Origin: Macrostomum lignano
Lineage: Eukaryota
Assembly: GCA_002269645.1 (NCBI GenBank)
Contig: NIVC01000512.1
Span: 79,967 to 143,966, forward strand
Direction of reading: 5' to 3'
DNA: 64,000 nucleotides
Below, in pieces: positions 1-64,000 of this stretch. Position numbers and translations under genes: made by a program. Under the pieces are notes generated by a model. That model saw nothing but the letters and a program-made list of their open reading frames with translations, had not been told where the DNA came from and searched no databases. How positions within the stretch are numbered: the first letter of the stretch is position 1; every line of letters starts with the position of its first letter.

Positions 1-554
1 GCAGTGTATATATGGTTTGGGATAGTTCCATCAGTTAGTTTAAGTTCTAGGAGTCCTTTGAGAGCTTCTATTGGAAGGCAGCTGGAAATTTGACCCTAGC
101 ATTATGCTATCCCAACAAGCAACCCCTGGCATTTGTCTGGTTAACAATGCAAACATCTCAACAAAGGGAGTAAAAAAAAATAAAATAGTAAACTCAGTGA
201 GAATGGAATGTAAATTCAGGTGGGCTGATTATGATAGATATAGCCCCCAACTGTACAGAATGGAGTTATGTTGGTGAGTATGGTACATGTACATACATCA
301 GATTGATATATGTATAATATGGCCAGCAAGTATTTATTGGCATGGAGAAAATGGTAGGTTCATTTACAATACTGGCATTGGCACGGAGAGCAAACATATG
401 CCCACGAATTAATGTACATCCAGTTAAGCAAATATATATGGCACGCAGTCAAAGATATGCACATGACCGGGGTTGGACAGCTATAGAGAAGCCAAGGAGC
501 TGCAATGTAAAGGGACAAAGCAAAGACAGTCATATGTATTGTATGTCACAGTTA

Positions 555-3500
555 CTAATAATCTTCATTGTCGTCATCGGACAGTATGCGCAGGTCTCTG
601 GCAAGGTAGTCAGTGTATAGATCGTACAGGAATTGCTGGCCTGTGTACTCGTTGAACTCGACCAGAAATTTCTAGTCCAGGACATCCCAGCTCAGTCCTG
701 GTGTGGGCAGCTGCCGAATAACATAGCCAGCGTCCCACTCCTCACCGTCCAGGTAGGCAAAACGCATCTCGATGCGCTGACCAGCAAAGAGGTGTGGCAG
801 GCCTCCTTGATAAGGCACCTCTGCCTCATTGTCCTCATCTTCCTCTGCGGCAGTGTGGTTTGCAGAAGCACCACGACCACGGCTGCGACCACCGCCTCGC
901 CCTTGGCCACGACCAGAGCCTCGCCCTCGGCCTCATCCACACTCTGCTGCACCAGTGCCTGCGCCTGTGCCAGGGACAGGGGCCCGGCATTTGGGCTTCT
1001 CCAGGACTGCCTGGACAGTGCTGCGGACACACTCACTGCGGATCGTCAGGTCCAGCATAGCGGAGGCAGCCGAGCCCAGAGGTGACGCAGCTGTGTTGTC
1101 CTGAGGGACAATCAACTCCAGGAGCTCACGTAGATGCTCGCGGAGCTGGGCAGTGGAGAAGCAAATGCCACCAGCAGGAAAACTCAGTAGGTTGGCCTCG
1201 TCCTTGGGCAGGCTGACCTCTGGAAAGAAATACAAAGCAGTAGAAAACCATACATGTAAATAGTTATGAGCATGTAGTTAGAAATACAGTTGCTTTCTTT
1301 GTACACCCTCATTCATATAAAAATTAGCAGTCGAAGTGTTGTGATATGTACTCGTAGCCTTGTGAAGCCGAAGCTGGGCCTTGACTGCTTGTTCATGCTG
1401 CGCAGGGTCCAGCACTGACAACTAGACCGCCATCTAGTCCGCGCTGCGCCACAGGCTGCCGCAGAAATCAATGCTGGAAATTGTAGCCCGCAGCACAGAG
1501 GCGCGAGTCTCTTCCTTGCGGGACTTCTGCAACCTGGCCCGTAGGAGCTCCTGGCGCCCCTGACGGATGAGCTGCGCGCTGCTTTGCCACTGGGTCTCAA
1601 GGGCTGGAGCAAGGGCACAGGCACGCGAAATCAGCAGGTCCTTCTTAGCCACCAACTTAGACTGAATCCATTTGCCTGTGCAGTTCTGGCCGAACAGTAC
1701 AGCCAACTCGCGAGCCAGGGGCCTCATGTAGGGCTTCAGCACCATCGTGCGGTCCAGAACGGCAAACACACGCTCACCAGCGACGTTGTCCTTTGGCGCG
1801 CGCTGCAGCCACTGCTGCCAAGTCCTTAGGCGACAGGTTGCGCAGGCTGCTGTCTGGCAAGTGATCGCACATTTTGCGCTCAAGCAGCATGACCATATGG
1901 GCAGAGAGCACCTGCAGCATTTGGCCAACAATTTCGGTCTCCTTAGCCGGCGCGTCCTCTGACATTAGTGACTCCCACATGAGTAGGGCATCTGGATCCT
2001 GCAGGATGACTTCCGTCAGCTCCGGGAACGGGCCCTTCAGCTCCGTCGAGAGAGCCAGAGTCGCCGCCAAGCTGACACTGCGCAACCAGCTGCATATGGT
2101 CTCGTAATGCTCATTCATGTCGAGCAGCGAAACATGCGAGTCGCGGAGCAGGAGCCACATTGGACGGATGAGCACCAGGTCGAGCAGCCCAAGGGCACGG
2201 CAGCCAGCCAGCAGGACCACAGACCGCAGGTCCGTTTGAACCACAATCAGGAGCCGATTGGGGCAGCAGTACTTGGAAAAGAACCCCAACAGGCGGCCCC
2301 TCTGCCGGTAGACGTACCCCCCGTTCGGGAAGATGACGTACTGTCTGTTGCCTCTAAAATCCTCCATCCAGAAGGGTGGAGCATCTTTCGAGGCCAGGTA
2401 GGAGTCGAGGGGCATGGCAACGCCACACTGCTTGCTCCCCATCCGATGAAAGGCCTTACAGGCCATGCAAATTAAGCGCTGTGCCGGACTCCAACTTGGA
2501 CGGGTGGAAGGCGGCAATCGCAGCGGCACCTTGGGGCTCAGACGAGATGCACTTCTCAGCATCGTGCATGCCCTTGTCTGTGACGCTGGCCAAGTTCACA
2601 AGGACATGCATGCTGCAAATAAGCAACATGACGGCTGAGGCACCGGCAGACCCTTCTGAGCCGCCAGCTGCATGCGCATGTCGTTGAAAAGCACCTAGAG
2701 GCACTTATTCACAATGTGCCGGTCTGTCATCAGGAACTTGACCCGCAACATCAGGCTCTCCTTCATCTTGCGCCATTCTTTGTTGCTATTGTCCAGGGTC
2801 AGCGCACAAAATGTGTCGACCAACTTGTCGACAGTGGTGTCAAGCTCACGGAAGTACATCTCTGCGGTGCCGCTTTCAATCTCACGCAGCGACAGGCCGA
2901 CATGGCGGTGGTCACCCAGGCCCGTGTCAATCTGATACTCGGCAAAATGCTGACCCTTCTTGGATGTGCTGTCTAGCATCACCAACAGCGGCTTGCCCTC
3001 CTGTGAGGCTGCAAGGATTCTCTCCAGGCCACTCGCCTTTGCCAAGCAGTTTCCAACGCTGAAGGTGGAGCTGGCAACTAGCGACTTCGACGGCAGCGGC
3101 AATGCCTGCAACAAGTCGAATGTCGTCAGCCCTGCTAGGACATGCCGGATGCAGCTCATGTCCTAGAACATGGCAGTCCAGAATGAGATGGACACAGGTC
3201 TCAATAACCCAATTTGTGAACTGGACGCCACCAATTGCACGCGGCTCTCGTCGCAACCAGAGTGCCCTTGGCAGCCTCCTGCAATGACTCCGTCACCTGG
3301 TCCAGGCTGCAGTATGCTTGCTGAAGCTGGCCACGCAGCTTGCTGACGGTCTTCTTCGCTTTGTCTGCAGTCTGGCCCTGCCGAGCAAGCTGCTTTGCCC
3401 GGTGGCGAAGGGTCTCTATGGCCTCATTCTGCTAGACGAAAATTCGCTGCTGCCGCCAGATGGTCGCCTTGCAGCTGGCCAGCTTGCCTTTTGCTCAGTG

Positions 3501-4124
3501 AAGCAGCCAAAGCTGAGCCTGAGCCTGAGCCAGAGTGGTCAATTGCTTCAGCGACTTGGCCTGAAGTGTCGACAATGCTTGCTGCTGCTGAGCCAGCTGA
3601 ACACGCAGGTCGGCAATGATGGCGCTGTGGCCCGCTGCTAACCCAGCGCACTCTTCAGCCGACATGGCACTGCAGTTGGCCATGGCCCTAAAGCTCTTGT
3701 CATTGCTGATAGAATCTGTCTCAGAGATGATGTGGCCCTGCTCATGATGCTGCTGCAGCTCCTTCAAAACCTGGGCAGGCAGTTGGAACTCTGCCCCCAG
3801 GAATTCTTAGAGGGCAGATGTGCTACCTCCCTGCACCTTGGTGCTGTGCCTGCGGGTCAGCTTGCGCACATTTGTCTTGGAATAAGCAACCTTCTGCAGC
3901 AGCACTTTCTTGGCATGGTCACTCAAGGCTGTCAATGGCAGGCCCATTGCACGAAGCAGGCATGTGCTGCTAGCAATGCCAGTCTCGCCCTTGGCCTTCG
4001 CCTTGACAACAAACTTCAGCGCCCTTTTGATGCTGATTGGCCTGAGGCAGTCCACTGGTGAACACCACTGACGCTTGGCCTGCAGCGCAGATGGCCCTGG
4101 TGTGGAGGCTGCACTTGATGCCAT
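555..4124 (-). pseudogene. Degenerate DDE-type DNA transposase (hAT/P/MULE-like fold, superfamily undetermined) with C-terminal Spindlin (Spin/Ssty) Tudor-like domain
   Basis: Minus-strand ORF pieces join across stops and frameshifts: coiled N-terminus, then MLDSTSKKG (D1), LMTDRH (D2), CSMH (CxxH), FRGNR, PKDNVAGERVFAVLDR (E), a GT-AG intron at 1220-1351 (LHKAT|KVSLPK), an RGG linker, and FAGQRIEMRF..EEW..FLVEF..FLYDLYTDYLARDLRIL. In-frame stops at 672-674, 933-935, 1434 and 2695. Confidence 0.75.
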
Positions 4125-4223
4125 ATTTCAGGCTGGCTGAAGACTTGGAATAGGAGTGAAAATTGGAAAGTATGAGCCCTTTATTGCTGCTCTGGCTAAG
4201 CAGCCCTAGCCCTAGCCTAGGCA

Positions 4224-4493
4224 TTTTGCATTTAAGAAGCCAATTACATGCTTAAAAGGTGCTTACTTCCTGAGTTATAGACCTTAAAAGTAAAAAATCC
4301 AGCATCCGCATAAGGAAGGGGCCAAAAATAGAGCAAAAATAGTAGTAAAAAGTGAAGAATTTTTTTTACTGTCCAATGTACCATTGTGCAAATGTAGTAT
4401 TTAAAGGCCCTAAATGTTTTGCATTTAAAAAGCCAATTAGATGCTCAATAGGTTGCTTACTTCCTGAGTTATAGCCAATGGAAGTAAAAAATC
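4224..4493. repeat. Imperfect ~76-bp direct repeat pair (4224-4299, 4417-4493) upstream of the transposase
   Basis: Both copies read ttttgcattta..agccaatta.atgct.aa.agg.tgcttacttcctgagttatag..aagtaaaaaatc; probably subterminal repeats of the transposon. Confidence 0.65.
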
Positions 4494-4503
4494 ATACACC
4501 CAA

Positions 4504-5196
4504 CAACAAACAACAGAGTATGCTGCCAGTTCACAAAAGCAGCATCAGATGGCACACTTCAAAGCTTGGGCGCGAACAAAGGCCGCACTGCCGGCAGAGT
4601 CCAGGGCGCCGGCGTTAGCCAGCAGACAGTCGACGTAGCGCCGAGTCCTTGCCTGTCCCCGCCGGTAGGGTGCCTGCAACGTAAGTAGCAGCACCTCCTG
4701 CACCGGCTCCGGACAGTAGGCCTCGGCGCAGATGACGTGGCCTGCCAGCTGGAGTCGCCAACGGCGCAGCAGATCGCTAGGACAGGCCAGGCCGGCGCAA
4801 TGATAGAGCGCCGTGTTGGTGACTCGCTCGTTGCCAATCTTGAAGGCGGCGCGCAGCAGGCCAGCGTGTGCCGCGTCGACTTGAGCCTTGAGCGAGTCTG
4901 TCAGTGTCCAGGTCTCGGCGTTGTATAACAGGATGGTCTTGATCACCGCCTGGAACAGCGCCACCCTCTGGCAGTCCGGTAGGGCTTCGGACTGCAGGAC
5001 TGACCTTATAGAACGAAAGGCAGCCCAGGCAAGTCCTCGGCAACGCCGCAGATCCTCGCAGACGTCGGGAACCAGACCGCCGAGGTAGACAAACTGCTGA
5101 CATCTTGGAAGCTTGGAATCTTGGAAGCGTGCCAGACAACACCGAGGCTGCAATCTTCTGCCGAGGCGCTGATGGACAGGCAAGTGAGCTTCCAAG
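4504..5196 (-). mobile_element. 5'-truncated RTE-clade non-LTR retrotransposon with 5' inversion
   Basis: PRCQQFVYLGG..LLYNAETWTLT..LRRWRLQLAGHV..RYVD (RTE thumb/C-terminus). 10-bp TSD ATACACCCAA at 4494-4503 and 5197-5206. 3' stem-loop atgctgc..gcagcat and short TTG tail. Segment ~5128-5196 is inverted. Confidence 0.9.
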
Positions 5197-5770
5197 ATAC
5201 ACCCAAAAAGTAAAAAAAGTGCATGTTTTTTGAGACAATGATGTGATAATTCTAAACATCAATAAAATGTATAAAATAGCTATGCTAGATAACCAATTTA
5301 TCTTTCTAATGACACCAAGAACAGCAGCATAGGTTTTGTAGCAAAAAAGATATAGTCGTTTAAAGCAAAAAAATTACATTTTTATACAAAAATGGTCCTG
5401 CCCATAATGTATTTTTCCATAAGAAAAAGTTTAAATTTTTGTCACTAAATATGTCATAACTTTTTTATTCCTCAACCAATTAAAAAAATGAAGACATTTT
5501 GGAATACTGTTACTGCCATTTATAATATGCATGCATCAGATAACCTAAATTCTAAAGTTTCAAAATCTCACTGGACACTATCAATTGCTCAATATCTTAG
5601 AATTTTGAGGAACTGAGTCTTATCAAACCAAGTGACTTTTTGCAGTAACTGGCAATGTTAAGGCATATTATGGAGGTAGACACAGTTGCATTGTTTGCAC
5701 TAAGAATATCATCAAAGCTATTAAAATGTGTATGTTTAGGCACAACGTAGGAATTTACCTGGCAATTTTT

Positions 5771-5876
5771 TTGGCAACACACACACACACACACACACAC
5801 GTAAGTTGCTATTGGACAGAATAATAGTCATGTGACTGCTCTCAGCCAATAGCAACTTACATGTGTGTGTTGCCAA
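5771..5876. repeat. Small palindromic MITE-like hairpin with a (CA)n expansion in one arm
   Basis: ttggcaac(ac)n gtaagttgctattgg ... ccaatagcaacttac atgtgtgtgttgccaa: a perfect 15-bp inner IR plus outer arms; the loop contains the palindrome agtcatgtgact. Confidence 0.7.
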
Positions 5877-5879
5877 TAG

Positions 5880-6845
5880 AAATAGTCAAGTGATTCCTAA
5901 GGCCATTTTTATGAAAATGCAAATCTATAGAAACCCAAGATGAAGTGCTCGACAGCTGGCTTAGGACTTTGGAATGGCATACAAGACAATGAACTAGCTC
6001 CTCAAGGATGATGTTGGAATGAAGAACAGAGTAGTAGTCTGTTAGCATTTCTTGTTAGAAGCCCAGAAATTTACTAGAAAGATGTGAACTAAGCAACTAC
6101 TTAGCTGGCTAAAGTTGCATTCACATTGGTACATATCTTCTCAAATGATTTTTTTGTCAATGCAGCTGCCGATAGAAGAAATGAATAATAAATTAGTACC
6201 TAGCTGTGTAAAGGATTTCTTAGACAATGCTCGTGTGATACAATGCAGCAAAAATCTAGCTTCTGTCATGCTGCTAGGGGTCATTAGCTCTGATGGACAA
6301 AAGTGCCCCCTAATCTTCATTGACCCTAGTGCTCAGCTTAATGCTATTGGCTATCAGGAGCTGCTGCAAAACAAAGTGCTACCATGGTTTAACTAGCATT
6401 ACCCAAGTGGCCAATATATGTTCTAGCAAGATGTTGCACCTGCACATACTGCAACAACCACAGAGACCTTCCTATTAGAGAAATTTGCAAATTATTGGCC
6501 AAAGGACTTTTGGCCACCTTTGTTGCCAGATATTTATCCACTGGATTATTATTTCTAGGCACAAGTGGAGCCCTAGGCTTGTTGCATATCTCACTACAAT
6601 CTCAAGTAATTGGGCATCTCTCTCAAAAGCATTGGATAAAATCCTATCAGCTGAAGTGAAAAAAGCTATTGGTAGATTTTGAGCTCAACTAGAGAAAGTT
6701 GTAGAAGTAGATGGCAGTTACATTGAGTAAATTTGTTCTTGACAGTGTGTTGACCATTTACCAAAAACATTTTTGCTCTGCACTTTTGCTTGTCTAAATC
6801 AAGTCAAAATATACTCAGTACTAAAAATGTGACATTTCAATGGAT
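5880..6845 (+). mobile_element. Tc1/mariner maT (DD37D) transposase relic, 5'-truncated
   Basis: RNPR*SARQLA*DFGM (HTH), SVMLLGVISSDGQK, QDVAPAH..WPPLLPDIYPLDY with exactly 37 residues between D2 and D3; several stops; right end ..ttcaatggatccc. Confidence 0.85.
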
Positions 6846-7707
6846 CCCTATTGGAAAAGTTATGCACCTATAGAGGCATAAAAGGTGAACAAGATACACA
6901 AAAAGGCAATTTGGTGGGCTATTTTGTGCATGTTTTGGAAATGCACCTGAGTGCACCTTTTATGCCTAAATCAATATTTTTGAAAAGAGGCATGAAAGGT
7001 ATAAAATTAGTGAAGTGGTTAGGCAGTAAGTGAATTCTCAATTTTGATTGGTTGCAGCAGTAAGGGCAGTAAAGGTGTGCAAATGGTGAAGAGTAGGCTC
7101 ACAAGTGAGGCACAGCAGGTGCATGGGAGATGCTGAAGGGGTGTAGAAAGTGCATAAAAAGTGAATTAGGGGTGCATAAGGTGTACATGTGCAGTGTAAA
7201 TAGGTGCATATAAGGCACTGGAGTTGCACTGCAGGTGAATTTTAGATGCATTTAAGGTATATTTGAGGTACAAAAGGTGTCACTATTAGGTGCATTGCAG
7301 CTGCTTTGAGCTGTTCGGCCCTAGTCTATTGGCATCGGGAACTTAAAAAAAAAGTCAGAAAGGCTTTGATTTCTTTGTCAAACAATTTATGTCAAAATTA
7401 TTTAAATTTGTTCTCCAAAATTCTCTAGGTGTCAAGATATATTTGGCAATTACATTTCATTGCATTGCATCTTACAAGTAGACAGAAGTGAGATGCAAGT
7501 GTAAATTTGAAACAGTTAGTAATTAAATTATCTGAGTTACATATATTAAGAGGTACAGATGGAACATAAAAAGTTTTATTTGTGTCTGCTATCCCCTCCC
7601 TGATTCTTCAGGATCAGCCGTTATTATCCCCTCCCTGATTCTTCAGGATGATCACCCACTGTTACCCCCTTCTTATCAGTCCCTGCAAAGTGGCACTAAA
7701 ACAAGAG

Positions 7708-9964
7708 TTAGTGAAATTCAAATGGCTTCAGCATCGCCAGCTTCAGCACTGGCATCTTCGGCGTCAGCAGCTTCAGTGCCGGCGGCTTTGGTGTCAGCAG
7801 CTTCAGCATCAGCAGATTCAGCATCGTCGGCTTCAGGGTTGGCAGCAGCTTTGGCTGATGACTGCTGATAACAGCCGTCTGCTTGGTTTGCTTCTTTTTG
7901 CCAAAAGGCGGCGGTCCCGTCTTCCGCATGTGTAATTCCCGAAGTCGCCAGAAAGCTGTTGACACGAGCACCTTGCTGTTGGCCAGCCTCGCTTCAGTCT
8001 GCAAGTAGCTGGCAACAGCAGAGCATTTGGCAGCTGATAGTCTGGGAGCGTTGCTGCGACCAGTGTAGGTACAATTGCGCAGCTCCTTTATGCAGACAGC
8101 CATCAGCAGCTTCTGGATGAGGTGCAACTGGCTGCTGTTGTAGGGCTCCTGCTGGAAATCGGCCAATGTGGCGCTCAAAATGGCTGCCACTATTAAGTCG
8201 ATCTGTGAAGAGGAAGACAAGGGGGGACTTGTCCAGTTGTTTAATACCGGTACATACTGTGCAATATTGCTCCCCAACTTTCATCTCCTCCTCCACATCA
8301 ATCACATGCAACGACTTGCCATTACATTGCAGCCTGTAAAAAGAGGTTCTGTGCAGTCGGAGTGTTGCTGCTGTATGGGCACAGGCATAGGCGCAGAGTT
8401 GGCCAATGTAGAGCTGCAGGGCATTGACGGCTCCAGTTGAAAGATGTCGTACAGCTTCTCAATGGACACCACATTGGCAGCAGGAGCAGGCAAGCTGCTT
8501 GGGTTGCCGATGCCGCCACTGGAGGCTGAGGAGTAGGGGAATGTTGAATAATGCAAAGGAATGGTTGCGTAAAGTAGAATTACTTACGTTGCAGCAATTC
8601 TGGCTGCAGTAGCCGAGCCTGCGGCTACCTAGGATGCCAACGAGTGCAGCAATGCAGCCACTGACTGCGCCTCAGCAGCGGCAGCATGATGCCCCTGCTG
8701 TAGCTGCGCAACTGTGCTATGGAGGCTGCTTATTTCTTGAGCCATCTCGGCCTGCAGAGCCAGCGCATTATTGCGCTCCCAGCGCAAGGCATCAAGCTTA
8801 GTCTGCTAACAGTGTCTCACAGGCCAGAGACAGCACGTTGGCTTCAGCCAACTGAATGTCACAAAGCTGGCACTGTGGACATTGCTGCTGCACTGCAAGG
8901 GGATCAGGTGGAAGATGCTTGCAGAGCCACTTGTGAAGCTTGCCTTCCGGTAGCTCTTAAAGGGCCCGTTGAACAGCAGGGCCCTGTGCTTGGCACTGGC
9001 ATTTGTTATTGCCTTCACATAGTAGACGGACACATCTACCCAACAAGTATAGCTGCCAGCAGGTATCGGTGTCGCAATGTAGGATTCGCATATGAGCTTG
9101 AAATTTAGTTGGGGTACAAACTGCACCAGCCAGTATTGCATACCTGCTTGCGCAACAAGTGGAGCATTTGCACCCACAAATAGTGCCACAGAGGCTGTCG
9201 CAACCGCCAACTTGGCAATTGTTGACACCTGCAAGTGTGACGCTGCGGTATTACGCGTGCGCTTGGCAACTGAGCCATCCGCACTGGTCTCGCCATGCTT
9301 CGTTCCGGCTTGGAACTAAGTGGGGAGGGGGTGAGTGAATGAGAAGTCATTGAGAAGAACTGTTGCTGTAGGGATTGTGTACTCATGTTGTAGCATTTCT
9401 GGCTGCGGAGTCGCTTCTACTGCCATCTGCGAGGTTGCCACTGCCACCTGCAGGGTTGTCGCTGCTAACGCTAGGAGTGGGAGGGTGAGTAAATATTGAA
9501 CGATGCAAAGAAATGATTGTTTAAAGTAGAATTACTTATGTTGCGGCAATACCGGCTGCAAAGTCGCCGCCGCTGCCACCTGCGGCACCTGCAGGATTGC
9601 CACTGCCACCTGCAGCACCTGCAGGGTTGCCGCTGCCTGTGGCAACTGCAGGGTTGCCGCTGCCACCTGCGTTACCTGCGGGGTTGCCGTTGCCACCACT
9701 GGGAGCGAAAGGGTGGGTGAATGTTAAATGATGCAAAGGAATGGTTGTTTTAAGTAGGATTACTTACATTGCAGCAATTCCTGCTATGGGCAAGTTGGGT
9801 CTCCTGGCAACCACCCGCGGCTTGTGGGTTTGCCAAGCCGGGTTTTTGTGCACCATGGCGCTCCACATCTTGCATATAAGCTTGCCGCATTCCTGGCATT
9901 CTACGTGCTGAGGCTTCTGCCTGCACAAGGTGCACTTCTTAACATTTTGGCGAGTCCAGACCAT
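7708..9964 (-). pseudogene. Transposon accessory gene: B-box-like zinc finger, low-complexity exons, YWLVQF domain, BEN-like domain
   Basis: MVWTRQNVKKCTLCRQKPQHVECQECGKLICKMWSAMVHKNPAWQTH (B-box1 spacing, sixth Cys changed to Trp). MQYWLVQF. IQKLLMAVCIKELRNCTYTGRSNAPRLSAAKCSAVASYL resembles a BEN domain. Four related short introns, two with GT>AT; frameshifts present. Confidence 0.55.
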
Positions 9965-10679
9965 GATGATTGAATATACTGAAATAGATAGTTGGATAGA
10001 CTGAAGTAGATAGTCAGATAGACTGGAGTAGATAGTCAGATAGACTGGAGTAGATAGTTGGATAGACTGAAGTAGATAGTGCCAATATGTGCAGTAGTTT
10101 AAAATTAGCAATTCACCTGCTTAAATGGATGCATCGATTTCTATAGCCAGTGACCACAGAGTGTATCCACTGCCTAGTGCAATAAGTCAAGCAAAGCATC
10201 CCCAATTTCATGGCAGCAAGTGTAAAATACATTGCTAACATAGCAGAAAGTTATAATGCAACATATAGTACGCTACGTTTGCTGGCAACAACACTGAACA
10301 GTGTATACACAGTGTGTGTACTGGGGAGTGCATAAATAAAGATGTACAAGCATTATTGATTGCCTTATTTGATGTTGCTTATTTGGAGGGGATAACGGCT
10401 CATCTTGAAGAATCATTTTCTAAGGGGCACATGCTTGTGTGTTACATTTGCCCTCTTTTAACATGCTTCCTTTAGAATCTTTTTAAGTCTGAAAAACCTA
10501 CAACAAATGGATGCTTCTCTGGTGATGTCTCTCGCAAAGCCCAAAATTGGAAATGCTATCTGCAATTTACTTAAAAATGTATTCCACAATTTTAATAACT
10601 GCTTCAACTTTTCACTTCCAAGTATTCAACTCCAACTCTAACTTTAACTAGCTGTCAGCAATTGTCCCTCTTTGGGATT

Positions 10680-11365
10680 TTACGCGTGAGCAACCTGGGG
10701 GTGGGGTAGAAGGGCAATGTGCATTTCATTTAGTGCGCATATCCCAAGCACTATGCTGTGGTGCAGCATGATGTCACCATCCTCCAGAAGAAAGCCAAAT
10801 GGTTTGCACTGTAGTTGGTGCATGTGAATAAAGCTGCACACGGCTTCTCCTTCCACTCCTTCTTCACCGGCCAGAAGGAAAGCAAGAGGCATGGGTACTG
10901 GGCCAACTGCTAACAGTCGGACTGTTACAAAGATGCTGCCCTCTACACTGCAAATTTCCTGCACTCTTGCAAAATCCAGAAGGGCATCCTGCAGATTGGT
11001 GCTGAAATAGGCAACAAAGCAGGCGACTATCCGCACATGTGCCAGCTGTGGCCGATATGCTTCGATCCGAAAGCCCTTTGGCAGCATCGCCCACTTGTAA
11101 TGGCCTGTAAGTGTTTAAGATGGAAGCTTCTGCTAAAAATTGCCACACATCATTATGGGAACTGATGCAAGGCAACAAACTCAAGCAACACTTGCGTTGA
11201 AGCAGTACTCGTGATGCAGTTGGACTCCATCCACTGTGTTGCTGTCTTCCATGTCCTGATTCAGCCTGGGTAACCTGGCTTGCACATGCAGAGCAGCATT
11301 GTCAGCGTCAATCAATCCCTGAAGCTCTGTGTTGAGTCTGCGTCTGCCATGGAGATGGGACAGCA
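10680..11365 (-). pseudogene. C-terminal fragment of an EnSpm-type transposase
   Basis: SHLHGRRRLNTELQGLI..YKWAML..DFARVQEICSVEGSIFVTVRLL..QCKPF matches the pattern of animal EnSpm transposase C-termini; the catalytic core is missing. Confidence 0.45.
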
Positions 11366-13190
11366 GTTTATAGTACTTTTATGCCTACTTTAAAAACTCA
11401 AATCCAATGGGATCTACCCTATGGACTTTTCCAAACTATGGGCCTAGGCTAAGGCTTGTTAAGAATCACAATCAAAATCTGTGATTTTACAATCAGAAGA
11501 ATCATAGTTGTGATTTTTTAATCTAATTGCATTTAATAGCATTTTGCTTATTTACTTTTATTTTAATTTGTAATGTTGTATAGTTTTAGTTTTAGGCCAT
11601 TGAGATTCATATTATAGGCTTAATCCTATTTTTAATAAAAACTTTTTAAATAATCAATGTTAATTTAGTAAGAATTAGTTGCTATTATTTAGCTAATGCA
11701 AGGCCAAAAGTTTTTGCTATTTATTTAGGAGTCTTGTCTTATTATAAAAATTCATGTGTAATACTTGGTTGGCCTACCAAATTATGCTCAAATTTATGTT
11801 CAAATAAGTAATCATTTTAAATTAAAAAGAATATGCTAATAATATATTTTGGTCTTGCTTCATACCATTATAATATAGCCTTAACTTAATGGAATTTAAA
11901 AAAGTCCACTCTTTACTTTAAGAGTTTGACTTAATATCATTTGTCCTTATCATTATCTAAGCTTTGATGTTAACAACCTAGAGCATCTGATGCCTAATGC
12001 TTACTATAGATTATTTAAGTGGTAGTCTATTTATAAAAGTCTATAATAAATGTTCTAAGTTCTTAGCTTTTAGACAGGACCTCTTGCCATAGGCAATGTT
12101 GCTTATAAATTGAAAATCTGTGCTTTGCTTTTGCTAATAAAATTAGCAAAATACTGTTTGTATAAATAGCTTTATTCTTAGCAACAAGTCAATAGTTTTC
12201 TTTTGAAGAAAATAACTCTAGAATTTAATGTGTCTACCATTTCTATACATATACAGAAATCAACTTTGTAAGCTAATGACATCTAAATAAGTATTTAAAA
12301 CTATCTATAAATTTTTCTCTATAAAATTTAGATTGTAATATCTCTAGAATCAAAACCTGATAAAAAGCCTTCTACTGAGTTAGGATTTATATCTTGCAAG
12401 CCCAGCAAGTGGAATGTCTCAACTTTTTTTAAAGCTTGTCTTTACTTTAAAGAAAAATAGTTTTTTTAGATTGCTTAAGATAAGATAAAATATGGATTAA
12501 CCAAAGCCATAGCACAACCAAAGCAAACCAAAATTGCAACAAATCAGCACAGATATTACAAAGTCATATAATAAAATATAGTCAAACAATAGACATAATA
12601 GAACAAAGCTTAAAATCAATAAAAATTATTAGACTTTTTGGCTTTGGAGATTGTAATCAACACTTATTGTACAAGGTTAATTGAGCCTAATAGATGAATT
12701 TCTTGGGAATTGGAGATTTCTTAGAATTGGGGAAGGTATACTTTAACTTGACTACATTGAAGGGCTTAGCAAAACCCCTGGTAATGTGAATGTCCAAGTG
12801 GCAAGACACTGTCTAATCAGTCCAAGGAAGGGGAGGGAAGGGCTATGCAATGGATTAGAGTTGCCTGAGAAACAGGCACACTAATGGGGAATTTCAATAG
12901 CTAATAGGGAGTGCTAGCCTGATATTAAGGTATCTAATAGGGAATTGGATAGAAAAGTAGGGTGCTTAATAATTTGACTGGAGTTTAGCTATGGGCAAGG
13001 CCAGTGTGCATCTGGACAAAGAAGTTGGCAAAAAGCCTCAGGAGGGGGAGGGGTTGGATTGGGCATCCTGGGAAGGGGGAAGGCATGTTCCTAATGAATA
13101 GAATGCTCGCGAGAAAGTAAAGGGCAGATAGGTGCCTTATTGAACAGCAAGTTCTCAGGATAGAAAAGAAAGACCAAACACTGACTCAGG

Positions 13191-16100
13191 CAGGGAAGCC
13201 TCTTTGTTTGCTTTGCTCACCAGGAAGCGACACTGAAATCGTGCCTATACAAGTTGAGTCTCGTTTTTCTTTCCTAGACTACACAAGAACCCACTTATTT
13301 CAGTGCGCTCAGTATGAGAAAGTGTATAAATTGATACCTGTTTGTTTAGAAAATAAAAGGCTGCAATTAAAAATTATACAACAAATAAATGAAACTGAAA
13401 AAATTAAAAATTGTCATTAAATATTATATACAAAAAGGAAAAATCTGAGCTTCCCTCATTAAAACGCATATTAAACAGCTAACTCGAACTCTTGCTAGAA
13501 AGCTTGGACGCCTTACAATTCATCACTTTCTGGTTCTTCGCCTTCTCATTGTTTGTCTCATTGACAAAATTCTTTAGATAAATCCGGACTGCAGGAATCA
13601 AGATCCGCGAAGAAAGAGTAGCAGCTGCCTTTCCACAACTGCAAGTCTGGCTTGAAAGGGTCATAAAATCAGTGGATTCACTCACATAGTCCTGGCAGAG
13701 CTCAACAATATTTTGAACTAAATTACCAGAGGTGAGAAGATCAGCAGTTAACAGACCATTATCTCGCAGATGTCCAAACATGAAGTAGGATGCCTTCAAA
13801 AGAAAAAATACGAATTTGCTAGGGCACTTCAGACTGCCTTGGTCACGCATTTGAATCAGGGCAAAGTCATCAGCACAATCCTCTTTGGCAAAAAACTCCA
13901 AGTAATCATTAGTAAGTAGAAGATTCTTGCAGTCAGTGCACTTCAGCTAGCCGCATAGAGCTTTAGACACGTAGCCACCAAGATAGGAACAAATGTTTCG
14001 GTCACTAGATGTAAGAGCAGCATCAAGATGCTGGAGACCTAGAAGTTTCACGGATAAGAGTGGATTAAAAAAACTCTGATGAACTTGCCTGGTCAAGATT
14101 TTTTAAATCTTTTAGTCCAAGGCCATGACACTGAAGCAGGCTAGAAATGCAAATTTTCTTCTCAGCTTAAAGGATCTGCTAGACAGAAACAAAATAGTTG
14201 CCTCCATGAAACTGGCAGTAGCAACCAAAGCGCCGCTCAATCCAGTCACTGACTATCCTACCTGTCAAAACAGAGGGAAATATATACCTACAGAAAAGGT
14301 GCTCGGAAAGATCAGCAAGAGTGAGATAGCAGGACTTAACAGCAAGGAAAGTGGGAGCAGTCAAGCTGGGCAACTTCGAATCCTCCCCACGTTGGAAGAA
14401 AGCGGCAAACTGGCGCAGCTTGTTGAGGCGGTGATCGTTTGGCACCAGTGGAGCGGCGTTGGAAAGCCGCTTTTCCTTCGCTTTCCTAGTGGTCTTGACA
14501 TTCCAGATTGTCCACATGTTAAGAATGAGCACTAGGAAAGCTAACAAACCAGAGGAAAAACTATAGAACTTTGCTGCTTCTACAGTAGACTCACTGAAGA
14601 TGCTGGCTGCATGCTGAACATTAGTCTTCTCCAGGTTTGTTGGATTCAAGGACCTTGTATTCAGTTGAAAGGCAATCCGAGCTGGTTGCCCAAGTTCTTG
14701 CTCATGAAGTTTGTGCAAATTGCAGAAATCTGCTGTTTGGATTTTCTGGGGATCGTGAAGTCCGGAAACTGAAACACCTGGTGCGAAATCCAATTGTTCA
14801 AGATGTTCTTAAAGTTGTGTACAGGGTCAAAGAGAAAGAACAGTGGCTCACCAGACACTGGATTTGGAATTGATGATTGAGCTTGCCTTTGCATAGAAGA
14901 CCCTGAAAGAGGCTCCTATTCACTGCATTGTTGTCAACAATGCACACCACTGGCTTCAGGTGAACCCTATCAAGCAGAGCAAGACTGTCAGTGAGGTGAT
15001 TTTGCAAGTCCAGAGCACTAAGCCTACTTTTTGGAATAAGAGAAATTACTACCTAGAAGTCTCCATGCAGCGACTTGATCAAAAAAGTGCACACAGTTTT
15101 GGCGAGCTCATTGGTTTCTGCGTCAATGCCAAATACCTTGCCTCCACTGAATTCCATTTGCTTCAACAAATAAATTTTGTCAATTGCAAGAAACACTACC
15201 CTCTCAGACTCAGGCAGGCTGTCAACTTTTAGCTTGAGATAATATTCGGTAGCCTTGATATCAGGGTCATTGCTCAATCTGGAAGAAAGCCTCTGCAGAT
15301 GCCTAACACTTGGGAGGTTGACTGTGTTGGATTTCTGAATGAAATTGTACGCTGATGGGCTGTGGTGCTGCAACAGGTATGAAAAAGCTAGTAGCTTGCT
15401 AGAGTATGTTAGCTTCCCTTCTTCAAACTCAAAAAGCTTAGCTGCTCAACAAGAAAATTCAGTTTAGCAAAGCAGCCTCCTCAATGCATGTATCTAGCTC
15501 TTGATCACTCTTGACTTCTATCTTAGCTAGTAAGAGGTGCTCCTCATAACCATGCCAGCAATCTTCCAAACGGACATTTTTTAGCCTAGCTAGGATGTTT
15601 TCAAGTTGGGCAAAGTTTTAAGACTGCTGTCAGCTGCCAGATCTCCAGCAAAAGAGGCTTGCTTATCACCACCAACTGTGACCTCAAACAGCAGCTCTTG
15701 GCCAACATTCAGCGATGTGGCAATCTCCAAGTTGTTGGCACCGGACATTCTAGTTGTAAAAAAGGTTACACTCAATTTAGAGATCACCTTGAAAAAGCAC
15801 CTTAGATGATCTGGTAGATCATATGACACAATAGCGTGGAAGTCAGAAATCACATCCTTTTGTAGAAGCTCCTCTGCTTCTACCTTGCAATGCTGAATGT
15901 CGTTCTCTCAATGGCTCTCAGCCAATGTACAAACCATTTGCCTCTCTTCCGGGATGGGATGGCCTTGCTCAAGTAGGATGCAATATATAGGAAGATGCAC
16001 GGCACAGCATCATTTGTCAGATGCCAGTTTTTCAGCTTAGCAGTAGTAGTCAATGGATTGTCAGATGCTGGCCTTTTGCGATTTAGGTTGGAATCCATAG

Positions 16101-16623
16101 AGACAGTCACAAAGAACTTAACTGGAAAATGCAGAGAGCAAACCTGATAGTTGTGACTTGGGTTAGACCGTAGCTTATACAGCTCGGCCTCAGTCCATTG
16201 TCAAGGAATTGTAGCAATCCACTTGTTTAGCAGATCCAGATTCTCGGTAGAAGGAAACTTGTGGATGGAAACAGTCGGGTCCTTCTTATACCAAGGCAAA
16301 TTAGTAACACAAGCTGGAACATAGCACTTGTATCCCATGATGTATTATGCAAATGTTCGATTAAAAAATTAGAGTATAGAAAATCAGAGAATTGCTCAGA
16401 GTGAGTTGATATCAGTTGTTTTTTTCTGCCTAAATGATATCCTGCAAGAGAAAATATAGGCATAACATAGAAAAGATATGAGTAATTCAGTGTATAGTAA
16501 ACAAAGGACAAAAATTCTTTGCTACCCAAGTTCCCAAAACGAGACTAAACTTGTAGAAGAGGTGGGGAGGGGCCATGTGAGTGTCACTTCCTGGTGAGCA
16601 AAGCAAACAAAGAGGCTTCCCTG
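13191..16623 (-). mobile_element. P-element (THAP9-like) DNA transposon, full length with TIRs
   Basis: 44-bp TIRs CAGGGAAGCCTCTTTGTTTGCTTTGCTCACCAGGAAG(C/T)GACACT at 13191-13234 and 16580-16623 (1 mismatch); degenerate 7-bp TSD actcagg / actcggc. Confidence 0.92.
13479..16338 (-). pseudogene. THAP-domain P-element transposase, disrupted
   Basis: MGYKCYVPAC..HKFP..KW..VCSLHF..DAVPCIF (THAP C2CH); AIDKIY, IVDNNAVN, FDPVHNFKNILNNW, KTNVQHAASIFS, SDWIERRFG; multiple stops and frameshifts. Confidence 0.9.
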
Positions 16624-18863
16624 ACTCGGCTATTTTTAATGGAATTGGTGCTCAACTTGAGGCCTATGAACAAGTTCCAGTTTGCTAATAGTGAGCAAGT
16701 CTAAGGTAACCAGGAGGCAAGATGCTTTTCTGTCATATATTTTTGCTCGTATATATATATGGTTTTTAGCCAATGTTAGGTTTTGTTTTTTAGGTTAGTT
16801 AGACAATGCTATTAAGGTTGTAGCACTTATGCAAAAGCAAAAATTTGATTGGCACCTTTTGTCTATTAGGCTAAGATTTGGGAGTGAAAACAGATACATT
16901 ATATATCTCATACATATCCACAACTATTAAACTTGAAATAAAATTTGATATTTGAATTTGAACAATACAAACAGTAGATACTAACTAGAAAATGCAAAAA
17001 GTCCACATATAATTTCAATTTCTTTATTAATTTAATTGCAACCTGATTGCCATCTGCCTAATAGATAGCCAAGTAGATGTGGCTAAAGCCATCTGTCCTA
17101 ACTACTAAATAATCTTGCATTGTGTATCAGCTTGTCCAATGGCTCAATAACTGGTACTTCTTCTATTGAGATATAGATATAGTCACATAATACATTTGTA
17201 AATAGTCACAAAATGCTGTTCATGAAAAAGTAGTGAATAATTATAAAATATAAAAAATCTACCATTCTGGTATGGATATCTATAATAATGATGACTATAA
17301 CCATTTGAGTCAAACTGATACTGATTATGATAAGTCAAATATCAAAGTATTGCATGCATTTTCATTTACTATCAGAGCTAACTAAAATCTGTAGCAGTTA
17401 TATTGTTGTAGCATTGCATATCAACAATATTAGCTATGTTGCACATCAACCATAGAGTGGCCAAATATCTAAATAGCATTTTTTGCATAATATCATATTG
17501 CAAAACATGGCAAAACATGATTCATCAACATTCCTGCAACATTGCAGCAATATACCTTGCAAAGTGAGAATGATATAAACCTATACTTCAAAGCACAACA
17601 TAAACCTAAAGTTCATGCAATAAATTGTGTCTTTGCAAATAAAGCTTTATATTTTTGGCTACTAGCCAAACAAACAAACAAACAAACAAACAAACATCTC
17701 ACAAAGCACATTCTCCCTAGAGAGACTGATAATTATATAATTTAACCAACAAATCAATTTTTCTAGATAAATAGAGTGGGTGCTGCTGAACATATTAGAA
17801 ATGGGGACTGGGACTGAAATGTGCATTTACAAAGAATAATGGTATGATGAACAGTATGGGTAGGTGAATTGATACAAGTACATGTAAATGAAGCCCTCTC
17901 CTAAACATTATTTATAATCTTTTATAGAAAGATCAAGGTACATGATCTATTTTTATTGGTAATGCTTTTGTTATAAACAGCTAAAACAAAGTTGTAGAAC
18001 AACCTTTAAAAGAATAATAGATCCACCAACATATGTCAAAAATGACTTTCGTGGTTCATTTTAGAGTTTTAGAGTTTTCTTAGGAGTTTGTCCATGATAA
18101 CCTTTATAGTTTTCTAGTATAGGTCTATGGCTATTATTTTTTATCTATGCCTAATGCAAATTTAGTTTTATATTTCATTTTAGTTAAAAGTAAGAGGTGT
18201 TTTATTTTGTTAGGACACTTCTGCTCTGGCTATTCAGAATTTTCTATGTAGTTGATTGGCCTTTTAGGACTGTTCTATTGTAACATTTTTCTTTGTTTTG
18301 ATTTCTTCTCAAAATGAATCATTAGCCTTATAAATAGAAAAGTTAAAATATCTCCTGGAGAACCGGCCTAATTATCCTAGCCATAATACATTTGGCAACA
18401 ATGTTATATATTAATATAGCTATCAAGAAGGCAGCTTTTATTGCCTATTTTGCTGCTTCCACTTTGCCTTATAACACATACACATAATATAGCATATATA
18501 GATGCCATTTTCTTGAATAATACTATGAAAATTGTGATAGAAATTTGAAATGATATGCCTTGCTAGTTTACCTTCTATGCTAGGCCTAGTCTTCGGAATA
18601 AGGTCCAATGACTACTTTGTCTTAGGAGAAAATTCCTTCTTTTGTCAAGCATCTTTAATAAACAAGGCTTATTTGTATGTCTAAAAGAAGGAATACTTGG
18701 AATTTTTATACACGTGGAAAAGTTATACATGTAGTCTATACATTGCTATAGATAAATATTCGTTTTAATTATTCACGACACAGCAGTTACTTACAGCTGA
18801 CCGTTGGCAGGTAGAAATTTTTGTAATCTTGACAGCCGTCTTTCTTCTCTTATTTGCCGCCAG

Positions 18864-21320
<2,457 letters not shown>

Positions 21321-21955
21321 ACAGCAGCATTTTTGACATTGTCATCTCCTGTGTTTTTTGACCTTTGAATTGTTGCTTGTGATTTTGAATTGTTGCTTGT
21401 GACCTGGAATCGTCGTCTGACCTTGAATTGTCATTTGTGACTTGTTCGTTTGCAACATTCAATAGTCGCCACCGTTCTCCTTAAATATTGTAGGCAATTT
21501 TCATTTCTAACAATTGCTTACTTACAGCGAAATCGCTTGAAAAGAGCATTTTGCTCTTTAGGATTCCGCTTCATAACGAATAGTTAGTTTGCATTTTACG
21601 GAAACACCAGCATTGCAAAGTCGTTTGTTGTTTTTTTTCTTGTTGTAATCGCCTGCTTACTTCAATTCTCTTATTCGTGTCTTTATCAATTTATAAATAG
21701 CAAGCAAGTGCGCAAATACAGTCTGCACTAAGGCCAGTGGCCGCTTGTGTATGTTGGCTTGTAAATCCGGTTCTCAAAATCTCCGCTTTTAATTGCGAAA
21801 CAAAATAATAATTAAACTGTCTTAAAAACACTTTGCAACAGTTAATTTTTTTTTCAAAAATTTACGAAATCATGAGAAATCGCGTGTATTTCATACCAAA
21901 CAGTACAATATGAAAATGCGAATGTTAATCTGCTGTAGAATCAGCAGGTGATTGC

Positions 21956-24900
21956 TTAATGATCGCCGCTCTGACTTCGCTCCAGTAGCAGTTCGCTCTG
22001 ATCACTGATCAGCTCGTGCGCTTCGGCCAGTTTCACCTTCAGCTCCTGTGGGATTTGCAGAGCTGGAGAAGTTTAGACCCACAACTGAGGGGCAAGTAGT
22101 TACAGTGTGCTCATTCCGAGTGCGCAGGCCCTGCTCTCTCATTGTAGATAGAGAGAATGAAAATGCTAAAATCATCGAAGACTTGACACAAGGCAGAATA
22201 CGAGCGTACAACTGAATCGAACCCGCGACTTTGGCGCGAGTCAGGCGCGCTGACCATTGCGCTACTCGATCTGCCCCCCCCCCCCCCCTCTGATGAAGAA
22301 GTTTGGTATTAAGCACAGATACTAGAATAACTAGATGGGCAACTCAGCACATTTGCGTGCAGTGCAAGCTACTTTCAGTTCAGTAGCAAGTTAAGCAGCA
22401 TTTTAATGTATTTTTAAAGCCAAGGCCTATTTATTGGCCCTTACCCCCCCCCCAAGCTTAAACCCTCCAAACGCGCCTTACCACACAAACCTCTACCCCC
22501 GCTCCGCCCCAATTTTTATTGCCTTTCTTGGAAGTCCAGCCTAAAGCTGCCATGTACATTTCAGTGGACTGGCCAATGTACATTATGGCTGAACCAATTA
22601 GCAAGCTGTTTACGCCTGCAAGCTTGGGCTTCTAAACTTATCAGTCTTTCAGCTGCCTTATCTTTATAAAATAGCTTATGTATTCTTCTTTGCTACTGAA
22701 CTAAAAGTAGGAAGCTGTTTTACTAAGTATATATGCTGCCTGAGTGGCCCATCTAGTTATTTTAGTATCTGTGGTATTAAGACAAGACTAATGAGCTGTG
22801 CTACTCGTATATTAGGATCTTACATTCCAGACTCCACCATCGGGCACAGCTCCACTCACCTCAATTTTGGTGTCCTGCTCTTGCACTTGCTTTGTCAGGT
22901 ATGAAATCTGAAATGATTTATTGGGTTTCATCATGATCTAAAGAGGCGGGTAATGCACATCTACAAAGCAGGGACGAGTTCTACTCACCGTGAGGCGCTG
23001 TTCATTATTGACGGACTGGTAGTGCTCAGTCTCGCTGTCCTGGGCTAGTACTCTGGCGGCGGTCATGCCCAGCCGAGTCTGCAGCGACGCGGCGCGACGG
23101 CACTCGTCCTCGATGCGCGAGTTGGCCAGCTGTTCGAAGCAGCGGTAGTGCGACTGGATTCGCTGCTGGGCGGCGCAGCGCTTGGCCAGCGCTTTGGCTA
23201 AAAAGGGTAGGCGGGCGCATCGGCGGGGAGGCTTCACAAGCGCTACCGCTAACTCACCTACTTTCACAAGCGCTAAACTTCACAATAGCTACAAATTCGC
23301 CAACTACTTTCACAAACGCTAAATTTCACAAGCGCTAAACTTCACATTAGCTACGAATTTGTCACCTACTTTCACAAGCGCTAAACTTCATAACCGCTAA
23401 CTCACTTACTTTCACAAGCGCTAAACTTCACAATAGCTACAAATTCGCCAACTACTTTCACAAACGCTAAATTTCACAAGCGCTAAACTTCACATTAGCT
23501 ACGAATTTGTCACCTACTTTCACAAGCGCTAAACTTCATAACCGCTAACTCACTTACTTTCACAAGCGCTAAACTTCACAATAGCTACAAATTCGCCAAC
23601 TACTTTCACAAACGCTAAATTTCACAAGCGCTAAACTTCACATTAGCTACGAATTTGTCACCTACTTTCACAAGCGCTAAACTTCATAACCGCTAACTCA
23701 CTTACTTTCACAAGCGCTAAACTTCACAAGCACTAAACTTCACAGTAGCTACAAATTCACCACCTACTTTCACAAACGCTAAATTTCACAAGCGCTAAAC
23801 TTCAGAATAGCGAAACCACCTACTTTCACAAGCGCTAAACTTCACATTAGCTACGAATTTGTCACCTACTTTCACAACCGCTAACCTTTACAATCCCCAA
23901 AACACGAATGTCGGTTTCTTTTACAAGCGCTAAAATGTTAATTTACTATATATACTAATATACTAATACTAATATACTATACTAATACACTAATATACTA
24001 TTTTAGCGCTTTTGAAAGTAGCCGACATTCGTATTTTAGCGGTTTTTAACGTTTAGCAGTTGTGAAGTTTAGCGTTTGTGAAGTTTAGCGCTTGTGAAAG
24101 TAGGCGACATTTGTGTTTTAGCGGTTGTGAAGCTTAGCTAATGTGAAGTTTAGCGCTTGTGAAAGTAGGCGACATTTGTGTTTTAGCGGTTGTGAAGTTT
24201 ACCGCTTGTGAAATTTAGCGTTTGTAAAAGTAGGTGGCGGATTTGTAGCTATTATGAAGTTTAGCGCTTGTGAAAGTAGTGGTTTCGCTATTCTGAAGTT
24301 TAGCGCTTGTGAAGTTTAGCGCTTGTGAAAGTAGTGGTTTCGCTATTCTGAAGTTTAGCGCTTGTGAAGTTTAGCGCTTGTGAAAGTAGTGGTTTCGCTA
24401 TTCTGAAGTTTAGCGCTTGTGAAAGTAGTGGTTTCGCTATTCGGAAGTTTAGCGCTTGTGAAGTTTAGCGCTTGTGAAAGTAGTGGTTTCGCTATTCTGA
24501 AGTTTAGCGCTTGTGAAGTTTAGCGCTTGTGAAAGTAGTGGTTTCGCTATTCTGAAGTTTAGCGCTTGTGAAAGTAGTGGTTTCGCTATTCTGAAGTTTA
24601 GCGCTTGTGAAAGTAGTGGTTTCGCTATTCTGAAGTTTAGCGCTTGTGAAAGTAGTGGTTTCGCTATTCTGAAGTTTAGCGCTTGTGAAAGTAGTGGTTT
24701 CGCTATTCTGAAGTTTAGCGCTTGTGAAAGTAGTGGTTTCGCTATTCTGAAGTTTAGCGCTTGTGAAAGTAGTGGTTTCGCTATTCTGAAGTTTAGCGCT
24801 TGTGAAAGTAGTGGTTTCGCTATTCTGAAGTTTAGCGCTTGTGAAAGTAGTGGTTTCGCTATTCTGAAGTTTAGCGCTTGTGAAAGTAGTGGTTTCGCTA

Positions 24901-27900
24901 TTCTGAAGTTTAGCGCTTGTGAAAGTAGTGGTTTCGCTATTCTGAAGTTTAGCGCTTGTGAAAGTAGTGGTTTCGCTATTCTGAAGTTTAGCGCTTGTGA
25001 AAGTAGTGGTTTCGCTATTCTGAAGTTTAGCGCTTGTGAAAGTAGTGGTTTCGCTATTCTGAAGTTTAGCGCTTGTGAAAGTAGTGGTTTCGCTATTCTG
25101 AAGTTTAGCGCTTGTGAAAGTAGTGGTTTCGCTATTCTGAAGTTTAGCGCTTGTGAAAGTAGTGGTTTCGCTATTCTGAAGTTTAGCGCTTGTGAAAGTA
25201 GTCGGCAAATTTTTAGCTATTATGAAGTTTAGCGGTTATGAAAATTAGCGCTTGTGAAAGCGACCCGAGCGCATCGGAACAGGCATTTTTCTATCATGAT
25301 AGGTGGATACCGCGAGTTTTTCTCGCCCAGTTTTGTCCAACGCTATGCAGCGTTTGGCGCTATGCAAAATCTGAACAACCAAACTGTATTTTGGTTGTTG
25401 GTTCTCCGATCAAGGGCGACTGAAGTAGAAGTACGGAAATTTACGTTGCTTGAAAAATTTTAGGAGGCAGTTTTTACTGAAAAATACATTGTTGTGAAAC
25501 GAGGGTGAAAAGCGTATGCTTACCGCGGATCAGCCCGGGGAGGGGCTCTGCTGCTGGATATATGGGCCCATACTACCAGGGGCATAAAGCTATAAGAAAG
25601 CAAGATATATCAAATTTAGTGCTAAAAACTGAAAAGCGAAGACCAGGCTCCAGTAAAATTGGCACGACTAGCGAGAGTAGCGACCTTCTACTTCAGTTCC
25701 TTCAGCTCCAGGGGTTCGATTACATTCATGACCAAATTTGGGGCTTATGCACGATTTTTTTTTGACGTACGGACCGAACCTACAAGGCACATAGTGTGTA
25801 CACTGCCTGACAATTCGAAAGTCGGGGCCTTTGTACATCGTGGGATGTACAATCATGTGCGCATCCCACTAACCTGTTGGTTTGGTGCCAATAGACCTGA
25901 TAGACACTAGGGCAATCACCTGTTGGTTTGGTGCCAATAGACCTGATAGACACTAGGGCAATCACCTGTTGGTTTGGTGCCAATAGACCTGATAGACACT
26001 AGGGCAATCACCTGTTGGTTTGGTGCCAATAGACCTGATAGACACTAGGGCAATCACCTGTTGGTTTGGTGCCAATAGACCTGATAGACACTAGGGCAAT
26101 CACCTGTTGGTTTGGTGCCAATAGACCTGATAGACACTAGGGCAATCACCTGTTGGTTTGGTGCCAATAGACCTGATAGACACTAGGGCAATCACCTGTT
26201 GGTTTGGTGCCAATAGACCTGATAGACACTAGGGCAATCACCTGTTGGTTTGGTGCCAATAGACCTGATAGACACTAGGGCAATCACCTGTTGGTTTGGT
26301 GCCAATAAACCTGATAGACACTAGGGCAATCACCTGTTGGTTTGGTGCCAATAGACCTGATAGACACTAGGGCAATCACCTGTTGGTTTGGTGCCAATAG
26401 ACCTGATAGACACTAGGGCAATCACCTGTTGGTTTGGTGCCAATAGACCTGATAGACACTAGGGCAATCACCTGTTGGTTTGGTGCCAATAGACCTGATA
26501 GACACTAGGGCAATCACCTGTTGGTTTGGTGCCAATAAACCTGATAGACACTAGGGCAATCACCTGTTGGTTTGGTGCCAATAGACCTGATAGACACTAG
26601 GGCAATCACCTGTTGGTTTGGTGCCAATAGACCTGATAGACACTAGGGCAATCACCTGTTGGTTTGGTGCCAATAGACCTGATAGACACTAGGGCAATCA
26701 CCTGTTGGTTTGGTGCCAATAAACCTGATAGACACTAGGGCAATCACCTGTTGGTTTGGTGCCAATAGACCTGATAGACACTAGGGCAATCACCTGTTGG
26801 TTTGGTGCCAATAGACCTGATAGACACTAGGGCAATCACCTGTTGGTTTGGTGCCAATAGACCTGATAGACACTAGGGCAATCACCTGTTGGTTTGGTGC
26901 CAATAGACCTGATAGACACTAGGGCAATCACCTGTTGGTTTGGTGCCAATAGACCTGATAGACACTAGGGCAATCACCTGTTGGTTTGGTGCCAATAGAC
27001 CTGATAGACACTAGGGCAATCACCTGTTGGTTTGGTGCCAATAAACCTGATAGACACTAGGGCAATCACCTGTTGGTTTGGTGCCAATAGACCTGATAGA
27101 CACTAGGGCAATCACCTGTTGGTTTGGTGCCAATAGACCTGATAGACACTAGGGCAATCACCTGTTGGTTTGGTGCCAATAGACCTGATAGACACTAGGG
27201 CAATCACCTGTTGGTTTGGTGCCAATAGACCTGATAGACACTAGGGCAATCACCTGTTGGTTTGGTGCCAATAAACCTGATAGACACTAGGGCAATCACC
27301 TGTTGGTTTGGTGCCAATAGACCTGATAGACACTAGGGCAATCACCTGTTGGTTTGGTGCCAATAGACCTGATAGACACTAGGGCAATCACCTGTTGGTT
27401 TGGTGCCAATAGACCTGATAGACACTAGGGCAATCACCTGTTGGTTTGGTGCCAATAAACCTGATAGACACTAGGGCAATCACCTGTTGGTTTGGTGCCA
27501 ATAGACCTGATAGACACTAGGGCAATCACCTGTTGGTTTGGTGCCAATAGACCTGATAGACACTAGGGCAATCACCTGTTGGTTTGGTGCCAATAGACCT
27601 GATAGACACTAGGGCAATCACCTGTTGGTTTGGTGCCAATAGACCTGATAGACACTAGGGCAATCACCTGTTGGTTTGGTGCCAATAGACCTGATAGACA
27701 CTAGGGCAATCACCTGTTGGTTTGGTGCCAATAGACCTGATAGACACTAGGGCAATCACCTGTTGGTTTGGTGCCAATAGACCTGATAGACACTAGGGCA
27801 ATCACCTGTTGGTTTGGTGCCAATAGACCTGATAGACACTAGGGCAATCACCTGTTGGTTTGGTGCCAATAGACCTGATAGACACTAGGGCAATCACCTG

Positions 27901-30221
27901 TTGGTTTGGTGCCAATAGACCTGATAGACACTAGGGCAATCACCTGTTGGTTTGGTGCCAATAGACCTGATAGACACTAGGGCAATCACCTGTTGGTTTG
28001 GTGCCAATAGACCTGATAGACACTAGGGCAATCACCTGTTGGTTTGGTGCCAATAGACCTGATAGACACTAGGGCAATCACCTGTTGGTTTGGTGCCAAT
28101 AGACCTGATAGACACTAGGGCAATCACCTGTTGGTTTGGTGCCAATAGACCTGATAGACACTAGGGCAATCACCTGTTGGTTTGGTGCCAATAGACCTGA
28201 TAGACACTAGGGCAATCACCTGTTGGTTTGGTGCCAATAGACCTGATAGACACTAGGGCAATCACCTGTTGGTTTGGTGCCAATAGACCTGATAGACACT
28301 AGGGCAATCACCTGTTGGTTTGGTGCCAATAGACCTGATAGACACTAGGGCAATCACCTGTTGGTTTGGTGCCAATAGACCTGATAGACACTAGGGCAAT
28401 CACCTGTTGGTTTGGTGCCAATAGACCTGATAGACACTAGGGCAATCACCTGTTGGTTTGGTGCCAATAGATCCTGCAAGCAGACAATCACAATAATTTA
28501 CCTGCCGGCTCAAATCTGTTGCACGTGTCCTTGACAACGGTCAGTTGCTTCTCCAGACTGGCAAGTCGAGCAGCAAACTGTTTATTCGACTCCAAAAGTC
28601 GATCAAGTTTCTGCTGTTGCTGCTGCATCTTCTCCTGGCAGCGCTGTTTCTCTTCGTTGGCGTAGTACACTTCAAGCTAAATAAGGTTTGCACATGGGGG
28701 TGCAAATTCTTAACATTATTAACATACTCTGCACCAACTGAGTTAGTGATATTCATAAATTCCGAACTGGGAAAGTTTTCTGCTTTAAATATCCTATCTT
28801 GCTAAATCAGTTAAGTAATGAAACTTCGATTGATATTTAACACAGTTGCCACATTATGCATCCCTCTACTTGCAGTAACTACTGACCCTCTACTTGAAGT
28901 CCTTGCATTTAAAAATATGATATATATATTAAATATCTCAGATACTTACCTCTAGTTTGGTGATCTTCTCAGCCATTGCCTGATTTTCATCCTCCATAAA
29001 TTTAGGTATATTCTTTGCCTTATGTAGACACAAATGGATGACATATTTCAGCTAATGATTATTAATCAGAGAAATTTATTATATAAAATAAACAATAGAA
29101 AAGCTTTCGCTTACCACACTTTCTTGAACTTGCTTGAATCCATGGCCAGAAGAGATGATAGTTTGGCAATAGGACTTCATTCTGTCCATCTTGGACTGCA
29201 TTTCCACCATCTTCCTCTCTAGGCAAAGCTTAAATTCAATTAACAAGTGCAAATGTCAAAGTTTGGTTGGTAGGCCAAACAAGACTAACAGGCTAAATTT
29301 CAAAGTGTTTGAGATAACATATTATACTTACATTTTTCTCCTTAAGCTTAGCATTATCTTCCTGCAATGCCTCTGCTGATTTAGTCTCCAAAGCTTCTCT
29401 GTGCTAAAATTTATAAATTTTTTTTCTACATAATGGTATGCAATTGAGTAGGCCAACAATTTTTGTTAATATTGCTTATATTGATTTCATGATTTGTTGA
29501 ACAAAATTGATTTGTTGGCTAATGTAATATAGTAATGTGTATCTAACTAAGGAATATAGTTATAGCTTGTATAAAATTAATTGTTATTATACCTAAGATT
29601 GCTAAGAAATATGAAAAGAAAGAAAGACAAAATACTGTAATGACTACAAGTTAAAAATGTAATATTATATAGGTAAATGACACAAGAGACAGGCCTCTTC
29701 AAGAATTTCCCACAATTTAATCAGCTTACTCTTACAACTTTCATTTAAAATTCAATTTGTAAGACATATCAAATGTATCAAATGTATAAAATGTAAAAAA
29801 ATGTCAATTTTAATTCTAGAATGACTGGTCAACTTAAGAATAAAAATATTCTCTTTTACATACTTCTCGATTTGCACTGGAAAACCAACAAATAATGTGC
29901 TGAACAACTTCCTTTAAAAATTATAGGCTTATATTTAGATTATAAAAGAATTATATAAATTTAGTAGGCTACTTTATTTTGTATAGGGCTATTGGCATTG
30001 TCATAAAATTGTGATTCCAAAATCCGCAGATTCAAATATTACATTGTAGCGGCTAAAATAGACACACTCATGCTAGACTTAAAAGTATAAATAAGAAATC
30101 CAATCTAGATTTAATAAATAGCACAAATATTCCATACCATTGAAGCCTTGAATTTCCTCAGCTCTTCAAATGCATTCTTGAATGTTGCTTCCAAGTCCAT
30201 TTTATCACCAATGAAAGACAT
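21956..30221 (-). CDS. 8-exon coiled-coil protein gene (~286 aa); weak by-eye resemblance to the CCDC73 N-terminus
   Basis: Coding exons 30221-30138, 29403-29332, 29228-29115, 29018-28950, 28676-28502, 23197-22989, 22907-22860, 22045-21956. All junctions GT-AG with matching phases, 861 nt, no internal stop: MSFIGDKMDLEATFKNAFEELRKF..LCLERKMVEMQSKM..ELKVKLAEAHELISDQSELLLERSQSGDH*. Confidence 0.85.
22200..22272 (-). mobile_element. tRNA-derived SINE head (Pol III A and B boxes)
   Basis: The minus strand reads TAGCGCAATGG (A box) ..30 nt.. GGTTCGATTC (B box); no full cloverleaf; lies in the last intron of the coiled-coil gene. Confidence 0.6.
23231..25260. mobile_element. Foldback-like non-autonomous element: long inverted arms built from tandem subrepeats
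   Basis: The left arm repeats ttcacaagcgctaaacttcac in ~117-bp periods. The right arm repeats its reverse complement, including a 39-bp array at ~24480-25200. AT-only loop at ~23936-24000 between acgaatgtcgg..agcgctaaaa and ttttagcgct..ccgacattcgt. Confidence 0.8.
25872..28470. repeat. 46-bp minisatellite, ~56 near-identical copies
   Basis: Unit ACCTGTTGGTTTGGTGCCAATAGACCTGATAGACACTAGGGCAATC; no spacers. Confidence 0.98.
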
Positions 30222-30339
30222 TACTGAGTATGAAACTGTCTTCTTGCAACAAATTGAAGTATATGATGTATGAAGAGTTCTAATAATTGTGGTGTTGTAG
30301 GTAAACTTGTGTATTAAGAACTTTAGCAACAGAATCAAA

Positions 30340-30480
30340 TACAGGATCGAGGTGGCGAGCAGCACAAACTATTGCTTGATGGGTGGGAATTCTGACTTAT
30401 GATATCGCGTCGATGTCGATGACTACTTATCGCGTGCAAGTCGCGCATGCTGATTAACAATTCACGTTCAATAAAACTGA
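30340..30480 (-). promoter_or_regulatory. Short CpG-rich patch, candidate promoter/first exon of the coiled-coil gene
   Basis: A cluster of CG dinucleotides (gatatcgcgtcgatgtcg, atcgcgtgcaagtcgcgc) in an otherwise CpG-poor region, upstream of the acceptor at 30224. Confidence 0.4.
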
Positions 30481-31994
30481 AGTTCAATAAAAGCAAAAAA
30501 GGTTAAATCATTTATCGTTACCTAAGTGGCACAAAATTTCATTTTAACCTGAGTAAAAAAGCTTTTAAAAGTTTTTTAATAAACATGATCAACATTATGC
30601 TATAGTTTTAAGAAGATATAGTAAATTATTTTGTTAAGATGTGCTGCAAAGTATACCCGGAGAAAATCAATTATATAAATCTTATAATTATCAATCAGTC
30701 ATACCATCTTATTTCCTACAGATTTCTCTGCTCCCTTTTCCTCTCCTAAATTTTGCACTTTATTTTTGCACCAACCAGCATGTGTGCATCCGACATAGTG
30801 CGTTGCAATCCGATATAGTCTATGATGGCGATTGAAAAAGCCATTGTGTGGAAAGTACTGTTAGTAGTCTTTTAATACTTTTCGTTTGAATTTAATCTGA
30901 TCCGCATGACTGTGCTGTGCTTGTTCTGTGATTCAGTGTACATACCATTGGCTCCTGAGGCGATCAGTCTTTTGTATTTCCCATCAATGGCCGCTGATAG
31001 AGAGAGTGCAATAGTTTTAAAAGAATTTATAATTTAATAAAAATGCAAAAAGATTTTTGCAATAAATAATTGACTATAATACGACTTATGTCTTAATTCA
31101 TAAAAAATTAGAAAATTCAGCCCCAAGCATATTTCTCTGTTATTCTCATCCTAAATTCGTAGATGGTTTTTTCTCGCATTGGATGTATTATCATCACCTT
31201 CCTCATATGGTTTACTGTGTAATTCCATCCTGTTGCACTTAGTCTCGGCGCGTGTTTTGTATTGAAAAACTTCTGCAATGCTGAATGAGCCGCGGTGACC
31301 ATCGCCCAAAACTTTCATCGTAAAAAGTAAGGAATCGAAGCGTGATAAATCAGAATACAAATGAGCTGCTTCTGGAGGAGAGAAAATGGATAGATAGAAA
31401 GCTAGGGCGAGAGTTGCCTGAGAAAAGGAGAATAAATCTCCCATCAGCTACGAGTTTGCGAACTATCTCAGGGCAGGCTCCCACTGCCCGCCCCCTTCAG
31501 CATTCCCTATAGCTACCTGCAACTGAGGTAATATAAACTCCATCCCCACGCACAGTCCCTCATCAGATTTTTAGTCCTACTATAATTAGCGGGTGCATGG
31601 CAACAATGCTTTGTGCAATCGCCCCAACTCCCAAACCCGCCACCCCAAACACCAGGTACCTCATTAGCTTTGCAACAAGGTTGTGAGGCGTTAACGCTAC
31701 AAAAGCTTTGCGGTTGTGGGGAGGCTGGATTCAGCATTGCATGAGATGAGGCACTTGAGCCAAAACACAAGCCGTGACTGCATTAATCATTTAGGCCTGA
31801 CGGAGCCCCTCAAAGAAGCTGACGATCTGTCAACCTTTCGCACCCAAAATCGATAAACAACCGACAATCTTAATAAAAGTGAAAGAGGTTCGATCTTCAT
31901 CAGTCTCAGCATCTTTTTACACGATAGATTTACGCTCAATTGGAAGCAACAGAGGCTTCAAAATGCGAGCCCAACAAAACTGAGGCTCCCCTAG

Positions 31995-32775
31995 GTGCCA
32001 AAACTGGAGTGTGAGGTGCCAAAACTGTAGTCTAAGGCGCCAAAACTGTAGTCTAAGGCGCCAAAACTGTAGTATGAGGCGCCAAAACTGTAGTCTGAGG
32101 CATCAAAATTGGAATGTGAGGCGCCAAAACTGAAGTCTGAGGCGCCAAAACTGTAGTATGAGGCGCCAAAACTGTAGTCTGAGGCGCCAAAACTGAAGTG
32201 TGAGGTGCCAAAACTGTAGTCTGGGTGCCAAAACTGTAGTCTAAGGCGCCAAAACTGTAGTCTAAGGCGCCAAAACTGTAGTATGAGGCGCCAAAACTGT
32301 AGTCTGAGGCATCAAAATTGGAATGTGAGGCGCCAAAACTGAAGTCTGAGGCGCCAAAACTGTAGTATGAGGCGCCAAAACTGTAGTCTGAGGCGCCAAA
32401 ACTGAAGTGTGAGGTGCCAAAACTGTAGTCTGAGGCGCCAAAACTGTAGTCTGAGGCGCCAAAACTGAAGTGTGAGGTGCCAAAACTGTAGTCTGAGGCG
32501 CCAAAACTGAAGTGTGAGGTGCCAAAACTGTAGTTTGAGGCGCCAAAACTGTAGTCTGAGGCACCAAAACTGTAGTCTGAGGCATCAAAATTGGAATGTG
32601 AGGCACCAAAACTGTAGTCTGAGGCGCCAAAACTATAGTCTGAGGCGCCAAAACTGAAGTCTGAGGCGCCAAAACTATAGTCTGAGGCGCCAAAACTGTA
32701 GTCTGAGGCGCCAAAACTATAGTCTGAGGCGCCAAAACTGAAGTCTGAGGCACCAAAACTGGAGTCTGGGGCGCT
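31995..32775. repeat. 21-bp minisatellite
   Basis: Unit GAGGCGCCAAAACTGTAGTCT with variants. Confidence 0.95.
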
Positions 32776-33239
32776 AAAACTTGATTGCGAGCGACATCAT
32801 GAGAGAATGATCAGACAATGACATTGGACTCCAATCCAAAAAATGGTCACAGCAGCTCGGCCCGCGTCCAGGATCCAGGATGGCGCGGCGTGCTTGGAGA
32901 CTGTTAAAATTCAAAGCAAGTTTTATATGGCCGCTAAGATTTTGTGTCATGCTTCATCTTGTAAGACTCGAAGCTGCCTTGGGACAGCAGCTTCACTTTA
33001 TGGCCCCGGCAACCCCGCGTCTCCGCGCAGTTTTCACCGCGGTGACGAATCAATGTGAAAATGCAATTCTTTAAAAAGCCAAGTGAAACTTCGGCAATTG
33101 TAAAAGCACTTTTACGATGCATGAAAATTTGACTTTTCTTTCAGATTCCTTTGGTCTAGTTATCTGCCGGATGCTTTCTAGTTCAGTTTTTGGACAATAG
33201 ATTGGCTGAATTTATAGTCACACCGATTTATTAGACCAT

Positions 33240-33990
33240 CACACCATAAACACACAGGGGTTGTCAGTCTTACCATCACACCATAAACACACAGGGGTAG
33301 TCAGTCAGTCAATAAACACATCGGGGTTGTCAGTCAGTCAATAAACACACAGGGGTTGTTAGTCAGTCAATAAACACACAGGGGTTGTCAATCAGTCAAT
33401 AAACACACGGGGGTTGTCAATCAGTCAATAAACACACAGGGGTTGTCAATCAGTCAATAAACACACAGGGGGTTGTGAGTCAGTCAATAAACACACAGGG
33501 GTTGTCAATCAGTCAATAAACACACAGGGGGTTGTGAGTCAGTCAATAAACACACAGGGGTTTTCAATCAGTCAATAAACACACAGGGGTTGTCAATCAG
33601 TCAATAAACACACAGGGGTTGTCAATCAGTCAATAAACACACAGGGGTTGTCAATCAGTCAATAAACACACGGGGGTTTTTAGTCAGTCAATAAACACAC
33701 GGGGGTTTTTAGTCAGTCAATAAACACATCGGGGTTGTCAGTCAGTCAATAAACACACAGGGGTTGTTAGTCAGTCAATAAACACACAGGGGTTGTCAAT
33801 CAGTCAATAAACACACAGGGGTTGTCAATCAGTCAATAAACACACAGGGGTTGTCAATCAGTCAATAAACACACAGGGGTTGTCAATCAGTCAATAAACA
33901 CACAGGGGTTGTCAATCAGTCAATAAACACACAGGGGTTGTCTGTCAGTCAATAAACACACAGGGGTTGTCAATCAGTCAATAAACACAG
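33240..33990. repeat. 29-bp minisatellite
   Basis: Unit CAGTCAATAAACACACAGGGGTTGTCAAT. Confidence 0.95.
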
Positions 33991-34916
33991 TACTTCTGCA
34001 GACAAGAAATGTTTTGTTCAATAAATTTGATTGACACAGCAAGCAGGGATAGCCAAGATTCCTCCAGTTCTATCACCTTCGCAACGAATTTTCTATCCTC
34101 TAATAATTTTCAGCTTTTTTTATGAAGACAGCTCGCCTGCTTATTGGAACGAAAGAAGAGCAGAGAGCTGCATAGGGAGGAAAAAGTTATGAGCAGGCGG
34201 CTGTGCAGCTTCTCCGAGTGCTGCCAGACTGCCAGCATGCCAACGGGAGATGCTCCTCCTCCTCCTGAAGTGCCGGGGGGCGGGCAGGCGAGAGTGGTGG
34301 GTGGGGAGCTGCTGGGCGTCAGACGGACAGGTGATGGAGACGCCACACCCAGAGCGGAGAATTTTTTCCACTGTCTTCTTCTACTAAAAGCGAACAAAAA
34401 TAGGAAAACTATAGGAGCTGGCCAGAAATTCTTCCAGTGACGGTGGAGGGGGGAGTTAAGGGAGGGTAGGAGTTGCAGGGCAAATGGGAGGCCTAGAGCA
34501 GGTATAGTGAGTTTGCTTACCAGATAGTGGCGCAGCAGGTGCCGGTGGGAATTAAATGAGGCGTGAAATCCCATCTGGGGTCCGGCGGGTTTGAGTAGAA
34601 AAAAGGCAACTGCAGCACAGTTTCTGTTAAATGCATCCTGAAAGCAGAGCCTCTGTAGGTAGAATGCAGAAACATCCGACTCATCCTTGGATCTCCTTGA
34701 GTCTGGGCGGTTCGATTTCGCGATAGATTTTTAATATCGTTGATAAAATTTTAAACGCAGACAGGATTTCCTTCCCCGCGAAATTGAGGATTACCGCAGC
34801 TGCTCCGGCCGGCTGCTAAGTGGCCCGGGCGGCTCTCGTTTCCGCTTTGAATAACAAGCAGAGAATTGGTAAAGAATTGCTCTAGAATTAGAATGAGCCA
34901 GCTCCGATGAATCCCT

Positions 34917-35842
34917 ACAAGCGCGCAAAGTCAGTCACAAGCGCGCAAAGTCAGTCACAAGCGCGCAAAGTCAGTCACAAGCGCGCAAAGTCAGTCACAA
35001 GCGCGCAAAGTCAGTCACAAGCGCGCAAAGTCAGTCACAAGCGCGCAAAGTCAGTCACAAGCGCGCAAAGTCAGTCACAAGCGCGCAAAGTCAGTCACAA
35101 GCGCAAAAAGTCAGTCACAAGCGCGCAAAGTCAGTCACAAGCGCGCAAAGTCAGTCACAAGCGCGCAAAGTCAGTCACAAGCGCGCAAAGTCAGTCACAA
35201 GCGCAAAAAGTCAGTCACAAGCGCGAAAAGTCAGTCACAAGCGCGCAAAGTCAGTCACAAGCGCAAAAAGTCAGTCACAAGCGCGCAAAGTCAGTCACAA
35301 GCGCGCAAAGTCAGTCACAAGCGCGCAAAGTCAGTCACAAGCGCGCAAAGTCAGTCACAAGCGCAAAAAGTCAGTCACAAGCGCGAAAAGTCAGTCACAA
35401 GCGCGCAAAGTCAGTCACAAGCGCAAAAAGTCAGTCACAAGCGCGCAAAGTCAGTCACAAGCGCACAAAGTCAGTCACAAGCGCGCAAAGTCAGTCACAA
35501 GCGCGCAAGGTCAGTCACAAGCGCAAAAAGTCAGTCACAAGCGCGCAAAGTCAGTCACAAGCGCGCAAAGTCAGTCACAAGCGCGCAAAGTCACTCACAA
35601 GCGCGCAAAGTCAGTCACAAGCGCAAAAAGTCAGTCACAAGCGCGCAAAGTCAGTCACAAGCGCGCAAAGTCAGTCACAAGCGCGCAAAGTCACTCACAA
35701 GCGCGCAAAGTCAGTCACAAGCGCAAAAAGTCAGTCACAAGCGCGCAAGGTCAGTCACAAGCGCAAAAAGTCAGTCACAAGCGCGCAAAGTCAGTCACAA
35801 GCGCGCAAAGTCAGTCACAAGCGCGCAAAGTCAGTCACAAGC
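34917..35842. repeat. 20-bp minisatellite (~46 copies)
   Basis: Unit CAAGCGCGCAAAGTCAGTCA. Confidence 0.97.
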
Positions 35843-36919
35843 ATGATTGAAGCTTCCTCCCGGTTTTCATTGTTTTTTCAAGCATTTTTAGTATCAAAAT
35901 GGTTGGCCAGGTGATAGAGGCTGGTCGAAAGACACTGCACAAAGATGTTGCTGAGCATAAGTGTAAAACTGGACTCATTGGTAAAAAAATTAACTTAAAA
36001 ATTTAATTGTGGATGGTGAGAAATCCAATCATACTCTGAAGACTCCCAAGTTACATTTAATAATAAAACTTACTCAGCTGAGCAGCTAAGTCAGATGCAA
36101 CTCAAGCCAAAATAAGCAATCGGAAAAATCGATTTTTTCACTCCGCGTGCAGACTCCGGTTACCCAGCAGCTCACAAATTTATGATGATGAAGACAAGCC
36201 GGGCCGGAGCGCGAAACCGTGTCCCGGCCTGGCGGGCGCTTCCGAAATGTGTAAAAAAGGAATTATTTATTCTTCGGCTCATGAGGCCATGAGGCTCTGA
36301 GGACCCGACAAAAAACTGGGCATCATCCATTTGGAGCCTTCTCAGCCTCATTCCGTTGGGGATTTTCGCACCTCAGCTCAGCCGGCACAGATTTAACGCG
36401 GCCTGACAGGTTAATATCGGAATGAGACGCCCAGTGCTGCATCGCTGTAGGAATTCTCTTCGCACAGCTGACAGGCGCAGCTTTAATATTTCTTGTCTTA
36501 TGGGAAGTCCGGGCTTGATGAGCTGCGGGCTTGATGGGCAGGACAGCAGCGGGCGATAAAGATCCCCTCCACGGAAGAAGGAAGCTGTTTTTCTCCAGGC
36601 CGAAGCTGACGTCAGTGGGCGGACATGGCGCCACGGATTTCTTGGCAGTGCGCGGCGGAGCAGAGAGTGCTTCGGCTAGCAAAATCTGCATTGATCAGCT
36701 ATTCAAAGTCAATCGCTTCTCAAAGCAGGATTGTCCCAAATTTAGCCTTTACTATAAATATGCACCTTTGCATTAACGCTCAATGTCAGGCTGGGTTTTT
36801 GTCAATGAAATAATCAAATATAAATTGCAACTGCATGGCGCAGTATAAAATTAACTGTGTACAGCTTGATGTACAGTGCTGGTACTGTGGGGGGGGACGC
36901 GACTCACCTCTGTACTTCT

Positions 36920-37300
36920 ACCGCAGCTCAGAGCTGCCAGCCTATCACAGCAGGGTTGAACTGCAGATCTCAGAGCTGCCAGCCAATCACAGCAGGGCTG
37001 AACTGCAAAACTCAGAGCTGCCAGCCAATCACAGCAGGGCTGAACTGCAAAACTCAGAGCTGCCAGCCAATCACAGCAGGGGTGAACTGCAGAGCTCAGA
37101 GCTGCCAGATAATCACAGCAGGGCTGAACTGCAAAACTCAGAGCTGCCAGCCAATCACAGCAGGGCTGAACTGCAAAACTCAGAGCTGCCAGCCAATCAC
37201 AGCAGGGCTGAACTGCAAAACTCAGAGCTGCCAGCCAATCACAGAAGGGCTGAACTGCAGAGCTCAGAATTGCCAGCCTATCACAGCAGGGTTGAACTAA
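36920..37300. repeat. 42-bp minisatellite carrying CCAAT boxes
   Basis: Unit CAGAGCTGCCAGCCAATCACAGCAGGGCTGAACTGCAAAACT, about 8-9 copies. Confidence 0.92.
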
Positions 37301-37771
37301 GAGTTGAACTTTCCACTCACTCATGGTGGCTACCATGTGGGGTTGACGCAAGCTTCGTGCTAACCCCATCCAACTCTGCTTAACTTTCATGTACTGGTGT
37401 GAAGAACACCACCTGTTTGTTTATCATATCGCCTGACGGACCTTCAGTGTAACATTTAGGATTGAATTCTTAGATCTTTGTTTGAGAGCTTTTAGCTACC
37501 AAAAATTTTTTGCAACAAATGACCCAGGAATATTCAACTATAAGCCTTACTATCGGTGAATTATATCGGTGTCTGCAAGTCAACTGCAATAGCCTTAAAA
37601 AGTGGGGTTTGGTTGGGGCATTGGTGAGCCCGCTGTCAGCCAATAAGAATTAGCCATAGAAATTGGCCAAAAAAGGGAAATGCGAGACGGTTCCTCCTGC
37701 CCAGCTGCCAACATCCTGTCCCGCCGCTCACACTCAAGAAGAAGTTTCATTTTGGCATCTGCAAACTGCAG

Positions 37772-37911
37772 ACAATCGGTCACCTGCCGCCGGGAGATGG
37801 ACGACCCTACCAGCTGGGTGCCTGAGATTCCTCACACAGCTGAGACCGGCCCTGATGGAGCTGCCCAACCGCCAGTGGAGCTGAAAATCGCTGACGTGTC
37901 AGTGCAAATCG
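37772..37911 (+). CDS. Putative isolated exon, possibly an alternative N-terminal exon of the Ig-EGF gene
   Basis: Acceptor ctgcag| at 37771 and donor G|gtgagt at 37912; ATG 37797 gives MDDPTSWVPEIPH..ELKIADVSVQIG; the phase-1 end is compatible with the Ig exon at 55039. Confidence 0.4.
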
Positions 37912-38044
37912 GTGAGTGTTTCTGTACTGTCTACAGCTCCAGACAATTTATGAGTCCACATTATGTATTAACGCTTAGAGAGTTGAGCTACTTAAAAACT
38001 GCAGTTGTTAACAGTACATCAGGACTCCCATCAGTTACAGAATT

Positions 38045-39630
38045 ACAGGGTGATAAGCATCAGACATAGGGTGATAAGCATCAGACATAGGGTGATAAGC
38101 ATCAGACATAGGGTGATAAGCATCAGACATTGGGTGATAAGCATCAGACATTGGGTGATAAGCATCAGACATTGGGTGATACGCATCAGACATTGGGTGA
38201 TACGCATCAGACATTGGGTGATAAGCATCAGACATAGGGTGATATGCATCAGACATAGGGTGATAAGCATCAGACATTGGGTGATAAGCATCAGACATAG
38301 GGTGATATGCATCAGACATAGGGTGATAAGCATCAGACATTGGGTGATAAGCATCAGACATTGGGTGATACGCATCAGACATTGGGTGATACGCATCAGA
38401 CATTGGGTGATAAGCATCAGACATTGGGTGATACGCATCAGACATTGGGTGATACGCATCAGACATAGGGTGATAAGCATCAGACAGGGTGATAAGCATC
38501 AGACATTGGGTGATAAGCATCAGACATAGGGTGATATGCATCAGACAGGGTGATAAGCATCAGACATTGGGTGATAAGCATCAGACATTGGGTGATAAGC
38601 ATCAGACATTGGGTGATACGCATCAGACATTGGGTGATACGCATCAGACATTGGGTGATAAGCATCAGACATAGGGTGATATGCATCAGACAGGGTGATA
38701 AGCATCAGACATTGGGTGATAAGCATCAGACAGGGTGATAAGCATCAGGCATACAGTGATAAGCATCAGAGATAGGGTGATAAGCATCAGACATAGGGTG
38801 ATAAGCATCAGACATAGGGTGATAAGCATCAGACATAGGGTGATAAGCATCAGACATTGGGTGATAAGCATCAGACATTGGGTGATACGCATCAGACATT
38901 GGGTGATACGCATCAGACATTGGGTGATAAGCATCAGACATAGGGTGATATGCATCAGACATAGGGTGATAAGCATCAGACATTGGGTGATAAGCATCAG
39001 ACATAGGGTGATATGCATCAGACAGGGTGATAAGCATCAGACATTGGGTGATAAGCATCAGACATAGGGTGATAAGCATCAGACATAGGGTGATAAGCAT
39101 CAGACATTGGGTGATAAGCATCAGACATTGGGTGATACGCATCAGACATTGGGTGATACGCATCAGACATTGGGTGATAAGCATCAGACATAGGGTGATA
39201 TGCATCAGACAGGGTGATAAGCATCAGACATAGGGTGATAAGCATCAGACAGGGTGATAAGCATCAGACATTGGGTGATAAGCATCAGACATAGGGTGAT
39301 ATGCATCAGACAGGGTGATAAGCATCAGACATTGGGTGATAAGCATCAGACATTGGGTGATAAGCATCAGACATTGGGTGATACGCATCAGACATTGGGT
39401 GATACGCATCAGACATTGGGTGATAAGCATCAGACATAGGGTGATATGCATCAGACAGGGTGATAAGCATCAGACATTGGGTGATAAGCATCAGACAGGG
39501 TGATAAGCATCAGGCATACAGTGATAAGCATCAGAGATAGGGTGATTAGTATCAGACATAGGGTTATAAGCATCAAACATAGGGTGATAAGCATCAGACA
39601 TATAGTGATAAGCATCAGGCATAAAGTGAA
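38045..39630. repeat. 21-bp minisatellite (~75 copies)
   Basis: Unit GGGTGATAAGCATCAGACAT(T/A), with recurring 19-bp deletion variants. Confidence 0.97.
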
Positions 39631-39984
39631 AAAGCATTAGGCATTCAAAATGCCCAGATGTCAAAAAGCATTCAATTTATCGTTTTAAAAAGCAACACTT
39701 AGTGATGCTTCGTACTCACAAAAATTGGCAATATGAAGAAGAGCTCTCCAAGCCAGGTGTTCCAGTTGAAAGGGCACGGGCTGTCTGTCAAATTATCCAG
39801 ACCTTCAACCTGTCATTTGAAACCGCTAGCCAGAAGCTCAGGGTGCCCAGTCTGATAAGAAATTAGCATATTGCAGTTCTAACTTAGCCAACCCTGATCA
39901 AACAGTCAATAGAGCCTACTGACTACAAGTAGTCGGATTAGCAAACGGTAGTTGAAATCTAGATATGAATTATCTTGTGAGGTG

Positions 39985-42900
39985 ATCAGTAGTCAGCAGT
40001 ACTGAGCCAAGGTAGACGAACTGCTGACATTGCGGAATTCCCGCGCAGCCAGTCGCGGGGGAAAAACGCTGAGCACTGCGGTCTTTTGCGTGCTGACCAC
40101 CAGGCCGACACTCGCCGCAACAGCAACCAGCTTGTCCAGTTGTTGTTTAGTACCAAGCCCGGAAGGAACACCACGAGAAACAGAGGAACGCAGAGTTTGG
40201 CGAGAACACAGAGGCGAAGCAACGGCCTCCAAAGCCAAGACGAGGAGAAAACAAAAAAGGGGGAGAAAAAAGGAAAAAGAAAACCAAAAACGTTAGCAGG
40301 AGACGCAGAAGAACGCAGATAACATGCCGCTAAAAACAGGGCACCGACCCCCCGAGCAAAGGAAACAGACGCCGCCGCCGACTGACGGAACTGCGGCAGG
40401 TACCGCTGCTCCTCGCTGCTCCTCCAGTCCTCGATGCGCATGACATCCGACACGGGCAGACCCAGCGACGACGCCCAGGCCGCACCCCCTCGCCGCAGGC
40501 TGTGAGCGGAGAAAAACTCGCACTTGAAAACGGCCGCGGCCAGCTTGCTGCTGAGAAAGCGGTCCAGCTGCGGGCCCGTCAGCAAACGTCGGTTGCCCCG
40601 GGCATCGCAAAACGACCAGAGGGGCTGATCAGCCGACACCAACCGACTCTTACGGATGTGTCGCTCGAGGGCGGCGACAGGGCACAGTGCCAACCACCAA
40701 GCCAGTCTTGGGAGAAGGACCAGATGCACCCGCTCCTTAAACTGGATGGTCTTCCCGACATCGCAGCGCAGGACTAGACCCCTGGGGTGCCTCTGCAGGT
40801 TGGAGCGCTGCATAAGTGCTGGGCCCTTAGCTGTGCGGGGGAGCAGGCTGGACTTGCGGAGCATACCCCACCAGCAGCAGATGACTGCCGCCCAGCAAGC
40901 CAGCTGAGACCGGCAAGCCCCGTAGGCTTGGTGCTGCAGCTCCACCAGCATGAAGGAGGATACCGGCCGCTTCTTGGTAGCTCGCAGCCCCAACTCGCGC
41001 TTGGCGCCACGTAGAAGCTGTGCCGTGGCAGCATGCTTGGTCAGGTGTGGCGCAGAGTTGACTTGGAACCAGAGCGACAGGGAGCTGGCCACAGAGGAAA
41101 CACCACTGAAGGAGCGCATCCGGGTGCCCACAAGGTCAGCCAGATAGTTGAGCAATGCTACCACAGGACAGTGGACCGAGTCCCAACCAGATCGCAGGAC
41201 GTGTCTGTAGATGGGTCTCCTTGATGGTGGCGCATACGAGGCGCTCAACAGCGAGGCGGCGCGGTGGCTGAGAGGGAAACTGGGACCCAGCTTGGCGGCC
41301 TGTAAATGAAGGGAGGCGGCGGTGGCGGGGCAGAAAGTATGCATGTGCAGGGTCGCCAGCATCCACTGGCACACAGAACCATGACAACGGAGTAGTTGAA
41401 CAACTTTAACAACTGGCTAGGCTCATGCAGCCGAGAAGCCGCATCCGCAAAAATCTGGAACTCGCCTGGCACGTGGAAAGCACGAACACTCATCCCATAG
41501 CGCCGGCGCATGAGTGCCGCCGTCTGCAGCAGCCGCTGAAGTGGCGCACACTTGGAAACGCCCTTGTTGATAATGTGGCAGGCGGCTTGGTTGTCGCAAT
41601 ATATGTTGATCCTGGAGCCCTTGAGCTGCTCCCTCCAGCGAATGACGCCCAGCAGCGGTGCCACAGCTTCCTTCTGGTTGATGGGTAGCTCTACAAAAGC
41701 CGAGTCCGCATCCATCAACCAGTTTACATAGCACATAGCGTCGCACCGCCTCTTCCGCAAGCATCCGACTCGATGGCAACATCATTCACGTACCCGGGTC
41801 ACAACTTCGACCACCAACACGACTTCAACGAGACTGTCCACCAATGAAAAAGGCTCCGCAGCCGCTCATCGATTTTCATCCGCTGCCCTGGCCGAAGAGC
41901 ATTGCAACACTCGATCAACTCCCGCATGAACGTGCGCCCAGAACAGATAACCTGCGCCGCCCAACCGAGCTGCAATGACTGCCGACTAATTCTGGTTTTT
42001 CCCGTTTCCAGACAAGCTTCTCCTCCTTCTCATCCGACAGTTTCTACACCCCGGTGAGAGTCAAACTCGACACCCAAGAAGGACATACGCTGAGAGGGCC
42101 GCTGACGCTTGCCCCAGTTGACAGTAAAGCCCAAGCGAGTCACGAGGTCAGTCATCTGATCGAGAAATTTCTGACAGTCCTCACGCGAACCACAAAAGGC
42201 AAAGTCATCCAAGTACGCCTCAGTCCTGATGAAACCTCTCTGCACCATCATCAGCTTCATCACCTCGCTGAGCCTGTGAAAGCAGATCACCGAAGCCGCC
42301 GCTCCAAAGGGTAGCCTGGTGTCGTACATGTAGGACTCAGCGTTCGAGTCCCGAAAGCAAAACTTGATTCCAGTCCGGCTGAAGTCATCAGGGTGCACAC
42401 CAACCGCACGATAAGCTTCACTCAGGTCGACTTTGGTCATCCAGCATCCTCTAGTCAACTTCCTGGCAAGAAAAGCGCAGCTTCTCCTGACCGACCCACA
42501 TCCAATTGGCACAGCCACTGGCCGGCCGGCTACAGTCGTGAATCAGGTGCACCCGTTCGTTGTCTTTCGGCAGGGCACCGATGGCGCTCACAATCACAGG
42601 CCGCTGCCCCTTCGGGCACAGGCGGTGCAGCTCAACCTCTTTGTCGATCTGCTTCTCCACCAGTGTCATTCAGTCATTGACTAAGGCTAGCGACAGCGGG
42701 AACGCAGGAGCTCACTGCGAAACCGGGCATAAAAAACCCTCAGCAGGCGGAGGGGGAGGGCCGCTGCACACAGGAGGGCAGAAACCAACACAACGTACAA
42801 CCCCCACGCCAACCCCGCGCATGCACAAAGTTGCAAACCCAGCCCCCCCCCGGGGGTACTAAAGCTGGTCTGCTCATCGGCACTCCTCAGAACAAACGAA

Positions 42901-43000
42901 GACATGTGGACTCCCTGAACTGACTTTGACAACAGGGCAAGATCGTCGGCGTAGCCAAGCACCGACCCGCTTACAGAAGATCGATAGGGAACCAGGCGCG
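39985..43000 (-). mobile_element. RTE RT fragment split in two (42907-~43000 and ~39985-40146) by the YR element
   Basis: VLGYADDLALLSKSVQGV | QQQLDKLVAVAASVGLVVSTQKT..PQCQQFVYLG rejoins in frame; the last motif also occurs in the RTE at 4504-5196. Confidence 0.85.
40147..42906 (-). mobile_element. Tyrosine-recombinase (DIRS order, Ngaro-like arrangement) retrotransposon lacking gag
   Basis: RT (LIHDCSRP, KVDLSEAYR, RLPFG, YLDDF, FLGVEFDS), RNase H (ESDAC, INQKE, YCDNQ, FADAASR), overlapping an open YR frame (LRKSSL, GKT, CPV, HSLRRGG, EDW, QRY). No methyltransferase. RT/RH frameshifted. Confidence 0.9.
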
Positions 43001-43754
43001 TAGCCAGGATTCCGTAGAGATTCCGTAAATTGTTGTTTGTTGTTCCCTAATCCGAGCCCAACTGCTCTATAAACTCCTAAACTCCCTGTCTATCCCTGCC
43101 CCAACAATTTCCAAGCCTGACCTACTACTAGATAGTAGGATAAAAGCGTATCTGTATCTGCTTATGCAACTGCCCTATTTCAGAACAAACAGAGTTAATG
43201 TATCTTATGTCCATCTTGAACATATCACCTGTCTCCCACTCCATATGCTCAGCATGGATCTCCACGCCCGGGCGAATTATAATTAAGCGAACCTGAGGGA
43301 TTCCCCCTTAAGTTCCATAAAAATGCTGCAAACACAGCACTTAAGAATTTTTGATATGCCAGCTTACTGATTGTTGCCCTACCTGCATGGCTCAGACTCT
43401 TCCTCGCCAGCAATTCTTGCCTCTCCATCAAGCCGGGTGAAGTGTGGGCAATAAAACTTGCAGCTAATGAGGAAGCTGGGAATGAAGCATCGCCCTTCTA
43501 CGGGTCACCAATCAGCACTACCGTTGCTGCGTTGTCTTGCAGCAGGGCTCTGTAGTGCATTAGGAGCTCATGCAGTGCGCCCTTGTTGCAACTGTTGGTA
43601 CCTTAAGGCTATTATTCTCTTTTGAGCAACAAAATTTTACTGTTCCTCAAGTCATTTTAGTTATGTACGGCTCGTAATAAATTTAATCTAATGTTGCTTA
43701 TATTCTGAACTTTCTGGTACTCACGTGAGCTAAATACTGACACTTATGACCGTC

Positions 43755-44400
43755 GTAGATCCCAAATTCTGACAGTCAGAGATCCCAATTTTGACAGTCA
43801 CAGATCCCACATTCTGACAGTCATAGATCCCACATTCTGACAGTCATAGATCCCACATTCTGACAGTCATAGATCCCACATTCTGACAGTCATAGATCCC
43901 ACATTCTGACAGTCATAGATCCAAATTTTGACAGTCATAGATCCCACATTCTGACAGTCATAGATCCCACATTCTGACAGTCATAGATCCCACATTCTGA
44001 CAGTCATAGATCCCACATTCTGACAGTCATAGATCCCACATTCTGACAGTCATAGATCCCACATTCTGACAGTCATAGATCCCACATTCTGACAGTCATA
44101 GATCCCACATTCTGACAGTCATAGATCCAAATTTTGACAGTCATAGATCCCACATTCTGACAGTCATAGATCCCACATTCTAACAGTCATAGATCCCAAA
44201 TTCTGACAGTCATAGATCCCACATTCTGACAGTCATAGATCCCACAATCTGACAGTCATAGATCCCAAATTCTGACAGTCATAGATCCCACATTCTGACA
44301 GTCATAGATCCCACATTCTGACAGTCACAGATCCCACAATCTGACAGGCAGAGATCCCAAATTCTGACAGTCAGAGATCCCACATTCTGACAGTCATAGA
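43755..44400. repeat. 23-bp minisatellite
   Basis: Unit GACAGTCATAGATCCCACATTCT. Confidence 0.96.
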
Positions 44401-44619
44401 GTCTCATATTCCCTGATATACTACTTACTGAACTTCCTATCCATTCTAAGGCCCGTTAGCATTTCGCAGAAAATAGACATAACCATTGGGCGCTGACAAT
44501 GTCATTCTGCATTAGACAAAGCAATTAGTCAAACAGGGGCCCAGCATTCAGCCAAGGGCTCGCAGATTAAATTAGATTATTTTTACAGACAAAGACAGAC
44601 AGACTAACGCCGATGAGGT

Positions 44620-44650
44620 GTCTATAGATTGGCTCAGCCAATCAGCGACG
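44620..44650 (+). promoter_or_regulatory. Inverted pair of CCAAT boxes upstream of the signal-peptide exon
   Basis: gattggctcagccaatcag about 120 bp before ATG 44766. Confidence 0.5.
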
Positions 44651-44765
44651 GCCTGGCAATTCCTGGAATAGTCGCTTATTTAACACGGATATCGCCCTTG
44701 GTTTGGCTGCGGCCAAACTGCCACTGAATAAAACAAGAAAAGGAGAATAATAAAAATATTGCCGA

Positions 44766-62200
<17,435 letters not shown>

Positions 62201-62553
62201 GTGAGTCCCAGTCTGCCTGCACACAGTGTATCAGTTAGCTTACCTGTCAATTTTTTATCTTTCAGAAGGCGGACTCAGCTCTCGTCTCCCAAGTTAATTA
62301 AAACCTGAGCACTCGGTCTGTGGCTACTTCTTGAAGAAAAATTTTATCAAAGCGAACCGCTGCTCGTACAGGGTGTTCGCATATTTTTAGTTTAGCATCA
62401 TCTAAGCGAATTAATCTGCAAACTAATCTGCTAATGCAATTTTATCTGGCTTGTTGAGCTGACCGAGTGCTCAAGCTGATAGCTAGGCTGAGAATTAACA
62501 CTAGATTTAACAAATTGTAGCGGTTAAAACAAATTTTAGGGGTCTGATTTTAA

Positions 62554-62934
<381 letters not shown>

Positions 62935-63859
62935 TGAGTTGCCCAATATCTGTCCCACTGCCCATCATGAGAAGCCTCATTTCTCAGTTCAGCTCCCTAA
63001 ATCTTATCTGTTCGAATCGATCTCTCCCTCCTAAGAGTCCCCCTTTACCTGTCCATCTCCGATTCGCGATCAAATTTCATTTATCGAACTCATAAGCCCG
63101 CAATTCACACTGCACTGTCTGTGTGAGCATTGCAAGTCTGCACGTGTTCACAGCCAGATTTGCCCAGCAAAAATGATTACAATATATATGATTTTTACAG
63201 ATAAACATAGTGCAGTAGCAGCCGTCTATCCTTGCTAACATTGACTCGGTGGATAGATAATTCCAACTGGCCCCAGTGACCAGTTAGTGCTAACCAGTAA
63301 GTGCGCGCGAAAAGTGGCCCTTGGCAGCAGAGATGCAGCATAGATGATGCTGGGCAGATAAGCCAGAGGGGGAACAAGACCGAATGCGGTGGGAAAACTG
63401 GGAAAACATTGCCTAATTAGTAGGCAGCTTGTGTACACAGGTGAGAGGTTCAACTGTGTTGAGTGAGGGGTTCTGGTTGCCTAATTACCCCATGCCAGAA
63501 TTTCTATCGATAATGCAACTTTAAAATTCTTTCTTTCACCAATAATTCCACCAACAATTCTTTCATCGTTAATTTAGTTGTCAAAAGCAGCTGGGTTAAT
63601 TCCGCACCAACACGCATGAGCTTGTTCTTCAAGTGTCATCAGTTCTTTCCTATCTGCCTGCTTTTGACTCTGGGCAAGGGGGGGGGGGGTTGATGCTCGA
63701 GAACTCATCAAAACTGATTGCTAAATGATTTCCCCAAATCTAGACTGGCTGAGCACAAGCAACTTGTGCTGCATCAAACCAGACTCTCTGGTTTGCTGTT
63801 TATTGTTCTCGCTCTCACCCGAAATTCAAAATACGAGTACTTGGTCTTCTTGTCTGTCC

Positions 63860-64000
63860 CTCCTTCTCTACCCTCATTTCCCTTCTTGTCTTTCCTTGTG
63901 TTGTCTTTCCTTTTCTTGTCTTTCCTTTTCTTGTCTTTCCCTCCTTGTCTTTCCCTTCTTGTCTTTCCCTCCTTGTCTTTCCATCCTTGTTATTTCCTCC
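63860..64000. repeat. Pyrimidine-rich ~14-bp repeat running off the window edge
   Basis: cttgtctttcc(c/t) units. Confidence 0.8.

What the first reader, a model, noticed from the sequence alone, without database searches (positions are those of the whole stretch)
555..4124. DDE transposase fused to a Spindlin-type Tudor histone-reader domain
Seen: reading through two stops in the frame of ORF 933..1235, the transposase ends in FAGQRIEMRFAYLDGEEWDAGYVIRQLP..KFLVEFNEYTGQQFLYDLYTDYLARDLRILSD (570-791). The ORF track misses this. Established: Spindlin1 Spin/Ssty repeat 2 (recalled as IGKAVEHMF..DEWRGMV..FYITY..LYMYQLLDDYKEGDLRIM) binds H3K4me3 through an aromatic cage F141/W151/Y170/Y177. By eye the four cage positions align to F, W, F, F here, and the DYxxxDLRI tail is conserved. 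Inference: a cut-and-paste transposon family whose transposase reads methylated histones to choose or avoid integration sites, analogous to chromoviral integrases. It might also bear on the origin of Spindlins. I cannot assign the D-D-CxxH-E core to a named superfamily.
Basis: partly seen in the sequence, partly recalled or inferred. Interest (0 to 1): 0.85.

Follow-up and report, generated by a model that had tools for sequence, protein, structure and literature searches.

The report
Transposon enzyme carrying a Spindlin-like reader
A dead copy of a flatworm "jumping gene" encodes a cut-and-paste enzyme whose tail is a single Spindlin-type histone-mark-reading domain; intact and recently mobile relatives carry the same tail, so the element may use chromatin marks to steer its insertions or to evade silencing.

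Summary
On the minus strand, window 573-800 encodes the quoted peptide, interrupted by stops at 933-935 and 672-674. The whole gene (555-4124) is a pseudogene with 8 in-frame stops and at least 5 frame changes.

It belongs to a DNA transposon family found in Macrostomum lignano and in metagenome contigs. In M. lignano a 7.29-kb unit occurs at three loci at 99.9% identity or close to it. Two full copies have 16-nt inverted ends (TAGRCTGTCCAGTGAG) and different 7-bp target duplications. The window keeps the 5' end at 5567-5580; its 3' end runs off the window.

The C-terminal domain is a real, divergent Spin/Ssty (Spindlin) Tudor-like domain:
- A 10-sequence profile hits only Spindlins in the PDB (E = 4.6e-5).
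- HHalign against SPIN1 repeat 2 gives 93.9% probability.
- The top 39 Foldseek hits to an AlphaFold model are all Spindlins.
- The four cage positions are F, W, F, F.

An intact 1195-aa ORF (L004) has the core and the domain in one frame. Pfam's own Spin-Ssty model does not detect the domain.

The catalytic core matches no Pfam or PDB profile, so its superfamily is unassigned. Histone reading and insertion targeting remain inference. This is a new variant of a known kind, reader capture by a transposable element.

The parts
5567..5580 (-). 5' terminal inverted repeat of the element (TAGTGTCCAGTGAG)
   Evidence: Aligns to the 16-nt TIR TAGGCTGTCCAGTGAG of the M. lignano elements, and similarity continues inward. 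Over the first 260 nt, 181 positions are identical to L001 against 160 +/- 3.7 for shuffles.
4125..5566 (-). 5' non-coding part of the element, with a probable nested LINE-like fragment (4494-5225) and a 76-nt direct repeat (4224-4299 / 4417-4493)
   Evidence: It lies between the TIR and the ATG, as in L001, where the TIR is 1.4 kb upstream of the gene. The ORF 4545-5195 has no Pfam hit.
3249..4124 (-). N-terminal region and long coiled coil of the transposase pseudogene (3 in-frame stops)
   Evidence: tblastn to P0001 residues 1-287. Only coiled-coil-type weak Pfam and PDB hits.
1822..3232 (-). Putative catalytic core: D (2971-2973, MLDSTSKKG), D (2722-2724, LMTDRHIVN), CxxH (2606-2617, CSMH), FRGNR (2344-2358). 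It is split over three frames and has one in-frame stop.
   Evidence: About 55% identical to P0001 over 449 aa. Motifs are invariant in the family alignments A4 and A9. No Pfam or PDB match.
1352..1802 (-). Segment with the conserved PKDNVAGERVF motif (E at 1773-1775; resembles the hAT C-terminal SERxFS motif) and a helical region; 2 in-frame stops
   Evidence: The N-x3-E-[RS]-x-F motif is kept in P0001, P0002, P0005, P0009, L004 and L003.
1220..1351 (-). GT-AG intron (132 nt)
   Evidence: Splicing joins ...LHKAT|K|VSLPKD..., matching P0001 LHKCTKMVLPKDK.
870..932 (-). RG-rich linker (GRGRGSGRGQGRGGGRSRGRG), preceded by the in-frame stop at 933-935
   Evidence: Equivalent RG-rich stretches occur in L001, L008, P0009 and P0021.
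573..800 (-). Single Spin/Ssty (Spindlin)-type Tudor-like domain with cage F/W/F/F; in-frame stop at 672-674
   Evidence: Profile against the PDB: Spindlin-1 at E = 4.6e-5, and 17 of 18 hits are Spindlins. HHalign 93.9%. AlphaFold pLDDT 81, and the top 39 Foldseek hits are Spindlins.
1..557 (-). 3' non-coding part of the element, cut by the window edge (no 3' TIR present)
   Evidence: In L001 the 3' TIR lies 1.5 kb after the stop codon. No TIR match in window 1-555.

Best explanation
Window 1-5580 (minus strand) is a decayed, 3'-cut copy of an autonomous cut-and-paste DNA transposon. The family is found in the flatworm Macrostomum lignano and in unidentified eukaryotes in metagenomes. The element has short inverted ends (TAGnnTGTCCAGTGAG), makes 7-bp target duplications, and encodes one protein of about 1,100-1,200 aa. 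That protein has an N-terminal region, a long coiled coil, a putative RNase-H-type D-D-CxxH-E catalytic core with a helical insertion, a low-complexity linker (RG-rich in the Macrostomum lineages), and one C-terminal Spin/Ssty (Spindlin)-type Tudor-like barrel with a conserved aromatic cage. Shown here: the domain is homologous to Spindlin repeat 2, it is kept in frame across lineages whose cores are only about 26% identical, and the element has moved recently. Inferred: the cage binds a methylated lysine (H3K4me3-like) or methylated arginine on nucleosomes. The oligomeric transposase would thereby be tethered to marked chromatin, biasing where the element inserts, as chromodomains do for chromoviral integrases. 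The window copy itself is dead.
For: Family and mobility:
- Homologues in M. lignano are 51% identical or less.
- A 7.29-kb unit is shared by L001 and L002 at 99.89%, with unrelated flanks.
- That unit has 16-nt TIRs and 7-bp TSDs, CCTATAA and GTATAAT.
- A third copy, 5'-truncated, is 99.86% identical.
- A second subfamily has the same TIR core (L008).
- The window's 5' end is homologous to these ends.

Domain:
- An 8-sequence profile puts Spindlins on top of the PDB.
- The L004 domain alone gives Spindlin-4 at E = 0.0099, and the top 16 hits are Spindlins.
- The 10-sequence profile gives E = 4.6e-5, and 17 of 18 hits are Spindlins.
- HHalign gives 93.9% probability, P = 1.5e-7, and a score of 47.9 against a maximum of 20.6 in 200 shuffles.
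- The AlphaFold2 model has pLDDT 81. The top 39 Foldseek hits are Spindlins, with rmsd down to 1.7-2.8 A over about 70 columns; SGF29 comes next.
- The cage W is present in all 10 family members. Position 1 is F/Y/W wherever that position is present (9 of 10 sequences) and position 3 is F/Y in all 10.

Fusion in frame:
- L004 has an intact 1195-aa ORF.
- The last exon of L008 is continuous through linker and domain.
- P0009 carries it in one ORF.

Precedent: TE capture of Chromo and PHD readers, including hAT plus Chromo in a sponge (10.1101/2021.11.30.470311), and a Tudor domain on an Ectocarpus Gypsy element (PMC12477816).
Against: - No binding or targeting data exist.
- Pfam's Spin-Ssty model detects none of the sequences.
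- Spindlins use three packed repeats, and here there is one.
- Cage position 4 varies (F, V, H, Y; L in the truncated P0021 sequence).
- The catalytic core has no Pfam or PDB profile match. Its AlphaFold model is poor (pLDDT 61) and its Foldseek hits are meaningless.
- In the three youngest M. lignano copies the domain ORF is intact but lies in a different frame from the upstream exon in the assembly. These copies may have moved without it, unless this is an assembly indel.
- A distant relative (L003, the P0006 locus) has no such domain.
Confidence: 0.6

Rival explanations
1. The Spindlin-like domain is real but serves regulation or counter-defence rather than target choice. It could compete with host readers that mark young transposons for silencing. 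It could also bind methyl-arginine on the element's own RG-rich linker or on host factors such as PIWI-type RG motifs.
For: An RG-rich stretch sits directly upstream of the domain in the window, L001, L008, P0009 and P0021. In mouse cells SPIN1-SPINDOC silences young transposable elements (PMC11512509; 10.64898/2026.08.20.746118). The young L001-type copies apparently moved with the domain out of frame, so the domain may not be needed for integration itself.
Against: L004 keeps the domain but has no RG-rich linker. No host Spindlin pathway is known in flatworms. All documented TE reader fusions with known function act in targeting.
Confidence: 0.2
2. The resemblance to Spindlin is that of a generic SH3-like or Tudor barrel. 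The tail is a structural or oligomerisation module with no methyl-mark reading.
For: Pfam Spin-Ssty does not hit. Foldseek E-values are only 7e-3 and weaker. Small beta-barrels recur by convergence.
Against: In a PDB-wide sequence search only Spindlins reach E < 0.01. The alignment covers the whole repeat, including the repeat-2-specific DYxxGDLRI tail. All four cage positions are aromatic in the window and the W is invariant. The shuffle control is far below the true score.
Confidence: 0.08
3. The large protein is not the transposase. It would be a passenger or host-derived gene carried by the element, or a domesticated host gene, and mobility would be supplied in trans.
For: The core has no match to any known transposase profile or structure.
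Against: It is the only gene called within the 7.29-kb TIR-bounded unit. The ordered motifs D...D...CxxH...N-x3-E-R-x-F are invariant across lineages 26% identical. Copies are multiple and decay as pseudogenes (the window, L003), which is not how a host gene behaves.
Confidence: 0.07

Closest known systems
Spindlin family (SPIN1-4, Ssty), Spin/Ssty Tudor-like repeat 2
   Same: Sequence and predicted fold match repeat 2 (SPIN1 132-195). Aromatic residues sit at the four cage positions F141, W151, Y170 and Y177, and the DDYKEGDLRIM-like tail is present.
   Different: There is one repeat instead of three. It is fused to the C-terminus of a transposon protein. It is too divergent for Pfam PF02513 to detect. 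It has a 6-8-residue insertion between strands 2 and 3. Ligand unknown.
Chromoviruses (Ty3/Gypsy integrase with a C-terminal chromodomain) and other TE reader captures (Chromo or PHD on retrotransposons and DNA transposons; hAT plus Chromo in Ephydatia; Tudor on Ectocarpus Gypsy-10)
   Same: A methyl-mark reader of the royal family sits at the C-terminus of the integration enzyme of a mobile element.
   Different: The carrier is a class II cut-and-paste element of an unassigned superfamily in a flatworm. Targeting has not been demonstrated.
hAT superfamily transposases (Ac, hobo, Hermes), and the wider C/DxxH group (Mutator, P, Kolobok). Recalled from memory: Yuan and Wessler 2011.
   Same: Same order of motifs: D (DxTS), D (TDxxxN), CxxH, a long helical insertion, then an E in an SERxFS-like motif. 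Short TIRs begin with TAG. The gene contains introns.
   Different: No Pfam hAT, DUF659 or Dimer_Tnp_hAT hit and no Hermes hit. The TSD is 7 bp, not 8. No BED finger was seen. The N-terminal coiled coil is more reminiscent of P-element transposase (from memory).

Membership tests
Spin/Ssty (Spindlin) Tudor-like domain | Significant profile similarity to Spindlin repeats | tested here: met
   hmmsearch of the 10-sequence profile against the PDB gives Spindlin-1 at E = 4.6e-5, and 17 of 18 hits are Spindlins. HHalign gives 93.9%.
Spin/Ssty (Spindlin) Tudor-like domain | Pfam PF02513 Spin-Ssty hit above the gathering score | tested here: not met
   No Spin-Ssty hit at E up to 10 for any single family sequence.
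Spin/Ssty (Spindlin) Tudor-like domain | Tudor-like beta-barrel fold closest to Spindlin structures | tested here: met
   AlphaFold2 pLDDT 81 and pTM 0.67. The top 39 Foldseek PDB hits are Spindlin-1, -2B, -3 and -4, with TM about 0.6 normalised to the query.
Spin/Ssty (Spindlin) Tudor-like domain | Four-residue aromatic cage (SPIN1 F141, W151, Y170, Y177) | tested here: met
   The window has F, W, F, F. W is invariant in 10 of 10 members, position 3 is F/Y in 10 of 10, and position 4 varies.
Spin/Ssty (Spindlin) Tudor-like domain | Three tandem repeats packed together | tested here: not met
   Only one repeat was found in six-frame HMM scans of the window and of L001, L002, L003 and L004-L007.
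Spin/Ssty (Spindlin) Tudor-like domain | Binding of H3K4me3 or another methylated peptide | not testable with these tools
   Needs peptide arrays or ITC.
Class II TIR (cut-and-paste) DNA transposon | Terminal inverted repeats flanked by target-site duplications, with copies at unrelated loci | tested here: met
   L001 and L002 share 7.29 kb at 99.89%, with 16-nt TIRs and TSDs CCTATAA and GTATAAT. A third copy is in L009. The window has the 5' TIR only.
Class II TIR (cut-and-paste) DNA transposon | RNase-H-fold DDE/D transposase | tested here: inconclusive
   The ordered invariant motifs D, D, CxxH and E are present. There is no profile hit, and the AlphaFold model of the core is of low confidence.
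hAT superfamily | 8-bp target-site duplication | tested here: not met
   The TSD is 7 bp in both young full-length copies. With only two examples this is weak.
hAT superfamily | Pfam hAT-type domains (Dimer_Tnp_hAT, DUF659, DUF4371) or similarity to Hermes | tested here: not met
   No such hit. A UniRef cluster name, 'DUF659 domain-containing', is the only hint.
TE-encoded chromatin-reader fusion (chromovirus-like targeting) | Reader domain in the same ORF as the integration enzyme in intact copies | tested here: met
   L004 has a 1195-aa intact ORF. The L008 last exon is continuous. P0009 also carries it.
TE-encoded chromatin-reader fusion (chromovirus-like targeting) | Insertion bias toward the mark that is read | not tested
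   Needs a genome-wide insertion map and ChIP or CUT&Tag data for M. lignano.

The most novel reading that the evidence does not exclude
This is a previously undescribed superfamily-level lineage of eukaryotic cut-and-paste transposons: 7-bp TSD, TAGnnTGTCCAGTGAG ends, and a core invisible to Pfam. It captured a single Spindlin repeat and uses H3K4me3-type reading to direct insertion next to active promoters. Both young insertions sit in TATAA-containing sites. It would be the first DNA transposase with a Tudor-royal-family reader other than Chromo, and a natural chromatin-guided integration module.
Probability: 0.25. Interest if true: 0.85.

Novelty: new variant of a known kind. Interest (0 to 1): 0.68.

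Why it matters
Reader domains captured by mobile elements show how parasites of the genome choose safe or favourable landing sites, and they are templates for chromatin-guided gene-delivery tools. Chromo and PHD captures are documented. A Tudor domain on a transposable element was reported as a first only in 2025, on an algal Gypsy retrotransposon (PMC12477816). A Spindlin-type reader on a DNA transposase appears in none of the papers I could search.

The family has near-identical, recently mobile copies in M. lignano, a laboratory flatworm with transgenesis, so the targeting hypothesis can be tested directly. Mammalian SPIN1-SPINDOC silences young transposons, so a transposon-borne Spindlin-like domain also raises the possibility of mimicry or competition. 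In addition, the catalytic core is an unclassified transposase family.

Tried and rejected
- Pfam scans of the window pieces, of all homologues and of short core segments gave no Spin-Ssty, hAT or other transposase hit.
- phmmer of the window domain alone against the PDB found nothing.
- A word-indexed homology search with the domain alignment found nothing.
- A metagenome scan with the domain alignment found no confirmed locus.
- The representative-library hits P0010, P0013 and P0014 are bacterial repeat proteins that accumulate weak partial matches. I rejected them as false positives.
- Core profiles against the PDB gave only coiled-coil noise.
- AlphaFold2 of the core reached pLDDT 61, with the putative RNase-H part below 50, and its Foldseek hits were meaningless.
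- There is no 3' TIR in window 1-555 and no second copy of the element in the window.
- No TIR pair was found in L004.
- The TSD of the older L008 copy is degenerate.
- Megablast of the window against the fetched M. lignano loci found nothing, so the source species of the window is not established.
- I considered a link between SPINDOC and hAT-derived genes from memory, but the papers I read did not support it, so I dropped it.
Full report
**1. What is in the window**

The minus strand of window 555-4124 carries a long, broken reading frame. In the frame of ORF 933..1235, reading through TGA at 933-935 and TAG at 672-674, the translation ends with ...GRGRGSGRGQGRGGGRSRGRG...GLPHLFAGQRIEMRFAYLDGEEWDAGYVIRQLPTPGLSWDVLD*KFLVEFNEYTGQQFLYDLYTDYLARDLRILSDDDNEDY**.

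The gene as a whole is dead. It has eight in-frame stops and at least five frame changes relative to its closest intact relatives. One GT-AG intron at 1220-1351 restores ...LHKAT-K-VSLPKD..., as in the homologue P0001. There is only one copy in the 64-kb window.

**2. It is a copy of a mobile DNA transposon**

The stitched translation finds a small family. It includes several Macrostomum lignano proteins (P0001 is 51% identical; also P0002, P0004 and P0005) and a distant ENA protein, P0006, at 27%.

The two M. lignano loci that encode P0001 share exactly one block, 7.29 kb at 99.89% identity, with unrelated flanks. That block ends in 16-nt inverted repeats (TAGGCTGTCCAGTGAG and TAGACTGTCCAGTGAG). 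It is flanked by 7-bp direct duplications that differ between the loci: CCTATAA and GTATAAT.

- A third copy, 5'-truncated and 99.86% identical, lies in L009.
- A second subfamily, L008 (6.56 kb), has the TIR TAGGGTGTCCAGTGAG.

This is the signature of a recently active cut-and-paste element, and the large protein is the only gene called inside it.

In the window, the same end (TAGTGTCCAGTGAG followed by ATTTTGAAACTTTA...) lies at 5567-5580 on the minus strand, 1.45 kb upstream of the ATG. The distance in L001 is 1.4 kb. The first 260 nt align to the L001 end with 181 identities, against 160 +/- 3.7 for shuffles. No 3' TIR is present: in L001 it lies 1.5 kb beyond the stop codon, and the window has only 557 nt there. 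The element is therefore cut by the window edge.

**3. The C-terminal domain is a Spindlin-type Tudor-like domain**

Single-sequence searches fail. There is no Pfam hit, and phmmer of the window domain against the PDB finds nothing.

Family members were collected from these sources:
- the out-of-frame but intact copy in L001 and L002;
- P0005;
- five representatives from an exhaustive HMMER search of 1.84 billion proteins: P0007 and P0011 from M. lignano, and P0008, P0009 and P0012 from metagenomes;
- P0021;
- the distant L004.

Three further hits from the exhaustive search are bacterial repeat proteins and were discarded.

The signal strengthens as the profile grows:
- With 8 sequences, 17 of 19 PDB hits are Spindlins (best E = 0.04). 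The alignment covers all of SPIN1 repeat 2.
- The L004 domain alone gives Spindlin-4 at E = 0.0099, and its top 16 hits are Spindlins.
- With 10 sequences, Spindlin-1 reaches E = 4.6e-5, 17 of 18 hits are Spindlins, and the next hit is at 0.089.
- HHalign against human SPIN1 gives 93.9% probability and P = 1.5e-7. The score of 47.9 compares with 11.7 +/- 2.3 (maximum 20.6) for 200 shuffled SPIN1 sequences and 10.9 for the reversed one.

An independent test by structure agrees. An AlphaFold2 model of the window's domain (7-sequence alignment, pLDDT 81, pTM 0.67) was searched with Foldseek against the PDB. The top 39 hits are all Spindlin-1, -2B, -3 or -4, with rmsd as low as 1.7-2.8 A over about 70 columns. 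SGF29's tandem Tudor comes next.

In the alignments, SPIN1 F141, W151, Y170 and Y177 face F, W, F and F of the window (codons 759-761, 735-737, 654-656 and 630-632). The tail DYLARDLRIL faces DDYKEGDLRIM. Across the ten family sequences:
- the cage W is invariant;
- position 1 is F, Y or W in the nine sequences that include it;
- position 3 is F or Y;
- position 4 is mostly aromatic, but V, H and L also occur.

Two qualifications apply. By Pfam's own threshold this is not a recognised Spin-Ssty member. And there is one repeat here, not three.

**4. The fusion is real and old**

The metagenome contig L004 (JAAUYA010307264.1) carries an uninterrupted 1195-aa ORF. Its core is only about 26% identical to P0001, yet it has the same layout and ends in the domain (...ILHKWETEEEGERWCKGKVL...FTVEYQDGTFDVPLYEDFQKGDLVIM).

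In L008 the last exon runs without a stop from the conserved PTLPRDLAALLNL segment, through an RG-rich linker, into an intact domain. P0009 (399 aa) joins the PKDN..GERIF motif, an RG linker and the domain in one ORF.

Two observations cut the other way:
- In the three youngest copies (L001, L002, L009) the domain ORF is intact but lies in another frame than the upstream exon. This is either an assembly indel or a very recent lesion.
- The distant P0006 locus (L003) has no such domain within 8 kb.

**5. The enzyme part**

The family conserves, in order:
- D (xTDGTSKKG);
- D (FLMTDRHVVN);
- CxxH (FCGMHxIVN);
- FRGNR, NRLL, GCRALG and a helical region;
- N-x3-E-[RS]-x-F (SERDFS in L004).

From memory, this order is that of the C/DxxH group of eukaryotic transposases (hAT, Mutator, P, Kolobok), and the last motif resembles the hAT C-terminal motif.

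Nothing confirms it. There is no Pfam or PDB profile hit with single sequences or with 5- and 7-sequence profiles. The AlphaFold model has pLDDT below 50 over the putative RNase-H part, so its Foldseek hits are meaningless. A 7-bp TSD does not fit canonical hAT, which makes 8 bp. The claim 'transposase' rests on mobility plus motifs.

**6. How it most likely works**

Shown here: the element is a TIR/TSD transposon that moved recently, and its large protein carries a conserved Spindlin-type barrel with an aromatic cage.

Inferred: the cage binds a methylated lysine or arginine on chromatin and tethers the oligomeric enzyme (the long coiled coil suggests oligomerisation), biasing integration. 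Precedents are chromoviral integrases and the Chromo and PHD captures catalogued by Grau-Bove et al., including hAT plus Chromo in a sponge.

The main rival is a regulatory or counter-silencing role. Support for it comes from three observations: the RG-rich linker next to a Tudor-like domain; the finding that mammalian SPIN1-SPINDOC silences young TEs; and the apparent mobility of copies with the domain out of frame.

Two weaker rivals are a generic barrel without reading function, and a passenger gene rather than the transposase.

**7. Novelty**

Reader capture by TEs is a known kind. A 2025 paper calls a Tudor domain on an Ectocarpus Gypsy element the first TE with a Tudor domain. My searches for Spindlin or Spin-Ssty together with transposase or transposable elements found nothing relevant.

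A Spin/Ssty reader on a DNA transposase therefore appears to be a new variant, carried by an unclassified transposase lineage. The window copy is only a fossil, but intact and young relatives make the idea testable.

Noticed in passing
window 870-932 (minus); also L001 about 9990-10060, L008 about 14060-14150: An RG/RGG-rich linker lies directly upstream of the Tudor-like domain in the window, L001, L008, P0009 and P0021, but not in L004. RG repeats are typical arginine-methylation substrates and Tudor ligands.
   Followed up: partly
L001/L002 about 9950-10010; L009 14050-14550: In the three near-identical young M. lignano copies the Spindlin-like ORF is intact but lies in a different frame from the upstream exon. 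The annotated protein P0001 therefore ends in an out-of-frame reading of the domain.
   Followed up: partly
L001 4586-4592 and 11883-11889; L002 equivalents: Both young insertions have 7-bp target duplications containing TATAA (CCTATAA, GTATAAT). This could reflect a TATA-like or simply AT-rich target preference; there are only two cases.
   Followed up: partly
window 4494-5225: An ORF (4545-5195, minus) that by eye resembles the region after the reverse transcriptase of LINEs. It is flanked by imperfect 29-nt direct repeats (4494-4522 and 5197-5225) and is probably a truncated LINE nested in the element's 5' region. No Pfam hit.
   Followed up: partly
window 4224-4299 and 4417-4493: Two copies of a 76-nt direct repeat (about 88% identical, 193 nt apart) lie just upstream of the transposase ATG.
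   Followed up: no
window 1822-3153 compared with L009 14708-17334: The window copy is continuous where the M. lignano P0001 gene has gaps or introns at about residues 303, 399 and 479. L004 is intronless. Intron content therefore differs between subfamilies.
   Followed up: partly
window 20538-21320 (+): An ORF with strong DZF_N and DZF_C domains (ILF2/ILF3/ZFR type), probably an exon of a host gene.
   Followed up: no
window 47168-49312 (-): A LINE-type ORF with reverse transcriptase and RNase H domains, ending in a long EKERG-repeat tail.
   Followed up: no
window 34907-35914 (+): An ORF made of about 16 tandem copies of a 20-aa (60-nt) unit, KRAKSVTSAQSQSQARKVSH: a minisatellite.
   Followed up: no
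window 39986-41374 (-): A 462-aa ORF with an SAHSLRRGGA motif that by eye recalls tyrosine recombinases of Crypton/DIRS-type elements. No Pfam hit.
   Followed up: no
L003 1771-3664: Next to the distant relative P0006 lie genes with MADF and DDE_Tnp_4 (PIF/Harbinger) domains, so that region is also transposon-rich.
   Followed up: no
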